Origin: Alphaproteobacteria bacterium
GTDB lineage: Bacteria > Pseudomonadota > Alphaproteobacteria > UBA9219
Assembly: GCA_028690155.1 (NCBI GenBank)
Contig: JAQVBU010000008.1
Location: forward strand, 7,593 to 71,592
Reading direction: 5' to 3'
Length of the DNA stretch: 64,000 nt
Part shown: in pieces, positions 1-64,000 of the stretch
How the letters are laid out: each line of letters begins with the position of its first letter
Numbering within the stretch: position 1 is the stretch's first letter
Program-made: the position numbers and the translations under genes
The notes under the pieces: model-generated
The model's database searches: none
What the model was told of the DNA's origin: nothing
What the model saw: only the letters and a program-made list of their open reading frames with translations

Positions 1-825
1 GGCCCTCGGTGGTCTTGCGGATGATGACGTTGTAGGTGTCCACCGCAATCAAGTTCTTCGGGTCGGTCAGGACGATGGAATCGTTCGGCATGGAGGGAAC
101 GCGGACGATGGGGATGCCCGCGGGCTGCTTGAGCACGCTGTCCGTCACGCCGCCGCCAGCGGTAACCATCAGGTTCAGCAAGTATTCCTCCCACTTCTGC
201 GCGCGCGCAGGGGACATGAGCCAGCGGAGGTTGCCGTTGTTGAACTTGTTGGGAATCATGCGCAGCGCGTCGTAGAACACGGCGATGGACATCGCGCCGG
301 AGCCGACGCTCGTGCGGTTGTCCGTGAAGGCGTTGTTCTTGAGCAGCTTATACCAGCCGTCGTTGACCTTGAGGAAGTCGTAGTCGTCGCTGCCGGGGGC
401 AACAGCCGCGTCGCCGTTCATGAGCAGATCCTCACGGTCGAGGCCGAGCTGGGTCGTCATGAGGTCCGTCACGATAGACTCGAAGTTCTGACCCTCGATG
501 TTCTGGCGCAGCGATTCCTCGTTGATCTCCCAGGGGAGGCGGACGGGCGTGGTGTTGTACTGAATCTTGCTCAGATTCGCCTTGGCGCGGTAGTTGTCGT
601 CGGTGCCCTCGGTCTTGGCGCGCAGGATGCGCTTGTCGATGCCGATCTTGTCGATCTCGCCGGAGGTCGCGGTGCGCTGCTCGTGGCGGATCAGGTTGCC
701 GAGGACGGTCTTTTCGAAGGTCTGGACGATGAACTTTTTCGCCTGCTCAGCGTTCAGAATGCCGCCCGCCGCAAGGTCTCCCGTGCTGATGGCGGCCTTG
801 TTGACGATTTGCTCATTGGTGGTCA
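1..825 (-). CDS. major capsid protein (partial; 3' end beyond window start)
   Basis: ATG at 825 preceded by GGAGGA; reading frame stays open to position 1. Sits after the protease-scaffold gene, as in the SPP1 head gene order. The LREDLLMNGD-type segment resembles HK97-fold capsid proteins. Confidence 0.55.
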
Positions 826-850
826 TATATTTCTTTCCTCCCTTTCTTGA

Positions 851-2239
851 TTAGAGAAGTCCGTGGAGATAGTGTTTCTCGTCCTGCTTCTCCACGTTCT
901 GGTCGTCTACGTTGGTAGGAACACCGCGTGCCTTGAGTGCTTTGGAAATCGCGTCCCCAATCATCTTAGAGACCGATTCCTGCGTCAGTTCGGGCTTAGC
1001 TTCCTCCGCGCCGGGCTTATCCTCGGGCTTGTCGTTCAGCGATTTCTCAATCGCCTCCGAGATCATCTTTTGCACCGCGTCCGCGGTAAGCGGTTCGGGC
1101 GCAGCGGGTACCGCGGCAGGTTCGGGCGCAGCGGGTGCCTCCGGCTTTGCCACCTTCGCGATGGATTCGTCGATCATCTTCTGGATGTCATCCTTGTTCA
1201 TATCGGTTTCGTCTCCCTTCTCATCGTCTCCGGTCGTTTCGTCGCTCTTTTCTTCCTGCTCGTCCTCGAATTCGGCAAGGAACTCGTTCAGACTTTGGCA
1301 GATGCCTTTGAGCTTCTGTTTGTTGGTTGTGGACATCTTCTTGCCGGCCTTTTCGACCGACTCCGGTTCGGACTCCATCTTCGCGCGCGCGTCGTGGAGC
1401 GCCTTTGCGATTCCGTCGCCTCTCTCGGTAAGCAGCTTCGTGATGATCTCCGAGAACTCGGCAAGCGCTTCGCGGATTTTTTCGTCATCCGACTCATAGC
1501 GGCGCTCGTCCGTCCAATAATCCCAGCCGCCCAACACGGTTTCGAGGGCGTTGAAGGCGTTCCAAAACGCCGAAGAAAGTGTCCACTTCTCGTAGAGCTC
1601 GGTGACCGCTCCCTTCTCTACGACGTTGAATCCCATTGCCTTCGCCAATCGTTTGAGCAGCCCTTCTTTGGTTTCAGGCTGCTTGCTTTCGGCGGCGGGC
1701 GCCGGATCGCCTTTGGATTTGTCGATCTCCACGTCCTCCTTCGCGTATTTCCCGACGCCGCCCATCGAGAAGCCGGAGATTTCGCCCTTTTCGATTGCGC
1801 TCCAGACATCGGGATCAGCGACTTCCACGGTCATCAACCACGTGCCCTTCTTGACTTCCTGTTCCTCGACAGTGCAATCAGACTTGGTTACGGAGCTTTC
1901 GACAACGTAGAGACCGTTCGCTTCCTCGAAGGAATGCTGAATGTCCACCTTGTCGCCGTTCTTGAGGAACCAGTGCGCGGCCTTCTCGATTTCAGCCTCG
2001 GTCATGAAGTTGTCGTGCGCGTCCGCCGTCATCGGCTCGTACACAACGCCCGTCACGTAGTGACTCTCCTTATCGACCTTGAGAATCCGTCCGACCGTGG
2101 TGAACTGCGCGGCACCGTCCTCTTGCTTGGTTATCAGGAATGTCTTTTGGTTCGCGGCCTTATCGACCAGGGAGATGAACTGGATGCGCGCGTCTTTGAT
2201 CTCGATGGACTTCTTAATCTCCATCATTTTCACCCCCAT
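851..2239 (-). CDS. prohead protease (XkdF-like) fused to an acidic scaffold-like C-terminal region
   Basis: N-terminal motif ISLVDKAANQKTF typical of XkdF-family prohead proteases. C-terminal half is acidic and coiled-coil-like, consistent with a scaffold role. Confidence 0.6.
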   Translation of the reverse strand: MGVKMMEIKKSIEIKDARIQFISLVDKAANQKTFLITKQEDGAAQFTTVGRILKVDKESHYVTGVVYEPMTADAHDNFMTEAEIEKAAHWFLKNGDKVDIQHSFEEANGLYVVESSVTKSDCTVEEQEVKKGTWLMTVEVADPDVWSAIEKGEISGFSMGGVGKYAKEDVEIDKSKGDPAPAAESKQPETKEGLLKRLAKAMGFNVVEKGAVTELYEKWTLSSAFWNAFNALETVLGGWDYWTDERRYESDDEKIREALAEFSEIITKLLTERGDGIAKALHDARAKMESEPESVEKAGKKMSTTNKQKLKGICQSLNEFLAEFEDEQEEKSDETTGDDEKGDETDMNKDDIQKMIDESIAKVAKPEAPAAPEPAAVPAAPEPLTADAVQKMISEAIEKSLNDKPEDKPGAEEAKPELTQESVSKMIGDAISKALKARGVPTNVDDQNVEKQDEKHYLHGLL

Positions 2240-2432
2240 TCATTTGAGAATACCCATACACGCGCCGGCCTCGACGCGCGAGATTGTGGATCACCTCCGC
2301 TGCAACGCAGTCCATAATGGTGTGATGCACGTTAACGCCTAGCTCCTTTCATGGTTGATGGTATAAAAAAGCACCGATCCTTTCCCCTCGGTTTCGAGAA
2401 GGAGGCGGCGCTCGTTTATTGTGAATAGTGGG

Positions 2433-2675
2433 TCAGTCAGGTTCGATGGCGTCCATTTGCTCGCGCATCGGGATGCCGTCCACGAGCAGCCGGTCGAGCA
2501 CCTCGTCCGCGTTTTGCACGAACTCGTCGTTCTGCGGGCCGCTGATGTAAAGAGGTTCATTGTTCGTGCCGGTGCCGATGTTCTCGGATATGAAGTAGAC
2601 CTCGTCCTTGAACGTGAACACCACCTCCGCGTGATCCTGCTCGACGTCTCTTTTGAAATCCTCGAGTTTATACAT
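2433..2675 (-). CDS. hypothetical small head-module protein
   Basis: 80-aa ORF packed between the MuF-like and protease genes on the same strand. Confidence 0.3.
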   Translation of the reverse strand: MYKLEDFKRDVEQDHAEVVFTFKDEVYFISENIGTGTNNEPLYISGPQNDEFVQNADEVLDRLLVDGIPMREQMDAIEPD

Positions 2676-2684
2676 AGCATCCTC

Positions 2685-4001
2685 CTATTCGATGATGATG
2701 TCCTTCACGAGCCTGCGCATCTTCGAGGTAAGCGCCATGTTGCGACCGTACTTGGTGAAGTCTCCGTTCTTGTCGTATAGCGCGCGCGTGTAATGCGCGC
2801 CATGATCGCCGAAAGGATGAATCTTGGGCTTCCCGTGGTCGCTGTTGTCAATCCTGCAGACGATCTTACCCGCTCCGTCGTAGATGTATCGGCTGACTCC
2901 CCCTTTCTTATCGACAACGTCTATGACGGCGTTCGGTTCCTGAATTATCGAAGGCGTTATGCTGTGGCTCACGGTTTTCGTCGCACTTAGTCCTCCGTAA
3001 TTCGCGTTCGGGAGCAGACTGTTTATCGCGGTCTTGGGGTCCTCGATGCCGGCCTTGGCCTTGTTCTGCTCGTCAAGTTCGGCAAGCCACTTCTGATCGT
3101 CCGTCTCCACGATCTGCCGTTGGAGTTCCTTGCGCTCCTCGAGGGAAAGGCCGAGCACGTTCGAGTTGACAATACCTCTGTGGATGCAATGGCAGTTGAT
3201 GCGTTCACTGGCGGGAAGCTCCGTGTCTCTCGGGTACTCCGGATAGTACATGGCGCCGTCGTTGCCGCGAAGCTCGAACTTATCCGTTTTCAGCACCACC
3301 TGCCCGTCGATGGCCACGTGATTCGGGCGCGCTTTGTTTCTTCGCGTTCCCGAATGCCGCCATTCCTTGCTTTCGACGGCTGGACTTTGCATCAGGCCTT
3401 CGTTCCGTGATACCGAATGCGCCGTTAGCATTTCCGTTACTGCGGTCGCGCGCGCCCTCTGGTAGTTGGTGCGTATCCCGCGATCCATGATTTGCCGCGT
3501 TGCCTCGGCTACACTCTTGCCCGCATTCAGGCACGTTGTGAGGACGTTCTCGATGTCCGTGTGCGACGTGAGTTTCATAAGGCTGCCGAGGCTTTCGCTC
3601 CATGAGCCTATCCACGATGTCGTCCTCATGCTGATTATGTCCGACACGAGGTACATATCCGTGTCCTGCAGATACGCATTGACAAGCTTCGGTATCAGGC
3701 GGTTGAAGCCGTCCTCAAATATCTCTTGGATGTCGTCAGCCAGCGCGGAGCTGTCTTGGATGACGCCCCATGTATTTTCGAGGAACTCACCGACATCGTC
3801 CGATTTGTCCAACTGATCCGCGACACGCTCGGTTTCGCGGTTGAGCGCTTCTGCAAGGTCGTCTTCCATGTCGGTCGCTTCATCGACGCTTTCACCTGAT
3901 TCGAGATATCCTTCGTTCTCCAAATCCTCCTTCAAGTCATCATCCTGTTTGGCTATATAGGCGTCGATGGCTTTTGCAAGTTTCGCGCACGTGTCACACA
4001 T
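2685..4001 (-). CDS. head morphogenesis protein (Mu F / SPP1 gp7 family) with a ~170 aa C-terminal extension
   Basis: MuF signature WRHSGTRRNKARPNHVAIDGQVV matches W..D.R.R..H...G. Lies directly downstream of the portal gene. Extra C-terminal domain (HPFGDHGAHY...). Confidence 0.7.
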   Translation of the reverse strand: MCDTCAKLAKAIDAYIAKQDDDLKEDLENEGYLESGESVDEATDMEDDLAEALNRETERVADQLDKSDDVGEFLENTWGVIQDSSALADDIQEIFEDGFNRLIPKLVNAYLQDTDMYLVSDIISMRTTSWIGSWSESLGSLMKLTSHTDIENVLTTCLNAGKSVAEATRQIMDRGIRTNYQRARATAVTEMLTAHSVSRNEGLMQSPAVESKEWRHSGTRRNKARPNHVAIDGQVVLKTDKFELRGNDGAMYYPEYPRDTELPASERINCHCIHRGIVNSNVLGLSLEERKELQRQIVETDDQKWLAELDEQNKAKAGIEDPKTAINSLLPNANYGGLSATKTVSHSITPSIIQEPNAVIDVVDKKGGVSRYIYDGAGKIVCRIDNSDHGKPKIHPFGDHGAHYTRALYDKNGDFTKYGRNMALTSKMRRLVKDIIIE

Positions 4002-4005
4002 TGCA

Positions 4006-5613
4006 TCAACCTCCTTTCGCCTTTTCAGCCAGCAGAGCGCGCACTTGCTTCATGACGGCGACCAACTCGTCCGAATCCGAGCGTTGAGCTTTTGTGATCT
4101 TTTCATCGACCTGAGAGAGCAGGTTCAGCGTTTCGGCAGCACTCGCCTCCTTGTCTGCCAGCATCTTGGCGTATACCAGGGGCGTGTTGCCCCAGTCGCC
4201 CTCGTAATCCTCGGAGGTTCTGCCGTACATCGTTCCAGCAAGCTCGTGCGCCTCGTTGGGCGTCATGCCTCCCGCACGCTCGATCACATTGAGAAGCTTC
4301 GCCTGATCGTCCGGGTTCGTGATGTCCGGCCCACGGAATTTGATCTCTACGAATTTGAACTGATAATCACCCAGCAGTTTCCGGTTGATGACCCAAGCCA
4401 TCTCGCGGCGCATGGGGATGAACACCTGCTTCTCCGTGATCTCCATCGCCGTCTGCGCGGTCGCTCGGTTGAAGTCGGTCGTGTATCCGACGTAAAGATC
4501 AGGCAAGAGGAAGGAGGACTGTACTTTCTTGCGCACATTGTCCAGATACCCTTGGAAGAGCTCGTCCTTTTGCAACATAGGAGACAGGTCCTTTATGGTG
4601 ACGGTCGGAGGCTTGACATCATCAAATTGGGTTTTTGCGTCTGTCAGTTCCGTCTCAAGCACCATGAATGCGTGCTGCCCGCGCTCACCTTTGATCTCGT
4701 TCATGTAGGTTTTCAGGTTGTCGAAACTCTTTTCCGACAAGGTTCCGCCCTGAATCATAATCATCATCGGCGTATGACGCCCGTTCTCGAAGTAGTTGTT
4801 GTTGAGGCGCTCCGCTTTGGCCGCGCCGTCGATCCCGAGCATCTGCCCGATCCAGCGAACCATACCATACGGTTGATCGCCAATCGGGAAGTCGATGATC
4901 TCATTGGCTTGGAAGTCGAGTTCAAGCACCTCCACGTACCGGCCGGTGCGCTTGTCCATGATGCGCGGGTCGCCGAACTCCTTGAAGTATACGGTTCTTC
5001 CGCCGACCGTCTGCTTGAACTTCCTGAACTTTTTTCTGCGGATCTGCATCTCGCCCTTGTAGTAGTACGGAACTTCGAGATACGGGTCCAGTTCGATTGT
5101 CTGCCGGACGGTTCCGGGGCGCCTGATGTTTTCGATCTGCGCGACTTCTCCGGCAAGGTTGCGGATGACCTCAACAAAGGCGATTCCGTACTTTTCGCGC
5201 GTTTCCACGATCTTGCCAAACATATCCTTGGTTTCGCAGTCGTAAGAAAGGAGATCGAGAATGCGCTGTACGCGGTTGTACTCCTCGATCATCTCCGGGC
5301 TTTCCTCTTGGTCTGAATCATCCGTGTAGTCGATACCGATCCCAAAACCCACGATATTGCCCTTGTAGGCATTGATGCACTGGGGCAGGATCGTCGAGTG
5401 CGAATATAGGACATCAAGCCCATCGAACGAGAAGGGAGGCTCTATCCAGTCTCCGGCAGTGGACTTTTCCTCCGGCTGTATGCTCGTTACATGGTCAGCC
5501 TTGGCGATCCCGCCGAGGGGCGGCTCGTTTGATTTGATGACACGAACATTCACGACCGCACCGCGCTTATCCGTTTCCTCGCTCATCTGCGCTCTCACCT
5601 CCATTTCTTCCAC
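4006..5613 (-). CDS. portal protein (SPP1 gp6-like)
   Basis: 535 aa, between TerL and the MuF-like gene. Size and position are typical of siphovirus portal proteins. Confidence 0.65.
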   Translation of the reverse strand: MEEMEVRAQMSEETDKRGAVVNVRVIKSNEPPLGGIAKADHVTSIQPEEKSTAGDWIEPPFSFDGLDVLYSHSTILPQCINAYKGNIVGFGIGIDYTDDSDQEESPEMIEEYNRVQRILDLLSYDCETKDMFGKIVETREKYGIAFVEVIRNLAGEVAQIENIRRPGTVRQTIELDPYLEVPYYYKGEMQIRRKKFRKFKQTVGGRTVYFKEFGDPRIMDKRTGRYVEVLELDFQANEIIDFPIGDQPYGMVRWIGQMLGIDGAAKAERLNNNYFENGRHTPMMIMIQGGTLSEKSFDNLKTYMNEIKGERGQHAFMVLETELTDAKTQFDDVKPPTVTIKDLSPMLQKDELFQGYLDNVRKKVQSSFLLPDLYVGYTTDFNRATAQTAMEITEKQVFIPMRREMAWVINRKLLGDYQFKFVEIKFRGPDITNPDDQAKLLNVIERAGGMTPNEAHELAGTMYGRTSEDYEGDWGNTPLVYAKMLADKEASAAETLNLLSQVDEKITKAQRSDSDELVAVMKQVRALLAEKAKGG

Positions 5614-7012
5614 GCGCCATCGCCGGCACGCAGAGCAGCATAACGCAGTCGGCCTCGTCAGGAGACACGCCGATGCGCTTTTTTACCTCGTCTTTGCTCT
5701 CGACGCGCAGCTTTGAGTTTTCCGTCATCTCGTACTTCCTCGTGGACAACTGCGCAATCAAGTCGGCATCGTTCGGCAGGATCAAGTCAACCGCCTTGGG
5801 ATTCCCTTCCTCATCCACGGTTGACAGCATGCTCTTGATTACGCCGAGCATGAACGTCGTGGAATCGTAGTAGTATGCGTGCTTGATGCGTCGCCCGAAC
5901 TGCACGGGCAGAACCTCCATCCACGCAAATCGCTTTTGATTCGCCTTTTTAATCTGCCTTAGGCGGTCCGTCACGCCGCCGCCGACACCGCCATCGTCAA
6001 TGCGGACCATGATGGTGCCCGTATACTTGTACTGGCGTATAAGATCAACGCCGAGCTCTATAATCTTGTCCGCAGTTTTCATCAGGTCTTGCCCGTTGAT
6101 CTTTAGGTGGATCGTAACATTTTCGTTGATCTTATAGGCGATGACTGTCTTATCATCGCCGAAGCGCGCCACATCGCACCCGATGTCGATCCTTATCGGG
6201 CGCTTGAGCGCGAACTGAGTTTGAACGCTTGCCTCAAGCAGCGAAAGTGGGATAAACACATCGTCCTCTTGAAGCGGAAACTCTCCATCTACGCGAACGC
6301 GAATGAAGTTCGAGTGCTTCCCGTATTTCCGCTCCATTGCCGCGATATTCTCCTTGTTAGTGCGCGGACAATCCCGAGACGAAATGTGATGTGACTGATA
6401 CACGCTCTTGTCCCGCGTGTGAGAATCATAAAAGGTCCCTCTGGTTTGCGTCGGGTTGCCGCACATGAGCAATTTGTTGTTTGGCCCTGACAGCGTGCCG
6501 AGCACCGCCTCCATGATCGGCTCCGAAACGCCGGACGCCTCGTCAATGACGAACAGCATATTGTCCTCGTGGAATCCCTGCATGTTCTCCGGCTTTGTCG
6601 CCGTTCGCGCGACCGCAAACCAACGCTTTTCATATCCCGACATATAGACGTATGTTTTCGTCCATTTCAGGATCGCCGAGAGCAGAGGGGACTTGGCGCG
6701 CCACTTCTCGATTTCCGACCAGAGAACGTCGTGCAGTTGCTGGCGTGTCGGCGCCGTACACACGACGCGAGCGTATGGGTAACATGTAAGGAACCACAAT
6801 ATGATAATGGACATGAGCGCCGTCTTGCCAACGCCCTGCCCGCTTCGCACCGTGATCCGATTGTAGTCAGCGACATCCATCATGACGCGCGCCTGGTTCT
6901 CATCGGCGTCAAAGTGTAAAAGTTCGCGCCCGAATGCCACGGGGTCATTTTTATACTTTTTCTGTACGCGCCTGAACGCCTTTACTCTGTCATTCATCAG
7001 GATCGTCTCCAT
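5567..7012 (-). CDS. terL: terminase large subunit
   Basis: Walker A SGQGVGKT and Walker B-like VIDEASGV. C-terminal nuclease-like region. Overlaps the TerS stop. Confidence 0.8.
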   Translation of the reverse strand: METILMNDRVKAFRRVQKKYKNDPVAFGRELLHFDADENQARVMMDVADYNRITVRSGQGVGKTALMSIIILWFLTCYPYARVVCTAPTRQQLHDVLWSEIEKWRAKSPLLSAILKWTKTYVYMSGYEKRWFAVARTATKPENMQGFHEDNMLFVIDEASGVSEPIMEAVLGTLSGPNNKLLMCGNPTQTRGTFYDSHTRDKSVYQSHHISSRDCPRTNKENIAAMERKYGKHSNFIRVRVDGEFPLQEDDVFIPLSLLEASVQTQFALKRPIRIDIGCDVARFGDDKTVIAYKINENVTIHLKINGQDLMKTADKIIELGVDLIRQYKYTGTIMVRIDDGGVGGGVTDRLRQIKKANQKRFAWMEVLPVQFGRRIKHAYYYDSTTFMLGVIKSMLSTVDEEGNPKAVDLILPNDADLIAQLSTRKYEMTENSKLRVESKDEVKKRIGVSPDEADCVMLLCVPAMARGRNGGESADERGNG

Positions 7013-7811
7013 TCTCGGATGACAGGAGGGCTTCTACCCATTCGTTTGCAAGCTTGCTCTGCTCGTTTTCGCCCAGCGCTCTGATGCGCTCGATTTCGAG
7101 GCGCTCGCGGTCGATCTTCATCTTGTCGAGCTGCGCAAGCACTTTGAGTTTCTTTGCTTGCGTCTTATCAAGTTCGCTTTCAAGGCGATTGAGCGCTTCC
7201 TCGACGGACGTAGTATTCGTGACGGTCGTATCCGAACGCTCGCCGTCAAAGAATCCCGTCCCTTTGTCTTTGACGAGGTTCCCGTTCTCGTCCTCCTTAA
7301 ATACGCCGTAGAGCTTTTCGGTTTTTGTCTTTGAAACGGAATTTATCATAAGGTTGCGCGTGTTCAATTGCCGCACGGATTGAATGCGCTTCATCAGCCG
7401 CAACTCCTTCGCCTTGAGGAAAGCCAGCGTGTTTTTTAGCTCGTCCTCAATGCTATCAAGCTCCGTGTCGTTCGCCACCTCGATTTCATCTTCAAACATG
7501 TGCTCGAAGGCGAACCGCTCGAACGCGCCGTGCTTCAACCGGTTTTTGTTGCCCAATGGCGCGCCGTGTCCGACAGCATTTCTATTGCCTTTTTGCCCGC
7601 CACGGCGTTTCGTTGCGCCACTTTTCGATGCTACGTCATTTGATTGCGCAACTTTATCCCACGAATCCTTTTGCTTCCAATTCCTGATTTGGGATTCCGA
7701 CACTTCGAGCCGCTTTGCGATCTCCTTGAGAAGCATCTTCTTATCGGAAGCAATCCACATGTCATATGCTTCTTTCCGCTTTGGACTCTGCGGCCTCGGC
7801 ATCACCACCAC
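6990..7811 (-). CDS. terS: terminase small subunit (HTH-containing)
   Basis: N-terminal HTH (LKEIAKRLEVSESQIRNWK) typical of TerS. Immediately upstream of TerL with an overlapping stop/start. Confidence 0.55.
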   Translation of the reverse strand: MVVMPRPQSPKRKEAYDMWIASDKKMLLKEIAKRLEVSESQIRNWKQKDSWDKVAQSNDVASKSGATKRRGGQKGNRNAVGHGAPLGNKNRLKHGAFERFAFEHMFEDEIEVANDTELDSIEDELKNTLAFLKAKELRLMKRIQSVRQLNTRNLMINSVSKTKTEKLYGVFKEDENGNLVKDKGTGFFDGERSDTTVTNTTSVEEALNRLESELDKTQAKKLKVLAQLDKMKIDRERLEIERIRALGENEQSKLANEWVEALLSSENGDDPDE

Positions 7812-7855
7812 CTCAGTTTATTCGTCAGTTCGTTTGAATCGTAGGGGCATTTTCC

Positions 7856-8377
7856 TCAGATGTTGACCGCTACTTCGGCTTTGCTATATCCGGTCACGCC
7901 TTTCGTCATCATTGCAAGGAAATCGTCCCGTGTGAAGTCAGACAACCTGAATATTTCCTCCGGCTTCATGCCGAGCTGTTTGCCAATCTCCTGTACTGTT
8001 TTCCCTTCCCCCAGCAGTTTCTTAACAATCGCCTTCATCGGTTCGAGCAAGTGCTGCCCACGCGCTCGGTTGTGGGTGATTGTGCCGTAGATGTCGTCGG
8101 CCTCGTTGTCGTGCTCCACTACAACTACGGGAACAATACCTCCAAGCCGGCTTAGAAGCGGTTCGCGCCCAGAAACCGTCCAGCGATGAAAGCCGTCAAT
8201 GATCGTCATGTCCGGCCTGACCACAAGCGGCATCGTCCACCCGTTGGTGAGAATCGACCGCGTGAGCAGTTCAAGGTTCTGCTGGCTGACCTTGTTTGGG
8301 TTGTAGTCATTCGGTTTCAGCACATCGCGGGGAACGAATTGCACGTTCCTCAACGGATACAAAAGATCGCTGTTCAT
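7856..8377 (-). CDS. ParB-like nuclease domain protein (IbrB-like)
   Basis: ParB/Srx motif IIDGFHRW and N-terminal NDYNPNK. Paired with the downstream PAPS-reductase-like gene. Confidence 0.6.
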   Translation of the reverse strand: MNSDLLYPLRNVQFVPRDVLKPNDYNPNKVSQQNLELLTRSILTNGWTMPLVVRPDMTIIDGFHRWTVSGREPLLSRLGGIVPVVVVEHDNEADDIYGTITHNRARGQHLLEPMKAIVKKLLGEGKTVQEIGKQLGMKPEEIFRLSDFTRDDFLAMMTKGVTGYSKAEVAVNI

Positions 8378-9564
8378 TGTGCTCCTTTCTGCCTGCGGGC
8401 GGCTTCCTCTGCTTCGCTTACCGCGACGAAATCATTGCGTATCGTGGCGCATACGCCGCGAAGCGAGCGCTGTTTCGTGTCACCGCTTTTCAGCGCCTCG
8501 TACATCCGTTTATAGTGCTTCGGCGTCATCATGCTCTGCAGCGAGATGTAGGAGTGCCGGTACGCTTTTGCGACCTTCTTCGCGTGAGGATTCGTGAAAA
8601 GCGTGTCGATGTTGGCGAACGTCTCGTCGAGCAGCGCCTTGTAGTCCTTCGGCGCTTCCTCGCCCTCGAGTTCCTTCCGCCGCGACGTGCGTCTATGGAA
8701 CATTTCGCTGTCCCAATACAAGAGCGCGAGGTAAGCGTTTTCTTCGCGCCGGCATATCCTGTCCATCAGCTCCGGGTAGAACTGGCTGATCGCGTTCAGG
8801 CAGCATACGGTGTCTATGGCGAAAAAGTTGCATACGCGCAGCCTGTTCTTGGACACGCCAACTTGCCACATGTACATATAGGCGACCGGCAGATCAAGGT
8901 TGCGATCCTTGATGAACATCCACACGTCAACATCCTTCCAGTCGTAAAGCGGACTGATCCGATTGTTCTTCGCGATGGAGACGTTGCCTTGATTCCCGAT
9001 CATGGCACCCATTGAGGTTGACATGTACTTCGCGCGCTGGAATGATTCCGCCATGCGCACGCCGTCTACGCTCGCGCCGTCGCCCATGTACTTTGCGAGG
9101 AAACTCTGGTAGTTCTCATTGCGCGGGTTGAGCATTGGGTGCGTCCGAACGGCAAACGGTGGAGGCGTCCTCATCCAGTTCGCTTCCTCGTACCTGTCCC
9201 AGCATACCCAGCTCTCGTCATCCACGAGCGCATGGAGGCAGTTGAAGTGCTTGACCTCGAGGCAGAACCACGTGAACTTTGCGCCGGCAAGCAGGAATAT
9301 GCTTCGCCACTTTGCGACGCTCTCGATCACGTCCTCGTACATCCCTTCCTCGTCAATGAACACCACTTCCATTTGCGCGGGATCTACTTTCCCTTCCTGT
9401 ACAAGCTCCATGACACACTGCGCGAGGCAAATGCTGTCTTTACCGCCCGAGAAGCAGATGTACACCTTCCGACCGTTGTCGAAGATGTTCTTGATGCGCA
9501 TCTTTGCGGCCGTCACGACATCAATATCAGCGGTCCTCTTGACGACCCTGCTCATCAAGCCCAC
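8374..9564 (-). CDS. PAPS reductase-like PP-loop protein with C-terminal extension (IbrA-like)
   Basis: PP-loop motif SGGKDS. About 400 aa, matching the PAPS_reduct plus DUF3440-like architecture. 4-nt overlap with the upstream ParB-like gene. Confidence 0.65.
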   Translation of the reverse strand: MGLMSRVVKRTADIDVVTAAKMRIKNIFDNGRKVYICFSGGKDSICLAQCVMELVQEGKVDPAQMEVVFIDEEGMYEDVIESVAKWRSIFLLAGAKFTWFCLEVKHFNCLHALVDDESWVCWDRYEEANWMRTPPPFAVRTHPMLNPRNENYQSFLAKYMGDGASVDGVRMAESFQRAKYMSTSMGAMIGNQGNVSIAKNNRISPLYDWKDVDVWMFIKDRNLDLPVAYMYMWQVGVSKNRLRVCNFFAIDTVCCLNAISQFYPELMDRICRREENAYLALLYWDSEMFHRRTSRRKELEGEEAPKDYKALLDETFANIDTLFTNPHAKKVAKAYRHSYISLQSMMTPKHYKRMYEALKSGDTKQRSLRGVCATIRNDFVAVSEAEEAARRQKGAQ

Positions 9565-9571
9565 CTCCTTT

Positions 9572-10249
9572 TCATATCAGGATTTTCTCCCCGCACTTCG
9601 GGCAGATCACGAACCGTCCGACCGGCGCGGTTTGCTCCTGCCCCGACGCTTCCCCGTGAACGACTTGAGCGTACTCCGCTCTTGCATGATCCGCATAGGA
9701 AGGCTGTACCGTTTCGCCGGGCGTGGGAGAATCTGCGTCCCTTTGAAGAAGCGCTTCCTTGCGCTCTGCGGCTCTGTCCAGACGGGATTTATCCTCGTCG
9801 GACATCACGCCGAACGTTTCGATCATCTTGGAAACCTGCTCCGCTTCTGCGGCAATGGTAGCAAGGATGGAATCATCAAAGCCCGGAATATCCAGCTCGC
9901 CGTCCAGCGAGAGCTCCTTGATGAACTCCTCGATCACGCTGTGGTTGTCCACACCGAGGGAGTAGATGCGGTTATCCATCGTCATGATCTTTTTCTTGTC
10001 GTTCTCGGTGGCGCCGGTTACCCGCAGCACCCATGCCTCCGTGTACTCGCTCTCCAGCATCGCGTCGAGCAAACCATTGCCCGCCAGCACGACGTTGTTC
10101 TCGTCGATGACGAGCGCCTTGATTTGGCCTGCAAACTTGAGTGAACGCACAAGCTCCGAAATCTGCTTCTGCCCGTGGATGCGCACGTTGCGCTCCGGGT
10201 GTTTAAGCAGTGTGATGTCAATCGTTTCCTCGGTTCGTTTGAGTGCCAT
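9572..10249 (-). CDS. ParB N-terminal domain-like protein with C-terminal zinc ribbon
   Basis: ParB-like N-terminal region (KALVIDENNVVLAGNGLLDA). C-terminal CPKCGEKI. Paired with a second PAPS-reductase-like gene. Confidence 0.45.
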   Translation of the reverse strand: MALKRTEETIDITLLKHPERNVRIHGQKQISELVRSLKFAGQIKALVIDENNVVLAGNGLLDAMLESEYTEAWVLRVTGATENDKKKIMTMDNRIYSLGVDNHSVIEEFIKELSLDGELDIPGFDDSILATIAAEAEQVSKMIETFGVMSDEDKSRLDRAAERKEALLQRDADSPTPGETVQPSYADHARAEYAQVVHGEASGQEQTAPVGRFVICPKCGEKILI

Positions 10250-11052
10250 CAGTACTGAATCCCCTTTCTGTCAAGGTAATCCGCGATCCGCTTGATGTGC
10301 GGAGCGGCGTTGACGAGGCATTGCACATCGATCTGTGCCACCTCGTCCATCGGCTTATCTTCGCTGTCTCCCGGATTCTGCGGGCGCTCCGGCCAGCCGC
10401 GAACCCCAAGCCCGAAGCTATCCTTGAACGGCCAGTTGTACGTCGGCGCGAATCCGAACCCGCCGTACTTCATGATCGCGAGCATCTCCATGTGCGTGTA
10501 GTCGTACATCGGGCACACCTTCTTGGTGTCTCCGTTGAAATAGACGCCACCGTCGCCCGGTTTCCCGCAGTAATTCCCGTCCTGCGTTCTGTGCCCGAGG
10601 ATAATCGCATCAAACTTGTGCGCGGCCACGTACTTGTTCCAGGCCGCTCGCTGCGGATGATACCACCGGCCGGCTTGCTTCTTGTCCTTCGGGAAAAGGA
10701 GCTCCGGGTGCTTGTTCAGGAAGTCGTACTGCAGATCGTGATTGAACACGTTCGTAAAGTCCGGCATGCTGTCATACCGCCACTTTCTGATCTCCGGGAA
10801 TTCCAGTGCGACGCCGTACTCGGACATGATCGCGTCCTTTATGCCGGCGCGGTCGCAGATGACGCGCAGCGCCTGACTGTCTTTCCCGCCAGACCATCCG
10901 AACGTCGCGTGCGTGGAGGGCGCGTGCTCCTTGATGCGCGCTACCGCCTTGTCAATCAGCCGCTCCACGTTGTCCTTGCCGACGATCTCAACAGACCGCT
11001 CGTAAGCCTCGTACCATTCCGCGGCGGGCGTTCCGAATTTCGATAACTTCAT
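10249..11052 (-). CDS. PAPS reductase family PP-loop protein
   Basis: FGWSGGKDSQAL PP-loop motif; size typical of the PAPS reductase/CysH-like family. Confidence 0.65.
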   Translation of the reverse strand: MKLSKFGTPAAEWYEAYERSVEIVGKDNVERLIDKAVARIKEHAPSTHATFGWSGGKDSQALRVICDRAGIKDAIMSEYGVALEFPEIRKWRYDSMPDFTNVFNHDLQYDFLNKHPELLFPKDKKQAGRWYHPQRAAWNKYVAAHKFDAIILGHRTQDGNYCGKPGDGGVYFNGDTKKVCPMYDYTHMEMLAIMKYGGFGFAPTYNWPFKDSFGLGVRGWPERPQNPGDSEDKPMDEVAQIDVQCLVNAAPHIKRIADYLDRKGIQY

Positions 11053-12045
11053 TCATCTGCCATCCTTTGCTTGCGAACGCTTCTCTTTCCAATGCCACGC
11101 GAGGGCGAATGCGATAGCGCCGAATACGATCCAGATGCGGATCGAACTCATGAGCGTCCACGCGCCCATAACGCCCAGCGGTATGATGAACTGCCAGAGC
11201 GCGACGGTGGCGACATTGATTGCCAGCCCCAGCCTCTTTCCGAATGTGATGTAGATGCTGTACAGGAACGATGATACCGTGGACAGCAGGGTAATCAGCA
11301 CTGCCAGAACAATGCTGAGTGCCGGAGGGAAGCGCGTCCACGAAAGCAGGAATGTGAAGATGAGGTACACCCCAAAAAGAAGCCCGCCGTTTATGAAAAC
11401 GCGGGTGATGTTGATCTTTTTCGTCCCGTCCCCGTTCTGCTCGTTGTAGTCGAGCATCTCGAAAAAATACGGGTAGAGGAAAGGACCCGGCAGCAGGAGA
11501 ACGCACTTTTCGATCCCGATGCCTATTTGATCGGCGCCCATCGTCAGGGGGATCATGTTTCCCCTGGAGTAGATCATGGCCAGAACCGTCAATAGGAGGG
11601 CGATGGCATAAACGCCAATCCACGCCGCATAATCCGAGAGCACGGTGCGGATCATCCCGTTTCTCCATAGCATGATGATGAAGCCTATGGCAATGGCATA
11701 GGCCAGCGCCATCCCAAAAACGCCGGTCAAAGGCGTGTCATCAAATATGGACTGGATGCCGTTGAGATTTGTCCACACCTGGAACACGCACATGAAACCG
11801 ACGAGATAGTGCATGATTCGGCTTCTGAACACCTCGCGCAGTTTCGGGATGCGCGGCGCGAAGATTCCGAACAGAATGCAGGCGATCGTGTTCCCGAACG
11901 CCCAGAGCAAAAACGGTATGATGCCGTAATCGCGAGCCATCTGCATCCCGACCATGAGCGCCCCGACGCCCGCCCACGTTGATGCGATGGACATGGAGTA
12001 GTATAGCGAAGGATTGCGTTTGAAGCGTGAGCCCGCAGATTGCAT
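11053..12045 (-). CDS. polytopic membrane protein (about 10 TM), possible transporter
   Basis: Repeated long hydrophobic segments throughout. Start at 12045 is the most plausible Met. Sits directly downstream of the ParB/PAPS pairs. Confidence 0.45.
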   Translation of the reverse strand: MQSAGSRFKRNPSLYYSMSIASTWAGVGALMVGMQMARDYGIIPFLLWAFGNTIACILFGIFAPRIPKLREVFRSRIMHYLVGFMCVFQVWTNLNGIQSIFDDTPLTGVFGMALAYAIAIGFIIMLWRNGMIRTVLSDYAAWIGVYAIALLLTVLAMIYSRGNMIPLTMGADQIGIGIEKCVLLLPGPFLYPYFFEMLDYNEQNGDGTKKINITRVFINGGLLFGVYLIFTFLLSWTRFPPALSIVLAVLITLLSTVSSFLYSIYITFGKRLGLAINVATVALWQFIIPLGVMGAWTLMSSIRIWIVFGAIAFALAWHWKEKRSQAKDGR

Positions 12046-12248
12046 TGTGTTCCTCCCTGTGCATACAAAAAAGCGGCCCATGTTGGCCGCTTTTGCGCTT
12101 TTTGCTGCATACAGTATAGCACCCTGCGGAATGCCCTGTCAACGCCCAATAAATGCCCTTATTAGGGGCTTTAATTTAAGGCTATGGTTTCCTTTAGGAG
12201 CATCCGAAACGCGGCGGCAGGGGCGCACTGGCGCCGGCAGCGTACCCT

Positions 12249-12941
12249 CTACTCCGTGAGCCGCCCGCCACCGATGGCGTCAATGCCAAACAGGAGCGCC
12301 GTTACGCATTCGACCGCCGCGTCGAGGTCTTTATCAACCGTCCTTGGGTGAATATGTTCCCGGTCAGCGATGGCGTTTACGGACATCGGTTCTTCTATGA
12401 GGTATTTCGCGTTGAGCACGCGGTATTGCCGTTTTACGCTTTGCATGGGGGATTTGTCACAATAAGCCGCGTAAATATCCAGCATTCGCTCGATGTGCCG
12501 TAGGATAATCATCGTGCGCATTGCTGACCGCTTGATGCTGTCTATGTAAACTTCCTCATTCCTGATGGAACGATTCAGCATATCCCATATCTCGCCCGGA
12601 GCCGGCTCGTCGTCTTGGGTTGCGATTTCATACACGGCACTCTCGCAATGCGCCTTCAAACTGTTGTAGTTTCTGAGCAGGAGGCGCGTATTGTACATAC
12701 GGCGATCCATCGCCTTGGCCTTTTCTTTTTTGCGGATATTCACCCGTTCCTTTTCCACGGCATGTGCGCCGGCGCGCGTCGCCTCGGCGACAACGCTCTC
12801 GATGGTTTGCTTCATGGCTCCATCGGCGCACTTGTCGATCATGGATAGCGCGGTGATCGCTCCAGTTTCCGCGGCGAGTTTCACAACCTCTTGGATCGTC
12901 ATGTTGGTCACCCCCATTCCCACACACTGCATCGTTTTCAA
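12249..12941 (-). CDS. putative late-gene transcriptional regulator (C-terminal sigma-70 region-4-like HTH)
   Basis: C-terminal HTH-like segment REHIHPRTVDKDLDAAVECVTALLFG. Position upstream of the packaging module. Confidence 0.3.
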   Translation of the reverse strand: MKTMQCVGMGVTNMTIQEVVKLAAETGAITALSMIDKCADGAMKQTIESVVAEATRAGAHAVEKERVNIRKKEKAKAMDRRMYNTRLLLRNYNSLKAHCESAVYEIATQDDEPAPGEIWDMLNRSIRNEEVYIDSIKRSAMRTMIILRHIERMLDIYAAYCDKSPMQSVKRQYRVLNAKYLIEEPMSVNAIADREHIHPRTVDKDLDAAVECVTALLFGIDAIGGGRLTE

Positions 12942-13693
12942 GTTGTCATACCGTCGAGGAAGTTGATTTCAAACCCGTTGAACTTCACGGCGTATTCCTC
13001 TATATCGCCTGGCGTAACGTATTTCCTGCCATACAGGCACTTCATGTCCCGCCACACCGCCCACGGGATGCGATAAAACTCATAGAATGCGAAACTGACA
13101 AGGACAAAGCAGCGCGCGCCCATGTTGTGCAGCCGGTCGAGCGCCTTCGCCTGGTCGTCCGTGACTACGGTTTGCTTGATCCGGTCGGAGTCCGTGAACT
13201 TCGCCTCGAACGCAACGGTGATCCCGCCTGAGAGTGAGCCCTTGAAGTCCGGCTGCGCCTTTTTCTCGAAGCACGCGATAAACCGTCCGCTGCCGAGGCT
13301 CTGAATCGGACGCATCGGCTCCGGCGTCTTCTCGATTTCCGCGATGCCTGCCTCTGCGTATCGCGCGCATGACCGCTCTATGATTTCCTCGAACGCTTTC
13401 CCGTTGGTCTTATTTGTGCGCCCGGCAATGCTATGGCGATACTTCGCCTGCTCGTCGCGGTCACGGAATGATGGCGCATTGATGACCCGCTTTTTAGGCT
13501 CGCGTAGTTCCATCTGCTTGTATGCGAGAATCTGATTGCGTTCGTCGGTGATTTTTCTCATATGTCCTCCATAGCTCACTGGTCGAGAAAGTGCATCTGT
13601 GCGGAATTCGCCGCACACGCTCGGTTCATCCAAAGAAACTCCATTCGCGGCGCGCCACGTTCCGCCCGGCTTGATACGCTTTTCATCCGCCAA
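12938..13693 (-). CDS. recU: Holliday junction resolvase RecU-like
   Basis: Blocks NGKAFEEIIE, FEAKFTD and CFVLVSFAFYEFY align with the B. subtilis RecU core. The N-terminal start is uncertain. Confidence 0.55.
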   Translation of the reverse strand: MADEKRIKPGGTWRAANGVSLDEPSVCGEFRTDALSRPVSYGGHMRKITDERNQILAYKQMELREPKKRVINAPSFRDRDEQAKYRHSIAGRTNKTNGKAFEEIIERSCARYAEAGIAEIEKTPEPMRPIQSLGSGRFIACFEKKAQPDFKGSLSGGITVAFEAKFTDSDRIKQTVVTDDQAKALDRLHNMGARCFVLVSFAFYEFYRIPWAVWRDMKCLYGRKYVTPGDIEEYAVKFNGFEINFLDGMTT

Positions 13694-14399
13694 TCGGGCA
13701 GCATGTCGCGGTATATCTCGCAGTCGTACCCGGATAACATAATCATGCTGTCGCTCGCATTGAGCGCATTGAGCAACTCCACGTGATCGTCATCGCTCAT
13801 TTCGTGCCTGTATTGATCCCGGTGCGCCGTTCTGGATCGTCTGACATAGGGGGGTCAACATACATGAGCAAGTCCGTGCCGCTCATTCGGTTGATGAGTT
13901 CAAGCGCCGGTCTGTTCTCGATCTGGACGCTCATGAGCCGGCTTGCCACGGCGGTGATGCGTTCCGGCAGGTTCATCCAAAGCTTTGGGTTGTCCGGCCC
14001 GCTGTTCATCTGCTTCCCGGTCGTATTCCTCCATCCTGTCTTTTTGCTCATGCAACTTCCGAATGCCATCCAAGAACGGACGAGAAACCTCCGCGCTGCT
14101 TCCACGTCATCCACCTCGTTTTCATCGTCGAATTCAGCCATGTCATATTCCATTCGCGCCCACGGCGTGAGGGATACGACCCTCGCCAATTCGTCCGGAT
14201 GGTTTCTGCAGGTGCGGAAGAACCGCACGATGGCGCCGTCCAGATCGTTTACCGTTTCGATGCGCGACGGCCTCTTGTTGAGCAGGACCGCGAGGCTGCC
14301 GGCGTATGGTTCCAGGTACCCGACATGCGGCGGCATGCTCTCGATGATCCACCCAGCGATCCTCCACTTTGCCCCCGGATACTTTAAGATGGGCTGCAC
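13576..14399 (-). pseudogene. dam: Dam-like N6-adenine DNA methyltransferase (D12 class) interrupted by a -1 frameshift in a G6/C6 homopolymer
   Basis: N-terminal KYPGAKWRIAGWI (motif I). The upstream ORF ends ...DPPM-SDDPERR...K*. Adding one C at 13849-13854 restores DPPY and fuses in frame to the downstream 74-aa ORF, which carries the Dam C-terminal region. Confidence 0.6.
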
Positions 14400-14435
14400 G
14401 ATCTTTCCTCCTCGGTATAAAGACTTTTAAGCCTC

Positions 14436-14747
14436 TCAGGCGTTCGTCCTGTTTTCGGCTTTTTCTCTTATTCGGTCGCAGGTTTTCTTATATTTCTGCG
14501 GGAGGCGCAAAACCGTTATGAGTGTTTCGCCCGCGAACAGGAATACTTTGTCCCCATAGATGCGGATGTTGTTTGCCTTCCTCTCGCGCAAGTACAATCC
14601 ATCTAAGTACCGTTTCAGGCTTCCGGATGTCTGGGTATGGGTTATGCCTTTATCGAACGCGTTGTTCGTGACTTTCAACTGAGCGGATTTATTGCATCCG
14701 CATCTCCCTTTGAGCCTTTTTTGAGAGTGCCTGGTCAATTCACACAT
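14436..14747 (-). CDS. hypothetical protein (weak DUF4258-like N-terminus)
   Basis: 103-aa ORF. HSQKRLKGR resembles the HxxxRxxERGI motif only loosely. Confidence 0.25.
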   Translation of the reverse strand: MCELTRHSQKRLKGRCGCNKSAQLKVTNNAFDKGITHTQTSGSLKRYLDGLYLRERKANNIRIYGDKVFLFAGETLITVLRLPQKYKKTCDRIREKAENRTNA

Positions 14748-14874
14748 AGTTCCCCTCCTTTCAGCCGATCAGCATTGTCTTTTCTTGTCCGATCTTTTGA
14801 CCAGAAGAATCGCGAGTCCTATTCCGATTGCGTGATACGCGATTCCCGCAATAAGCTCCAACGTTTTCACCGCC

Positions 14875-15135
14875 CTAGGGTTTTATAAATGCGTGGAACA
14901 CATAGAACGTCTCGGCCTCAAACGTCCCGAGAAACTGATAGGTTTCGATGTCCTCGGGCGCTTCGCGGCCGGTCCCGAGAACCAGTACCTCGCATTGGAT
15001 TGGCTGCTTCTCCGTATCCACCAGCGCCCAAAGGCAAAAGTTACCCCTCTGCCAACCCACGTGGAGCGGGCGAATCATCGGTATATCAAATTGTGCTTTC
15101 GATCCTTTGAAGCAGTACTTATATACGGTTTTCAT
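14875..15135 (-). CDS. hypothetical phage protein
   Basis: 86-aa ORF on the same strand, tightly packed. Confidence 0.3.
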   Translation of the reverse strand: MKTVYKYCFKGSKAQFDIPMIRPLHVGWQRGNFCLWALVDTEKQPIQCEVLVLGTGREAPEDIETYQFLGTFEAETFYVFHAFIKP

Positions 15136-15473
15136 GGGTGGAACACCATCTTTTGCTGATCGCTCATGTGTCTGAGCGCGGCATTCGCGTCTCGGAGGGC
15201 GACGAATGTGTTTCGCCCGCGCGCTTTCGTCTCCTTGACAAAGCGTTCGATTTCGGCCTTGTTGTTAGACCGCCAGTAACCCGATGGCTGATGTGCTGTT
15301 GAGAGGATGGCGTATCCATCCTCGCCGGGTTTGGCTCGAAATTGGGCGATTTGATTTCTGGCGTTTCTGTCTGAGCATTCCCATAAGCGGGCGAGGGAAG
15401 ACCGGCTAATTGCGTTGTTGCGCCCTATCGGTATATCTTCTCTTTTCGGAATACACATTTTTACTCCCTCCAT
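15132..15473 (-). CDS. hypothetical DNA-binding protein (HTH-like), translationally coupled to ssb
   Basis: Start ATG overlaps the ssb stop (TGATG). Contains the HTH-like segment ISRSSLARLWECSDRNARNQIAQF. Confidence 0.3.
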   Translation of the reverse strand: MEGVKMCIPKREDIPIGRNNAISRSSLARLWECSDRNARNQIAQFRAKPGEDGYAILSTAHQPSGYWRSNNKAEIERFVKETKARGRNTFVALRDANAALRHMSDQQKMVFHP

Positions 15474-15889
15474 CAAAACGGTAGTTCGTCGTCTGGAACG
15501 TCCTGCTCGTCTTGCGCGTCCGGCGCGGTTTGCGGATGGTGAGCTATTGCGGATTGCTCGTTGGTGGCTTGGGGTTTCGTGTCTACGAATTCGACCTCGG
15601 CAGCCACGACTTCGGTCACGTAGCGCTTGGAGCCATCCTGCGCAGTATAATCTCTTGTTTGGAGCGAACCAACGATAGCGGCTTTTCTCCCTTTTGCCAG
15701 ATACTTCGCGCATGTTTCGCCGAGTTTATCCCATGCGATGATGTTGATAAAGTCGGCTTCTCGCTTTCCTTGCTGGTTGGCGAACTTTCGTTGAACGGCA
15801 AGTCGAAACTGCGCCACAAACTTCCCGTTTTGCGTCGTGCGTAACTCCACATCATTGGCAAGGTTTCCGATCAGAATCACCTTATTCAT
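15473..15889 (-). CDS. ssb: single-stranded DNA-binding protein
   Basis: OB-fold SSB pattern MNKVILIGNLANDVELRTTQNGK. Acidic C-terminal tail DDELPF. Confidence 0.8.
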   Translation of the reverse strand: MNKVILIGNLANDVELRTTQNGKFVAQFRLAVQRKFANQQGKREADFINIIAWDKLGETCAKYLAKGRKAAIVGSLQTRDYTAQDGSKRYVTEVVAAEVEFVDTKPQATNEQSAIAHHPQTAPDAQDEQDVPDDELPF

Positions 15890-15933
15890 TGCGCGCCTCC
15901 TTGCAAAAGATTCAATATGCGTCCTTATTTAAT

Positions 15934-15962
15934 ATTATAGCCCCAGTTTGGGGCATTGTCAA
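15934..15962 (-). promoter_or_regulatory. sigma-70-type promoter TTGACA-N17-TATAAT with spacer palindrome GCCCC-N5-GGGGC (copy 1)
   Basis: Reverse complement reads TTGACAatgccccaaactggggcTATAAT, upstream of ssb. Confidence 0.6.
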
Positions 15963-16018
15963 TAAAAACAATGCCCTTTCACCTTTCATTCGGGGGAAAA
16001 TGACCGTGAGGTTGTAGC

Positions 16019-16267
16019 CTAGCGCTTGCGTTTTGTCTCGACCGCACTTCCCTTTGCTTCGGCCTCGAGCGTCTTTACCGCCTCAGTTACGTCCTCGTTT
16101 GTGTACCCGAGGTGGAGAATCATAGCGCATACCCCATACCACACGGCAACCAACTTCCTGAACAGAACCTGCCGCACTGCCTTCTTCTTGATGTTGGCAC
16201 GCTTGATGACCACGATCGTATGGATCTCCGACATGGCGTTGATGGTCGAATTGATCAGCTTATCCAT
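16019..16267 (-). CDS. hypothetical small protein
   Basis: 82-aa ORF with one hydrophobic segment. Confidence 0.2.
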   Translation of the reverse strand: MDKLINSTINAMSEIHTIVVIKRANIKKKAVRQVLFRKLVAVWYGVCAMILHLGYTNEDVTEAVKTLEAEAKGSAVETKRKR

Positions 16268-16800
16268 TTTTCCTGCCTTTCTCCACCATTGACGAGCCTC
16301 GTTTTGCGAAGAATCTTGCTTACCGCCCCTTGGGTGATTCCATACTTGGAGGCGATAACAACCTGCTTGTGCCCAAGCGCATAGAGCCGTGCAACTTCGC
16401 CTCGCTCGGCGTCGCTCAGTTTCGCGTTCGGGTTTTTCTCTCCGACAGTGGCGGTCCCAGCGTTGTACTTATCGCACCAATTCTCGTATGCCGACCCGTA
16501 TTCCAAGTTCTCGATTCTGTTGTCGTGGCTATCGCCGTTCAAATGCCGTACCTGCATACCGGCACGCGGAGGCTTGCCGTTGAATGCAGCGCACACGAGG
16601 GAGTGCACATTCACCGTAACATACGTCATGTCCCTTCTCATGAGGCTCACGGTTTCGTACTTGCCTCCCGAGTGCTTCTTGACAGGGGCGACCTTGATGT
16701 GCATCCGGCCTTCAATGATCTCGCTATCGACCACGCTGTAGATGCCGCCATCGCTTCCGGCATAGTATCCGCAGTACTCGTCCAGTTTTACATATCGCAT
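16255..16800 (-). CDS. HNH homing endonuclease (NUMOD4 + HNH_3)
   Basis: YCGYYAGSDGGIYS (NUMOD4-like) and VHSLVCAAFNGKPPRAGMQVRHLNGDSHDNRIENLE (HNH). Start ATG at 16800. Confidence 0.7.
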   Translation of the reverse strand: MRYVKLDEYCGYYAGSDGGIYSVVDSEIIEGRMHIKVAPVKKHSGGKYETVSLMRRDMTYVTVNVHSLVCAAFNGKPPRAGMQVRHLNGDSHDNRIENLEYGSAYENWCDKYNAGTATVGEKNPNAKLSDAERGEVARLYALGHKQVVIASKYGITQGAVSKILRKTRLVNGGERQEKWIS

Positions 16801-16859
16801 GGCGTACCTCCCATATCGCTCACACGCTTCGTAATTCCCCCGGCGATCTTGCCGCCTGC

Positions 16860-17081
16860 TCACTTGTATATCTTTCCCGTCGCTCTGTCCCGCACCTCGA
16901 TGCGGCACAATAGATCAAACCCCGCAAGGTCTATTATGCCTTTTAGCGCCCTGATAAGCTGCATTGGACGCTGATCTGCCTCGCTCTGTCGGTCGTGCGC
17001 TCGCATCACGTTTGACAAGGCACTGTGGGCCGTTGGGTCGAGATAGCCTTCTGCGTTGCGAATCGGTATCCTGTCAGCCAT
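16860..17081 (-). CDS. hypothetical protein
   Basis: 73-aa ORF. Confidence 0.25.
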   Translation of the reverse strand: MADRIPIRNAEGYLDPTAHSALSNVMRAHDRQSEADQRPMQLIRALKGIIDLAGFDLLCRIEVRDRATGKIYK

Positions 17082-17451
17082 TCATGAACCTCTGCACGGA
17101 AAGAGCAATCCCCTCGTTATGGTTCTCGAGGGCTTGAAGAACGTCATATTCATCCATTCCCGCTTCAATAAGCTCATAGGCGGCCTTCATCCGCAGGATT
17201 TCTCCATCCACTCCGTAGGTGTTGTTCTCAGCCCTTACCTCATAGAAGCACGCATCCGAAAACCGTCTGCTCGACACCGTAGCGAGCATGTTCCGTACTT
17301 CTGCCCGTCTTGCGGCTTCGTCGAGCTTTTTTGCCGAGTACTCAAAAGCTTCCTTGATGAGCGCTCCGATCTTCTTGACCATCACCAGTCTCCTTTCCCG
17401 CGCTCTTGGCGCGGATTTTGTCCCGAGCGGTAGAGGCCGCATTTTCGGCAT
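17074..17451 (-). CDS. hypothetical protein
   Basis: 125-aa ORF. Confidence 0.3.
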   Translation of the reverse strand: MPKMRPLPLGTKSAPRARERRLVMVKKIGALIKEAFEYSAKKLDEAARRAEVRNMLATVSSRRFSDACFYEVRAENNTYGVDGEILRMKAAYELIEAGMDEYDVLQALENHNEGIALSVQRFMNG

Positions 17452-17560
17452 CTTTGAAGCAGCCCCATCGTGTCCTGATCCTCAAACCGATGTCGGCAAA
17501 ATACCCGATTCCAGAAAAGCCGCCCAGAACCAAAAGCACCATATTTGTACTTGCGCTTCA

Positions 17561-17827
17561 TCAGCCATCATCTCCTCCGTTCCATACAACGCCCTTGCCC
17601 TTACAGGCCGGACATTCGCCGTCCACGTCCGCTCCGCGCCCATTGCATACGGGGCACTTGAAAGGCTTTAGGGCGGGGGCTTTGCCTTTCAGATGGTCAA
17701 AGCATTCCGGGCAAATGTGAAGCATAATGAGAGCGGTCTCCCCGCAATGAGGGCATACCGTGTTGTTCAAGAGGCTGTGCGCCGTGAATTTCTTCCGGCA
17801 TCCGCAGCAATTAACTTCGCGCACCAT
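17561..17827 (-). CDS. Cys-rich small protein (multiple zinc-ribbon motifs)
   Basis: Four CxxC pairs in 88 aa. Confidence 0.35.
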   Translation of the reverse strand: MVREVNCCGCRKKFTAHSLLNNTVCPHCGETALIMLHICPECFDHLKGKAPALKPFKCPVCNGRGADVDGECPACKGKGVVWNGGDDG

Positions 17828-18299
17828 AATCCAACATCCTTCCGGCCTTCAATGCAGCTCCGGGGTCAGTGGCCGGAGCCAACGCGCCCTCGGCAGCCAG
17901 CGCCGCTTCTCCTTCTCTGCGTGCGTCTGCGAGCGTCTGGCCTTCCTTGGCGCCGACCATCCATGCGGGCGGTGTTGGCATCGTGCCCTTTTGCGGGCGC
18001 CAGATATGCAGCGCATACGGGTGCATATTGACATACTCGCTCTCCATCGGGTGATATTCAACGCAAACTTCTTCCGGGTGGAAGAACATGCGCTTGATCT
18101 CGCACATTTCTTCCCATGTAGGCGTCCGATTGGAGAATGAAACGCTTACGTGATCCCAACCGCCCCCCCAGCTGAACACGACCATCGCCGGGCGCGGCTT
18201 CTTGCTGCTGGCGAGGTGGGCTTCGGCCCAGCCTCCGTCTGCGCCTTCGCGAAGAATGATAAGGCGTGGGGTCTTCTTGATCTGGATAATATTCTTCAT
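17811..18299 (-). CDS. hypothetical phage protein
   Basis: 162-aa ORF; conserved-looking SWGGGWDHVSVS...EYHP core. Confidence 0.3.
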   Translation of the reverse strand: MKNIIQIKKTPRLIILREGADGGWAEAHLASSKKPRPAMVVFSWGGGWDHVSVSFSNRTPTWEEMCEIKRMFFHPEEVCVEYHPMESEYVNMHPYALHIWRPQKGTMPTPPAWMVGAKEGQTLADARREGEAALAAEGALAPATDPGAALKAGRMLDYGARS

Positions 18300-18617
18300 G
18301 GTTTACCTTCTCTCTCTGGTGTCATCCTCACGGTTATGGTATACTGCTGCAAAGGGGTGATTCGATGCCGACTCACATGCTTTCTAGTAATGAGAAAAAT
18401 GATCTCCGCATTTTTGTCGAGATGACCGTCAAGACCGGCTTACTCCCGCAGGAGATGGTGGAGAAGCTCAATACCGACAGACTTACGAAACAAGACCTAT
18501 CGCGAATCCAGCGCAAGATTGATGGTGTCATCGGCGGGGCGACCCTTGAGATTCGGCCAGGCACAGGGCGGTTGGTTATGGAATCTCTCATGATGGCAGC
18601 GACGGCGCATAGAGCGC

Positions 18618-19124
18618 TCACTCGGATTCGGGTATACGACTGGAAGTAGGCCCTTGTTTTGCTTCCTCTGTCGCCGGCTTTACGTTCCCTGGACATCCGG
18701 GATAGGGGCATTTGTGATCTCGCATGTCCTCAAGGCTTGCCGCAGAGAAACAGAATCTCCCGCATTTTTCACATATGTACTTTTTCATACGCTTCCCTTC
18801 TCCCGCTCGGCGCAGGAAGTTTCGTACCCGCGAAGCAGGCAGTCCCATAGCCATCATTTTCTCCGCGGCCTCAAGCGCGGGAAATAGGCGTTTGATTGTT
18901 TTCAGTTCCCGCTCCATATGCGCGCTCTTTTCTTGCAACGCGGTGATCTCGTCCGGGTTAAGGTCAGTGTCCTCATACCTCGCGAGCCGCACATAGTTCC
19001 TTGGAACAACACAACCGTTCGTGCATCCACCGATTTCATGGCAACCGCGCTTGCAGTAATTGTCCTGCCCGCAACACTCCCACGGGTCAAGGTTCCTCCA
19101 TGCCTTTTCTGTCAGCCTGTCCAT
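18618..19124 (-). CDS. Cys-rich hypothetical protein
   Basis: 168 aa with several CxxC/CxC motifs. Confidence 0.3.
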   Translation of the reverse strand: MDRLTEKAWRNLDPWECCGQDNYCKRGCHEIGGCTNGCVVPRNYVRLARYEDTDLNPDEITALQEKSAHMERELKTIKRLFPALEAAEKMMAMGLPASRVRNFLRRAGEGKRMKKYICEKCGRFCFSAASLEDMRDHKCPYPGCPGNVKPATEEAKQGPTSSRIPESE

Positions 19125-19142
19125 CCTCGTCCTCCTCCGATG

Positions 19143-20369
19143 TCACTGTCCTTCGTCTTGCTCCGTGAACATGCTCACTTGTTCCGGCTTTACAATACTT
19201 CTGGCGCGCGCTGCATCTTCCATCAATTCTTCCAACCGGTCGCCTCCTATCGTCTTTTCAATTCGCTCTTGCTGAAACTGTTCGAGTTCGGAGAATTGGC
19301 CGGATCGAACTACTTGCTCCATTCTGCGAATCTTCGCGGCCTTCGCCTTCTCTCGCCTTTCCTTTTTCGTCTCAGCGGCGGCTTTCTTTTGATCGCTTGC
19401 ATGAATGACGGTCACCCCGTCTTTCGCCGCTTGCAGGTCGGCCATCAAGTCGCGCGCGTCCTTTGCGCCCTTCGGAATTACCCGGATGTTCTTTACTTCC
19501 ACGCGGAAGCGACCGTGCCAGTGATGTTCCTCGAAGTAGAGATTCGCATACTCGCGGGAGTTTCGTATCTGCCAGTCAAACAACTCGGGATTCTCTGCTG
19601 TCATGCTGCAAATAGCAAGGCGTCGAGCGTGTTTAAAGTACCTCACTCCACGGGTGATGATTTCATTCCACTCTCCGTCAAAAAACGTGCCGTCCGTTCT
19701 GCGCCAGTGCTCATGAACATCGTATAGGACGTTCCCTTCTCTGCCGCTGTCGCGCATTCCGCAGCGTAGACACGGCTGTGTTATGCAGTAATCAGGGCAG
19801 ACGTTCGGGTCGTATTCACGGATGTAGTCCCACTTAATCCGCTCTCGATCCCACCTGGCATGGTGCGGGCAAAAGCTCCCCAGTTCTGCGCGGACCGCCG
19901 CCGCAAACTTTTTGAGCGCCACCGCCGCACGATGCTCGTCTGCCTGACGCTCACGCTCAGCTACAGCGTCCAGGGAATCGGTTTCGGAGTACGGCTTGTC
20001 CGTTGGCGTCCCCGCGCACTGGGCTAACCAGCTCGCGCCGCCGCCCAGCCGCAGGTCCTTCAACGGGCAGTCTGTCCTCGCCGGGATGTACGGGCATCGC
20101 ACGGTTGGATTGTCGTTCTCGTGGCACCATGTCACGCCGCCATAGCCCATATTGCGCCCATTCCATTCATCCTCGCGCCAGAGCAGCCCGCACGGCATCT
20201 CGTAGATTCGATCGCGCAGGAATTCCTTCTTGTACTCAAATTGCCCGTAGCCGCTTTCCCATTTCACGTTACCCGGATGGTTCTCCGGAGTGCAACCTTG
20301 GGCGATCAGGCGAGTTGTGAGATCGTTCGGATATTGCGAAACTCTGAAAGTACTCATATGCCCACGCAT
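19143..20369 (-). CDS. hypothetical protein (408 aa), Cys/His-rich N-terminal half with a charged C-terminal coil
   Basis: Long ORF with good coding appearance; no recognised motif. Confidence 0.35.
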   Translation of the reverse strand: MRGHMSTFRVSQYPNDLTTRLIAQGCTPENHPGNVKWESGYGQFEYKKEFLRDRIYEMPCGLLWREDEWNGRNMGYGGVTWCHENDNPTVRCPYIPARTDCPLKDLRLGGGASWLAQCAGTPTDKPYSETDSLDAVAERERQADEHRAAVALKKFAAAVRAELGSFCPHHARWDRERIKWDYIREYDPNVCPDYCITQPCLRCGMRDSGREGNVLYDVHEHWRRTDGTFFDGEWNEIITRGVRYFKHARRLAICSMTAENPELFDWQIRNSREYANLYFEEHHWHGRFRVEVKNIRVIPKGAKDARDLMADLQAAKDGVTVIHASDQKKAAAETKKERREKAKAAKIRRMEQVVRSGQFSELEQFQQERIEKTIGGDRLEELMEDAARARSIVKPEQVSMFTEQDEGQ

Positions 20370-20563
20370 GGCCGCATGCCGAAAAAGTCTTCCAGTCGGT
20401 CGCGAAGTTCCGATGGCTCGATGTCATACTCCTTTGCGACGCATTTTTCGCAGACCGGCGTCTTGTACGCCAATGCCTTGCTGACGCGAGCATCCCAACT
20501 GTTCAGGCGCTGCCCGCAGACGTTGCAATTGATGTCGAGCCATTTCACGCGATCTGCCATCAT
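20354..20563 (-). CDS. small zinc-ribbon protein
   Basis: ATG at 20563 preceded by GGAGGCG; CNVCGQ...CEKC. Confidence 0.3.
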   Translation of the reverse strand: MMADRVKWLDINCNVCGQRLNSWDARVSKALAYKTPVCEKCVAKEYDIEPSELRDRLEDFFGMRPCVGI

Positions 20564-20576
20564 TATCGCCTCCGTG

Positions 20577-20726
20577 TCACTTATCCTCTTTGATTCTCTT
20601 GATGCTTTCAAGGATCGCGATAACCAGCGCCGGGATGGCGAGAATCCCAATCCCCATGACAACGAATCCCGCGACGGATATGCAAGCTCTTGCCCCGTCC
20701 TGAAAAGCGCGTGCGAACTCACTCAT
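20577..20726 (-). CDS. small membrane protein (1 TM)
   Basis: Hydrophobic core VAGFVVMGIGILAIPALVIAIL. Confidence 0.25.
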   Translation of the reverse strand: MSEFARAFQDGARACISVAGFVVMGIGILAIPALVIAILESIKRIKEDK

Positions 20727-21007
20727 AACGCTGCTCCTTCCTTTCTCTGCGCTGTTGCTCTTTCCGACGCCGTTTTGATGCTTGGCGCCGGATGAATTTG
20801 CTTCCAAACCAGAACGGGAACCAGCTATATATCCTCTCGGTTTCCGCTCTCGTGCTGCGCTTCATCCTCTCCACCTTCTTTCGGCTCTTTGGCTTCGTAC
20901 ATCTCGAAGTATCCCGCCGCGCACTCTGCCTCAAGGTTGATGCGGCAACACCCTCCGCCGAGGTAGTGTACGCAGCCCAAGCAGCTTTTCGGCTTCATAG
21001 CGGCCTC

Positions 21008-21199
21008 CTAAAGCCTGTTTGCTTCTCTGCGTCCAGACTTTCGCATGGTCTTTCCGTGGTTTCGCATGCTTCGGTGCTGCCGGAAGATTATCACCGCTGT
21101 GACCGAAATAACCAAAACGGCAAGCACCAGAATGACACCAAAGATCGCAAGTGCGATCCACCCCCAGGCGATAACGGCGTCGATAATCCGTTCCATCAT
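21008..21199 (-). CDS. small membrane protein (1-2 TM)
   Basis: WIALAIFGVILVLAVLVISVTAVIIF. Confidence 0.25.
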   Translation of the reverse strand: MMERIIDAVIAWGWIALAIFGVILVLAVLVISVTAVIIFRQHRSMRNHGKTMRKSGRREANRL

Positions 21200-21639
21200 T
21201 CCTTCCCCCCGTTCATCCGGTCGTAAAGGGTTTTGCTTCTCCATCCGACCCTCTGCAGGTCTTTCAAGTCGAAGTACTCACCACAATGCGGACAACTTGG
21301 GACCATCGCATTGCTTGTGCCTGAATACCGCTCTTCCAGGTACTTGATGACCCGCAGCCGCGGCTTATATGTTTCGAGCTTCTTGGCTTCCTCGCGCATC
21401 CGGTCGAAGTCGCTGTTGATTCGCTCGTGGTTGTTCGCAAGCTTTTCAAGCGCCTGGAACGGGTCGATGATCGCGCCGCAGTCAGCGCATTCCACCATCC
21501 GGTTCGCTGAATCGACGAGATAGTGAGGGTCCAAGCACGTACAATACCGGCTGTAGTTCTTTTTTTGCCGGATGATGTCGATCCAAGAAATCTTCTCACG
21601 ACCATCCATCTGATGGTTTACCCCCTTTCCTTGGAACAA
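21196..21639 (-). CDS. hypothetical zinc-ribbon protein
   Basis: CADCGAI and CPHCGEYF motifs. Confidence 0.3.
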   Translation of the reverse strand: MFQGKGVNHQMDGREKISWIDIIRQKKNYSRYCTCLDPHYLVDSANRMVECADCGAIIDPFQALEKLANNHERINSDFDRMREEAKKLETYKPRLRVIKYLEERYSGTSNAMVPSCPHCGEYFDLKDLQRVGWRSKTLYDRMNGGKE

Positions 21640-21653
21640 GCTGTTCCTCGGTG

Positions 21654-22274
21654 CTATTCGCTTAATGCGGCTTGATTATCAGCCGGATAAACCGCGTCGA
21701 TTGCATCCGTGATTTCTACGAATTTCTCCGTGTCAGCGATGCAGCGAATGGAGGTAATAAGCGCCTTTAGCCTCTCGGCCTCGGCCTTGAGAGCAGACAT
21801 CGGGTGCTTGGGACAGCTCTCGATATGTAGCTTGAGCGCGTCAGCCATGCTGACCGGCGTCGTTTCGCCCGGTCCGTAGCGATGACCGCAGTAGACACAG
21901 TTGACGTACATGCCAGACTGCAGATCATTTACCCAGCGCTTGTAGCGTTCGACTTCATTCAACGCCGTTAACGTTCTCATTCGCCATTGGGAACGACTAT
22001 CGAGATAGATAACTTCGGACTTTCGCAGCCGCTCGACCTCAACGCGGAGGGCGGTGTGGTCATCCAAGTCGCGCTCCAGCGCCTCTGCCTGTTCCATTGT
22101 GAGCTTGATTTTTGTCGCCGGCCTGACCGGGATGCAGTCGGGGCAATGCTCAACCAAATCGAAGTGCTCTGGGGAATGACAGTCGCATTTGATCGGCAGC
22201 CGAAAATACGTCCGCACTAAAGTGCCCTCCTTCCCGCATACTTCACAGCGTCCGAAATTACACTCACCATTCAT
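21654..22274 (-). CDS. hypothetical Cys-rich protein
   Basis: 206-aa ORF; CEVCGKEG and CPDC motifs. Confidence 0.3.
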   Translation of the reverse strand: MNGECNFGRCEVCGKEGTLVRTYFRLPIKCDCHSPEHFDLVEHCPDCIPVRPATKIKLTMEQAEALERDLDDHTALRVEVERLRKSEVIYLDSRSQWRMRTLTALNEVERYKRWVNDLQSGMYVNCVYCGHRYGPGETTPVSMADALKLHIESCPKHPMSALKAEAERLKALITSIRCIADTEKFVEITDAIDAVYPADNQAALSE

Positions 22275-23173
22275 AGTAATACCGTCCTCCTTATATCGTT
22301 TGCCTTTGTCGCTACAATCTCAGGTCGCAACCATTCTCTTTGGAATCTGCGCCATTCCAAGCTGTAGGCTCCGCTCTCGTTCCTGTACAGCATTGCATAG
22401 GGCATGAACCCCGCCCTGATGATGTCGGTCAGTCGTTTTTCAGCCCGCTCGAACGTGTCCCCTTGGTACCCGATTAGGCAATAGCAACATAAGACATGTG
22501 CCTCAAAAGTAAACCCAGCGTCCCGAAGTATCCGTCCTGCTTTAAAAAGAGGGTCGCGATCATCAGGCGTATCGTACGCGAAGTACATTCGTCGAGGATG
22601 GAGGGCGTGCAGCGCTTCTGCTTGCCAAGGTTTTAGGAATTCCGCTTCAAGCCCACCCGTGAAAATTGGACGTTCTGATTGCCGAGCCAGCATCTCGAAA
22701 ACCGCTCGAATGTGGGTGTCTGAGCAAGCAAGAAGGTTGTCGTCAAGCACGTTCGAGCCGTCCACAATCGGATACTCCCGTGTCTTTCCCTCTCGCCTCG
22801 GCACTCCGCAGTACCAGCAATTCTTCGGACACCCGCGACTTGTAATCACCGCGCCCGGTTTGAGATACTGGCCGGAAATGAATTCGCCACCCGGCTTGTT
22901 GAATGCCGGTCCGCCCAGTTTGACCGGTACGCCTACAGCCCGCCATGCTTCTGCAAGCTGTTCCGCGCGTGCCATATCCCACGAAAACGTTACCGACACA
23001 TGCACCTCGTCGATTTCCGGCAATGCCAGCAGCGGCGGCGGGCAATTCACAAACGCCAAGTGATCGGTCGGAGTTAACCGGGTGCGTGAAGGAAATACGC
23101 GGGCAATGGTCATTGAGTTCACATCCTTAATCCCCGTCCCATACGCCATCCGGGCGCATCTGCGCAAGTGCAA
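22271..23173 (-). CDS. radical SAM domain protein
   Basis: CPKNCWYC (CX3CX2C) followed by a GGE-like IFTGGLE segment. True start uncertain, possibly 23113. Confidence 0.5.
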   Translation of the reverse strand: MHLRRCARMAYGTGIKDVNSMTIARVFPSRTRLTPTDHLAFVNCPPPLLALPEIDEVHVSVTFSWDMARAEQLAEAWRAVGVPVKLGGPAFNKPGGEFISGQYLKPGAVITSRGCPKNCWYCGVPRREGKTREYPIVDGSNVLDDNLLACSDTHIRAVFEMLARQSERPIFTGGLEAEFLKPWQAEALHALHPRRMYFAYDTPDDRDPLFKAGRILRDAGFTFEAHVLCCYCLIGYQGDTFERAEKRLTDIIRAGFMPYAMLYRNESGAYSLEWRRFQREWLRPEIVATKANDIRRTVLL

Positions 23174-23483
23174 GGAGCTGATTTAGTGAGCGCTTTGCAT
23201 TGCCCTCCGTATCCTCCCAGTAGTTGTCGGATACATCGTCTCCGAGCTGGGCTATCCCGGCCTTGAGGACGGAGATGCTTTCCGCTCCGGTCATCCCATA
23301 GATCGTTCTAATGCCCTCGTTGCCGAAGATGCGGCGGAATAACTTCCCGTAATTGTAGGTGATGTTCAGCCATGCTTCCGTGGTGCCGTCCACGGCGTAA
23401 GTTCCTCCGCGCATTGCGTGCGGAGAATCAAGCATGATCGTTTCCTTGGTGACGGGGTTGCGCAGGGAGATGTCGTAGCTCAT
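23127..23483 (-). CDS. hypothetical phage protein
   Basis: 118-aa ORF. Confidence 0.3.
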   Translation of the reverse strand: MSYDISLRNPVTKETIMLDSPHAMRGGTYAVDGTTEAWLNITYNYGKLFRRIFGNEGIRTIYGMTGAESISVLKAGIAQLGDDVSDNYWEDTEGNAKRSLNQLLALAQMRPDGVWDGD

Positions 23484-24067
23484 GTTCTCCTTCTTTCCCG
23501 GCAGTTTGCCCCCTCGGCGGTGCTGCCGCAGTGATTCCAGTCATCCCATTGGTAGTTGAATCCATCCAGCGCGTACGGATTCTTGATTTTGTTGTTGCAC
23601 CGATCCATTACGGTTTGATAACTCATATGGTTCTGCGCTGCCGCCTCTCTTGCCGACCGATAGACCTCCGCAACCTCTCCGCTCTCAAAAATCTTTGCAA
23701 CGGGACGCCGCCTCGATTTATGCCCGGTCATTTCCCCAAGCTCTCTCGGGGTAATGAATCCAATATTCGCGGCTCGATTGTCCGTTGTGTCTCCGTTGAT
23801 GTGGTAGGCAACCATTCCGGGTGGCCGACCGCCCTTCCAAACGTCCACTACGATGTTTACAAGTGGGACCTCGCGCGCCCTGCCATTTTGATCTGTGAGC
23901 TTCACGAAAACGCGGTTGCTTCGGCGTCCCTTGCCCCGAGGTTGTCTTTTGTAGGGCGTAAGCAGTCTGGATGAAGGAAGCCTACCCCAGCAGCTTCGAT
24001 AACTTCTTACCTCGCCCAATCTACTGACCTCGTAGAAACCGCCGTACCCTGCAATCATGCGCCACTC
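23480..24067 (-). CDS. HNH homing endonuclease (NUMOD4 + HNH_3)
   Basis: MEWRMIAGYGGFYEVSRLGEVRS (NUMOD4) and AYHINGDTTDNRAANIGFITPRE (HNH). Confidence 0.65.
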   Translation of the reverse strand, partial: EWRMIAGYGGFYEVSRLGEVRSYRSCWGRLPSSRLLTPYKRQPRGKGRRSNRVFVKLTDQNGRAREVPLVNIVVDVWKGGRPPGMVAYHINGDTTDNRAANIGFITPRELGEMTGHKSRRRPVAKIFESGEVAEVYRSAREAAAQNHMSYQTVMDRCNNKIKNPYALDGFNYQWDDWNHCGSTAEGANCRERRRT

Positions 24068-24137
24068 CATAGCAACCGGAATCCTCCTTTCTTCGTAGGT
24101 CGAGATCGCCGGGCCGTAGTTTGATCCCCGGAGCCCC

Positions 24138-24554
24138 TTATAGCCCGTCGTCGCAAGCCCCACCCTCCAGCACGTTTTTTAGCGCATAGATAATGGTGTA
24201 GTCAAGGATGCTGATTTTTTTGGGATCGTGCTCCTGTCTGAATTTCAGCTTCATCATTTCGCTGCGAAGCGCGGCTTGTACCTTGATCCGCTCAAGCGGA
24301 TTCTCCATGTCCATCTCTCCGGCCTCGAGCAGAAGCTTGTTCTCTTGCAGCTTTTCCAGCGCCGCCTCCAATTCGGCTCGGATTCGGATGATGTCCTCCG
24401 GCATCAAGCCGGTGTCCTCGTAGGCGGCGAGGCGTTCCGGCGCAAATCCAGTAATAGTTTCGTCTTTCGTAAACGGATCGTTGTAATTGAAATGATTCGC
24501 GCCGATTCTGGCGAGTCCAAATTCTCCCGGATCGCGGTATGTCAGCCTATCCAT
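24138..24554 (-). CDS. hypothetical protein; shares the LAAYEDTGLMPEDI motif with the 59297 gene
   Basis: Start at Met 26. The motif also occurs at 59297-60466. Confidence 0.3.
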   Translation of the reverse strand: MDRLTYRDPGEFGLARIGANHFNYNDPFTKDETITGFAPERLAAYEDTGLMPEDIIRIRAELEAALEKLQENKLLLEAGEMDMENPLERIKVQAALRSEMMKLKFRQEHDPKKISILDYTIIYALKNVLEGGACDDGL

Positions 24555-24912
24555 CTTTCCGTTCCTCCCGCAAAAGATCGTTTTGAGTTCCACAATAGGC
24601 ATCGTCTGTAATAAACGGCAGACCGTCAATTTCTGCGCTATTCCCGTTGGCGCACTTCATTCCCCGCGTTACTCCGAACAGACGGCAGACCATAGGGCGC
24701 ACGGGGTAAATAGAGCATCGCTTTAGCTCGTTGTCTCGAAAGATGCACTCCATAGGCTCGTGCGCCCGACGCATTATTTCACGGGGAAGGGCGTGCGCTT
24801 GGATGTAATTCTCAATCCGGGCGATGTCCGACGCCGTTACAGGAACTAGTCCGCAGCATCCCCCGCAGTTGGTGCAACGTGTATGAGGTGGTATGTAAAG
24901 CAGGGCGTTCAT
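24547..24912 (-). CDS. YkgJ-family Fe-S/zinc cluster protein (CxxCxxCC)
   Basis: CTNCGGCCG motif characteristic of the UPF0153/YkgJ family. Confidence 0.5.
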   Translation of the reverse strand: MNALLYIPPHTRCTNCGGCCGLVPVTASDIARIENYIQAHALPREIMRRAHEPMECIFRDNELKRCSIYPVRPMVCRLFGVTRGMKCANGNSAEIDGLPFITDDAYCGTQNDLLREERKDG

Positions 24913-25286
24913 TTTGATGCCTCCGCCGTTGAAAGCATAGATGCAGCGGCTTTCTCTGCTTCGCAGTATGGGCACTTCCCATTCATCCAGCCTTCCCGAT
25001 AAGTGCGGAAGCACCTCTTGCAACGCATGGCGCCGTGTTCGCCCTCTGCGATCTGTTCCAAGTACCCCCTAAGATTTCCGGCCTCGTACATAAATGTGTG
25101 CTGCCCATGTAGGGCGGCATAGAGATCGTCGGCGAGTTGCTTGACTTCCTCGCGGGATACGAGGATCGTATGATTTGTTCTTGCGCGACTTCCCGCGACC
25201 ACCCATCCAGCCCTAGGCAGCCCGTTGAATTTCATTTTCAGCGCAAACGCGGCATCCAACTTGCTTCTGGCATTGGTATCAATCAT
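24909..25286 (-). CDS. hypothetical protein
   Basis: 125-aa ORF; C-terminal CKRC...CPYC zinc ribbon. Confidence 0.3.
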   Translation of the reverse strand: MIDTNARSKLDAAFALKMKFNGLPRAGWVVAGSRARTNHTILVSREEVKQLADDLYAALHGQHTFMYEAGNLRGYLEQIAEGEHGAMRCKRCFRTYREGWMNGKCPYCEAEKAAASMLSTAEASK

Positions 25287-25346
25287 GTTTCTCCCTCCTC
25301 CTTTCCGGTTTCGATGCTCAGTGTTTCTTTATGCTTCTTACCGAGG

Positions 25347-27305
25347 TCACATCTGACCGACACCGAGCAGGAGTTGTTGATTGTGGGCCACAAGATAGTA
25401 ATCGGCATTCTCCATGATTCGCTCATACTGCTCCTTCCCTTGAAAACTATCAACAACCTCGCGTTCTTCCGGGGTCATCTGCTCATACCGCGCTTTCCCG
25501 TAATTCGGGGGGAGCCAGTTCCGGCCGCGCGCAGCGTAGATATTGAGTAGGTCAACCATGCGCTGATCGTGGAAGGAGATGTGGCATGTTCCCTTCTTGA
25601 AGAATGTCGCGTTGAAATACTTGAAGGCGATGTTCCGCGTCTGCCCTGCTGCATTGGCCGTCTTGAGAACTACGTGCATATCGCTCTCCGCTGTAACTCC
25701 CTGGTCCAAGTAGTCAAGGGATTTTTCGATATCTCCAAGCACGCCGTATATCGTGTACTCTGCGAGTTTCTCACCTTGCCAAGAATCAGAATGGCTGCCG
25801 TGGATGGGGATAATGACTTTCTTACCGATCTTGTGCGCCTTATTTGTCGCCCATCCGCTGTAGTAGTGGATGTTGTTCTTTGTCTCCGGCCACCATGAGT
25901 GGGCGGCAGTCATCTTCTCAAACACGTCCATGATTGCCTTATCAATGCCTGTTCGCAGCGAGCCATCCAGTTTTCCGATGATCTGGCGGATGTTGAATTC
26001 CGAGAATTCGTAATCCTCCATTTTACCGATGCTGGATTGATACTCTTTCATCAGGTCGCTTGTGAACTTGCTTGTGAGTTGCGGCAGGTGAAAAAGATTG
26101 TCCCAGTACTTTCCACGCACGGCGCGCATATAGCGGTTTACGCCTTCGTTGTCAATCGTGTCGTAGGATTGATCTCCGATCTTTATGGAGAGCAGTGCGT
26201 GTGCGTAAGACTGGCTGCCTGTCAGGATATACGGCACCAGGCCATTGTACTCACTCATAAACTCAAGTGTCGCGGACACCTCCACGCCGTAGTTGGTTAT
26301 CATCTGCTCAATGAAGTTGCCCCCGACAAGCTCGTGCTTGGAATCCGCCTGCACCGTTTGTTCTGTCGCTTTCTTCATGCGCTCGAATATGCTGGAATCA
26401 AACTCGCGCATCGGAATGTGGACAGACACGATTGCGACCTCCACATCGGAGCGGCGTTCCGCCCGGAGGAAAGCGCCCTTGATGAATTGAATCCGTGCGC
26501 CCAACTTTGTGAGACGGTCGAACAAATGCTTGCGTCTGACTGTATGCGGGTTGCGCAGCGTTTCGGCGTTCAGCAGGCAGACGATCTGGCCTCCGTCTTG
26601 CTGGATTTCGAGTGCCTTTTCCAAATGCCGGTCACCATCAGAGAAGGGCGGGTTCATCACGATCAAGTCGTATCGTTTTTGCGTGTGATACGTCAGGAAG
26701 TCGTCGTGGACAACGCGGTATCCCTTTCCGGTGAGTATGTAACGCAGATTTTGATCCATTTCGATGCAGTCGATGTCTTCAAGATTGCGGGAATAACGCT
26801 GGCGCTTATAGGTCGCGCTTCCCATACACTCAAGTAAGTCACCTTTTCCGGCTGACGGCTCGAGTACTGAACGCACTACCTTCCAGTCAACCATAGCCAT
26901 CATCTTTCCGGCCAGCGCAGAGGGGGTCGGGTAGAAGTCGGAATTGTCTCCGCTGGGCAGCATGGCCGGATCGTACTTTTGCTTCTCCGGTTTTGCGTTT
27001 TCTTTCCATTTTTTGAACACCCCGGTTTTCGCTGCATATAGAGTATCGAAGCTCCCAGCGTGTTCCCCGCGCTCATCCCCGTTCCTTTCGTAATACCTCG
27101 CAGAATACGGATGTGTATTCCATAAATCGACTTTATTCATGTCAATCCTACCAATCCGATTGCCGCGGTAATTTACATGAATGAAGCGCTGTAGCGATAG
27201 GCCTCGTTTCGACTTTGTCTGGATAACTTCGACTTCGATGCTTGGATGCTTGATGTCAAAAGTCTTTCCACTGCGCTCTTGGGTGTTTATCCTCAACGCA
27301 TTCAA
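25347..27305 (-). CDS. N6-adenine DNA methyltransferase (gamma class, TaqI-like) with a ~350 aa C-terminal extension
   Basis: FYPTPSALAGKMM (motif X), VLEPSAGKGDLLE (motif I), IVMNPPF (motif IV). Confidence 0.7.
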   Translation of the reverse strand: MNALRINTQERSGKTFDIKHPSIEVEVIQTKSKRGLSLQRFIHVNYRGNRIGRIDMNKVDLWNTHPYSARYYERNGDERGEHAGSFDTLYAAKTGVFKKWKENAKPEKQKYDPAMLPSGDNSDFYPTPSALAGKMMAMVDWKVVRSVLEPSAGKGDLLECMGSATYKRQRYSRNLEDIDCIEMDQNLRYILTGKGYRVVHDDFLTYHTQKRYDLIVMNPPFSDGDRHLEKALEIQQDGGQIVCLLNAETLRNPHTVRRKHLFDRLTKLGARIQFIKGAFLRAERRSDVEVAIVSVHIPMREFDSSIFERMKKATEQTVQADSKHELVGGNFIEQMITNYGVEVSATLEFMSEYNGLVPYILTGSQSYAHALLSIKIGDQSYDTIDNEGVNRYMRAVRGKYWDNLFHLPQLTSKFTSDLMKEYQSSIGKMEDYEFSEFNIRQIIGKLDGSLRTGIDKAIMDVFEKMTAAHSWWPETKNNIHYYSGWATNKAHKIGKKVIIPIHGSHSDSWQGEKLAEYTIYGVLGDIEKSLDYLDQGVTAESDMHVVLKTANAAGQTRNIAFKYFNATFFKKGTCHISFHDQRMVDLLNIYAARGRNWLPPNYGKARYEQMTPEEREVVDSFQGKEQYERIMENADYYLVAHNQQLLLGVGQM

Positions 27306-27332
27306 TGTCTCTACACTCCTTTGAATTTTCCC

Positions 27333-28223
27333 TTAGAAGATCAGGCTGCCTGGATCGTCCCACCGGCTATAAAGCTTACAGTTTGGCCGGAGTATCACAT
27401 ACTTGTACGAGTCCGAAACATCCTGAGCCATGCAGTCATCGTCAATGACGGTGGACATCCCGAGAATCGAATACTTTACGCGTCCGTACTCAAGCCTTTC
27501 GAGCGCGCGCCCTTCTTCCTTGACGTACTCGATCAGTTGCGATTCGGTCTTATCGGCAATCGAATGCTTGCGAATCCATTCAGCCTGTTCCGTTTCGCCG
27601 TCCCCGGTATACAGGATTCGGAGCGTTACTTGGTCAGCGCCGAGAAGCCTGCAATATGTAAAGAACTTCTCGGGCTTGTTGCTGTATCCGTTGAACTGAT
27701 CGGTGAGATTCACGGAAAGCCTCAGGTTGAAGTCGTATTTTTTGATCGCCTGACACAAGCTTTCAAGACAAACTTGGTGTTTATCAGGGGTTCCGATAAT
27801 CTCGTTGTTCGACCCGTTATCAAACGACGAAATCGAAACACTGATCGTACTCACCCCTACATGGTTTCGCAAAAACCGAAGATACGGGTCGTTGAGCATG
27901 ACACCCGTAGTCTGCATCTCAATCCACCGAAACGGTGAAGGGAGATTTTTGTTCATCGTACCGAACCGCTGCAAGAAGGACCTATTTTGTTGCGGCTCGC
28001 TGTCGCCCGTGAGCATGACCGTGTTGCAGCCATTGTCCCGGGCGAATTCCAACCGGCGAACATAGTCCGCTTCATATAGGTCGTAGAACGGGAGCTTCTC
28101 GTCAAGCATGTTCGGATACTCGTCGTGGCGCATTCTCGAAACGCAGAATTGGCATTTGTTGATGCAGCCGCTGCTCGGTACGACAATCGACAGGCTCTGA
28201 ATCTTCACGGTCGCACCTCCCAC
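27333..28223 (-). CDS. radical SAM protein
   Basis: GCINKCQFCVS CX3CX2C motif near the N-terminus; LTGDSEP as a GGE-like motif. Confidence 0.55.
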   Translation of the reverse strand: MGGATVKIQSLSIVVPSSGCINKCQFCVSRMRHDEYPNMLDEKLPFYDLYEADYVRRLEFARDNGCNTVMLTGDSEPQQNRSFLQRFGTMNKNLPSPFRWIEMQTTGVMLNDPYLRFLRNHVGVSTISVSISSFDNGSNNEIIGTPDKHQVCLESLCQAIKKYDFNLRLSVNLTDQFNGYSNKPEKFFTYCRLLGADQVTLRILYTGDGETEQAEWIRKHSIADKTESQLIEYVKEEGRALERLEYGRVKYSILGMSTVIDDDCMAQDVSDSYKYVILRPNCKLYSRWDDPGSLIF

Positions 28224-28981
28224 GGATATTCTTGCTTGAAATCAGACCCCATCAAATCACGGATAGAGGACTTCATAAAGACCGCGACCTTTTTTTCGGC
28301 GCAAGCTTCAACGATCTCGTCAATCCACCACTTCTCCGGAACGACTTTATTCTTCCGCGGCCCGGTTTCGGCTCCAACGATCACCCATTCCGGCCAATAT
28401 TCGGTTTCCATCTCCCCGAACGGTTCTAGGATAGGTTCGATGCTGACGAATCCGTGGTATGGCGTATCCCTGAACCATGTGAAGTTGTCGTCCGGCGATG
28501 TGAGTGTAGAGCCGAACCAAAAGTTGTCGGCATAAGGGAGCGCTTTGGCTGAGTACAGTTCCCGAATGCGCATCGGGTTCTTTGTCAAAAACAGATACCG
28601 ATGCCACGGTGCCGCGGCGCACGCGGTGAAAACATCCTGAATCCACTCGTCAGGAACCCACGAACCGAACAAATCTGTCATTGAGCCGACGAAGATGGTG
28701 CGCGGCTCGGACCACTTCGCAGGGATTCCGAGGCGGTAGCGATGGAAGGTCGGCGCAAATCCAAACGGGTAATGGTTGATACGCCCGCGCGCGATTTCCC
28801 CGCACTCGGTTCCCGTGACCAGATCCCGGTATGGTTCGTCCAGCTCGCGCAAATCATCGTCCATCGTGGCTTTGCCGAACCGATTTACATGCCTCCGCGC
28901 GTAGCAGTATTCGCAGCCGTGGAGACAGCCCGTGACAGGGTTCCATGAACTGTCACACCAGTCAATCTTCGTTTTATACAT
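28205..28981 (-). CDS. phage Gp37/Gp68 family protein (DUF5131), three-Cys motif
   Basis: IDWCDSSWNPVTGCLHGCEYCYA matches the hallmark TWNPVTGC..GC.YCYA N-terminus. Confidence 0.65.
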   Translation of the reverse strand: MYKTKIDWCDSSWNPVTGCLHGCEYCYARRHVNRFGKATMDDDLRELDEPYRDLVTGTECGEIARGRINHYPFGFAPTFHRYRLGIPAKWSEPRTIFVGSMTDLFGSWVPDEWIQDVFTACAAAPWHRYLFLTKNPMRIRELYSAKALPYADNFWFGSTLTSPDDNFTWFRDTPYHGFVSIEPILEPFGEMETEYWPEWVIVGAETGPRKNKVVPEKWWIDEIVEACAEKKVAVFMKSSIRDLMGSDFKQEYPWEVRP

Positions 28982-29243
28982 CTTGCACCTCCATAGGAAT
29001 CATTTTCTCGTAGTACGCAGCGTTCTTGCGTTCGATTGGAATATCGGATTCGTAATACTTGATGAATGATTCAAATTCTTTGTAGCACTCGCAGCACAGA
29101 AATTGGTTGAGTACAGGTACGAGATAGCCACGAAACGGCCGCTGGCTGCATGTGTCGCACATGCCGGGGCTTCTCAACAACGTCAGTTCCACGCGATCGA
29201 CCTCGTAGGCAAGGTACCCGGAGTTCCCGACGAGTTTTTTCAT
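28974..29243 (-). CDS. hypothetical zinc-binding protein
   Basis: CDTC...CCECY. Confidence 0.3.
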   Translation of the reverse strand: MKKLVGNSGYLAYEVDRVELTLLRSPGMCDTCSQRPFRGYLVPVLNQFLCCECYKEFESFIKYYESDIPIERKNAAYYEKMIPMEVQDV

Positions 29244-29246
29244 GCG

Positions 29247-29570
29247 TTATTCCTCCCTGTGGATACTTCGATCCGCATCGAAACCATGAGGGTATCGCTT
29301 CCAGAGCTTGTCGAGGTTCGATTGGGCGATTTCATCCAGGGTTAGCCCGAGCCCCGTAGCAATCTCGGCCGCGTACCAGAGGACGTCTCCGAGTTCCTCG
29401 GCCATGTGCTTCTTATCCAGATCGTGCCCCTGATACAGGTGCTTCTTGAGCAGGTCTGCGCATTCACCTGTCTCGCCGCTCAGGCCGAGGATTCCGTTCC
29501 TGATCTTCTCTGCCGCGCTCGATGTGTTGCTCGTTCGCTGCGCAAACTTCTGATACTCCGTGAAATTCAT
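29247..29570 (-). CDS. MazG-like nucleotide pyrophosphohydrolase
   Basis: EYQKFAQRT...LGLSGETGECADLLKK...ELGDVLWYAAEIA matches the MazG/NTP-PPase helix pair. Confidence 0.65.
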   Translation of the reverse strand: MNFTEYQKFAQRTSNTSSAAEKIRNGILGLSGETGECADLLKKHLYQGHDLDKKHMAEELGDVLWYAAEIATGLGLTLDEIAQSNLDKLWKRYPHGFDADRSIHREE

Positions 29571-29575
29571 GCTTG

Positions 29576-29776
29576 TTACTCCTTGTACTGACACCCGCAA
29601 AGCGGGCAGAATTTCGCCGTGGGGAAATTGTGCTTGTTTACCGCATAGGCGGCCTCGCCGCACTTGCACCCGTTCTCTCTGTCGCGCTTTTCCTTCAACG
29701 CTTGCCAAACGAGATCGCAGAACGGCTTGCTTCCGTCGCCGTCATAGAAAACCATCGCCCTTTCAACGTCCTTCAT
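29576..29776 (-). CDS. small zinc-finger protein
   Basis: CKCGEA...CPLCGC. Confidence 0.3.
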   Translation of the reverse strand: MKDVERAMVFYDGDGSKPFCDLVWQALKEKRDRENGCKCGEAAYAVNKHNFPTAKFCPLCGCQYKE

Positions 29777-30246
29777 GCCGACACCCTCCCGTCTTGCTGT
29801 TTGGATCTTTTGGCTGCCCGGTCATACATTACGATGCTTCCGGCGACCGCGACGTTATAGCAATGATCGCCGAGTATTTGAACCACATCTTTGCAGCGCG
29901 CGAGCACCTTCTGGGGGATGCCGTTATCCTCTGCACCGAGAAGGTAAATGCACCGATCCAGATGCCCGTAGCCCTCAAGCGGAATCGAGCGCTCGTCGAG
30001 CTCGACCGCAACAATTGGGCAGCCGCTCGGGATGTGCTCGATGAAGTCATCCCACGTCGGGTAGTTGAAAAGCGGGATGTGCTTCGGTGCTTTTGCGGTA
30101 TCGGAGCATTGATGCGAATACCTCCTACCAACCGTGAAAATGAAACTCGCGCCTAGTATCGAAGCGCTTCTCCAAAGCGTGCCGATGTTCTGCTCGGTTT
30201 TCCCATTGAAAATACCAATCCCGAAGTATCCTCTACCGCTATCCAT
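29773..30246 (-). CDS. SpoU/TrmL-like RNA 2'-O-methyltransferase (SPOUT class)
   Basis: NIGTLWRSASILGA (motif 1), YLLGAEDNGIP (motif 2), NVAVAGSIVMYD (motif 3); about 157 aa like TrmL. Confidence 0.6.
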   Translation of the reverse strand: MDSGRGYFGIGIFNGKTEQNIGTLWRSASILGASFIFTVGRRYSHQCSDTAKAPKHIPLFNYPTWDDFIEHIPSGCPIVAVELDERSIPLEGYGHLDRCIYLLGAEDNGIPQKVLARCKDVVQILGDHCYNVAVAGSIVMYDRAAKRSKQQDGRVSA

Positions 30247-30445
30247 GTGCCTGCCCCCTTTGCATGGCATCCGAATCCGTCTCCGGCGCCCGAACGATGA
30301 TCCCGAGTTCCTCCGCGAGTTTGTACTGGTTAAGCTCCATGAGGCATCGCAGTATGAACTCCGCGCTGCGGCTCATTGGCTTTGTGCCTCCGTGGCTTGA
30401 TGCCAAGCGGTCGATTACGGCTTCGAGCGCAGTCCTGCTAATCAT
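30239..30445 (-). CDS. hypothetical protein
   Basis: 68-aa ORF. Confidence 0.25.
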   Translation of the reverse strand: MISRTALEAVIDRLASSHGGTKPMSRSAEFILRCLMELNQYKLAEELGIIVRAPETDSDAMQRGQAHG

Positions 30446-31335
30446 CAGTCAGCCCCCAGCATCTTTTTCATGTCGGAGAAGCGCTTCTCCGCTTCTTCGC
30501 ATCTCCACGACGGACCGCGGAACTCAATCGGGAAACAGACCTCAAATATCCTGTCGTAGATGCGCATGTACCGGATGTCGCCACAATTCTGCATCGTCGC
30601 AAGGTTCATGTTCGTTGTGAGGATCATCGGCAATCGCGCTCGGTATCGGCTATCGACGATGTTGTAAACCTTTTCTATCGCAGTGTCTGTGCTGCGCTCC
30701 GCTCCCAAATCATCAATAATGAGTAGTTTCGCACGATTGATTCGTTTGATGATCGTTTCCTCATCCTCGTCGTTGGAACCATATTGCTTGATCGTCGATA
30801 ACAGCTTCACGAAGGACGTCATGACGACAGGCACTTGTCGATCAAGCAGATAGTTCGCAATACACGCGGCAGCAAACGTCTTCCCGGTTCCAGGCGCCCC
30901 GTAAAGGAGCAACCCCTGGTTGTTGGAAGCCATTTCATCGAATCGTTCCGAGTATCGCTTGGTAAACTTGAGGACGCGCTGATTGTGTTCTGTCGGCGTA
31001 AAGGCATCAAATGTACTCTCTCGAAACTTCTCGTCGATCAAACTGGCCTTTCGCAGCTTCTCAACGCGTTCCATGTCCTCCTTGTTCTTCTTGATGCGCT
31101 GTTCTTCCTCAATCGCCTTCTCGCGGCACTTGCACGTGCAATACACGGTCACAATTCCGTTGTCTCCCAGCTCCGGGAGATGCATGTTGATTCTGGTTTG
31201 CTTTCGCGTGTGGCAATTCCCGCAGTAAATCAAACCATCTTCGCCTGTATAGTCGCCTTCATTATGACTTTCTGCGAATTTTGAGAAAGCCTCGATCACT
31301 GTCTTTTTGAAACCTACGTTACGCATGCTTTCCAT
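30445..31335 (-). CDS. DnaC/IstB-like helicase loader ATPase
   Basis: Walker A LLLYGAPGTGKTFAA; Walker B LLIIDDLGAE; N-terminal zinc ribbon. Confidence 0.75.
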   Translation of the reverse strand: MESMRNVGFKKTVIEAFSKFAESHNEGDYTGEDGLIYCGNCHTRKQTRINMHLPELGDNGIVTVYCTCKCREKAIEEEQRIKKNKEDMERVEKLRKASLIDEKFRESTFDAFTPTEHNQRVLKFTKRYSERFDEMASNNQGLLLYGAPGTGKTFAAACIANYLLDRQVPVVMTSFVKLLSTIKQYGSNDEDEETIIKRINRAKLLIIDDLGAERSTDTAIEKVYNIVDSRYRARLPMILTTNMNLATMQNCGDIRYMRIYDRIFEVCFPIEFRGPSWRCEEAEKRFSDMKKMLGAD

Positions 31336-31346
31336 GTAAATACCTC

Positions 31347-32225
31347 CTACGGCCGGCGCGAGAACGGATTCACATCGTCATCGAGCGGCGGGGTGGGCAC
31401 GTACTGATTGCGATCTCTGACAACACCCTGCGAACCGCCCCGATTCTGATCTCTTGCAAGCCACGAGTTGATAAATCTCTTAATTCCGCTCCGCGTTTTT
31501 CTGCGTGTTGGGTTGCCGTCAAGCCATCCCGCCATGCTACGCAAAGCCTGTAGCATATTCACAGCCGGATATAGCTGCGTATACTTGTCCACTTCCAGCT
31601 GTGAAACGTCGTATGTAGTCCCGTCGTTCAATATCAAGGAAATTACCACAGGGCTTTCCGGTGCTTCCGGCGTGGAGGTGCTTGGCAACTCCGCGCGACT
31701 TCTTTGTTTCCTTTTCTTTCCTTTTATCTCATCTACTTTGGTTTTGGCATCATCTTCGGGGAGAACATCGCCATCTTCGGGGAGAACATCGCCATCTTCG
31801 GATACAAAAACCAATCCTTGGGATTCTTTCGCGCCCAAGAGCCAGTATTTGTGTATCACGGATTTACAGGAACGTTTCTGTATTGCGTCAACGTATCTCC
31901 GCTGGATGCCTCTACTCGTCAGCACACCATCCTCCTCGAACGGCCTGTCGTGAAACAGCCCAATCCGCAAGCATGTGGCGACCGTCTGCTTAACGGTCTC
32001 GGACCCAATACCACCGCCCATTCGACGCGCAGTCGTGGCCGCATTGGCATAGCTCCAACGGTAGAAATATCCCTCGGACCCGTAAGCCCTTTGGCAAAGG
32101 TAGAAGTAGATCGAGAAGCCTATCCATCCCTGAGCGTCAATCAGCTCGTCGATCTTGGTGTCGTTTTCAAAGATGTCAACGTTCCATCCGGCATAACTGA
32201 TGCCCCTTTTCGGCTTGCCGGCCAT
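31347..32225 (-). CDS. phage replisome organiser / DnaD-like replication initiation protein
   Basis: N-terminal replisome-organiser-like region (WIGFSIYFYLCQRAYG). Internal VLPEDGD tandem repeat. Positioned upstream of the DnaC-like gene. Confidence 0.55.
   Translation of the reverse strand: MAGKPKRGISYAGWNVDIFENDTKIDELIDAQGWIGFSIYFYLCQRAYGSEGYFYRWSYANAATTARRMGGGIGSETVKQTVATCLRIGLFHDRPFEEDGVLTSRGIQRRYVDAIQKRSCKSVIHKYWLLGAKESQGLVFVSEDGDVLPEDGDVLPEDDAKTKVDEIKGKKRKQRSRAELPSTSTPEAPESPVVISLILNDGTTYDVSQLEVDKYTQLYPAVNMLQALRSMAGWLDGNPTRRKTRSGIKRFINSWLARDQNRGGSQGVVRDRNQYVPTPPLDDDVNPFSRRP
31750..31799. repeat. tandem 21-bp direct repeat (about 2.4 copies) inside the replisome organiser gene
   Basis: catcttcggggagaacatcgc repeated twice, followed by a partial third copy. 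Confidence 0.7.
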
Positions 32226-32370
32226 CGGGGAATTTCGCCTCCCTCCATATAAACCGCCTCCTCGGTTGCATGATTTTGCGGTAAGTCGCTCCCTTGCGAG
32301 GCAATGAAACCGAGAATCGTTCCGCGCCCGCGGCGAATCGAGCGCGGAGATCGTGTGCTGTCATCGCGAC

Positions 32371-32991
32371 TTACTTAGACTTCGTATACAAGGCCTTTTC
32401 AGTATCCCAACCAAGCCTGTCAATTCGAGCAGTAATTGACATTGCGCTGACGCCGGTTGTAACGCTCCACTCAGCAACTGTTTTTGAAATACCATTGCAT
32501 ACGATCACTCGGTTGCTCCTCCGGTTGTTGCTTTGCCGTTTCGCGGTGGCAAATCTACAATTCTCCGGAGAATAGTTGCCGTTCACATCCATTCGGTCTA
32601 TGGACAGATCATCTGCATAGCCGTTTTGCATCGCCCAAGCATGAAAGTGTTCGAAGCTTTCAAGCCATTCGGAACAAATGGTGATTCCGCGGCCTCCATA
32701 TCTCGGATAGTTGCTGGCGTTCTGGTTATAACATCGCTTCCTCATCCCTTTCCATATAGAATAAAGTCGTGTATGGGATTGGCCGTGCACAGTATGCGCG
32801 CCAGACCGTACGATCTCCTGTTTCAGGCACCCACAACTCAGCGTATGACTGCGAGTTAGGTTACCTTGTAGAACGATGACCGATTTACCGCACTCGCATT
32901 GGCACAGCCACTTACGCTTTCCGGTTCCATCAACTAAACTGATGGCCGTAAGTCTGCCGAATTTCTGATTGTACAAATCCCTCGTGTACAT
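32371..32991 (-). CDS. zinc-finger DNA-binding protein with YGGRGI-type motif (HNH-associated / AP2-like fold)
   Basis: CQCECGK...CGC zinc finger, then YSIWKGMRKRCYNQNASNYPRYGGRGITICSEW. Confidence 0.35.
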   Translation of the reverse strand: MYTRDLYNQKFGRLTAISLVDGTGKRKWLCQCECGKSVIVLQGNLTRSHTLSCGCLKQEIVRSGAHTVHGQSHTRLYSIWKGMRKRCYNQNASNYPRYGGRGITICSEWLESFEHFHAWAMQNGYADDLSIDRMDVNGNYSPENCRFATAKRQSNNRRSNRVIVCNGISKTVAEWSVTTGVSAMSITARIDRLGWDTEKALYTKSK

Positions 32992-32995
32992 TTCC

Positions 32996-35900
32996 CTACT
33001 CCAGACTAGCGTGGCTACCGCCCTCGTCCTTGAATACATAGATGGCTTGCGGAAACCTTGCTGACATTTCTTTGTCGTGCGTGATAATCATGACTTTCTT
33101 GTCCGGATAACGGCCTTGGATGTTCTCTACAGCTTCGCAGTACGATTGAACGCCTTGACTATCTAAAAATGGAGGTTCGTCAATGGCGATGAATCCAATC
33201 TGCACGCCAGCATCGGCGCTCTTGACCTCAGCGAGTGCCAGGATAACGGAGAGTGCAACCTTGACGCGCTCGCCGCCGCTACGCGACAGGTACGGGAGCC
33301 TTCCGGTATCTGCGTCGGAGATGATGATGTCGAGCGTAACGACCTCCTTTTTGTTGTTGGATTTCATCACCTTCTCGGTGACGAGCTCGACGGACATCTT
33401 GCCGCCCGTCATCTGACCAAGGATGTTTGAGGCCGTCGCCTCGAGCAGCGGAACGACAGACCGAACGATGGAGTGCGGAATGCCGTTGTTACTGAAAGCG
33501 CGCTTTAGGGCGTCGCAGAACGCGGCAATCCGGCTCTCGGCAGCTATCTCCGTGGACAGGGACAGCATGTCCGTAGCTATCTGCTCGGCTTGCAGGAGGT
33601 CGTTTGCGAGTCCACCCTTGACGGCCATATGCCGATCTCGCTCGCCGTTGAGCGCGGATATCTGGTCGGAGAGCGCGGAAACGGATTGCCTCACTTGGTC
33701 GATTCCCGTGGAAAGAACCAGCTCGCCGGCGAGGCGCTCCTTCTTGTCGATTGCTTGTTTGTCGAGATCATCCACATCGGCCTGAATCTCCTTGATCCTG
33801 GCGGACGTTGACGCAAGACGCTCTTTGGCGATAAGCAAGCCCCTCTCGCGCTCGATGTAATGAGCGGATGCGGTGACCTCATCGCTCGCCTTGCTACACG
33901 CCGCGACAATCCCGCTCATCGGGATCAGCTTCGTTTCGATGGCCACCTGATCCGCGTTCAGTGTCGCGGATTTTTCTATGAGGGCAGTGATCTGGATGTC
34001 GAACTGTTCAATGCTCCGCCGCCGTTCCTCCAATTCGCCGCGTAGCTTCTCAAGCCCGAGATACGCCGTTGCGCTTGCGGCGAGGGCTTGCCGAGATGCC
34101 TCGAGGCGAGTGATCGCATCATCTGGCACGGCAGCCGCGTCTCGGGTGGCGCGCAGAGCGGAGATATTCACTTCTCCATCAGCGACAACCTTCTTCGCTT
34201 GCTCTGTCTTGTTTTCATGCTCGCGGACTGCCGGCTCAATCTGTGACTGCGCCTCGACCGCATCTTTCAAGAACTTGCATGTCGCTGATTCCAGAACAGG
34301 ACAACCGCTGTCAATCAGCAGGGACGCGCGACGCTGCAGGTCGGCGATCTGGGTTCTGCGGAGGGTGAAGGCGGCGCGGTATTCTTGGCGCACGGCTTCG
34401 AGCTTGTGCGATGCTTCGGATAACGCCTTGTCCGCCTCACGATAGGCGTCCCGCTTTGCATGGGCCGCCTTGATCTCGTCCCCAAGTCGCTGATATTCCT
34501 CGTGCTTTGCGCGAAGGTCAGCCTCCATGCTGAGCGTAGAGGACACGCGTTCGGCGTTCAAAACGGCTTGCTCCCGCAGTCCCTTTACGAAACGCGCGGT
34601 GTCCCCGGCGTCCTTGAGCGCAGCTTTCGTGTTCGCCAAATTGGAGAGCAGCGCGTCGTGTTCAGCCTTCTTCTTGAGCAGCGCGTCTCGGGCCGCCACG
34701 GCAGAATGATAACGTTCTACGCCGTCCATGATCTCGCGCTCCGACGAAACGACACCCTTTGCGCTGTCGAAGGCTGCCCGATGCTGGTCGAGTGATAACC
34801 GGAGGGACCTGCCCTTCGTGGCAATGGCATCAATCTCTACGGCAAGCGCATCGGCGCGCTTCTTCGCGGACTCGAGATTTCCAAGCGCAAGGCTTGATTC
34901 TTCGAGTTGCTTGCGTGTAGATTCGATGCTCGCGTCGAGCGCAGTTATCGAGCTGTCCTCGACGGCAATCTTCGCCTTCACATTGTCAACATCCGGCATG
35001 CGCGCCGAGAGATCGTCCTTTCGGACCTGTAGCTGGCGTACCAAGCGGTTTGCATCGGCCGACTTTTCCGTAGCGACATCCTCCATCTCGTCGTAGATAC
35101 CGAGCCCGAGGATGTCGGAGAGGATTTTCATGCGGCTCTCCTTGTCCGCTTGGAGGAACAGGCCGTATTGATCTTGCATGATAAGGGCGCAGGCGCGCAG
35201 CGTCATGCCGTCCATGCCGATTGTGCGTTCGATCTCGGTTTGGGTATCGCGCAGTTTCTCGCGGCTCCGGTCAACCCATTGGCCGTCCACGTATTCAGAC
35301 AGGTTGAGCGTTGCCTTGCCGGACTTGACACGCGTTCGAGCGACTCGAAAGACCTTCTCGCCAACGCGGAAAGTGAACTTAATGGCACCCGACTTCACGC
35401 GCTCGTCGTTGCAGATCCATCCGGTCAAATCGCCTTCGCGCGGTTCCTCGAAAAGCGCGTCATAGATGGCGTCCATGAATAAGCTCGACTTGCCGACGCC
35501 GTTCTGCCCGTTTACGGTGCAGAAACGAACATCATCGAAGCTGAATGTCTCCTGCCTGTAATTGCGATAATTGGTCACGTCGATCTCTACGGGTACAAAC
35601 AAGCCGTGCGGCTTCGTGGCGCGTCCCTTCGCCATTACGACATCAATAATCTCGCGGGCAAGGGGCATCATCGCCTCGATGTCCTCCAGATCGGTGCCGT
35701 TTTCGAGGAGATATGTCCGGAGGTTGGTTTCCGGATCATTCTCGCTGGACATGGCTTTCTTGCTGACGGTAATGGTGATCTTCTCCGGGGTGATCTCCTG
35801 AACCCAGAACGCGCCGTTGTCGTACAGGTATCTCTCCATCTGCGCACGGTTGAATCCTCGGTTGGCTTCGTCCGTGCAGTTGTAGAGCACGCGGACGATT

Positions 35901-36820
35901 GCTCCGTCCACGTCGTAGAACGGCAGCATCCCGGAGAGGTTGAAATCCTCCACGTCGCGCCCGTCGAGGCGAATCGTTTTGAATTTCCGCGCGGGAAGTT
36001 CATGCATATCACTGGTGACGCCATCCGGCACCAGGTCATGCACATAAAAGCCGCGCGGCTGGTTCTCGTCATTGAAATTGAAAGCGTTCACGGCACCGGA
36101 ATAGAAGGTGTGGCCGCCCAAATCCTGTGGGCGGTGGATGTGTCCAAACAAGCATAGGTCGTAATTCGCAACTTCAAGCGCGCGCCGGCTGACGACAGGC
36201 TCGAATTGCGAGAACATCATGGTCTGCCCGGATTCAGTATTACAACCATCGACGGTGTAGTGGCCGACGAGCACGCATGGGATGCTTCTTTCGCACATGG
36301 CGCGCATGCCCACGACCATCTTATCGAGGTTCTCCGAAAGCTCAACGTTCTCGTTTTCGCGGTCGATGCCGGGGTTGTGAGCGCGCCAATACCCCCGGTC
36401 GAATCCGGGTAGCGCGCAGACACATACCGTTTCGCCGGAGCGCGTGGCAATCATATGCGAACCTGGCTCGGTAAGTATGTGAACATCAGGATTGCCGGAA
36501 AAGAACTGTTTCAGCATGTCGAAGTGCTTTGCCCCGTCATGATTCGGCGTACCGCGCAGTACTATTACGGGCGCAATTTTTGCAAGGGCGGCAATGCGCG
36601 TCGCGGCGATTTCCACCTCATGTATTCCTCGATCGCTCCATGTCCGGGCGGCGTGAAACACGTCGCCCGCGACAACGGACAGGTCGATATTGAGCGCGCC
36701 GGCGCGGTCGATCAGCGTGTCGATGCACCGGAGTGTATCAAGAGCACGCGCGTTTTGCCCGTCTTGCGTGGGGCCGGGAAAATCGCCGATATGCCAGTCG
36801 GCTGAATGCAATAACCTCAT
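32996..36820 (-). CDS. sbcDC: fused SbcD(Mre11)-SbcC(Rad50) nuclease/ATPase, single 1275-aa polypeptide
   Basis: N-terminus: DWHIGD, AGDVFHA, NHDG, GHIH phosphoesterase motifs. Middle/C-terminus: Walker A NGQNGVGKSS, long coiled coils, signature LSRSGGERVKVALS, Walker B IAIDEPPFLD, H-loop IITHD. ATG at 36820 preceded by GGAGG. Confidence 0.75.
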   Translation of the reverse strand: MRLLHSADWHIGDFPGPTQDGQNARALDTLRCIDTLIDRAGALNIDLSVVAGDVFHAARTWSDRGIHEVEIAATRIAALAKIAPVIVLRGTPNHDGAKHFDMLKQFFSGNPDVHILTEPGSHMIATRSGETVCVCALPGFDRGYWRAHNPGIDRENENVELSENLDKMVVGMRAMCERSIPCVLVGHYTVDGCNTESGQTMMFSQFEPVVSRRALEVANYDLCLFGHIHRPQDLGGHTFYSGAVNAFNFNDENQPRGFYVHDLVPDGVTSDMHELPARKFKTIRLDGRDVEDFNLSGMLPFYDVDGAIVRVLYNCTDEANRGFNRAQMERYLYDNGAFWVQEITPEKITITVSKKAMSSENDPETNLRTYLLENGTDLEDIEAMMPLAREIIDVVMAKGRATKPHGLFVPVEIDVTNYRNYRQETFSFDDVRFCTVNGQNGVGKSSLFMDAIYDALFEEPREGDLTGWICNDERVKSGAIKFTFRVGEKVFRVARTRVKSGKATLNLSEYVDGQWVDRSREKLRDTQTEIERTIGMDGMTLRACALIMQDQYGLFLQADKESRMKILSDILGLGIYDEMEDVATEKSADANRLVRQLQVRKDDLSARMPDVDNVKAKIAVEDSSITALDASIESTRKQLEESSLALGNLESAKKRADALAVEIDAIATKGRSLRLSLDQHRAAFDSAKGVVSSEREIMDGVERYHSAVAARDALLKKKAEHDALLSNLANTKAALKDAGDTARFVKGLREQAVLNAERVSSTLSMEADLRAKHEEYQRLGDEIKAAHAKRDAYREADKALSEASHKLEAVRQEYRAAFTLRRTQIADLQRRASLLIDSGCPVLESATCKFLKDAVEAQSQIEPAVREHENKTEQAKKVVADGEVNISALRATRDAAAVPDDAITRLEASRQALAASATAYLGLEKLRGELEERRRSIEQFDIQITALIEKSATLNADQVAIETKLIPMSGIVAACSKASDEVTASAHYIERERGLLIAKERLASTSARIKEIQADVDDLDKQAIDKKERLAGELVLSTGIDQVRQSVSALSDQISALNGERDRHMAVKGGLANDLLQAEQIATDMLSLSTEIAAESRIAAFCDALKRAFSNNGIPHSIVRSVVPLLEATASNILGQMTGGKMSVELVTEKVMKSNNKKEVVTLDIIISDADTGRLPYLSRSGGERVKVALSVILALAEVKSADAGVQIGFIAIDEPPFLDSQGVQSYCEAVENIQGRYPDKKVMIITHDKEMSARFPQAIYVFKDEGGSHASLE

Positions 36821-37332
36821 TTTAATGCCTCCTTCGCGTAAGTCCACGTAAACCCGCCAGCGCTCTTCCGTTTTCCCTTGCAGCACTTGCAGATGTCTTC
36901 CTCGGATACTCGGTTGCTGAGCGACGCCTCCTTGATACTCCCATACGTGGCGATCCTTGCTCCTTCGTAGTACTGCTTAACCATGCGGGGCATGTTTGCT
37001 GGTGGCGCCGACGTGAGTCCAGTTCTCCATGCGTGATCGGCATTCTCCCTGTGTGAAACCCACTCAAGGTTTTCGACTGAATTATCGGACTTATCTCCGT
37101 TCTTGTGATTCACCTCGCGTTTGTTTTCAGGATTCGGAATGAATGCCTCCGCTACTATTCGGTGTCTACGCATCTGCAAACGACGGCCATTTTTGCATAG
37201 AGCATCTTGAACATATCCTTGAGAGCGGCTATTTTCTCCGAGCACTTTATTACTCCTGACGTTCCTCAAGCGCCCTTCTGAGCTAACTTCGTACACTCCT
37301 TCGTATCCATTCACAGGCTTCCAATATTCCAT
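36817..37332 (-). CDS. HNH homing endonuclease (NUMOD4 + HNH_3)
   Basis: WKPVNGYEGVYEVSSEGRLRN and RHRIVAEAFIPNPENKREVNHKNGDKSDNSVENLE. Confidence 0.7.
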   Translation of the reverse strand: MEYWKPVNGYEGVYEVSSEGRLRNVRSNKVLGENSRSQGYVQDALCKNGRRLQMRRHRIVAEAFIPNPENKREVNHKNGDKSDNSVENLEWVSHRENADHAWRTGLTSAPPANMPRMVKQYYEGARIATYGSIKEASLSNRVSEEDICKCCKGKRKSAGGFTWTYAKEALK

Positions 37333-37344
37333 GACAACCTCCTG

Positions 37345-38382
37345 CTAATGTCGAGTGTTTGCCGATCTCTGACAGGATGCGCACAAAGGCTTGCCATATT
37401 TACGAGTGGAGTACTCCACGATTCTTTCCGGCGTCCAGTTCCCGTTCGCAGTTATGACGCTGTGGCACTCTGCGCAGATAGGGAAATCAGCTTGCCGCGC
37501 CGGGTCGGGATCATCCTGGATGTACGGAGGTGTGTCATCGGGATCATGGGAATCCTGGGGTACGGTGTAGCCCGAGGATTCATCCGCGTCCAAATTCGCA
37601 CCATCGAAATGGGTAGCATCCTCCTCGTCGCTTATCTGAACCACCCTGCGCTGAACATCCTTGTTGTCAGCGCCGTAGACCGCGTTCGCGCTGGAGAAGA
37701 AGCTGTCCACAGCTTTGGCGCGAACGTCGGGATTGTCAAGGTTCGGAACGAGATACGCTACCACAAACGGCTTCTTGAGTTCCTCGAGTGTGTAGGTCGG
37801 CTTAATGAGCATTGCCGCTCGGAGCGCACGGTTCAGCGCCTTGCTCTCACAATGCTCTGTCCGGAACTTCAAAAACTGGTTCCGCTGGCTGTCGGTCATT
37901 CCGGCCACTTCGTCGGCAACGATGATCTCGCGGCTGCACTCATAGAAAATGTCCTGCCCAGTAAGCTGCGGCGCGGAGATCACGACCGTGTACTTCACAT
38001 CCTTGTTTCCGCACATGCCGCAGTTTACGGGCTTCCCGATGTTGCGGTTGACTTCCACGCACTTTTGACAGGTGGATGGAAGCACGGATTTGGAAGATAC
38101 AATCCTGATGCCGGCCGCGCGCATCAGTTTCAAAAGCCCTTTGCGCGTCAGCGCGTAGAATGTGGGATGACCCTCTCGGGTCTTGCCGTCGCGGCCTGTC
38201 CACGGGCTTTTGGCTTCCTCCTGAACGTAGACTTCCTTGTCGTTGAGATCAGTCGAGATGTATACGACATTCAAGACGGGCTTTTGAATGTCCGCGATTT
38301 CCGTGACCGTCTGGACGGGGACGAGGATGTTGTACTTGTCAATAGGATACTGCTTGGTGATCGCCAGCGCATTGTCCGACAT
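37345..38382 (-). CDS. putative recombination/single-strand annealing protein (uncertain) with acidic C-terminus and zinc ribbon
   Basis: 345 aa directly upstream of sbcDC. Call rests on context only. Confidence 0.25.
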   Translation of the reverse strand: MSDNALAITKQYPIDKYNILVPVQTVTEIADIQKPVLNVVYISTDLNDKEVYVQEEAKSPWTGRDGKTREGHPTFYALTRKGLLKLMRAAGIRIVSSKSVLPSTCQKCVEVNRNIGKPVNCGMCGNKDVKYTVVISAPQLTGQDIFYECSREIIVADEVAGMTDSQRNQFLKFRTEHCESKALNRALRAAMLIKPTYTLEELKKPFVVAYLVPNLDNPDVRAKAVDSFFSSANAVYGADNKDVQRRVVQISDEEDATHFDGANLDADESSGYTVPQDSHDPDDTPPYIQDDPDPARQADFPICAECHSVITANGNWTPERIVEYSTRKYGKPLCASCQRSANTRH

Positions 38383-38785
38383 TTTTTATTCCTCCATATT
38401 GTGTTTTTCCGAAAAGCGTGATACAATATGGGTATCCGAGAACGTTGACCAATTCTCGCACCACGGCGCACGACACTCCACTGTCGTTCGCCATTTTTTG
38501 TACCCATTCTTGTTCTTCGTTCGCCTGCTGCTCCTGCGCAAGGCGCAGGAACTCCTTGAAAATCTCGTCCCTCTCTTTGTGGTAGGCGTCAAGCCGGTTC
38601 TGGTTGACCGTCTCAGCAATGAGGATCGCGAGATAGTCATCGCCGTAGTTGCGCTTGAAAAGGTCGTTCTGGAAGTCGAGTTTCATCCGTGCGTATCTCG
38701 CCGCTTCGTCGTACTCATCGTCAGTGATCGGGTGGCCGAAGCGCGCCTCCGCCATCTCCCTCAGTGTCATTTGCAGCACCTCCAT
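38339..38785 (-). CDS. hypothetical protein
   Basis: 148-aa ORF. Confidence 0.3.
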   Translation of the reverse strand: MEVLQMTLREMAEARFGHPITDDEYDEAARYARMKLDFQNDLFKRNYGDDYLAILIAETVNQNRLDAYHKERDEIFKEFLRLAQEQQANEEQEWVQKMANDSGVSCAVVRELVNVLGYPYCITLFGKTQYGGIKNVGQCAGDHQAVSY

Positions 38786-39029
38786 CCGGTATCAAGTCGA
38801 GCAAGGATACCTGCTCATGCGTCGCGCGCGCCTGCGCCATGCTTCGGTTGCCTCCGGCTCTCTGCCTTGTGCGTGGTGTGGTTTCCCCTGCCGCGCGAGG
38901 TATAGACCCACCAAACGACTTGCGGTAACACACAGGCCCGTAGCCGATTGCCCTGGCATCCGGATTCGTGAGGACCCTCCTGCACCGTTTGCAGCGCGCT
39001 GTGAGAACCGCTTCGCTCAACCTGACCAC
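38721..39029 (-). CDS. DUF6011-like small protein (CxRC...GYGPVC motif)
   Basis: CKRCRRVLTNPDARAIGYGPVCYRK. First gene downstream of promoter copy 2. Confidence 0.35.
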   Translation of the reverse strand: MVRLSEAVLTARCKRCRRVLTNPDARAIGYGPVCYRKSFGGSIPRAAGETTPRTRQRAGGNRSMAQARATHEQVSLLDLIPDGGAANDTEGDGGGALRPPDH

Positions 39030-39066
39030 CTCCCTTTATTGTTTCAAAATGGATCTTTGTGCGCTT

Positions 39067-39095
39067 ATTATAGCCCCAATACGGGGCATTGTCAA
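39067..39095 (-). promoter_or_regulatory. promoter-operator cassette copy 2 (TTGACA-N17-TATAAT, palindromic spacer)
   Basis: Reverse complement reads TTGACAatgccccgtattggggcTATAAT. Confidence 0.6.
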
Positions 39096-39101
39096 TATAA
39101 A

Positions 39102-39383
39102 TTATGCGCGCCCTGTGTTCCTGGCGATTCCGGTTTTTGAGAACCCATTTTCCACAAACTCCCGTTCAAAATTTGGATTGGTATAGCTGAAAGGGGAATC
39201 GTCTCCGCTTGCGGCTTTTTTGAGTGCGTAGCACTCCATATTTGCGCTATCGAGGCGCTTCTTGAGATCGTCGATCTGGCGCGTGTGATAGCTTCGCTCG
39301 CGCCTGATCGCTTGGGTCTTGTCCCATACGACAATGCGGTCCAAAGCGATACCGATTATGGCAGCCAAGATGTAGAAAAACAT
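39102..39383 (-). CDS. small membrane protein (1 TM)
   Basis: MFFYILAAIIGIALDRIVVW. Confidence 0.3.
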   Translation of the reverse strand: MFFYILAAIIGIALDRIVVWDKTQAIRRERSYHTRQIDDLKKRLDSANMECYALKKAASGDDSPFSYTNPNFEREFVENGFSKTGIARNTGRA

Positions 39384-39577
39384 TACTTCGTCCCCTCCTT
39401 GTGCTCGTAGACGATGCCTGAGCGCAGCCCCCAGCCGATCATTATGCCAAGTGCCAAAGTCGCCATGAATGCGAACCAGCCGTCGAGATAACCGTCCGTG
39501 TACATGAGCATGAAGCCGTCCGCAGCGTCTTCGAGAAGGGTTCCGAGGCTCTGCAGCCAACCGACAAGCGCGTTCAT
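39383..39577 (-). CDS. small membrane protein (2 TM)
   Basis: Two hydrophobic helices in 64 aa. Confidence 0.3.
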   Translation of the reverse strand: MNALVGWLQSLGTLLEDAADGFMLMYTDGYLDGWFAFMATLALGIMIGWGLRSGIVYEHKEGTK

Positions 39578-39737
39578 CGCACCGCGCTCCCTTCTTCGAT
39601 TTCTACCTTTTTTTCAAGCGCGGCAAGAATGCACTGCGCGCAGTCATGGAGGCAATCCACCGGCTTGGGGAGCGTCGTGTCGCAGATGCACAGAGGGCTA
39701 TCCGCTATCGCGCGCACCAAGATTTCGAGCGCCCCGG

Positions 39738-40025
39738 TCATGCGAACACTTCCTTTCTACGCCGCCCTTGGCGGCACTGTTCTGCGGCCTTGGCCCCTTC
39801 TTCAATGAGTTGATCCAAGCGGCTCTTAGTTTTTCCCTTGGCGTTCTTGTGCGCCTCGCAGTAAGCTTCAAACCCTTCTATGTCGATGCGCAGGGTGCCT
39901 TTATCTCGGAAAACAATTCCGAGGGGTTCGCATTCGTGCATGATGTCGTAGGCCTTGCTCTTTTTGACATCGAGGATTTTCATAATATCAGAAGCCTTGT
40001 AGTAGGACTGCTTCGCGGCCGGCAT
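39738..40025 (-). CDS. HTH DNA-binding protein (excisionase/MerR-like HTH_17)
   Basis: SYYKASDIMKILDVKKSKAYDIMHEC resembles excisionase-family HTH. Confidence 0.35.
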   Translation of the reverse strand: MPAAKQSYYKASDIMKILDVKKSKAYDIMHECEPLGIVFRDKGTLRIDIEGFEAYCEAHKNAKGKTKSRLDQLIEEGAKAAEQCRQGRRRKEVFA

Positions 40026-40041
40026 ATCCTTGCCTCCTTTG

Positions 40042-40524
40042 TTAAACGTCCATCCCGTTCTTCTCGGTATAAATCTGTAGCGCGTGGATTGCTGCCTTCA
40101 ACCCGCCGAGACGTTTTACGATCTTCCGGAAACTCTCGATCTCGTGCTCGTCGACACTTCCGTTGGCAGCAATCATCAAAAGGGTTTTTGCATCTTCCGA
40201 GATGTCCTCGGTTGCCCCGAAGAAGCGTATGGCGACTTGCTCAAGCGGTCGATTCTCCGCCCTGGGGACTCGTCCTTTACCAAGCGGGCATTGCTCGGCG
40301 CAATAATTTGTTATAAGCTCCGGAGCCCGATATACCTGCGCCATACGGCGAACGTTGTAGTTGCTTGGCACGGTCTCGTCTCGTTCCCACCGGCCAATCG
40401 TCTCGGGAGAACCTACCTCAAGCACTTCTGCCGCCCCTGCGTGGGTTGCCAGCTTCTCGTTGCTGGATGCGGCGGCCAATCTCGCCTCGCGGTATTGGTC
40501 TCCGAGCGTTTTACTACCAGTCAA
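40042..40524 (-). CDS. XRE-family HTH regulator
   Basis: LGDQYREARLAAASSNEKLA HTH_XRE pattern. Confidence 0.5.
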   Translation of the reverse strand: MTGSKTLGDQYREARLAAASSNEKLATHAGAAEVLEVGSPETIGRWERDETVPSNYNVRRMAQVYRAPELITNYCAEQCPLGKGRVPRAENRPLEQVAIRFFGATEDISEDAKTLLMIAANGSVDEHEIESFRKIVKRLGGLKAAIHALQIYTEKNGMDV

Positions 40525-40589
40525 AGTCCTTTTCCACCTCCGCTCTATGCGGTATACTCTACATACAGTCCCTTGAATGCGTGACCTGA

Positions 40590-40826
40590 TCAGTGGGATT
40601 GCACGAGCCGCTCAACAGGGAATCCGAACAACTGAGAAAGCTTGACCGCAACTTCGATGCTCGGGTTCTTCGTGCCGTATTCCAACTTCTGGTAGTATTC
40701 GGGTGTCACGTCGATGGCAAGGGCTGCCTCGAACTGCGTAAGCTTCTTCGACTCTCGGATGTCCTTGAGCCATTCGCGCCTTCCGTAGTATTTCACGATT
40801 ATTTCCTCCTTCCCTTTGACATACAT
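40590..40826 (-). CDS. Cro-like XRE-family HTH regulator
   Basis: LKDIRESKKLTQFEAALAIDVTPEYYQKLEYG. Divergent from the 41197 gene across an operator-bearing intergenic region. Confidence 0.55.
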   Translation of the reverse strand: MYVKGKEEIIVKYYGRREWLKDIRESKKLTQFEAALAIDVTPEYYQKLEYGTKNPSIEVAVKLSQLFGFPVERLVQSH

Positions 40827-41138
40827 CCCGTTAGGATGTATAATACAGAGTGAATTATTGTGCCTAGGGGGTAATAGTGGTGTCCGAGATCGTTTACTGC
40901 GAAGCCATCAATGATCAGGTAGAGATCGTTGTCAAGCTGATCCAGTCCCCGATTCCGACAAGCGGAAAGTTCGGCCTCGATCAGATACCTGTCTCGGCGA
41001 CCTGCGAGCACGCTGCCACGTGCGAGGAATCGGGCAGCACTGAATGCCGTGTCACGACGAATCGTGCCATGTATGAGTAGTGCAGAACACCTCCTTTGTC
41101 TGGCGATTCGGGTATGGGGGTTGTATGTCTGCATTATA

Positions 41139-41186
41139 ACGCACTGTGGTGCGCTTGTCAACCCATAAACGCACTTTGGTGCGCAA
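41139..41186. promoter_or_regulatory. pair of inverted-repeat operators (ACGCAC-N4-GTGCGC) in the divergent intergenic region
   Basis: aacgcactgtggtgcgc and aacgcactttggtgcgc, about 30 bp apart, between divergent HTH genes. Confidence 0.5.
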
Positions 41187-41196
41187 ATATTTTTAG

Positions 41197-41565
41197 GTGG
41201 TGAGCTTGGTGTTTTATGACAACTTCCTTGCCGCATGTGCGCGAGCTGACGTAAAGCCGACAGCCGTTATTGTAGAGGCCGGGCTCAGTAGCGGCAATAT
41301 ATCAAAATGGAAGAAGGGCGTCGTGCCGAGCGGGGAAATCATCCTTAAACTCGCAAAAATGCTGCGGGTTTCGACGGACGCGCTTTTGGACGGGTTGGAT
41401 GCGCCGGAAGATGCGGATGCGCAAAACAGACCCGCCCCCGTAATCGGAGACGGGCCCTCTCAGGTAAGTATTAACCTCGCCACGAAGATCGATCTTCTGT
41501 CTGAACAGTCTCGTCGGGAGCTGGAGAACTACATAGCGTATCTCGAATCGAGAGACGAGCAATAA
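41197..41565 (+). CDS. XRE-family HTH regulator (non-ATG start)
   Basis: GLSSGNISKWKKG...ILKLAKMLRVSTDALL HTH_XRE. GTG/TTG start near 41197-41206. Confidence 0.45.
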   Translation: MVSLVFYDNFLAACARADVKPTAVIVEAGLSSGNISKWKKGVVPSGEIILKLAKMLRVSTDALLDGLDAPEDADAQNRPAPVIGDGPSQVSINLATKIDLLSEQSRRELENYIAYLESRDEQ

Positions 41566-41838
41566 GTTCCAGTACTTCTGCCGGACAACCAAGCGCTTCT
41601 ATTCGTAGCGCGAGGTCTAGTGATTGTTCAGTGGGATGGCATACACAGGCTCCCTTCTGACAAACCGGCTCGTCCATATTTGCGCCCTCCGATTATACCA
41701 TATTTTGGAATCCGCATCCATTGGTAAAAGATAGCAATTACTTTAAACCCAAGGACATCCGGCACCGAAGCGGGTGAGAGGCAGGGTGGTATTTGATGGT
41801 TTCTTTGTAGCAGCGGGATAGCCTCTCGGGAAATTATA

Positions 41839-42039
41839 ATGGTTTGGTATAGGAGGATGGTCAGAATGCGAATAATTGGAATACTCTTGGTTATCCTGGG
41901 CGTCGTCGGGACCGCCCTGTCATCTATGATGTTTGGCGATATAGGAATCGCCGGAATGATCGCATCGTTGTCATCGTTGCTCGCCGGCATTGGATTTTGC
42001 AAGGCCCACAAGCGACTGAAAGGGATGGAGAGAAAATGA
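41839..42039 (+). CDS. small membrane protein (2 TM)
   Basis: IGILLVILGVVGTALS and IAGMIASLSSLLAGIGF. Confidence 0.3.
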   Translation: MVWYRRMVRMRIIGILLVILGVVGTALSSMMFGDIGIAGMIASLSSLLAGIGFCKAHKRLKGMERK

Positions 42040-42578
42040 AGAAGATTTTTGCGTTTGTGCTGATCCTCTCGTTGGCTTTTGCCTCGTGTGCCAGCTCGGA
42101 GGGTGAGAGCGAATACGATCTCGACACCATGTCGGCCGACGAGCTTTATGCGCTCATCGACGCAGCGAGACTCCGCCTAATGGAATTTGACGGCACATAT
42201 GCTGAGCCCGATATGGTGCTGTACGACGAGCAAGGGGTGAAAGTCGCTGTAGCGGACTGGAATGTGCGGTCGTTCGGAAAGGACGATGCCACGCTGGATA
42301 TGAACATCATCATTGAGAATGACACGGATGCGGCGATCATTGTATTTGCCAAGAATCCCCGCTTGAACGGGTGGGCGCTTTCTGATGTGTCATCGTCTTC
42401 AATAGAATCGGGAGCGCGTGCCCGGAAGAAATTTTCGTTTGATTATGTCGGGAGCAAGGCAGACGTGATGAGCAACGATGATCTGCAGGACATCCAGTTT
42501 GCCTTGACCGTCACAGGGGTCGACTACAAGACGCTTGCGAGTACCGATGTTCGGTTGCAGTTTGGCAATCACGAATAG
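42036..42578 (+). CDS. secreted lipoprotein
   Basis: Signal peptide MKKIFAFVLILSLAFASC with lipobox; located in the lysogeny module. Confidence 0.5.
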   Translation: MKKIFAFVLILSLAFASCASSEGESEYDLDTMSADELYALIDAARLRLMEFDGTYAEPDMVLYDEQGVKVAVADWNVRSFGKDDATLDMNIIIENDTDAAIIVFAKNPRLNGWALSDVSSSSIESGARARKKFSFDYVGSKADVMSNDDLQDIQFALTVTGVDYKTLASTDVRLQFGNHE

Positions 42579-42804
42579 GCCTCCCGCGCTTGGGTTTCCC
42601 TCTTGACACAGCAAAGAGATCGTCGTTGGTATAGCGGAGGATGATTTTAATCCTCATGCTGAGGTTGAGAGATGGCGATTTCGTGCCCCCCTCGATCTGC
42701 GAATAATGACTGCGCGAGATGCCGAGTTGCGAAGCAATCGAGTACTGCGTATACCCGGCATTCGCGCGCATAGTGGATAGTTTCTCTCTCATATAAGCCT
42801 CCAT
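42511..42804 (-). CDS. XRE-family HTH regulator (cro-side of the main switch)
   Basis: AGYTQYSIASQLGISRSHYSQIEGGTKSP. Directly downstream of promoter copy 3. Confidence 0.5.
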   Translation of the reverse strand: MEAYMREKLSTMRANAGYTQYSIASQLGISRSHYSQIEGGTKSPSLNLSMRIKIILRYTNDDLFAVSRGKPKRGRPIRDCQTATEHRYSQASCSRPL

Positions 42805-42833
42805 CTCGGTTTCGGATTGGGATTTCTATACTC

Positions 42834-42862
42834 ATTATAGCCCCGTTTTGGGGCATTGTCAA
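42834..42862 (-). promoter_or_regulatory. promoter-operator cassette copy 3, in the divergent region between the 42804 gene and the cI-like gene
   Basis: Reverse complement reads TTGACAatgccccaaaacggggcTATAAT. Overlaps the 5' UTR of the cI-like gene. Confidence 0.6.
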
Positions 42863-42873
42863 GGAGGATTGGT

Positions 42874-43314
42874 ATGGCAATATTCGGTGAACGGCTTGTG
42901 GCGGCAAGGAAAGAGGCTGGCCTAACGCAATACCTGCTGGCTGAAAAACTCCAGCTCCCGCGTTCCACGATTTCTGGCTACGAAACGGAAGGGAAAGAGG
43001 CACCATATGCGATGCTGGCTCGCATTGCGACCCTGCTCGGCGTCACCACGGACTACCTTACGGGCAAGAGTGACAAACGGACAACTGCCGTCGAAACGGT
43101 TGTCATGGGGGAACTATCCAATCTACAGCGCGCGTACGACGCTGCCCGCCCTGCGGTACGATCCGCAGTTGCCGCAATGCTCGGAGATGTCTATGCAATC
43201 ATGGCTGAGGCGCTCGATAGCGAAAGCCCGGATAAACTAGCCGCCTGTGCCGAGTTTCTGTCGGCGGCGCGGCGCATGTATGCGCCGATGACCGGTGATG
43301 GACATGGCAAGTGA
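42874..43314 (+). CDS. cI-like repressor (XRE HTH)
   Basis: ATG at 42874 after GGAGG. LTQYLLAEKLQLPRSTISGYE HTH. Immediately upstream of the integrase. Confidence 0.6.
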   Translation: MAIFGERLVAARKEAGLTQYLLAEKLQLPRSTISGYETEGKEAPYAMLARIATLLGVTTDYLTGKSDKRTTAVETVVMGELSNLQRAYDAARPAVRSAVAAMLGDVYAIMAEALDSESPDKLAACAEFLSAARRMYAPMTGDGHGK

Positions 43315-44551
43315 GGCAAAGAAACCCGGACGGCGCAGGAAGGGGCAACGGAAGGATGGGCTGATCGCGGTCTATGGTGATTATGGGCGCCGGCCGGACG
43401 GATCACGCGACCGCAAGACCTTCTATGGGCATACGTGGGAAGAAGCCGACGCGCAGCGCAAGGCGTATGCTGAGGAACGAAAGCTCGGCGCGCCATTCGG
43501 AAGTGACAAGATCACCGTATCCGAGTGGTGCGACGAGTGGTTCAGCAACTACAAGCCCAAGGTGAAAGGGACGAACAGAGTATCCTATAACGCTTACATA
43601 GCTCGCTTGAAGAACGACCTCGGATTTGCGTTGGTGCGCGACGTTCTACATATCCACCTCCAGGCATCTTTGAACAAGATGTCGGGGATGTCAATGTCAT
43701 CCATCACAAAGTACAAGATGGTTTTGCAACAGGTATTTGCTCGTGCCAGGCAAAACAAGATCATTCGAGACGATCCGTCGGAAATGCTCGAAATCCCAGA
43801 GGGGACAGAGGGGGAGCACCGGGCCCTTGAACGCTGGGAGGCTGATTTCATTGTCGAGCATTGGTCGGAGTATCGCACCGGTTTATGGATAATGTTGATG
43901 CTGCTCGCAGGTCTGCGACGCGGCGAAATGTCGGCTCTGTCTTGGGACAGCATCGACTTGACGGCGAGAACGATCACCGTGTTCCAAGCCGCTGAGTATG
44001 TCTCGAATCAGCCGGTCATAAAGGATACCACAAAAACGGACGCGGGGATGCGTACATTGCCGATATGCGATGCCTTGTACGTCGCGCTATGCTCCGTACC
44101 CAAGGCGCACAGAACCGGTCTGGTCTGCCTGTCTGCGCACAAGAAGCCGTTATCGCAGAGAGCGATGGAAAAGGGCCTCGGAGGTTTCAACGTGGCAATG
44201 GAACGCCTCCTTAACGGTGAGCCGGTGAAACAACAGGGTAGACGGAAGGATGTCGAATGTGGTAAAATGACCGAGGAAGAAATCGCTGCGATGGAAAAGC
44301 GGGCGAAAGAGCGAAAGCGTTTTGAGATTCGCATGCATGATCTCCGCTATACGTTCGCCACTGCTCTGTACGATGCCGGGGTGGATGTAAAGACCGCGCA
44401 GTACTATCTCGGGCATGCCGACATCCGGATGACAATGGAACTCTACACAAGAATTTCCAAAGAGCGCGAAAATTTGGCTCGAGCAAAGACGATCAGTTTC
44501 CTCGATTCTTGGTTCAAAAAGGAGCCTCCAACAATGCGTTCAGAGCAGTAA
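43295..44551 (+). CDS. int: tyrosine-type site-specific integrase
   Basis: C-terminal catalytic box HDLRYTFATALYDAGVDVKTAQYYLGHADIRMTMELYTR (R..HxxR..Y). Confidence 0.85.
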   Translation: MMDMASEAKKPGRRRKGQRKDGLIAVYGDYGRRPDGSRDRKTFYGHTWEEADAQRKAYAEERKLGAPFGSDKITVSEWCDEWFSNYKPKVKGTNRVSYNAYIARLKNDLGFALVRDVLHIHLQASLNKMSGMSMSSITKYKMVLQQVFARARQNKIIRDDPSEMLEIPEGTEGEHRALERWEADFIVEHWSEYRTGLWIMLMLLAGLRRGEMSALSWDSIDLTARTITVFQAAEYVSNQPVIKDTTKTDAGMRTLPICDALYVALCSVPKAHRTGLVCLSAHKKPLSQRAMEKGLGGFNVAMERLLNGEPVKQQGRRKDVECGKMTEEEIAAMEKRAKERKRFEIRMHDLRYTFATALYDAGVDVKTAQYYLGHADIRMTMELYTRISKERENLARAKTISFLDSWFKKEPPTMRSEQ

Positions 44552-44554
44552 ATT

Positions 44555-44890
44555 TCGCGTCCGGCAGTAAAATGGCAGTAATTGGAAATGGGGCGCCGCA
44601 TGATTATTCAGTATTCCACGCTATGGATTAAATATATACGGAATATGCGCGGAATCAAGAATAAAATGCACTTTGAGGGGTTTGAATGGGGTTCAAGAGG
44701 CCGGAGGTTCAAATCCTCTCACCCAGACCAGAGAAACAGCACGGATTTACAAAAATCAGTGCTGTTTTATTGTATATATTCCACAAAAGTAGGCCATTCC
44801 TAGCCCTTTCTCACGTCATATAGTGGTTCTGAATCGTCCGTTCCGTCCGGGTTTTCCGCATCGTCGGCAGTAAAATGGCAGTAATGTGTT
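44555..44890. other. attP region: AT-rich, core flanked by 21-bp arm-type direct repeats
   Basis: cggcagtaaaatggcagtaat at 44562-44582 and 44865-44885 flank the tRNA-fragment core. AT-rich, in contrast to the GC-rich flanks. Confidence 0.55.
44686..44731 (+). other. tRNA 3' fragment (T-arm, acceptor 3' strand and CCA) = att core
   Basis: GGAGGTTCAAATCCTCTCACCCAGACCA; no complementary 5' acceptor strand upstream. Confidence 0.55.
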
Positions 44891-44951
44891 TTCGCGGGCA
44901 GTAGGCGGAACAGCTTTTTCTCAAAAAGCCCTATTTTGAATCAAATAAGTG

Positions 44952-44980
44952 TTGACATAGCCCCGATTTGGGGCTATAAT
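44952..44980 (+). promoter_or_regulatory. promoter-operator cassette copy 4 (plus strand)
   Basis: TTGACAtagccccgatttggggcTATAAT, followed by GGAGGG and ATG at 45007. Confidence 0.6.
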
Positions 44981-45006
44981 GGTCTTGACACGAAGGAGGG
45001 ACGCTG

Positions 45007-45586
45007 GATGGCAGGTTTGGTAATGGCGAACGACGGCCGTATCATCAATGCCCCGGTTTGGGTCTATACGAATGTATCGGCGTCCCAGAATGAGCTCGTC
45101 TACGCATATCATCTGGTGAATCGCCCTCCATCTATCGGAACCCATCCAAAAGATGACATAGGCGTCGTGAGTTATCGCTACCAGACGTACCAGGACACCA
45201 TCGGGCGTTGCGCATGGGGCATGGTGATCTACAACCGCCCTTTGACGCAGCGAGAAGTGGACGAGTACGAGCTTATACCCGACAGCGATACCGATTGTAG
45301 GTACAGGCAGTACGCGATCCTGCGCGCGGCTTTCAAAAAGGCCGGGGGCAGGAAGGTAGCCGAATGGAGCTTCCTGCTCTCGTGCGACGGTCTCGTATGG
45401 TTGTCGTGCTCGGAGACAAAAGCCAAGGAGCAGGCCAACGCGCTCGACCTCAAGGCGACTGAAAGCGGCGATGATCTGACGCGATATTTTGTTCGCAAAG
45501 TAGCGGACGCCTCCGACATCGCCAGAAAGGGCTTTCGGAGGACGTTTACATCGAACCCCATAAAGAGGGCGGCAGGCTGCAGCTGA
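45007..45586 (+). CDS. hypothetical protein, first gene of the rightward operon
   Basis: 193-aa ORF with good RBS just downstream of promoter copy 4; no recognised domain. Confidence 0.4.
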
Positions 45587-45769
45587 TCGCCCAGTGCATA
45601 CGGTGGATCGCCGAGAAAGGTCGATACAGGGGATACTCGTTCGGCAGATTGGAGGTGATTGCGTGCCGCGGCTTTTATGATTTAGCGCGAGCCACAAGGT
45701 AGGCCCGGAAAAAGAAGGCTCGGCCGGGAAGAATCACCGGGGCGCTCTTACGGAAGGGGGTGAGTTCAA

Positions 45770-45958
45770 GTGTGGAGCTACTATGACGTTATTGACTGGT
45801 ATGATCTCCAATATGATGCGTCTTTCAGCGCGAATGGCGCTGATGGCGTAAGGAGCATGGTGGACAACCTCGCCCGCCCGACCAAAGGCAAGAGCGTCGT
45901 ACCCCAAGCAGCGAGAGCACACCGCAAGCGGTTTCACGTCTGTGCTACCGGCATCTAG
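45770..45958 (+). CDS. hypothetical small protein
   Basis: 62-aa ORF. Confidence 0.2.
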   Translation: MWSYYDVIDWYDLQYDASFSANGADGVRSMVDNLARPTKGKSVVPQAARAHRKRFHVCATGI

Positions 45959-46249
45959 GTACGCAAAGCCGCTCGAAAAGTCAATGCCGCCTGAAAGGGA
46001 GCGGAGGCGGCGCAGCAGTTCTCGGGATCATTGAGGGGCTCTGCCGCTCCTGACGCCAGCATGCGTCCACGAGTACCGAGAACACAGGAATACACGTGAA
46101 ACAAAAAGCCATCGCAGGAAGCTCGTACCAGAGTTGAAAATGTGAACCCTGCGAGAACAGGATCACGGCACCGTAAGATCGCGAATGGTACTTCGCGTGA
46201 GGTCACCGAATCCAGCCAGTGCCGGGGAGTAACGGCCTCTCCGGCCTCA

Positions 46250-46325
46250 TGCCGCCGTAGCTCAATTGGCAGAGCGCTGGTCTTCCAAACCGGTTGTTAC
46301 GGGTTCGATCCCCGTCGACGGCTCC
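46250..46325 (+). tRNA. tRNA-Gly (anticodon UCC)
   Basis: Cloverleaf: acceptor GCCGCCG, D-arm GCTC-AATTGGCA-GAGC, anticodon loop CTTCCAA, T-loop TTCGATC, discriminator T, encoded CCA; one A-C mismatch in the acceptor stem. Confidence 0.7.
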
Positions 46326-46423
46326 AAGCCCGAATGGGCTTTTACCAAGGATCATATCGCTTCCCCAGAAAGGAGGTGACTGGTATCTCTGAACAACTTC
46401 CAATCGGCGTTGACCTCGGCGAA

Positions 46424-46687
46424 TACATGGGCATTCTGGCCGAACAACTCGGTCTCGTGGCGCATGAGATCAGAAAATTGTTGTCAAAACTGCGTGAGGA
46501 ACTTTTGGGTTCGATCGACGAGCTTTTGGGAGCGATCTTGGAAGCCGATGAGAGACTTGTGGAAGATGGTCCCCGCAGGCCGCAGTGGAATCCCACGACG
46601 TCCCCGCGCTATTTGCCGCCTGTGAGCGACAAGCGCGAAAGCAATCCGGCGAGAGCGCGGTTCTTCACATGTGCCGGAGGTCAGTAG
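46424..46687 (+). CDS. hypothetical small ORF (doubtful)
   Basis: Internal ATG of a longer ORF whose N-terminus overlaps tRNA-Gly. Confidence 0.2.
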   Translation, partial: YMGILAEQLGLVAHEIRKLLSKLREELLGSIDELLGAILEADERLVEDGPRRPQWNPTTSPRYLPPVSDKRESNPARARFFTCAGGQ

Positions 46688-46699
46688 CGAGGCGGCATG

Positions 46700-47950
46700 G
46701 ATTCCGTCGGGACGAGCGGAGGCGGGGCGGCAAGCGCCCCCAGGATCGACATGCGCCTACCGCGCCGACTGGCTGTAGCAAATATGAATATGATAAGCGA
46801 CCCATAGACATGCAACGCCATCGTATCACAACGCTCTTGCCCGCAAGGGAGGCGAGGAAAGCAAGCGAACGACAAAGCGCAACGGGGAGGTTCCGGTCGA
46901 TCAACGTGTCGAAGCCGGAGTGTACCTACCGGGCAAGAGCGTTCCCCCCACCGACCGAGAAGGGATGATCGGCATGAGGAAGTAGCCAACGGAACCGAGA
47001 TACATTGGAAGCATCAGGCGCGCTCTGTGGGAGCGCGGGGCGCGCCTCCATGCGGCCTTAGCTCGCGGTAGAGCAGATGCAAGCGGACGGTTGCCAAAGA
47101 CGTAAAGGGGCGCAAAAACCTCGCCCCTCCCTCGCCGCCACCGACATCAGGTTTGGTCCAATTCCAAAGGGCCGCACCAGGGCTTTCCGGTTCAGCATCT
47201 CCCCTATTGCCTGGGGAGCGTCCCGGCCAGACCGGGCAACGGAAAACCGGCGTTCTTTGACGCTCTATCATCGAGATCCATTTCTTCCGCGAAGAAACGG
47301 GTGCGGAATGACGCGAACCATGTTTTCGGTTATGAGCGGCGTTCAGCAGCAACCGATGGCAGCCCGGAAAGACGGGCACATATGGGGATGGTAGTCCGAG
47401 AGCTGCTCGACGGCCGGCGCAGGTGCAAATCCTGCGGTCTCCACCAACCAGCCCGCGTGCCGTGCATCCGATAGGCCACCGGAAGCACGATGGGAGCAGC
47501 CGTTCCGAGAGGTGCACGACAAGGACGGAGGCCCAGTGTTCGGGAGTAGTGCGCAACCGCAAGCCCAAGAACGACAGCGGTGACAGCTCGGAAAGACGGC
47601 ACCATGCAGCAGTAACTCAACCGGTAGAGTAACGGCGCAACGCGTCGAGGTGGATGCAGGTTCGATTCCTGTCTGTTGCACAAATACTCCGTGGACACCG
47701 TTATGAATCCGGGATTCGCCCGCGTGAAGCGCAGTTCGATCTGCAAGCGAGATGGTTCGACTCCTGACCGCGCTTGGTGCATATCACGGGCAACGGAACA
47801 GTCGGATGGGTTTTAGGAGGTCCTGAACGAAGCCCCACAAGCCGCACGGCGCTATTGCGGTTGCGACAGTCAATCAAGAGGCGGTTTTCTCTGTCTGGCA
47901 GTCGGGAAAGACCGACACCTTTGTCTCACCGTCGCGAGTGAGTGGATTGA
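46700..47950. ncRNA. ORF-free, GC-rich, structured region with tRNA-like modules (candidate Y-RNA-like or other structured RNA)
   Basis: All six frames carry only short overlapping ORFs. Contains GGTTCGATTCC and GGTTCGACTCC T-loop-like motifs and many stem-forming segments. Confidence 0.4.
47606..47680 (+). ncRNA. tRNA-like element (75 nt) with canonical acceptor, D- and T-arms but a 6-bp/3-nt-loop hairpin in place of the anticodon arm
   Basis: Acceptor GCAGCAG/CTGTTGC (one G-U pair), D-arm ACTC-AACCGGTA-GAGT, hairpin CGGCGC-AAC-GCGTCG, T-arm GCAGG-TTCGATT-CCTGT. Confidence 0.45.
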
Positions 47951-48061
47951 AATGACCCGGATATCGGAAGGCTCGACACCTTCACACAATTGATCGACGC
48001 CAGCAGCAACAAACAATGCATTGCAAAAGCATCAAGAATGCGTCGAGAAAGGGGTATTGGG

Positions 48062-49600
48062 ATGGATAACTTCATGGAGGCGCTGGAAAGACAAGCCTCG
48101 GAGGCCCGGCTTGTGCGGACGGAAAACGGTGCGCTCGGTCACGGAAGCACCGGATCGGCACTGCTTGATCTGAACTTCACCGCTTCTTCCTACAGAGACA
48201 GGGACGATTCTGCCGTCTGGACAGCTTTCAGGCGCGCGTATCGCGAAGACCCTAAGAGCGCGGTCGCATGGCTGTTCTTCTCCCGCGACGCCAGAGGGGG
48301 CATGGGCGAGCGTCGCTTTTTCCGGGTGGTCATGGAGCACATGGCAAGCAGCTACCCCGATGTGGTGGAGGCACTGCTCCCTGTTATCCCCGAGTATGGC
48401 AGATGGGACGATGTGCTTTCGTTGCTCGACACCAGTTGCCGCATGCGAAGCTCGATTGCGAAACTCGTTATGGCACAACTGCAATACGATGAAATCTGCC
48501 TGACCAATGGCAAGCCCGTGTCATTGCTGGCGAAGTGGATGCCCAGTGAAAACGCGACGAGCGAGCCGACGAAGCGCCATGCGCACTTGCTTGCAAATCT
48601 GCTTGGGTACTCCCCGAGACAGTACAGGAAGAAGCTCTCTGCATTGCGCAAATATCTCCGCGTGACCGAGGTCGATATGTCCGCGAACCAATGGGGGGAG
48701 ATTGACTACGCGCGCGTCCCCTCTCGCGCGAACCTCATTTACAAGGATGCGTTCATGAGGCATGACGAGGATCGGCGCGCGGCGTATTTGGAAGCCGTCA
48801 ACAGCGGAGAGGCGAAGATCAATGCCGGCGTGCTTTTCCCGCACGACATTGTTGCTCGGTATGCCGGTTGCGCCTCGCGTTACGAGAGCACCATCGACGG
48901 TGCGCTGGAAGCGCTGTGGCGCGCGCTGCCCAATACTATGACTGGCAATGGAAATGTCCTCGTTGTGCGGGACGGCAGCGGAAGCATGGGTAGCAATATC
49001 GGGAAAACCTCCGTGCGCGCTTTGGATGTTTCGACGGCACTCGCGATCTATTTTGCTGAACGGTGCACCGGAGCGTTCAAGGACAAGTACATCACGTTCT
49101 CGGCATGCCCTGAAATCGTCTCGCTCGTCGGGATGGAAACACTCATGGAAAAGCTCCGCGAATCGTACCGGTATGACGATTGCTCGAACACCAACATTGA
49201 AGCGACATTCGACCTGATCTTGAGCGCGGCGGTAATAAACGGAATGAACCAAGCCGACTTGCCGCGCATCGTGCTGGTAATCTCCGATATGGAGTTCGAT
49301 GGGGCCGTCTATGGCCGGAAAGCCGGCGCGACACTGTTCAGTAATATTGCGGCGCGGTTCGTTCGAGCTGGCTATGCTCTACCGAAGCTGGCGTTCTGGA
49401 ACGTCAACTCCAGAACGGATACAGTACCAATGAAGGAAAATGAGAACGGCGTCGTTCTTGTAAGCGGGTTCTCTCCTGCCGTCGTGAAGATGGTACTTTC
49501 CGGAGAGCTCGACCCCTACATGGCCATGATGAACGTTCTGGAATCCGACAGATACGATATGGTGCGGGAAGCAATCAAGGAGGTGGAGTTCACGGTTTGA
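48062..49600 (+). CDS. DUF2828-like protein with C-terminal vWA domain (Ro60/TROVE-vWA-like architecture)
   Basis: ATG at 48062 after an AGGGG RBS. N-terminal LVRTENGALGHGSTGSALLDLNF...RDARGGMGERRFFR region. MIDAS-type LVVRDGSGSMGS (DxSxS) at the start of the C-terminal domain. Confidence 0.5.
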   Translation: MDNFMEALERQASEARLVRTENGALGHGSTGSALLDLNFTASSYRDRDDSAVWTAFRRAYREDPKSAVAWLFFSRDARGGMGERRFFRVVMEHMASSYPDVVEALLPVIPEYGRWDDVLSLLDTSCRMRSSIAKLVMAQLQYDEICLTNGKPVSLLAKWMPSENATSEPTKRHAHLLANLLGYSPRQYRKKLSALRKYLRVTEVDMSANQWGEIDYARVPSRANLIYKDAFMRHDEDRRAAYLEAVNSGEAKINAGVLFPHDIVARYAGCASRYESTIDGALEALWRALPNTMTGNGNVLVVRDGSGSMGSNIGKTSVRALDVSTALAIYFAERCTGAFKDKYITFSACPEIVSLVGMETLMEKLRESYRYDDCSNTNIEATFDLILSAAVINGMNQADLPRIVLVISDMEFDGAVYGRKAGATLFSNIAARFVRAGYALPKLAFWNVNSRTDTVPMKENENGVVLVSGFSPAVVKMVLSGELDPYMAMMNVLESDRYDMVREAIKEVEFTV

Positions 49601-49739
49601 CCGTTGACTTTGAGGCGCATACAGCAATGTTATCAGCTATTTTGAGATTCCGGCGAGAGCCGGGGCGCCTCGTTCTTGAAGCCCTAACAGCAACCCAAAA
49701 TGATTTTTGACAGATCAAAAACGGGCTTCGTGTGGGAAT

Positions 49740-49856
49740 GGCGGTGTAGCTCAATTGGGAGAGCATCTAAGGTGCTTCGGTGAAGCGCGTACAGCAATCC
49801 CCTATTGGACTGTTAATCCGAGGATGCGGGTTCGATCCCCGCCGCCGCCACTCTCA
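49740..49856 (+). tRNA. tRNA-Asn(GUU)-like gene with a 39-nt hairpin insertion between the D-arm and anticodon stem (possible pseudo-tRNA or intron-bearing)
   Basis: Acceptor GGCGGTG/CGCCGCC, D-arm GCTC-AATTGGGA-GAGC, anticodon arm TTGGA-CTGTTAA-TCCGA, T-arm GCGGG-TTCGATC-CCCGC. Extra GCTTC-GGT-GAAGC hairpin at 49766-49804. Confidence 0.45.
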
Positions 49857-49954
49857 TTTCATTCACCAGATTGGGCGTTGCCGTCCGCAAGGGGATATGA
49901 ACCGAACGATCCCCGGCATCCACGCCGACGAGAATCCACGCAGGAGGTAATGGT

Positions 49955-51061
49955 ATGAAAATCCGAATCAATGCAAACGTGCTAAGGGACGCACTTTCCA
50001 TCGTAACTATGGCCGCATCACCACGTGCCGCCATGCCGATTTTAGAGGGAATCCTCATAATGGCGGGCGATGACAGCATCGTGCTTACCGGGTCGGACTC
50101 CATGTTGACCGTTTCAGTGAAAGTCAAAGGGGATGTCTTTGATGCTGGCGCCGGCGTGGTTCGAGGCAAGATGTTTAGCGACATCGTCAAGAAGATGCCG
50201 GACGGAGAGATCATCGTTTCATCAGATAAAAACGCTCGTTTTACCGTGAGCGGCGGCCAGGCCAAGTTCAACATTGCCGGGTCTGACGCGAGCCAGTATC
50301 CGCGACGCGATTCCGAAAATATCTTCAATTCTGTTTCCGTTCCGAATTCAGTGCTTTACGACATGATCGAAAAAACCGAACAATGCGTTGCAAATGATGC
50401 GTCACGGCCCGTGCTGACTGGCGGATGCCTTGAATCAATCAACGGGCAGGCGAACATGACGGCGCTGGACGGCTTCCGGCTTTCAACCAGGCAGTGTTTG
50501 TGCACTCCATCTGCCAAGGATATAGAGGTCATCATTCCGCACAAGTCGCTTGCAATGATGAAGAAACTGCTGAACCCATCGGAGGAAACGCCGATCACAT
50601 TGTCTTTTACAAATACCGCAATGCTCGTTGACATCGGCGGCACGGAACTGCAATCGACCTTGATCAACGGTCCCTATATCAAGTGGCGCACGTTGATTCC
50701 GAAGGATTTCAGTACGCGCGTGGCCGTAAACTCCGATGCGTTTCGCGATGCCATAGAGCGCGCAGCGCTCATTGCGCGTGGCGGTGAAAATCGTCTTGTG
50801 AAACTTTCGATTGGAGAAAACACGCTGTCGATCATGTCGCGCACGAGCGAAGATGAAGTGGTTGAGCACATTGAGGTTGACCAGTTCGGACCCGATCTCG
50901 ATATATCCTTCAACGTTGCGTATTTGAGCGATATGACCCGCGTTATCAAGACCAAGCGCACCATGCTGAATTTCACAAACAGCACATCTCCCTGCGTCGT
51001 AGAGCCGGAGGGCGATAAAGACTGCCTTTGGCTTATCCTGCCCGTCAGAACCACCGCATAG
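49955..51061 (+). CDS. dnaN: DNA polymerase III beta subunit (sliding clamp)
   Basis: 368 aa; N-terminal pattern MKIRINANVLRDALSIVTMAASPRAAMPILEGILI...LTGSDS typical of DnaN. Confidence 0.7.
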   Translation: MKIRINANVLRDALSIVTMAASPRAAMPILEGILIMAGDDSIVLTGSDSMLTVSVKVKGDVFDAGAGVVRGKMFSDIVKKMPDGEIIVSSDKNARFTVSGGQAKFNIAGSDASQYPRRDSENIFNSVSVPNSVLYDMIEKTEQCVANDASRPVLTGGCLESINGQANMTALDGFRLSTRQCLCTPSAKDIEVIIPHKSLAMMKKLLNPSEETPITLSFTNTAMLVDIGGTELQSTLINGPYIKWRTLIPKDFSTRVAVNSDAFRDAIERAALIARGGENRLVKLSIGENTLSIMSRTSEDEVVEHIEVDQFGPDLDISFNVAYLSDMTRVIKTKRTMLNFTNSTSPCVVEPEGDKDCLWLILPVRTTA

Positions 51062-51135
51062 CTTGCATGGTTATGTAGATACGCAAGAGTGAAGCCGAGC
51101 GAGTATCGGCCAATGAAAGGTCAGGTGCGTACGGT

Positions 51136-52074
51136 ATGCAGACAAAATATCAGCTTTCAAATGCAGGTCTATACGTCCCGGAAAGGTTGGGAAAGTTGGC
51201 ACGGGCAAAGGATCGCCCGACAGCGTTCAGCTTTTTTGCGGGATGTGGCGGCGTGGACCTCGGATTCATCCAAGCCGGATTTGAAATCGTGGGCGCCAAC
51301 GAGTTCGATGAATGCGCCAGCTTGACGTACATGGTCAACCTCGGTAGTTACCCGATGCAGATCCATTACATCGGCGGTGAGGCGGATAAAAAGCGGCTCA
51401 ACGCTGCTTGCGAGAAGCATGTATTCGGTGGCAAGGGGCGTGCGCTGCCCAAGGAGGGGCCGGCAGGATTTGATACGCCGTTCGGCCTTTACAACACAGC
51501 TACAGGGAGCCGGTTCGCCGGCAGCGGTTGGATCGCGCATAACCCGCAAGCTGCACCCGTCCGAAATTTCTGGTTCGGTGATGTTCGCAAACTTACAGGC
51601 AAGGCGATCCTGGACGCACTGGGTATGAAGCCGGGAGAGCTGGATTGTGTTTGCGGTGGACCACCCTGTCAGGGGTTCAGTCAGGCCGGCAGGCAGAACA
51701 TCGCTGACCCACGGAACAACCTGGTATATGAGTTCGGTCGGCTGATCGTCGAGCTCCAACCCAAGACCTTCATTATGGAGGAAGTTCCCGCGATCATCAA
51801 TTTCATGGACCCTGATGGCGTACCCGTGTTGGACAAGTTCGCCATGATGATCTCCGAGGGCGGTTACGGAAAGTGGGACACCATCAAAAAAGGCATGATG
51901 ATGCAGGCCGGATGCGCCGGGGGGATCAAAAGCATGCGGGATGTCGGTGGCATGGGGAAAAGGAAGCCGAAACAGAAAATAAAAAACCACGAAAAACCAA
52001 GTAAAAAAGCGTCCGTTGTTCAGGCGTCGTTATTCGACGATTTAGACGCGTTGAACGAGGGAGACGTGGTATGA
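51136..52074 (+). CDS. C5-cytosine DNA methyltransferase-like protein lacking motif VIII, the TRD and motifs IX-X (truncated or split)
   Basis: Motif I FSFFAGCGGVDLGF, motif IV GGPPCQGFSQAG, motif VI-like IMEEVPAI. No QxRxR or C-terminal motifs. Lys-rich tail. Confidence 0.5.
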   Translation: MQTKYQLSNAGLYVPERLGKLARAKDRPTAFSFFAGCGGVDLGFIQAGFEIVGANEFDECASLTYMVNLGSYPMQIHYIGGEADKKRLNAACEKHVFGGKGRALPKEGPAGFDTPFGLYNTATGSRFAGSGWIAHNPQAAPVRNFWFGDVRKLTGKAILDALGMKPGELDCVCGGPPCQGFSQAGRQNIADPRNNLVYEFGRLIVELQPKTFIMEEVPAIINFMDPDGVPVLDKFAMMISEGGYGKWDTIKKGMMMQAGCAGGIKSMRDVGGMGKRKPKQKIKNHEKPSKKASVVQASLFDDLDALNEGDVV

Positions 52075-52676
52075 GCAAGACCGATGTAACGCTCGACCTT
52101 GAGCGGCGCATCTTTCTGTACTCCAGGGGACAATTCGGATGCGATGAGGTAACGATAGGCCCTTTCGGGCGAGAACGGGTGGATTTCATAACGCTTGATT
52201 TTAAGGGCAATTGGCGATGTTATGAAATCAAGGCCAGCAAGAACGACTACCACAGCAAGGCACAAATCACGTTTATCGGCAACCTGAATTACTACGTAAT
52301 GCCCGGCGATCTGTATGAGGAACTAAAAGACGAGATTCCAACCCATGTCGGCGTTTTGGTGCCGTGTGGGCAGAGTGGACTAGAGAGCGTCAAGAAAGCC
52401 CGGAGGCAAGCCATAGCGTGTAGCGAAACAGTTCTCTATGCGAGCCTTATCAGAAGTCTTTACCGGACGTATGAGCGCGTGAGGGCGTCTGACGACGAGC
52501 CGATCATCACTTCTTACAAGCGCAAAGTTGCACAGCTTGAAAATGAAATTCATCGAGTTCGGGGGCGCGAAAGCGATGCGCGCTGGGAGGGGCGCAGAAT
52601 GAAGACCTTTATGCGAAGGCACGGTTTAATCGCGGAGTATGAATCTGAGTGCGATAGAGAGGACGGATTCCAATGA
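52071..52676 (+). CDS. PD-(D/E)xK nuclease-fold protein (MmcB-like)
   Basis: VDFITLDFKGNWRCYEIKASKND matches D...E.K. Confidence 0.4.
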   Translation: MSKTDVTLDLERRIFLYSRGQFGCDEVTIGPFGRERVDFITLDFKGNWRCYEIKASKNDYHSKAQITFIGNLNYYVMPGDLYEELKDEIPTHVGVLVPCGQSGLESVKKARRQAIACSETVLYASLIRSLYRTYERVRASDDEPIITSYKRKVAQLENEIHRVRGRESDARWEGRRMKTFMRRHGLIAEYESECDREDGFQ

Positions 52677-53296
52677 ACGTCAAACCCATTCTTTTTAGCG
52701 GCCCGATGGTGCGGTCAATACGAGACGAGTGTAAAACCGAGACGCGGCGAGTGGTAAGGCCGCAGCCCAAACATATCCAGCAGCTTAGGGATGGACGGTT
52801 TGAGACTTCGCCAGACGGCGGGTTCGATTGGGGTGTCGAGTATATAGAGTCGCCCTATCAGACCGGAGACATTCTTTGGGTGCGAGAAACGTGGGCTTCA
52901 TTCAAAGTCGCGAGCCCCGTTCGCGCAATCCCCGAAGATTTCAATGGCGTTTCATACATCTACCGAGCGGATGACGTTCGCAATAGCGACGGCTCTGCTA
53001 TCAAATGGCGCCCTTCAATCTTTATGCCCCGCGCCGCCGCTCGCCTGTTCCTTTGGGTGACAGATGTTCGTGTGGAGCGGGTGCAGGAGATTAGCGAGGA
53101 CGATGCGTGGCGCGAGGGAGTGACAATGGACGACGTGCTAAGCCTTGGCTGCACGCCGGACGATCCTGCAAAGTGCGTATTTTCCGGCATATGGGACGAT
53201 CTTAACGCCAAACGCGGATACGGCTGGGACGTGAATCCGTGGGTATGGGTGTACACGTTCGAGCGGATAGAGAAACCGGAAAGGTGGTGCCAGTGA
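52673..53296 (+). CDS. hypothetical protein (possible ASCH/PUA-like fold)
   Basis: ILFSGPMVRSIRDECKTETRR...GDILWVRETW. Confidence 0.3.
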   Translation: MNVKPILFSGPMVRSIRDECKTETRRVVRPQPKHIQQLRDGRFETSPDGGFDWGVEYIESPYQTGDILWVRETWASFKVASPVRAIPEDFNGVSYIYRADDVRNSDGSAIKWRPSIFMPRAAARLFLWVTDVRVERVQEISEDDAWREGVTMDDVLSLGCTPDDPAKCVFSGIWDDLNAKRGYGWDVNPWVWVYTFERIEKPERWCQ

Positions 53297-53622
53297 TGGG
53301 AAACCGTGTCATGCTGTTGGCGGAAGTGCTGGCGTTGCCAGAAGGGAAAAAGGTTTATGTAGAAGGCGCAAAGATCACCGACAGCCAACGCTATACGAGC
53401 GGGGTGCATACTGTGCGCCATAATTATCGCGAGGACATCGAGATCGATGAAATCTATCATGGGCACGCGCTGGTTGATAAGGATGGGTATTACTGGCCTC
53501 TTGATAAAGAGGGCAGGACGAGTTACGGGAAACACTATCGCGTTTGGGTGCTTCCCCATCGGCCGACGCCGGAGGAACTGATCGCGAACGCGTGGCCGGA
53601 GGTAACAAATGGGATTGACTGA
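53297..53622 (+). CDS. hypothetical protein
   Basis: ATG overlaps the upstream stop (GTGATGG). Confidence 0.3.
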
Positions 53623-54511
53623 TAATCAAAAACGATTGATACAGGCAGTGTCACTCAACGACATACAGGCGGCGAAGAAGTGTGCCATCGCTTGCGTAGC
53701 TGAGGATGCAACCGCAAAGAACAAGTACTTCTGCACGAAGTACAAGGCGGTATTGGAGTCCACCGGCTGCAATATGATGGAGCTTCTTCAAAATCTGAAA
53801 GGCCTGCTCGTCCTTGAAGATACGTCCATTTCGTTCCGCGAGGGCAGGTATTACCTTTCGGACAGGGAAGCGGCGGTCTTTCGCGGGATAACTCGCATGC
53901 GCAAGGTCAATGCGCGGCTCATGGAATTGGGGATACCGTACGTCAACTCAACGCTGCTGTATGGCGAGAGCGGAACAGGCAAAACGACGTTCGGGCGATA
54001 CGTGGCGTACAAGGCTGAGCTGCCCTACTGCTACATGAACTTCTCCGGCCTCGTCGATTCCTACATGGGCAGCACCTCAAAGAACATCAGCAAGGCGTTC
54101 TCCTACGCGATCTCAAACCCGTGCGTGCTTATGCTGGACGAGATAGACTGCATCAGCATCGCAAGGTCTGGATCAGGAGACAGCAGCGGCTCGGGCGGCG
54201 AAATGGCGCGCATTACCATATCCCTAATGCAGGAGTTTGACAGATTGCCCAACGATGTGATTGTGATCGGCGCTACAAACCGGATTGACAGGGTTGACGA
54301 TGCCCTTTTGCGGAGGTTTTCGGTCAAGCATGAGGTCAAAGCGCTCAGCCAAGAGGAAAAAACCGCGATGGTCAAGCGGTTTCTCTCCGATGTCGGAATC
54401 AGTTTTCCGGACGAGGAAATCGCCACGTTGGTTGCGCAGGGCAATCAGTCTCTTGTTTTGAACGGACTGATTCGGCATATTGCCGAACGGATTTCGGAAG
54501 AAATTGCATAG
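53609..54511 (+). CDS. AAA-family ATPase
   Basis: Walker A LLYGESGTGKTT, Walker B LMLDEID, second region of homology GATNRIDRVDDALLRRF. Confidence 0.7.
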   Translation: MGLTDNQKRLIQAVSLNDIQAAKKCAIACVAEDATAKNKYFCTKYKAVLESTGCNMMELLQNLKGLLVLEDTSISFREGRYYLSDREAAVFRGITRMRKVNARLMELGIPYVNSTLLYGESGTGKTTFGRYVAYKAELPYCYMNFSGLVDSYMGSTSKNISKAFSYAISNPCVLMLDEIDCISIARSGSGDSSGSGGEMARITISLMQEFDRLPNDVIVIGATNRIDRVDDALLRRFSVKHEVKALSQEEKTAMVKRFLSDVGISFPDEEIATLVAQGNQSLVLNGLIRHIAERISEEIA

Positions 54512-54545
54512 GCGGTCTGCCAATGTATCGGGATAGGAGGCAAGA

Positions 54546-54779
54546 ATGGAAGTGCTGAAAAACTGTCCGTTCTGCGGTTATTCCGCGTCGGGCGAGAGTT
54601 GGAAGGCTCGAAAAGGGTACGAAGCAGTCGCTCAATGCAACCGATGTGGCGCGAACATCACGACCATAACTTACGACACCGAGGAAGAAGCGGCGCAGGC
54701 TGCAACGGAAGCATGGAATCGGCGTGCACCTTGTTCTGAATGCAAGACCGAGCAGAAGGAGGCGAATGATGGCGTATAA
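54546..54779 (+). CDS. lar: Lar-family restriction alleviation protein
   Basis: CPFCG...CNRCGA...EAWNRR matches the Lar signature; 77 aa. Confidence 0.6.
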   Translation: MEVLKNCPFCGYSASGESWKARKGYEAVAQCNRCGANITTITYDTEEEAAQAATEAWNRRAPCSECKTEQKEANDGV

Positions 54780-55005
54780 GGTGAGCGTGATATGTGATCA
54801 ATGCGGAGCTGGTTATAGCTGGATGAACTACACAGTCACCATGCCGCAGGCAACGCGCATTGTGCGGTCGGAGGGTTGGAGCGTCGGAAAGCGCAGATGG
54901 ATATGCCCTAAGTGCAAGAAAGAACGAAAGGGCGCTACCTCGCGAGCAAGTAGAAAGGATCGTCTCCAGGTCGAAAAACCTGTAGAGCAATCTGGTAGTG
55001 AATGA
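54766..55005 (+). CDS. small zinc-finger protein
   Basis: ATG at 54766 after AAGGAGG; CDQCGAG...CPKC. Confidence 0.35.
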   Translation: MMAYKVSVICDQCGAGYSWMNYTVTMPQATRIVRSEGWSVGKRRWICPKCKKERKGATSRASRKDRLQVEKPVEQSGSE

Positions 55006-55023
55006 AAGGAGGCCGAGAAAGCT

Positions 55024-55467
55024 ATGCTGAACATCCGCCCAATCGCCTTCGCGCAAGCCGCTTCATTCGTAGATGAACACCACAGGCACCACAAGCCGCC
55101 TGTTGGGCACAAATTCAGCATCGCGTGCTATGACGGGGACAGGTTATGCGGCGTCGCGATGGTCGGCCGGTCGGTTTCCCGATACTTTGATGATAACCTG
55201 ACGCTGGAGGTCAATCGGCTTTGCACGGACGGAACGAAAAACGCCTGCTCGATCCTGTACAGCACCGCGTGGCGCGCGGCGAAGGCGCTTGGGTATAGGC
55301 GCATCGTGACCTATACTCTGGAAAGCGAATCAGGAACAAGCCTGCGGGCTGCTGGATGGAATTGCGACGGGATTGCGGGCAAAGGAAACTGGACGGGCGA
55401 AAGAGCCCGGCAAGTCGAGCTTTTCCCAGAGATGAAAATGCGGTGGAGCAAGGAGTTGAGCATGTGA
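55024..55467 (+). CDS. hypothetical protein (possible GNAT-like fold)
   Basis: 147-aa ORF; VDEHHRHHKPPVGHKFSIACY...EVNRLCTDG. Confidence 0.3.
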   Translation: MLNIRPIAFAQAASFVDEHHRHHKPPVGHKFSIACYDGDRLCGVAMVGRSVSRYFDDNLTLEVNRLCTDGTKNACSILYSTAWRAAKALGYRRIVTYTLESESGTSLRAAGWNCDGIAGKGNWTGERARQVELFPEMKMRWSKELSM

Positions 55468-55790
55468 GAAGCATATTTGGTTGGGACCTGCCTCCCGGAG
55501 CAGCCGACGACCCTGGAGCGCCGTGGAACCAGAAAGAAGGCCCATGCGATGTGTGCGGGTTGTCGGTGGATGATTGCATTTGCCCCGAGTGTCCAGAGTG
55601 CGGGGAGCAGGGCGATCCTATCTGCTATGAGCAGCACGGCCTCGTTCTCAGTGATGAGCAGCGCGAAAGCAAGAAGCGCGCTGACGATGAAAGGCGCGAA
55701 TCCGACAAGCGCATGACTGAATATGAGGATCAGATGGAAAGGGAATATGAGCGAGAGATGGCGTTGCGAAAAGAGGCCGGTGAGGAATGA
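55465..55790 (+). CDS. hypothetical zinc-binding protein with charged C-terminus
   Basis: GTG start overlaps the upstream stop; CDVCG...CICPECPECG. Confidence 0.3.
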
Positions 55791-56023
55791 CGCGCGGTTT
55801 TGAGCAGTCTCCCGAGGAAGAAGCACCCTCCGAGCGAGTTGTCGTCTACTGCGGCTTCCTGCGGGAAACGGAGGTCGAAACGTTCGCCGAGGTGATTGGC
55901 GGAATAGCAGGGCGGATCGCTTGTCTTGAATGCGGCGGGAGTGGTGTTTGGGACTTCGGGTATGACGGCCCGCAGGTTTGCGTTAGTTGCAAAGGAACCG
56001 GCAAGCAATACGTGTCGATTTGA
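55787..56023 (+). CDS. small zinc-ribbon protein
   Basis: CLECGGSG...CVSCKGTG. Confidence 0.3.
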   Translation: MTRGFEQSPEEEAPSERVVVYCGFLRETEVETFAEVIGGIAGRIACLECGGSGVWDFGYDGPQVCVSCKGTGKQYVSI

Positions 56024-56047
56024 CCGCCACCGGATAGAGAAGGAGGT

Positions 56048-56431
56048 ATGAAAATGAAAGAAATCATTGCCCGCGTCCGAGACGTTGGCGGGGCCGCTGA
56101 ATGGACCGAAAGCGTGGTCGTTCCTGATGGGGTTGACGGCTCTGAGTACTTCGAGCGCTTGATCCAGACCTTCAACGATACATTCATGCCTGGCGAGCGA
56201 CCCCGAGAACTGATCCGTGTGGAGGAAATGCGAAAAAACGCAATAGGTAAACACGCATGGGAAAAGTCCTCACTCGTTACACAGCGCGACCGGCGCGGCC
56301 AATACGATGCGTACCGATGCAAGAACTGCGGGATCACCGGAAAGCGGCGCAGTTTGCCGTTCGCAATCGAACGGGACCCAAAGTATAAGGCGAAAAAGTA
56401 TGAGGGGTGCCCTGGAAGGGAGCAAGGATGA
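56048..56431 (+). CDS. hypothetical protein
   Basis: 127-aa ORF; C-terminal CKNCG...C. Confidence 0.3.
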   Translation: MKMKEIIARVRDVGGAAEWTESVVVPDGVDGSEYFERLIQTFNDTFMPGERPRELIRVEEMRKNAIGKHAWEKSSLVTQRDRRGQYDAYRCKNCGITGKRRSLPFAIERDPKYKAKKYEGCPGREQG

Positions 56432-56886
56432 TGATTCACGAACTCAAATGCTGGCCGGAATACTTTCAAGCCGTGAAATCCGGGGCTAAGACCTTTGAAG
56501 TACGCAAGAGGGATCGGGCGTATAAGGAGGGCGATATGCTGCGTCTGCGTGAATATGACCCCAAAACGCTGGAATATTCGGGCGACGAGATCACCCGCGA
56601 GATCGCCTACTTGCTCGATATGGCCTATCTCCCGGGCGATAACCTCCCGCATTTTGCGGGGTATGTGGTGATGGGATTGTCTTTGCCGGATGGTACTGTC
56701 GCTCTCCGCGTCGAAAACGAGAGATTGCGCACAGCACACTGGGAGATCATTGCTATACTCGAGGAAGAAGCCGATTTCCTCGGACGTATGGGTTGGAAGA
56801 TAACGCCGGACGACTTGCGCGCGTGGGCCAGCAAATCCCGCGCCGCGCTGGAGAAAGGGTTCGCCGATGGAAGCGCCAGCGAATAA
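56428..56886 (+). CDS. DUF3850 (ASCH/PUA-like) domain protein
   Basis: HELKCWPEYFQAVKSGAKTFEVRKRDRAYKEGD matches the DUF3850 N-terminus. Confidence 0.55.
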   Translation: MMIHELKCWPEYFQAVKSGAKTFEVRKRDRAYKEGDMLRLREYDPKTLEYSGDEITREIAYLLDMAYLPGDNLPHFAGYVVMGLSLPDGTVALRVENERLRTAHWEIIAILEEEADFLGRMGWKITPDDLRAWASKSRAALEKGFADGSASE

Positions 56887-57109
56887 GAAAACGGTCCATT
56901 ACTGTGCAAGATGCGGGAAAGAGATGCGATACGAGGATAAATGGATGCTGTACACATACAGCGTCCGGAAGGATAGGACATGGCGGAGGGAGGAATACAC
57001 CCGACCGTTTGCCATGATGAAGATCAACCTTTGTGCAGGGTGCGCGTATCATCTCGAAAGAATCATCAAAGCCGAATGTACGGCGCTGGTGACGGAGGGT
57101 GAAAAATGA
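56867..57109 (+). CDS. small zinc-ribbon protein
   Basis: CARCGKEM...CAGCAYH. Confidence 0.3.
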   Translation: MEAPANKKTVHYCARCGKEMRYEDKWMLYTYSVRKDRTWRREEYTRPFAMMKINLCAGCAYHLERIIKAECTALVTEGEK

Positions 57110-57645
57110 GCTACACAGAGATTTATGGGTTCAACTCGCGCGGCGAATGTGAATGGATGGCCGAGATCAGGAACGCATGGCGCGGTGCGATGGCCGTCTG
57201 GCAAGACCTTGAGAAGCGCTACCTGACGCCGGTGCGATACGGTACCCGTCTCCTTTCTTTTCGGAATGACACCTCAAAAGAGGTCTGGGAACTGTTCTAC
57301 GATCCGCGCCTTTCCGAGACGGAGCGCATCGTCATGGGTACGACATTAGATAACGTGTTGGTTCGGGCGTCTGATGCCACTCGCATCCTCGAGGCCTTTC
57401 GCGCCTATCCCGGTGAAACCAACCTAAAAAAACAGGCCGACGCCATTGAGCAGCTTTGTGCTGATGGCGATTGCACTGCCATTGGTTGGAACCAGACCAG
57501 TGTTTCCGGGGATACATGGGCAAATGCGGGTGGATTCGACGAGGAAAAAGACGAGTCCATACCCTACAACTTCTTGACGATGGACAAGCACTGGTGGCTC
57601 TTTGATGAGGAAGGGCGGCTTCCGGAAAAGGAGGACGAGGAATGA
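57106..57645 (+). CDS. hypothetical protein
   Basis: 179-aa ORF. Confidence 0.3.
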   Translation: MSYTEIYGFNSRGECEWMAEIRNAWRGAMAVWQDLEKRYLTPVRYGTRLLSFRNDTSKEVWELFYDPRLSETERIVMGTTLDNVLVRASDATRILEAFRAYPGETNLKKQADAIEQLCADGDCTAIGWNQTSVSGDTWANAGGFDEEKDESIPYNFLTMDKHWWLFDEEGRLPEKEDEE

Positions 57646-57983
57646 AGATTTATTTCTACGGTTCGAGTGACGATTGCATCGAGGTCGAATGCGGAGAAAC
57701 ATGCGACGTCTCCGACGAGTACAACGCCTACGATTGCCCCGGATGGTTGGAGGTAAAGACCCCGAGCGGTGACGGCCTGATGGTGTTCGCGCACTACGCG
57801 CCGAATGGGTTCCCCGATGGAACGTGGGTGCTGGGTGTAACATTGCTCGCAGAGGATCACCCTCTCCCCGACTGGCCGATCAGTTACGCGACAGCGGAAA
57901 ATGGATATAGCCCGGTACTCATCATCGACGCGCCAGAGGATGTGATTGTATCCGAACGCGAAAAGGAAGGTGCCCGATGGTAA
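57642..57983 (+). CDS. hypothetical protein
   Basis: 113-aa ORF. Confidence 0.3.
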   Translation: MKIYFYGSSDDCIEVECGETCDVSDEYNAYDCPGWLEVKTPSGDGLMVFAHYAPNGFPDGTWVLGVTLLAEDHPLPDWPISYATAENGYSPVLIIDAPEDVIVSEREKEGARW

Positions 57984-58165
57984 AGTATGCCACGATTTCG
58001 TGTCCGTTGTGCGGAACCGCCATCACGCTTCGGATATACTTCCGGCTGTTCGGCAGATTCTCATGCCACGTATGCGGCGCAAAGGGCTTCGGACCGGTCT
58101 TCAAGCAGGGGAAGAAGCAGATGCAGGATCGGGACATCATCGCGGATGTGCGCGACAAGAAATGA
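57977..58165 (+). CDS. small zinc-ribbon protein
   Basis: CPLCG...CHVCG. Confidence 0.3.
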   Translation: MVKYATISCPLCGTAITLRIYFRLFGRFSCHVCGAKGFGPVFKQGKKQMQDRDIIADVRDKK

Positions 58166-58182
58166 TACGAGGAGGGTGTGAA

Positions 58183-58866
58183 ATGGACTGGCTTGACGAG
58201 ATCGAAGCATGTGCGAATGCAGCAACTCCGGGTCCGTGGGAGCAGCGCTTAAACATTCCGTGGAACAAAAGACTCGGCGTCGAGCCGAATATCGCATTCT
58301 GTCAAGAGGAAAGAGACGCAGCCTTCATCGCGCCCTGCAGAGCAAATGTCCCGAGGCTCATCGCCGAGGTCAGGCGGCTGCGCGACTTGGCAAAGCCTAT
58401 CACCGGAGAGACATCCGATGGATACCACACCTTCAACGAACTCTACCTCCATCGGGCGGTATTGTTCAGTGTGATATGCAATCACCGGCCCGATCTGGCG
58501 TGGAAATCAAAGCTACATCACGATGGCACAATGTATGAAGACATGTTCATTGTCGGTATCCAGACACCGGGAGGACAGGCGACATACCACTACGACATCG
58601 AGCCATATTGGGATATGTTCAAGGTCAAGGAACTGCCCCAAGCGCCTGAATGGGACGGACATACGCCGGGGGATGCGATTGCACGGATTGGGGCGCTTTC
58701 CGCCGAAGTCGTGCGGCATGGGCGGTGGATTATGGAGGTTGCGCCGTGGGGTGGGGCAAGTGGAGAATGGAGATGTTCCGTGTGTAATACGTGGACAAAT
58801 GTGGAGGGATACGCTTTTTGTCCCTCATGTGGGGTCCGGATGGACGAGAAGGAGGTGTCGAAATGA
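58183..58866 (+). CDS. Ead/Ea22-like protein
   Basis: ATG after GAGGAGGG; N-terminal ACANAATPGPWEQR motif; C-terminal zinc ribbon. Confidence 0.5.
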   Translation: MDWLDEIEACANAATPGPWEQRLNIPWNKRLGVEPNIAFCQEERDAAFIAPCRANVPRLIAEVRRLRDLAKPITGETSDGYHTFNELYLHRAVLFSVICNHRPDLAWKSKLHHDGTMYEDMFIVGIQTPGGQATYHYDIEPYWDMFKVKELPQAPEWDGHTPGDAIARIGALSAEVVRHGRWIMEVAPWGGASGEWRCSVCNTWTNVEGYAFCPSCGVRMDEKEVSK

Positions 58867-59096
58867 GACGATATTTTGATCTCCCTGATGCCCGCAATAC
58901 TCTGGCAATCGACTGCGAAGCTGGATCGCCGGCTGCTCTCGCCCCTGCGGAAAAAATCGCCGCTCATTTTAAGCAACCTGGGCGCATCCGCGAGATTGAG
59001 CGGTATGAATACATTCGCTTGACGCGGCAGTATGCCGGGCACAAAATACCGGACGATTGGGTACCTGGACAGGAGGCGCGGCATGCCAAGCATTGA
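58863..59096 (+). CDS. hypothetical protein
   Basis: ATGA overlap with the upstream stop. Confidence 0.3.
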   Translation: MRRYFDLPDARNTLAIDCEAGSPAALAPAEKIAAHFKQPGRIREIERYEYIRLTRQYAGHKIPDDWVPGQEARHAKH

Positions 59097-59283
59097 CGGT
59101 TTCCAATGTGAACACAAGTGGGTGCACCTGTCCACGCATTACGATCGAAAGAGCAATGGCTACGTGATCATGTACACCAAGTTAGATACATTCTTCTGCG
59201 AGAAGTGCTGCGAAACAAGGGAAATCAAGCGCGAGGGACAGGGGTATTCGAGCGATCCGGAACCGATCTGGTGGCGACATTGA
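59083..59283 (+). CDS. small zinc-finger protein
   Basis: ATG after CAGGAGG; CEHKW...CEKCC. Confidence 0.3.
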   Translation: MPSIDGFQCEHKWVHLSTHYDRKSNGYVIMYTKLDTFFCEKCCETREIKREGQGYSSDPEPIWWRH

Positions 59284-59296
59284 AGGAGGATGCAAA

Positions 59297-60466
59297 ATGA
59301 ACCCACTCGCAACAGAGGCTCGTGCGCTGTGTCAAGGTGCAACAGAGGGTCCGTGGCGTGCCGGAAGGTCGGATATGGGGACCTATGTTGACGGATACGA
59401 ATCAAAATGGATATATGCTGGCGAGCCCACCGGGAAGAGCAAGTATCTAGCCGTGTCATCCGGATACGAAATCAAGGAATGGGACGAGGTCATGGCGAAC
59501 GCACACCTGATCGCTCGCTCCCGTACCCTGATCCCCGAGATGGCCGACGAGATCGAAAGGCTGGAAAAAGAATTGTCCTTTGAGCGCAATAAGTCGCGCC
59601 TCACGCGTCCTATTGTACTTGACGGACAGTCTGCAGAGAACTTCTCCCACGTGATCGAGTTGGGAGAACTGCGCGAAGAAAACGAACGGCTCTCGGCTGC
59701 ATTGAAACTGGCACAGGCCTTACATGCCGACCGCAAAAGCGAGATTGACCGGATGAAGGAGGAGGCATTAGAGAAGGCGACGGAAGTCATGGAGGCCGAG
59801 GGTAATTTCAACGGTACGGATACTGGTTTCGTGATGTCGAGGGCAATCTGCTGTACGGGCGAGACGTGGCCATCACCGCGCCGGAAGAAGAAGCTCATGG
59901 ATAGGTTGACTAAGAAGTATGCAGGTGGCTATGGACTTGTGAAGGTCAGGGACAACGAGCAAGACCTTGAGAGTCCGTATCCCAACACCCTGCGCGCTTG
60001 CTTTGAAAGCTGGCAACGGCTCGCCGCCTACGAGGACACCGGCTTGATGCCGGAGGACATCATGCGCCTTGACGCTACGGCACGGTGCAACGCGAACATG
60101 CACGCTCGCCTGTCCGAGAGGTTGCTGAAACAGGAGGAGCGCACGCACAAAGCCCGTTGCCAGCGCGACAAGGCGCGAGCAGAGGCTGAGCAGTGGCGCA
60201 ACGCCTTCTCAACTGCGGAGGCAATCAGCATCGACCTTGCCGAGAATTTGAAATACATGACAAACGAAGCCAGTCAATACCACGCCGACATCGAGGCGGG
60301 GCGGCTGGTGAGTTTGCCCAACGAACTGATAGCCCCATACGAACTTAACGAGCGGTATTGGGTTTGCGGATGGGATGCAGATGATTGCACCTTGACCATA
60401 CAAGATCGCGCGCTAAAAAGCAAGGCCGAGGCACGCGCCGCGCTGGAAGGAGAAGATTTGACATGA
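59297..60466 (+). CDS. Ead/Ea22-like protein with long coiled-coil
   Basis: N-terminal ALCQGATEGPWRAG; central coiled coil; LAAYEDTGLMPEDI motif. Confidence 0.5.
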   Translation: MNPLATEARALCQGATEGPWRAGRSDMGTYVDGYESKWIYAGEPTGKSKYLAVSSGYEIKEWDEVMANAHLIARSRTLIPEMADEIERLEKELSFERNKSRLTRPIVLDGQSAENFSHVIELGELREENERLSAALKLAQALHADRKSEIDRMKEEALEKATEVMEAEGNFNGTDTGFVMSRAICCTGETWPSPRRKKKLMDRLTKKYAGGYGLVKVRDNEQDLESPYPNTLRACFESWQRLAAYEDTGLMPEDIMRLDATARCNANMHARLSERLLKQEERTHKARCQRDKARAEAEQWRNAFSTAEAISIDLAENLKYMTNEASQYHADIEAGRLVSLPNELIAPYELNERYWVCGWDADDCTLTIQDRALKSKAEARAALEGEDLT

Positions 60467-60777
60467 CACGCGAGGAAGAAATCCGGGCGAGGTGCGAGGC
60501 AGAGGCGAAAAACCTACAGAGAAACCCGTTGGTGATGACAAGCGGCCCGAGAATTGAGAAGGTGCTAGAAGAAGATGTTCCCTACATGCTCGACGAGAAC
60601 GCCCGGTTGCGGGCGGAGCTTGAGGCGGCGAAGCGAGACATTCGGTTTGTGCTTCAAGGCAAGACTTACTGCATCTGCGACATCTGCTCGATTCGTAAGG
60701 GCGGAAACTGCGCGTGCAGATGCGAAGACGCGGACTGGCGCGGCCCGTGCGCCGAGAACGGAGGGGCAGATGCGTAA
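60463..60777 (+). CDS. hypothetical Cys-rich protein
   Basis: CICDICSIRKGGNCACRC. Confidence 0.3.
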   Translation: MTREEEIRARCEAEAKNLQRNPLVMTSGPRIEKVLEEDVPYMLDENARLRAELEAAKRDIRFVLQGKTYCICDICSIRKGGNCACRCEDADWRGPCAENGGADA

Positions 60778-60982
60778 GTGCGAAGCAAACGGAAAACCGG
60801 CGCTTTTCCATCGCTGGGCAGATGTCGCCTATACGGTTGGCGACGGGATTGCCATAGGAAGTGCGCCGGGTGGTCAAGTGATGTATCCCGTTGCGATTGT
60901 GGAATACGAAGACGGCGCGGTTGATCAAGTCAACCCTGTGCATGTCAGGTTCGTCGCCGAAAACGGAGGAAAAGATGCGTAA
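60771..60982 (+). CDS. hypothetical small protein
   Basis: 70-aa ORF. Confidence 0.25.
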
Positions 60983-61157
60983 CCCGTACAAAGTTGCCCG
61001 CGAGAGATTTTCCCCGTACTGGATGTTCATGGGGACTAGGAGAAAACTGTTCGCAATGCGCCTAGTCGCTGGCGAGATGTTCTGGGCGGCGGTCAGCGGC
61101 TGGTCGCGGCGGCTGCAGAAGAAGGTGTGCGAAAGCAAGAGGCGAGGAACAGGATGA
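60976..61157 (+). CDS. hypothetical small protein
   Basis: 60-aa ORF. Confidence 0.2.
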
Positions 61158-61336
61158 AGCGGAAAGCCGACATGTCTAAGCCGTGGAATCGTGTTTGCGG
61201 CAAGTGCCGGTATTTTGGGTTTTGCCGGTTATGCTCAAATCGAGATGGCCCACGGTGGGGCGAAACAGTAACGTGGACTATGCGATGCAAAGCATTCGAG
61301 GCAGATGACAAGCATGGAGGTGGAGAGGGTGGATGA
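61154..61336 (+). CDS. small zinc-ribbon protein
   Basis: CGKCRYFGFCRLC. Confidence 0.25.
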   Translation: MKRKADMSKPWNRVCGKCRYFGFCRLCSNRDGPRWGETVTWTMRCKAFEADDKHGGGEGG

Positions 61337-61922
61337 CGCGACGATCGTCAAGACGCTACGGGCATGCGGGAGCGGGAAATCCGCATGCGACGAATGCCAT
61401 TTCAACAAGCTCGAGCGGGAGCACTACTTCCCGGAGTGCCTATTTGTTGCTTTGCGTACCGCCGCCTACCGCCTCGCAGAGTTGGACGCAGAAAACAAGC
61501 GGCTCAAAGACGATCTATTTGCTGCACGCTCCGAGGCGGCAGGCGCAGGTGCCCAGGCAGAGCGAGGATGGCGGAGTTTTGATGATGTGGTGGCGCAGCG
61601 CGACGAGGCGCGAGCCGAGGTGGACAAGCTACGGGTAGAAAACAGCGCCGGGAAACGCCTTTTTGCGGCTCTCGAAAGCGAGCTGTACGGCAATGAAAGC
61701 TGGAGGCGCAATGCGCGTCAAAACGTTTACGGGGTTGCCTGCGCAATGGCGGGATATCGCGCCGAAATCGGAATACCCCCTCGGTGGGGATGCGGCACAG
61801 GTGTCCCGTGCGCCGAAGCGCCCGCCCTCTCCCCTTCTCGCCCGCCTGACAATTACATCGGCGAATCCGCCGTGGAATACGGTGCGCCATTCGACGAGCC
61901 AATCCCGGAAGTTACTCAATGA
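61305..61922 (+). CDS. hypothetical protein with coiled-coil
   Basis: 205-aa ORF; CGSGKSACDECH. Confidence 0.3.
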   Translation: MTSMEVERVDDATIVKTLRACGSGKSACDECHFNKLEREHYFPECLFVALRTAAYRLAELDAENKRLKDDLFAARSEAAGAGAQAERGWRSFDDVVAQRDEARAEVDKLRVENSAGKRLFAALESELYGNESWRRNARQNVYGVACAMAGYRAEIGIPPRWGCGTGVPCAEAPALSPSRPPDNYIGESAVEYGAPFDEPIPEVTQ

Positions 61923-61976
61923 GAGACGCGGATTGCCGTTCGGCTATCCGGAATCCGCTCCAATACTTCCTCGCAA

Positions 61977-62642
61977 ATGAAGAATGGAGGCAATAGCATG
62001 TACGATAAATGCTACGAATACGAAAACTGCATCTCTGTGGAGGGGATCGTTACGGAAGGACTAACCCGAAGCCACGAGGCGTTTGGGCGGGTTTTCTACA
62101 AGGGAACCATCGACGTCCCCCGTCTGTCCGGCTATGTGGATATGATACCGTTCATTTGCCAAGACAGTATGCTTTCGGAAGCAGCGCTCAAAAGCGTCTT
62201 CCGCAATGCCGCCGTGCGGCTGGAAGGCGAGATTCGCACGTACAAGATGCCGAACATCGAGTATCCCCGCCTGATGGTCGCAATGTATGTCCGGTCATTT
62301 CAAATGATTGGACGCGACAACCTCGAGCAAAGCGCAAAGAACAGTGTGATCCTTTCTGGGGCGATCTGCCAGAATCCCATATTTCGCCATACAGCACTTG
62401 GCCGAGACGTATGTGAACTGAAAATCGCAGTTGCCCGCGCCGTAGGTCAGAAGTCCGACTACATACCTTGCATTGCATGGGCGGGAAACGCGAAAGAAGC
62501 GGCGGCATTTACCGTTGGAACGTATGTCCGCGCGACTGGACGCTTTCAGTCGAGGCCCTATACAAAAGACAAAGGCGACGGGAAAAGCGAGCAGCGCTGC
62601 GCGTACGAGGTTTCGCTGTTTCGGCTTTCTAGGGATTCGTGA
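61977..62642 (+). CDS. hypothetical protein (possible OB-fold ssDNA-binding)
   Basis: 221-aa ORF; weak SSB/PriB-like pattern only. Confidence 0.25.
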   Translation: MKNGGNSMYDKCYEYENCISVEGIVTEGLTRSHEAFGRVFYKGTIDVPRLSGYVDMIPFICQDSMLSEAALKSVFRNAAVRLEGEIRTYKMPNIEYPRLMVAMYVRSFQMIGRDNLEQSAKNSVILSGAICQNPIFRHTALGRDVCELKIAVARAVGQKSDYIPCIAWAGNAKEAAAFTVGTYVRATGRFQSRPYTKDKGDGKSEQRCAYEVSLFRLSRDS

Positions 62643-62787
62643 CACGATACGCACATAGCGGGCTGCTTTGCCCGCTTTTCTTATGTTAATTTACTGGCTA
62701 ATTACTTTTTGTAGTTGACAGAAAGTATACATCGTGGTAAGATAAGAATGAACAAAGGCACTGACCCAAGACAAGGAGGGACGAGCA

Positions 62788-62970
62788 ATGAAGCAGGAGA
62801 TCAACGCCTCCACCATCCGGGAGATCATCGGCCGCGAGATTGGCGAGTACGCTTTCGGCCACACGAAGGTTAGCGTGGACAAGACTGCGACCGGCATGGA
62901 TGTTTGGGTCTACGGTGACTACTACGGGCACTACGACTTCCGGAAGGGCAAGTTCACGAACGTCAAGTGA
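62788..62970 (+). CDS. hypothetical small protein
   Basis: 60-aa ORF with an AAGGAGG RBS. Confidence 0.3.
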   Translation: MKQEINASTIREIIGREIGEYAFGHTKVSVDKTATGMDVWVYGDYYGHYDFRKGKFTNVK

Positions 62971-63177
62971 GCGCAGCACCGCCCGATTCGCGACGCTAAG
63001 GAGGCATTTGAAATGACAGTTCGCCAGAAGTTGGCACTAATGGATGAAATCAGGAGAGCGAACGACGAGCGTGTAGCTCAATTCCTCGCCAAAGACACAA
63101 GGAGCTTCGCAGATAGGTGCCCGAGATGCACGGTAACGGCAAGCGGCAAGACGAAAAAGCAAGGGAGGCAAGCCAAA

Positions 63178-63797
63178 TGAAGGTCGCATCAATCAAGGAA
63201 GCATGGGAGAAGGCGAACGAGGTTTTCCCCACCGACTACATCAAGGATGAAAATTCCAGCGAGCGCGCCGGATACCCGATCTTCCGTTCGACGGCCGAAG
63301 GCCACTACTACGACTACATCTGCGACCTTGGCTGCCGGCTGGAAGTCAATCTTTCCGATGGAAACGTGGTCAACATCTGGATCGAAGCCGATAAGCGCGA
63401 CTTGAGAATATTTGAGCTGGAAAAGCAAGTTGCGAAGCTGACCGCCACGCTGGAGAAGGAATTGGATTGGAAGCCCCATGAGAGCGAGCGCAATGTCGCC
63501 CAGGCGGAGTATCAAAGGCTGGTGGATGGTGTTCCTGGCGGCTCTGCGTATTACATGGCTGACAATGATGCGATAGACTGGATTTGCAAGGAGTTCGACT
63601 TCGATCCCAAGAAAATCACCATCATTCACGAGATCGACGCGGAAGAAATCAATCGGCATCGTCAATGCCGCACAACGGGCAAGAAGATCGACCGCCGCCC
63701 TGTCTACTGCGCCACGGACTATCACTATATCAGGTTCAACACGACGCGGTGGTATTACGAAGTTTGGAACGGTCAGCTTAGAGAGTTCTATTGCTGA
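63178..63797 (+). CDS. hypothetical protein
   Basis: ATG after an AGGGAGG-like RBS; 206 aa. Confidence 0.35.
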
Positions 63798-63856
63798 TCA
63801 CCATCCGAGGGGGGCGGCCTCCGCCGTCCCCCTGACCCGAAAGGAGCATTGACCAT

Positions 63857-64000
63857 GAAAGCATTGTCAGTATTCGTTTACCGCAATTCCTGCCTCGGAG
63901 ACTGCACGAATGGTGGAATATCCGCAAAGCATGACCGACTGCTCGTTCTGTGCAAGGATGGCAATGTCACAATAGACGAAGAAAACCCGCCTGAGAACCT
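63857..64000 (+). CDS. hypothetical protein (partial, continues beyond the window end)
   Basis: ATG after AAAGGAG; open to the end of the window. Confidence 0.3.

Follow-up and report, generated by a model that had tools for sequence, protein, structure and literature searches.

A probable intact attP with a tRNA-Pro(GGG) core and doubled arm-type repeats in an uncultured ~95-kb temperate phage

We suggest that positions 44544-44904 of the window analysed here (the whole stretch of 64,000 nucleotides, taken from one MAG contig) form the intact attP of a ~95-kb temperate phage, lambda-type in its working, and we put the probability of this reading at roughly 0.9. A core identical to a bacterial attB, a tyrosine integrase gene adjoining it and arm-type repeats on both of its sides are all present (Table 1). 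Because both arms stand around a single core and phage genes lie to the left and to the right, the DNA would derive from an excised, replicating or virion form and not from a prophage junction. The first-pass annotation had likewise read an intact attP beside the integrase of an element that is not integrated here, and the arms, the unique core, the phage genes and the relatives described below all agree with it.

Table 1. Coordinates of the integrase gene, the proposed attP and its neighbouring elements in the window.
Feature	Coordinates	Strand	Remarks
Tyrosine integrase gene	43295..44551	+	418 aa from GTG (417 or 415 aa in public gene calls)
Putative third P-arm site AGCAGTAA, degenerate	44544..44551	+	one mismatch to GGCAGTAA; 19 bp upstream of doublet; overlaps int stop codon
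P-arm doublet, putative arm-type sites	44562..44582	+	GGCAGTAA at 44563 and 44574, 11 bp apart
Common core	44682..44730	+	49 bp identical to nt 28-76 of host tRNA-Pro(GGG) gene (attB)
Anticodon loop ATGGGGT	44686..44692	+	flanked by inverted stem arms TTGA/TCAA (44682-44696); Rfam tRNA alignment
Terminator hairpin with T-run	44734..44767	+	inverted repeat; RNA fold -18.7 kcal/mol, z = -6.1
P'-arm doublet, putative arm-type sites	44865..44885	+	GGCAGTAA at 44866 and 44877; orientation as P-arm
Putative third P'-arm site GGCAGTAG	44897..44904	+	aligns with conserved GGCAGT column in relatives
Sigma-70 promoter TTGACA-17-TATAAT	44952..44980	+	GCCCC-N5-GGGGC palindrome in spacer; 12/12 consensus positions

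The arms are built on a direct repeat of 21 nt, CGGCAGTAAAATGGCAGTAAT, which had been noticed at the outset and whose two copies, coextensive with the doublets of Table 1, are indeed exact. When up to three mismatches are allowed, these remain the only two matches in 64 kb, and 100 shuffles of the window returned none, so that none is expected by chance. Each repeat had also been described as holding two half-sites; correspondingly, GGCAGTAA occurs four times in the whole 64-kb window, every time in the att region, on the + strand and as one member of a doublet with 11-bp spacing. The doublets thus stand, but the total of two sites per side does not, as copies one mismatch away from GGCAGTAA lie outside the doublets on the left and on the right and bring the number to three per side if they are counted. 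The left-hand one may, from its sequence, serve as a third P-arm site. All of these sites are distinct from the core sequence that they flank. The G+C content is 44.6% over 44555-44890 and 54.7% over the window as a whole, which leaves the earlier description of it as AT-rich only modestly true.

Between the arms lies the 3' part of a tRNA gene. Its identity to tRNA-Pro(GGG) is 49/49 and is bounded on the left by a mismatch at 44681. It begins with 4 nt from the 5' side of the anticodon stem and continues through the anticodon loop, variable loop and T arm to the 3' strand of the acceptor stem and CCA. The Rfam tRNA model, whose gathering score is 29, reaches only 13.6 bits on 44671-44727; the alignment gives anticodon GGG and is good for the anticodon arm, the variable loop, the T arm and the 3' strand of the acceptor, with no D arm and no paired 5' acceptor strand. 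ARAGORN called no tRNA at the att region, where the 5' half is absent, and neither it nor a sequence search found a second core copy or a full tRNA-Pro in the 64-kb window. The fragment had been taken to lack its 5' partner, which is what we see, and to extend over 44686-44731, from the T-arm onward, which is not: it runs from 44682 to 44730 and begins in the anticodon stem. Its last 28 nt, GGAGGTTCAAATCCTCTCACCCAGACCA (44703-44730), are present in a single copy in the window and close tRNA-Pro genes at their 3' end in several viral contigs; the longer fragment made of GAATGGGGTTCAAGAGGCC and this 28-mer is found in three other viral contigs with unrelated flanks.

A scan of genomes, one per species, with a 47-nt fragment returned at least 119 stretches, almost all of them from Christensenellales, other Clostridia and unclassified Bacillota MAGs. 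Complete tRNA-Pro(GGG) genes, CTGGGTGTGGCGCAGTTTGGTAGCGTGCTTGAATGGGGTTCAAGAGGCCGGAGGTTCAAATCCTCTCACCCAGACCA, account for 111 of the 122 copies examined (genome-scan loci and three viral contigs), and an exact match to the core is found in the tRNA-Pro(GGG) of at least 111 genomes, mostly Christensenellales/Clostridia MAGs. The host tRNA gene that the first-pass annotation had proposed to look for is therefore tRNA-Pro(GGG). Every host copy has its own hairpin or terminator downstream. Seven independent copies, each an attP or an attR, have their left limit of identity at tRNA nt 23-30, which places strand exchange at or to the right of the anticodon loop; the loop itself, with core-type Int sites around it, is the probable strand-exchange (overlap) region, and the exact cut sites are deduced from this arrangement.

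We also considered that the fragment might be a decayed phage tRNA gene, and the repeats sites for some other protein, for example a promoter regulator, with no att site at all. Phage tRNA genes do lie nearby, at 46251 and 47606, as does a tRNA-like element at 49740, and the P' repeats are 47-86 bp upstream of a strong promoter. Yet decay would scatter changes and not leave a 49/49 host identity that stops in the anticodon stem; the repeats bracket the core, not the promoter; the same fragment is found beside unrelated integrases that have repeats of their own (L004 and L007, below); and integrated elements occupy this very tRNA gene. We find this explanation scarcely credible.

The limits of the core can be read a second time, independently of the tRNA identity, from assembly breaks. 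Logan k=31 contigs of SRR22315505 match the window at 100% identity. The last position of one of them is 44711 and the first position of another is 44701. Both points fall exactly 30 nt (k-1) inward from a core edge, the left one for the first contig and the right one for the second, and a relative (L193) has the same k=31 break 30 nt past its own start of identity. Breaks at both core edges imply that a second molecule in SRR22315505 shares the 49 bp and differs on both sides of them, so this sample holds the host tRNA-Pro locus (attB, or attL and attR) alongside the phage. The same branching of the k=31 graph means that the join across the core rests on longer k-mers or read pairs, and an attP made in silico has to be weighed: the prophage would be integrated, and the assembler would have joined attR to attL through the 49-bp core into a false circle. 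For the window's contig taken alone, a path through the core at k below 50 is conceivable. The usual final k (55 to 141), however, exceeds 49 bp; the attP join is carried by independent assemblies of relatives from several samples, a k141 contig among them; and the contigs cluster at 94-94.9 kb without host flanks. In the k141 assembly (L197), which spans int, attP and the DarA gene, k is longer than the 49-bp repeat, so a core-mediated mis-join is impossible and the join is read-supported there. We regard an artefact of this kind as very unlikely.

These relatives speak for the intact attP in two further ways. Integrases 62% identical to that of the window are encoded on contigs of 93,987, 94,457 and 94,787 bp (from the relatives in IMG/VR, ENA, JGI and Logan), with int at ~63 kb from the start, ~25 kb from the start or 270 bp from the end; such differing offsets on ~94-kb contigs indicate circularly permuted assemblies of one genome size, and we infer from them that the window's source contig (94,869 bp) is circular as well. 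The relatives also share a gene order, namely SbcCD-like protein, regulators, int, arm-core-arm, DarA_C and DnaN. When their int-DarA spacers are aligned (alignment A1; also L008, a relative recovered by the arm motif), the sequences prove diverged and unequal in length outside a few conserved blocks: the doublets of the P arm (GGCAGTAAAATGGCAGTA) and the P' arm, the tRNA core between them, additional GGCAGT sites and the promoter. GGCAGTAAAATGGCAGTA is invariant while the neighbouring spacer has diverged, and three extra GGCAGT(A) sites are found in the relatives near the position of 44897. This conservation footprint is, to our mind, the best computational evidence that the repeats would be functional sites tied to the core, and the perfect conservation of core and arms argues for an att site that is in use. 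A peptide-pattern search of viral contigs with Int found no relative, and a megablast of 36-56 kb of the window against phage and plasmid collections gave no match. A relative on a Logan contig (L195, 11255-11483, SRR32206243) lacks, cleanly from one of its 30-nt arm repeats to the other, all of the sequence in between, and the core with it. The length of that repeat is k-1 at k=31, which makes an assembly shortcut likelier than a real, attP-less deletion variant.

What such a site looks like once it has been used is seen in a relative with a 37%-identical integrase on a single MAG contig, JAEZTL010000041. At one place (L062, 4355-4431) a full tRNA-Pro(GGG) is followed by a hairpin and then by GGGGCTCAAATGGGGCTCAG; about 39 kb downstream (L101) the int gene ends in GGGGCTCAAATGGGGTTCAG and 40 nt further on there is a tRNA fragment with a different (host) terminator. 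These are attL and attR, respectively, with int beside the fragment, as the orientation in the window demands, and the 11-bp-spaced arm doublets split to opposite ends of the prophage, in line with the expectation, voiced at the start, that integration would carry the arms to opposite ends. On two further contigs a full tRNA is accompanied by a fragment at a distance of 27.5 kb in one case and 41 kb in the other. Among the matches listed in the genome scan the arm motif is absent, and there was no integrated copy of the window's phage, nor of any phage with GGCAGTAAAATGGCAGTA arms.

Integrated relatives also bear on whether the window might itself show the attR of a prophage, that is, int, P arm, a duplicated tRNA fragment and then host DNA. 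Their attR (L101, L202) does have int and, after it, a tRNA 3' fragment pointing the same way, and host tRNA sequence is present in the same sample. A junction of this kind would have one arm, with host genes beyond the core, whereas in the window a second arm doublet lies to the right of the core, the right-hand DNA is phage (from DarA_C-like to SSB-like) and syntenic with the permuted 94-kb contigs of the relatives, and there is neither a full tRNA-Pro nor a second core in 64 kb. Host genes immediately to the right of 44900 were what the first-pass annotation had named as evidence against its own reading; phage genes stand there instead. We consider an attR exceedingly unlikely.

L004 and L007 are unrelated phages with other integrases in which the same tRNA fragment lies beside int between flanking repeats of their own; in L004 the integrase is 20% identical to that of the window and the plan is the same, with repeats GGGGCAACC/GGCAAC. 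At L202 (5250-5640) a 48%-identical integrase stands beside host-like AraC and oxidoreductase genes, with the arm doublet TGTGGTAAAAATGTGGTAGTA 12 nt past the int stop; a 3' fragment resembling tRNA-Pro(CGG), with TCA as its last letters, comes next. This fragment is followed by arrays of 12-nt repeats, of CTACTACATACT type and TCTACTGCGTAG three times (reverse complement GCAGTAGA), which the arms of another element may have left behind at this site. L202 was tried as a second integrated example and dropped, as the arm-like 12-mer arrays after the core leave a junction that is not clean. A viral contig (L003, 2694-2967, - strand) contains two tRNA-Pro 3' fragments 246 bp apart, one starting in the anticodon loop and the other in the T arm, an arrangement that suggests successive integrations, or their remnants, at one tRNA-Pro site.

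The integrase consists of an N-terminal part of ~70 aa, a SAM-like core-binding domain and a catalytic domain. It matches Pfam Phage_integrase (PF00589, 4.8e-22) and Phage_int_SAM_3 as well as the PHROG integrase family phrog_1 (5.6e-54), and the full catalytic set can be read from its sequence (GLR208, K247, H348-x-x-R351, H374, Y384). It is 100% identical to NCBI MDD3029832.1, which is encoded on the 94,869-bp MAG contig. Among solved structures Tn1549 Int (6EMY) is the nearest, at E 5e-24 when the family profile is used and at 1.2e-10 for the single sequence. A profile alignment to lambda Int begins at the core-binding domain of the latter, profile position 62 corresponding to lambda residue 69, and this start implies an N-terminal domain of lambda-like size. 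In the AF2 model, residues 1-82 form two long strands, a short bridge and then a helix, with pLDDT 81-86 over residues 21-60. Searches with this domain gave no match to a Pfam arm-binding family and no significant match in Foldseek; to judge by the model, an arm-binding fold is plausible.

All of the ~50 window proteins scanned are phage-like. To the left of the att region, on the - strand, lie genes for the small and large terminase subunits, portal, a Mu-F-like head protein, a PAPS-reductase-like protein and methyltransferases, as well as RecU, HNH endonucleases, a DnaC/IstB-like loader, a Lin1244-type replication protein and SbcCD-like proteins; HTH regulators surround int. To the right follow a DarA_C-like protein, a DUF2828/DUF7788 protein (phrog_850), DnaN and a C5 methylase, along with a clamp-loader-like ATPase, a Mom-like protein and an SSB-like protein. 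The initial impression of phage-type genes on both sides is thus borne out, with terminase and portal on the left and DarA_C-like, DnaN and Mom-like proteins on the right.

The first-pass annotation had left a choice between a free, circular phage and a phage-plasmid, and of these the free form has held up. A phage-plasmid kept episomally, for which the attP would be a relic, is compatible with what we see inasmuch as an attP configuration fits any extrachromosomal state, and one protein in the window, small and encoded at 7856-8377, has a ParB_N domain. It is the only such protein, though, and its gene neighbours that of the small terminase subunit, as is common in phages; the ~50 proteins scanned in the 64-kb window include no ParA, no plasmid Rep and no partition module; and the catalytic motifs of Int are intact, as are the perfectly conserved core and arms. 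A phage-plasmid is hence a most improbable source of this DNA, and a free phage form remains our reading.

Immediately after the core lies a hairpin that a simple terminator scan did not flag and that we propose, from its sequence, as a phage-supplied terminator for the tRNA rebuilt at attL. The right limit of the att region is set by a promoter reading into the DarA_C-like gene (45008-45586). Its pattern, TTGACA-NN-GCCCC-N5-GGGGC-TATAAT, occurs in four perfect copies in the window, where 0 are expected: besides the one in Table 1, at 15934-15962, 39067-39095 and 42834-42862, these three on the - strand. One copy is divergent from an HTH gene just upstream of int. Judged by sequence, the four look like a co-regulated set with a built-in operator or hairpin. 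There is also a possibility, weaker than the 'arm code' raised below, that Int, when it occupies the P' arm (47-86 bp upstream of the conserved palindrome promoter), couples the state of integration to expression of the DarA-like early operon.

Several other elements of the window deserve mention in their own right. ARAGORN calls two phage tRNA genes, tRNA-Gly(TCC) at 46251 and tRNA-Val(AAC) at 47606. The latter (47606-47681, + strand) lies just upstream of the phrog_850 gene; its anticodon, AAC, is unusual for bacteria, and its anticodon arm exceeds that of the Rfam model by 3 nt. A tRNA-like element of 111 nt at 49740-49850 (+ strand) scores 45.7 bits to Rfam tRNA, above the gathering score, and is left uncalled by ARAGORN; a 52-nt insert replaces its anticodon arm. 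It lies directly downstream of the DUF2828/DUF7788 'RNA-binding' gene (phrog_850, 47990-49600). Ro/TROVE-like proteins are often encoded beside tRNA-mimicking Y RNAs (YrlA), and we note the element as a candidate for a phage Y-RNA-like gene or an intron-bearing tRNA. Finally, a 52-nt inverted repeat (24385-24436/60015-60066), 96% complementary and with its arms 35.6 kb apart inside coding regions, may reflect a gene segment duplicated on opposite strands.

In the mechanism that we propose for this attP, by analogy with lambda-type systems and with tRNA-targeting attP sites (PMC10865867), the N-terminal part of the integrase would contact the GGCAGTA(A) arm sites, a doublet and a weaker site on each side, all in direct orientation, and the inverted repeat of the anticodon stem (TTGA/TCAA) in the 49-bp core would be recognised by the core-binding and catalytic domains. 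The proposed target is GGCAGTAAAATGGCAGTA for N-terminal residues 1-70 and TTGAATGGGGTTCAA for the C-terminal part. Int would bridge arm sites and core, and the phage would be inserted by an exchange of strands with the host tRNA-Pro(GGG) gene, for which the 7-nt anticodon loop is the likeliest place. The resulting attL would consist of the host tRNA 5' part, phage nt 28-76, the phage terminator and the P' arm, followed by the DarA-like gene, and attR of int, the P arm, the tRNA 3' fragment and host DNA. Since the phage copy of the core is identical to that of the host, the tRNA would stay functional after integration. The binding of Int to the arms and the exact point of crossover should both be understood as predictions. 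Lysogeny of the tRNA-dependent kind (PMC10865867) was entertained and rejected: the core rebuilds the tRNA, and the tRNAs of the phage are Gly and Val, not Pro.

The arm sequence was also followed beyond these relatives. A metagenome scan with an 18-mer arm motif found 63 loci, and an integrase lies beside the motif only in L171, in L174 and, doubtfully, in L155. None of the 63 has a tRNA-Pro core or any other similarity to the window, and most of the matches look like chance. In L171 (640-835) and L174 (1140-1300, - strand), TGGCAGTAAAATGGCAGTA follows directly after the int stop codon, and the integrases are only 26-27% identical to the window's Int, over the catalytic half. L171 has TGGCAGTAAAATGGCAGTA twice, 161 bp apart, around a hairpin; L174 has it near a reverse-oriented tRNA-like 3' end, seemingly a different tRNA fragment. 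At L131 (654-682) and L169 (802-830) there are three tandem half-sites each. Closer relatives, with integrases 48% and 37% identical, use other doublets in the same 11-bp layout, TGTGGTAAAAATGTGGTAGTA and GGGGCTCAAATGGGGCTCAG, respectively. That TGGCAGTAAAATGGCAGTA is a portable 'arm code' is a tentative idea, and one we hold to be rather unlikely; were it true, arm-binding modules and their sites would be exchanged independently of core specificity among Clostridia phages.

Among known systems, the integrases of Tn1549 and Tn916 (6EMY) offer the closest solved catalytic and core-binding domains, and the Tn916 arm site, which we take to be about GTAGTAAAT, presumably resembles GCAGTAAAAT. They are, however, integrases of conjugative transposons, which tolerate heterologous overlaps and AT-rich targets, in contrast to the defined tRNA core found here. 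Lambda attP and its heterobivalent Int, with P1/P2 and P'1-3 arms, share with the present site an adjacent tyrosine integrase, a core held in common with attB, arm-type repeats on both sides within a site of ~360 bp and an N-terminal domain of lambda-like size ahead of the core-binding domain. The differences are that the core is here a 49-bp tRNA 3' part and in lambda 15 bp in an intergenic attB, that the arm sites are here all direct repeats in 11-bp doublets, that no sequence similarity of the window's Int to the lambda arm-binding domain was detected with Pfam or Foldseek, and that no accessory-factor sites (IHF, Xis, Fis) were recognised here. Williams is said to have set apart, in 2002, an anticodon-loop class of tRNA integration sites. 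Like the sites of that class, the core starts in the anticodon region and takes up the whole 3' half of the tRNA; its identity starts at nt 28, with TTGA-ATGGGGT-TCAA at 44682-44696, which is the anticodon-loop sublocation. In mycobacteriophage attP sites, for example those of Boilgate and Omega, the 3' half of a tRNA is covered by a core of 43-44 bp, and arm sites stand in pairs to its left and right (PMC10865867). The likeness extends to a core that runs from the anticodon region to the tRNA 3' end, 49 bp in our case, and to a tRNA rebuilt at attL (PMC10865867); the host clade, here Clostridia/Christensenellales, and the tRNA, here Pro(GGG), are different.

As regards mechanism, this site adds nothing to the lambda paradigm; it is a standard attP in a new, uncultured phage, for which attP, attB and a probable crossover region are now defined. 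An int-attP cassette derived from it could become an integration vector for gut Clostridia that are hard to engineer, such as Christensenella. That the contig represents a free phage form matters for calling the phage active as opposed to a dormant prophage. Any host of the phage has to possess this tRNA-Pro(GGG) gene. The MAG to which the contig belongs is labelled Alphaproteobacteria; the core, in contrast, matches tRNA-Pro(GGG) almost solely in Christensenellales/Clostridia, where the host of the phage is therefore predicted, and the label is probably a binning error for the phage contig. To the extent that the sequence of the core points to Christensenellales/Clostridia as the host, the att site provides a sequence-based host assignment for an uncultured temperate phage of ~95 kb.

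What the first reader, a model, noticed from the sequence alone, without database searches (positions are those of the whole stretch)
46250..49856. Candidate phage Ro-like ribonucleoprotein module: DUF2828/vWA protein flanked by tRNA-Gly, tRNA-like mimics and an aberrant tRNA-Asn
The 1.3 kb segment 46700-47950 has no convincing ORF on either strand. It contains a 75-nt tRNA-like molecule (47606-47680) with canonical acceptor, D and T arms and a short 6-bp hairpin where the anticodon arm should be. A second TTCGACTCC T-loop-like module lies at about 47750. Directly downstream is a 512-aa protein with an N-terminal helical region and a C-terminal vWA domain with a MIDAS motif (VRDGSGSMGS). This is the same overall architecture as Ro60 (TROVE plus vWA). 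Bacterial and phage Ro orthologues are known to be encoded next to Y RNAs that carry tRNA-like domains (YrlA type). A tRNA-Gly and an insertion-bearing tRNA-Asn-like gene bracket the module. The phage also encodes a SpoU/TrmL-type RNA methyltransferase (29773-30246). Together this suggests an RNA-centred accessory system, for example tRNA surveillance or repair, or a counter to host anticodon nucleases, that has not been described in this form.
Basis: partly seen in the sequence, partly recalled or inferred. Interest (0 to 1): 0.8.

Follow-up and report, generated by a model that had tools for sequence, protein, structure and literature searches.

The report
Ro60-like phage protein with tagged tRNA-mimic RNAs
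A phage gene for a ring-shaped, Ro60-like RNA-binding protein sits next to small tRNA-mimicking RNAs that all carry the same seven-base tag (ACAGCAA); this pairing recurs in hundreds of phages, I found no description of it, and it probably forms a viral RNA-protein particle that engages host enzymes which act on tRNA.

Summary

The main result lies just downstream of the gene. Three same-strand RNAs carry an invariant single-stranded ACAGCAA placed 2 nt after a 7-bp helix. The third is the tRNA-Asn-like RNA, where a hairpin plus ACAGCAA is inserted in the anticodon arm.

This "handle" flanks DUF2828 genes in 80 metagenomic phages (391 copies on the gene strand upstream versus 13 opposite). It also appears in 9 of 10 cultured phages sampled, including Felix O1 and Listeria, Staphylococcus, Enterococcus, Bacillus, Campylobacter, Fusobacterium and Mycobacterium phages. 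Searching by the RNA alone recovers DUF2828 genes in 77 of 120 fragments. The variable part is often an anticodon stem-loop mimic or a YrlA-type tRNA-like domain.

Best reading: a Y-RNA-like RNP of a new RNA class. The units also resemble Dictyostelium Class I RNAs and occur in a giant virus.

The parts
46251..46326 (+). Ordinary tRNA-Gly(TCC) with encoded CCA. It marks the start of the RNA-rich accessory region.
   Evidence: ARAGORN; Rfam tRNA 64.1 bits.
46376..46687 (+). Small ORF (86-103 aa depending on the start codon), probably a real gene of unknown function.
   Evidence: Codon-position GC periodicity 0.625/0.442/0.606. No hit in Pfam, PHROG, PADLOC or NCBIfam.
46688..48061 (+). 1.37-kb non-coding stretch that carries several tRNA-like or structured RNA modules.
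   Evidence: No codon periodicity. GC 0.60-0.63 with A excess on the + strand. No Rfam family other than tRNA at E<=5. No close relatives are available for a covariation test.
47362..47377 (+). Leader hairpin GCCCG[GAAAGA]CGGGC, 5 nt upstream of a tRNA-like 5' end.
   Evidence: Homologous to a conserved hairpin upstream of tRNA-like RNAs in other DUF2828 loci. Exact CGGAAAGACG occurs only twice in the window.
47383..47446 (+). Minimal tRNA-like RNA: 7-bp acceptor stem, one central hairpin, T arm GCAGG-TGCAAAT-CCTGC and an encoded CCA.
   Evidence: Read from the sequence and from the fold. The z-score is only -0.43, so this is a candidate, supported mainly by the conserved leader.
47586..47600 (+). 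Second GAAAGA leader hairpin (weaker stem), followed by ACCAT and then the tRNA-like 5' end.
   Evidence: Exact CGGAAAGACG at 47589. blastn matches to the leader of L028 2777-2811 and others.
47606..47680 (+). tRNA-like RNA with normal acceptor, D and T arms and an aberrant anticodon arm. It has no ACAGCAA handle.
   Evidence: Rfam tRNA 45.8 bits; ARAGORN Val-AAC; fold. It scores 34.5 bits with model R1, which is the ordinary-tRNA range.
47901..47916 (+). Third hairpin with the same hexaloop, GTCGG[GAAAGA]CCGAC.
   Evidence: Sequence. Picked up as a terminator-like site.
47994..48046 (+). Candidate variant handle unit: TCGACGC-CA-GCAGCAA...GCGTCGA, 16 nt before the start codon.
   Evidence: Structure scan; fold z=-1.94. 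Exact-motif units occupy the same position in L005 (~5913-5985), L007 (motif at 5960) and Vibrio phage nt-1 (motif at 2973). Uncertain, because one-mismatch motifs are common by chance.
48062..49600 (+). Ro60-fold RNA-binding protein (DUF2828 + DUF7788/vWA with a complete MIDAS), 512 aa.
49611..49672 (+). Handle RNA unit 1: closing stem (T)GAGGCGC/GCGCCTC(G), AT, single-stranded ACAGCAA (49621-49627), and an inner GNRA hairpin CCGGC-GAGA-GCCGG.
   Evidence: Fold z=-2.98; structure scan. Syntenic units occur in L002, L005 and L007, with a compensatory change in the stem (CAGGCGC/GCGCCTG).
49677..49730 (+). Handle RNA unit 2: closing stem (T)GAAGCCC/GGGCTTC(G), TA, ACAGCAA (49687-49693), and an inner hairpin.
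   Evidence: Fold z=-2.60. Three compensatory pair changes relative to CAGACCC/GGGTCTG of L002/L005. Full-length sub-threshold hit to Rfam Dicty_Class_I_RNA, 19.7 bits.
49740..49850 (+). Long tRNA-like RNA. It has a tRNA body with an Asn-type anticodon loop CTGTTAA. Inserted in the anticodon arm are the hairpin GTGCTTC-GGT-GAAGCGC, then GT, then ACAGCAA (49791-49797).
   Evidence: Rfam tRNA 45.7 bits with a 52-nt insertion. Model R1 gives 81.9 bits, E=9e-15, against <=52 bits for ordinary tRNAs. Family covariation is shown.

Best explanation
The locus encodes a phage ribonucleoprotein analogous to Ro60-Y RNA.

The DUF2828/vWA protein folds into a Ro60-type ring. I infer that it binds a common 'handle' on a set of phage-encoded small RNAs. 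The handle is a 6-8-bp helix followed, after 1-3 nt, by single-stranded ACAGCAA.

The rest of each RNA is variable cargo that imitates tRNA. It can be a whole tRNA body (49740-49850, with an Asn-type anticodon loop), a bare anticodon stem-loop, a T arm, or a permuted YrlA-type tRNA-like domain in other phages. Units 1 and 2 of this window carry plain hairpins.

As with Y RNAs, the RNA would tether the ring to, or act as a decoy for, host proteins that recognise tRNA. The most likely targets are tRNA-directed defence nucleases and RNA decay or repair enzymes. This would protect phage translation and counter host defence.

Shown: the protein fold; the RNA structures and their covariation; and the tight, polar, reciprocal genomic linkage between RNA and gene across phage lineages. 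Inferred: physical binding of the handle by the protein, and the identity of the host targets.

My estimates: about 0.75 that the protein binds these RNAs, and about 0.4 that the function is counter-defence through tRNA mimicry.
For: Protein.
- AlphaFold model pLDDT 86.6.
- MIDAS and many Arg residues are invariant.

Linkage of RNA and gene.
- In 80 IMG/VR loci, ACAGCAA occurs 391 times on the gene strand upstream versus 13 on the opposite strand, rising towards the start codon. 76 of the 80 loci have at least one copy nearby.
- Ordinary tRNAs are spread evenly (178 upstream, 146 downstream), whereas the motif is 391 versus 68 and lies closer to the gene.
- An RNA-only pattern search returned at least 120 fragments; 77 of the 120 contain a DUF2828 gene.
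- Units also flank the gene in Felix O1, Mycobacterium phage Nicholasp3, Listeria LP-064, Vibrio nt-1, Bacillus PJN02, Enterococcus PEf771, Campylobacter F374, Staphylococcus S-CoN_Ph12 and Fusobacterium FNU3. In Synechococcus phage B23 the RNA is annotated 'tRNA-Undet' and scores 83.5 bits.

Structure.
- 74% of 390 motif sites have a perfect adjacent helix, against 23% for permuted control 7-mers.
- The long tRNA-like family shows 97.2% paired cells against 41-50% in slid controls. All 5 pairs of the inserted hairpin show compensatory changes.
- About 165 family members score >=53 bits, all on the gene strand.

Cargo.
- Strict anticodon-stem-loop-like hairpins occur in 35% of units, against 3.8% of control segments. 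The commonest loops are CTTGAAA, CTTTTAA, CTGTTAA and CTGCTAA.
- The same scaffold appears with GUU, UUU or GCU loops.
- L002 has a normal tRNA-Asn in addition to its long Asn-like RNA.
- YrlA-model hits next to a DUF2828 gene reach E=1.7e-9 and 1.4e-5.

Function.
- Deleting the Ro60-like gp130 of the Felix-type phage Bas63 sensitises it to the Ppl defence system.
- Felix O1 ORF86 is a 36.5%-identical homologue at the same position, upstream of the tRNA cluster.
Against: - There is no direct evidence of transcription, processing or protein-RNA binding. Everything rests on genomic association and predicted structure.
- DUF2828 genes always sit in tRNA-rich regions, so part of the linkage could be indirect. 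43 of the 120 RNA-first fragments show no DUF2828 in the piece fetched. A giant-virus contig has 5 units with no DUF2828 within 18 kb.
- Units 1 and 2 of this window carry no anticodon mimic.
- The upstream tRNA-likes (47383-47446 and 47606-47680) lack the handle, so their relation to the protein is unclear.
- The window's lineage has no close relatives. The best protein identity is 57%, and neither IMG/VR nor the metagenome scan gave anything closer. The 1.37-kb upstream region therefore cannot be tested by covariation.
- Ppl is proposed to be a DNA-targeting system, which does not obviously fit a tRNA-decoy mechanism.
Confidence: 0.5

Rival explanations
1. Canonical Ro60-type RNA surveillance and decay. 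The RNAs act as Y RNAs that tether the ring to a host exoribonuclease such as PNPase (a RYPER-like machine). The purpose would be to degrade or remodel structured host or phage RNAs, or misfolded and damaged tRNAs. The tRNA-like parts would serve for processing or enzyme docking rather than as decoys.
For: - Ro60 fold.
- Thermus phage phiLo Ro60 with Yrl RNAs assembles with host PNPase (PMC12135203).
- YrlA-type domains lie next to DUF2828 genes.
- RtcB ligase lies 1.3 kb from the gene in Listeria LP-064, and a Thg1-like gene is present in L005.
Against: - The diversification of anticodon-type loops on a constant scaffold is not needed for a PNPase tether.
- The handle differs from the Ro60-binding motif of known Y RNAs (GNCGAA/CGAA).
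- No exonuclease is encoded nearby in the window.
Confidence: 0.2
2. ACAGCAA plus its helix is a cis-acting expression or processing signal of phage tRNA clusters (an RNase site, promoter or terminator element). It would have no specific relation to the DUF2828 protein, which merely happens to reside in the same accessory region.
For: - Units are interleaved with tRNA genes.
- Some unit-bearing fragments, and a giant-virus contig, show no DUF2828 nearby.
- Conserved (C/U)AG...CUG(U) ends could be processing sites.
Against: - The motif tracks the gene, not tRNA density.
- It lies inside stable predicted structures, including within the anticodon arm of tRNA-like bodies, where a processing site would destroy the RNA.
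- 64% of RNA-first fragments contain the gene, whereas only about 1.4% of phage records have it at all.
Confidence: 0.12
3. The long tRNA-like RNAs are genuine tRNA genes interrupted by a small intron-like insertion. The insertion would be excised with help from the DUF2828 protein and a ligase, yielding functional tRNA-Asn, tRNA-Lys and so on.
For: - In type-A members, bases 27-28 pair with 42-43 and 29-31 pair with 39-41. Removing the insertion would therefore leave a perfect anticodon stem.
- The window has no other tRNA-Asn.
Against: - Closed-stem units have the same handle but no exons.
- Type-B members have no usable anticodon loop.
- One member combines a Ser GCU loop with a short variable arm, so it cannot be a tRNA-Ser.
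- L002 also has a normal tRNA-Asn.
- The protein has no nuclease or ligase motif.
Confidence: 0.06
4. The elements are decaying pseudo-tRNAs and chance motifs with no function.
For: Several window elements fold no better than shuffled sequence: z=-0.43 and -0.98 for the upstream tRNA-likes.
Against: - Covariation in the family.
- Thirty-fold strand bias.
- Conservation of the handle across phages of Proteobacteria, Firmicutes, Actinobacteria, Fusobacteria and Cyanobacteria.
Confidence: 0.02

Closest known systems
Bacterial and phage Ro60 (Rsr/TROVE) with Y RNAs of the YrlA type (Chen et al. 2014, PMC4201824; Thermus phage phiLo Ro60-Yrl1/2, PMC12135203)
   Same: - Ring of helical repeats closed by a vWA/MIDAS domain.
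- The gene is adjacent to small non-coding RNAs built from a terminal stem carrying a short conserved protein-binding motif plus a tRNA-like domain.
- In Enterococcus and Mycobacterium phages the DUF2828-linked RNAs even have the permuted YrlA topology.
   Different: - No detectable sequence homology to TROVE.
- The conserved RNA element is single-stranded ACAGCAA after the 5' strand, not the GNCGAA/CGAA bulged helix.
- RNAs come in arrays of 3-10 with varied cargo, including non-permuted tRNA bodies and bare anticodon stem-loops.
- No window RNA reaches any Y RNA model.
Bas63 gp130 (PhageMaP preprint, 10.1101/2024.10.10.617714)
   Same: A Ro60-like phage protein directly upstream of a tRNA stretch in a Felix-type phage. 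The authors speculate that some of the neighbouring tRNA genes are Y RNAs, and show that gp130 counters the Ppl defence system. Felix O1 ORF86 is a homologue of the window protein.
   Different: The preprint defines no RNA partner, motif or structure. That Bas63 gp130 belongs to the same family is my inference from Felix O1, not something I tested directly.
Dictyostelium Class I RNAs (Rfam RF01414; Kjellin et al. 2021, PMC7919456)
   Same: - About 60 nt long.
- A 6-bp stem joins the 5' and 3' ends, with structure conserved but not sequence.
- A conserved single-stranded motif ...ACAGCAA sits immediately after the 5' strand.
- A variable interior, and a CUG(U) 3' end.
- The Rfam model gives full-length hits on five phage units.
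   Different: - All hits are below the gathering score (19.7-24.9 bits against 41.5).
- Only 7 of the 11 motif bases are shared.
- The host is eukaryotic, with its own DUSE promoter.
- The known direct binder is the RRM protein Rnp1A.
- Whether Dictyostelium has a DUF2828 protein could not be checked here.
Phage-encoded tRNAs that evade or compensate for anticodon nucleases (for example T5 tRNA-Lys versus PARIS, T4 versus PrrC). This comparison rests on my own knowledge and was not checked here.
   Same: tRNA-shaped phage RNAs located in tRNA clusters, with anticodon loops of Lys, Asn, Ser and Thr type that correspond to common nuclease targets.
   Different: Those are functional, decoding tRNAs. 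Here the RNAs carry a protein handle, often lack parts of the tRNA, and would act as decoys or tethers rather than in translation.

Membership tests
DUF2828 / DUF7788 phage 'RNA-binding protein' family (PF11443 + PF25043; PHROG 850) | Match to the family HMMs above the curated thresholds | tested here: met
   PF11443 122.3 bits (cut-off 29); PF25043 138.4 bits (cut-off 27.1); PHROG 850 E=3e-135 over residues 1-499.
Ro60 / TROVE | TROVE domain detectable by sequence (Pfam PF05731, or similarity to solved Ro60 proteins) | tested here: not met
   No TROVE hit at E<=0.1. phmmer and a 34-sequence profile against all PDB chains find nothing at E<=10.
Ro60 / TROVE | Full-length fold: helical-repeat ring closed by a C-terminal vWA domain | tested here: met
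Ro60 / TROVE | Intact MIDAS (DxSxS...T...D) in the vWA domain | tested here: met
   D304, S306, S308, T377 and D409 are invariant in 34 homologues.
Ro60 / TROVE | Binds Y RNA through a conserved helix and takes single-stranded RNA ends into the central cavity | not testable with these tools
   Only genomic adjacency of candidate RNAs is available.
YrlA Y RNA (Rfam RF02553) | Match to the covariance model: terminal Ro-binding stem plus a permuted T arm, acceptor hairpin and D arm | tested here: not met
   No YrlA hit in window 46100-50000 at E<=5. Relatives give sub-threshold but significant hits: PEf771 47.8 bits, E=1.7e-9, against a gathering score of 69.
tRNA (Rfam RF00005), for 49740-49850 and 47606-47680 | Cloverleaf above the gathering score, with a canonical 7-nt anticodon loop (U33, purine 37) on a continuous 5-bp stem | tested here: inconclusive
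   Both score about 45.7 bits (gathering score 29). However, 49740-49850 has about 38-52 extra nt in the anticodon arm, and 47606-47680 has C33 and a defective stem.
Long tRNA-like RNAs with a hairpin-ACAGCAA insertion (family defined here, model R1) | Acceptor, D and T arms plus a covarying hairpin followed by NN-ACAGCAA between the D arm and the anticodon region; located on the strand of, and close to, a DUF2828 gene | tested here: met
   Window 49740-49850 scores 81.9 bits, E=9e-15. Family covariation is shown. It lies 140 nt downstream of the stop codon.
Dictyostelium Class I RNA (Rfam RF01414) | Score at or above the gathering score (41.5 bits) with the 11-nt motif CCUUACAGCAA | tested here: not met
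   Window unit 2 scores 19.7 bits. Only ACAGCAA is shared.
Dictyostelium Class I RNA (Rfam RF01414) | Architecture: 42-65 nt, a short stem joining the ends, and the motif single-stranded directly after the 5' strand | tested here: met
   Units of 62 and 54 nt. Folds show the closing stem with the motif unpaired. Description of the family from PMC7919456.
Known anti-phage defence proteins (PADLOC) | Match to any defence-system model | tested here: not met
   No hit at E<=0.01.

The most novel reading that the evidence does not exclude
The stem-plus-ACAGCAA RNAs and DUF2828 proteins form one ancient RNP class shared by phages, giant viruses and eukaryotic cells. On this reading, Dictyostelium Class I RNAs, whose function has been unknown since 2004, are the cellular members. 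They would be Y-RNA-like partners of a Ro60-fold DUF2828 protein. One candidate is the uncharacterised DDB_G0281243, which was pulled down with DdR-21. In phages, the arrays would be interchangeable anticodon-loop decoys that an RNP presents to tRNA-targeting immune nucleases.
Probability: 0.2. Interest if true: 0.92.

Novelty: new variant of a known kind. Interest (0 to 1): 0.8.

Why it matters
Ro60-Y RNA particles are a classic but poorly understood RNP. Here a second, sequence-unrelated Ro60-fold family, present in at least 711 cultured phage genomes including Felix O1, Listeria P100-type and Staphylococcus phages, gains a concrete and testable RNA partner. That partner has a simple signature: a helix followed by ACAGCAA.

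- It gives a name and a model to many 'tRNA-Undet' and unannotated gaps in phage tRNA clusters.
- It gives the Ppl-countering gp130 of Bas63 a candidate cofactor.
- The modular design, a constant handle with exchangeable tRNA or anticodon mimics, suggests a programmable decoy or tether in the tRNA arms race.
- The same RNA design in a giant virus, and its likeness to Dictyostelium Class I RNAs, makes the function of those RNAs directly testable.

Tried and rejected
- **Rfam.** Scans at gathering and E-value thresholds of the window and 40 loci found no dedicated family for the units, only tRNA plus sporadic ROOL, HEARO and twister hits.
- **Sequence link to Ro60.** phmmer and a profile search against the PDB found nothing.
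- **Close relatives of the window, to test the 1.37-kb upstream region.** blastn against phages matched only the tRNA-Gly. IMG/VR gave one 44% relative. The 5.8-billion-protein search gave at best 57% identity apart from the source contig itself. A metagenome scan with the beta clamp found nothing close. Covariation of that region is therefore untestable.
- **Relaxed motif scan.** Allowing one mismatch in the window was uninformative, with 24-28 background hits per strand. Only exact-motif units are claimed; 47994-48046 is flagged as uncertain.
- **AcrIIIA1.** This protein-RNA anti-CRISPR that binds tRNA fragments was considered as a relative. I rejected it: it is a 10-kDa protein with no similarity.
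- **Does Dictyostelium have a DUF2828 protein, and what is DDB_G0281243?** The AlphaFold-database fold library was unavailable. Avesson et al. 2011 is not held. Literature searches gave nothing.
- **Promoters and terminators.** The scan of 45500-50200 found no sigma-70-like promoter and no more terminators than in shuffles.
- **PADLOC and NCBIfam.** No hits.

Full report
**1. What is in the window**

ARAGORN and Rfam agree on a normal tRNA-Gly(TCC) at 46251-46326 and a tRNA-like at 47606-47680. Rfam alone finds a third tRNA match at 49740-49850, interrupted by 52 nt in the anticodon region.

Codon-position GC content separates coding from non-coding sequence cleanly. Real genes in the window show a GC1/GC2/GC3 pattern of about 0.57/0.43/0.68. 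Between roughly 46550 and 48050 the three phases differ by at most 0.10. The 1.37 kb from 46688 to 48061 is therefore non-coding, despite spurious ORFs of up to 184 aa in this 60%-GC sequence. A small ORF at 46376-46687 does show periodicity.

The surrounding genes are those of a phage: portal, Mu-F, integrase, an SbcCD-like protein, two DNA methyltransferases, a sliding clamp and a DarA-C-like protein. An identical but N-terminally truncated protein is deposited as 'DUF2828 family protein' from an Alphaproteobacteria MAG contig of 94.9 kb.

**2. The protein**

The ORF 48062-49600 matches Pfam DUF2828 and DUF7788 and PHROG 850 'RNA-binding protein'. Its homologues occur in 711 cultured phage records, at <=41% identity. 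Mycobacteriophage copies are annotated 'Ro-like RNA binding protein'.

Sequence methods do not connect it to Ro60. There is no Pfam TROVE hit, and neither phmmer nor a 34-sequence profile finds any PDB chain.

The fold does connect it. An AlphaFold model (pLDDT 86.6, pTM 0.87) has Ro60 proteins as its only full-length structural neighbours:
- Foldseek's top nine hits are all Ro60 (E from 8e-9 to 1e-5, TM up to 0.61).

The MIDAS residues are invariant across 34 homologues. Membership of TROVE by sequence is not met.

**3.

Aligning the interrupted tRNA with five similar 'long tRNA' hits from the closest homologous loci showed what the insertion is. It is a covarying 7-bp hairpin, followed by two bases and an invariant ACAGCAA.

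ACAGCAA occurs seven times in the 64-kb window, about what chance predicts. Three of the five plus-strand copies, however, lie within 177 nt directly after the stop codon. Two of them belong to small units that no tool had reported:
- 49611-49672: (T)GAGGCGC-AT-ACAGCAA...GCGCCTC(G)
- 49677-49730: (T)GAAGCCC-TA-ACAGCAA...GGGCTTC(G)

Both fold with the stem closed and the motif single-stranded (z=-2.98 and -2.60). The syntenic units in L002, L005 and L007 have CAGGCGC/GCGCCTG and CAGACCC/GGGTCTG. Their stems therefore differ from the window's by compensatory double changes.

A possible fourth unit with the variant motif GCAGCAA lies at 47994-48046, just before the start codon. Relatives have exact-motif units at the same position. 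I treat this unit as uncertain.

**4. Generality and statistics**

*Strand and position bias.* In 80 further phage loci retrieved through the protein (47-55% identity), ACAGCAA occurs 391 times on the gene strand upstream of the gene and 13 times on the opposite strand. The density rises towards the start codon. Downstream the counts are 68 versus 14.

*Adjacent structure.* Of 390 distinct sites, 211 have a perfect closing helix of >=7 bp that begins 1-3 nt before the motif, with a median unit length of 62 nt. Another 77 have a hairpin of >=6 bp ending there. Permuted control 7-mers give 18 and 10 out of 122.

*Independence from tRNA density.* Ordinary tRNAs are evenly distributed (178 upstream, 146 downstream) and lie farther from the gene. 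The motif therefore follows the gene, not the tRNAs.

*The long tRNA-like family.* A 25-sequence alignment has 97.2% of cells paired, against 41-50% when partners are slid. The covariation score is 0.747 against 0.09-0.15. Compensatory changes occur in all five pairs of the inserted hairpin. A covariance model built from this alignment finds about 165 members at >=53 bits, all on the gene strand, while ordinary tRNAs score <=52. The window's copy scores 81.9 bits.

*Reciprocal search.* A pattern built from the RNA alone returned at least 120 IMG/VR fragments, and 77 of the 120 contain a DUF2828 gene in the piece fetched.

*Cultured phages.* Nine of the ten examined have exact-motif units next to the gene: Felix O1, Mycobacterium Nicholasp3, Listeria LP-064, Vibrio nt-1, Bacillus PJN02, Enterococcus PEf771, Campylobacter F374, Staphylococcus S-CoN_Ph12 and Fusobacterium FNU3. 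The tenth, Synechococcus B23, has a long tRNA-like with the variant ACUGCAA. It is annotated 'tRNA-Undet' and scores 83.5 bits.

**5. What the variable part looks like**

In closed-stem units the interior is frequently a 5-bp stem with a 7-nt loop of the form CUNNNAA, which is an anticodon stem-loop mimic. Strict examples occur in 35% of structured units, against 3.8% of control segments. Some of the 35% are T arms rather than anticodon mimics. The commonest loops correspond to UGA, UUU, GUU and GCU anticodons.

Among long tRNA-likes, the same scaffold appears with GUU, UUU or GCU loops. The GCU version has a short variable arm and so cannot be a real tRNA-Ser. L002 keeps a normal tRNA-Asn beside its long Asn-like RNA. 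These are therefore mimics, not interrupted tRNA genes.

In Enterococcus phage PEf771, four tandem units (CAUAAAGAAnnn-N-ACAGC(A/G)A...nnnUUCUUG) precede the gene. Two of them enclose a permuted T-arm/acceptor/D-arm domain that hits the Rfam YrlA model at E=1.7e-9 and 1.4e-5. A mycobacteriophage unit has the same topology.

The RNAs thus share the building plan of Y RNAs: a terminal stem with a short conserved element, plus a tRNA-like module. The conserved element itself is different.

**6. The upstream non-coding region**

This region contains at least two tRNA-like RNAs: 47383-47446, with an encoded CCA, and 47606-47680. Each is preceded by a hairpin with the hexaloop GAAAGA, then about 5 nt ending in AT/CAT. 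A third such hairpin lies at 47901-47916.

The same leader precedes long tRNA-likes in a subset of other DUF2828 loci. This is the only homology-based evidence that ties the region to the system.

These RNAs lack the ACAGCAA handle, fold no better than shuffled sequence, and have no close relatives for a covariation test. Their role stays open. The 'T-loop' at 47754-47764 has no stem.

**7. Mechanism**

I commit to a Ro60/Y-RNA-like RNP. The ring protein binds the helix plus single-stranded ACAGCAA. The tRNA-like cargo engages host proteins that recognise tRNA.

The fold, the RNA structures and the linkage are shown. Binding and targets are inferred.

The diversification of anticodon-type loops on a constant scaffold, the location among phage tRNAs and anti-defence genes, and the finding that the Ro60-like gp130 of Bas63 counters the Ppl defence system all favour a counter-defence role, as decoy or tether. 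A RYPER-like decay machine, as proposed for Thermus phage phiLo, is the main rival. A cis-acting processing signal, spliceable tRNA introns and chance are each less likely, for the reasons given under the rival explanations.

**8. Comparison with what is known, and novelty**

Already known:
- Phage DUF2828 proteins are annotated Ro-like.
- Canonical Ro60 genes sit beside YrlA RNAs (PMC4201824).
- The PhageMaP preprint guessed that tRNA genes near gp130 might be Y RNAs.

Not found in Rfam 15 or in the searchable literature:
- the ACAGCAA handle;
- the two RNA architectures;
- the arrays;
- the anticodon-mimic cargo.

I therefore classify this as a new variant of a known kind.

**9. A wider lead**

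The closed-stem units have the same design as Dictyostelium Class I RNAs: about 60 nt, a 6-bp terminal stem conserved in structure only...ACAGCAA directly after the 5' strand, and a 3' CUG(U). The Rfam Class I model is the only family that repeatedly lands on the units. It does so full-length, in five phages, always below threshold at 19.7-24.9 bits.

A genuine giant-virus contig, with NCLDV capsid and Rpb5 genes, carries five tandem units beside eukaryote-type tRNAs.

One of four proteins pulled down with Class I RNA DdR-21 is the uncharacterised DDB_G0281243. Pfam describes DUF2828 as a family of eukaryotes and viruses; this is from my memory and was not checked. I could not test whether Dictyostelium has such a protein. 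This remains a lead, at roughly 20% probability.

Noticed in passing
window 47362-47377, 47586-47600, 47901-47916; L028 1650-1680 and 2780-2800, and others: Hairpins with an identical hexaloop G[GAAAGA]C lie 5-8 nt upstream of tRNA-like 5' ends, followed by ..CAT. They are conserved between the window and a subset of DUF2828 loci. Exact CGGAAAGACG occurs only twice in the window, both times here. Their function is unknown; a processing signal or an unusual promoter are possibilities.
   Followed up: partly
L101 / L220 / L221 (IMGVR_UViG_GVMAG-M-3300017963-53_000001 and IMGVR_UViG_3300028840_000909); L221 11087-12300: A genuine giant-virus (NCLDV) contig (major capsid, Rpb5, Rpb3/11 fusion) carries five tandem ACAGCAA closed-stem units (CCAAAGACAC-NN-ACAGCAA...GUGUCUUG). 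They are interleaved with eukaryote-type tRNA-Leu genes and intron-bearing tRNAs. No DUF2828 gene lies within the 18 kb fetched.
   Followed up: partly
L091 1465-2016 (Listeria phage LP-064): A ROOL RNA (87.4 bits, E=3e-16, just under the gathering score) lies about 1 kb upstream of the DUF2828 gene, among tRNAs and handle units. An RtcB ligase gene lies 1.3 kb downstream.
   Followed up: no
L005 2160-2225; L012 4585-4803; L220 2252-2565: Other structured RNAs occur in these accessory regions: a twister-P1-like ribozyme (55 bits, below the gathering score), a HEARO RNA (132 bits) directly after a DUF2828 gene, and a group I intron in the giant-virus contig.
   Followed up: no
L002 2630-3757, L007 1863-2993, L008 760-2124: A reverse transcriptase (RVT_1) gene lies 2-3 kb upstream of the DUF2828 gene in the window's closest relatives. 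It sits together with ThiF, and NAD-salvage genes (NAMPT, PRPP synthetase, nicotinamidase) are nearby. This looks like an anti-defence or accessory island.
   Followed up: no
window 48062-49600 versus P0001: The public annotation of this same gene (MAG 'Alphaproteobacteria bacterium', contig of 94,869 bp) is truncated to 376 aa. Homologues support the 512-aa form starting at 48062 (MDNFMEAL...).
   Followed up: partly
window 47052-47139: A further possible degenerate tRNA-like: GCGGC acceptor, canonical D arm TAGCTCGCGGTAGAGCA, a GGGGCG...CGCCCC hairpin in place of the T arm, preceded by ..CCAT. No tool reports it; it was read by eye only.
   Followed up: no
window 42600-42671: The only other plus-strand ACAGCAA in the window with an adjacent closing helix (CTCTTGA/TTGAGAG, 72 nt). 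It lies 5.5 kb upstream of the gene, near the integrase. It is probably a chance occurrence.
   Followed up: no
L094 4363-4472 (Synechococcus phage B23, record 220408-220517): A feature annotated 'tRNA-OTHER / tRNA-Undet-???' in GenBank is a long tRNA-like of the family described here (83.5 bits), with the motif variant ACUGCAA. It lies 390 nt downstream of the phage's DUF2828 gene. Similar annotations in other phage records may be the same thing.
   Followed up: partly
window 44936-45586: A DarA_C-domain protein (defence against restriction; Pfam 3.8e-14) lies just upstream of the RNA region and next to the integrase. This is consistent with an anti-defence neighbourhood.
   Followed up: no
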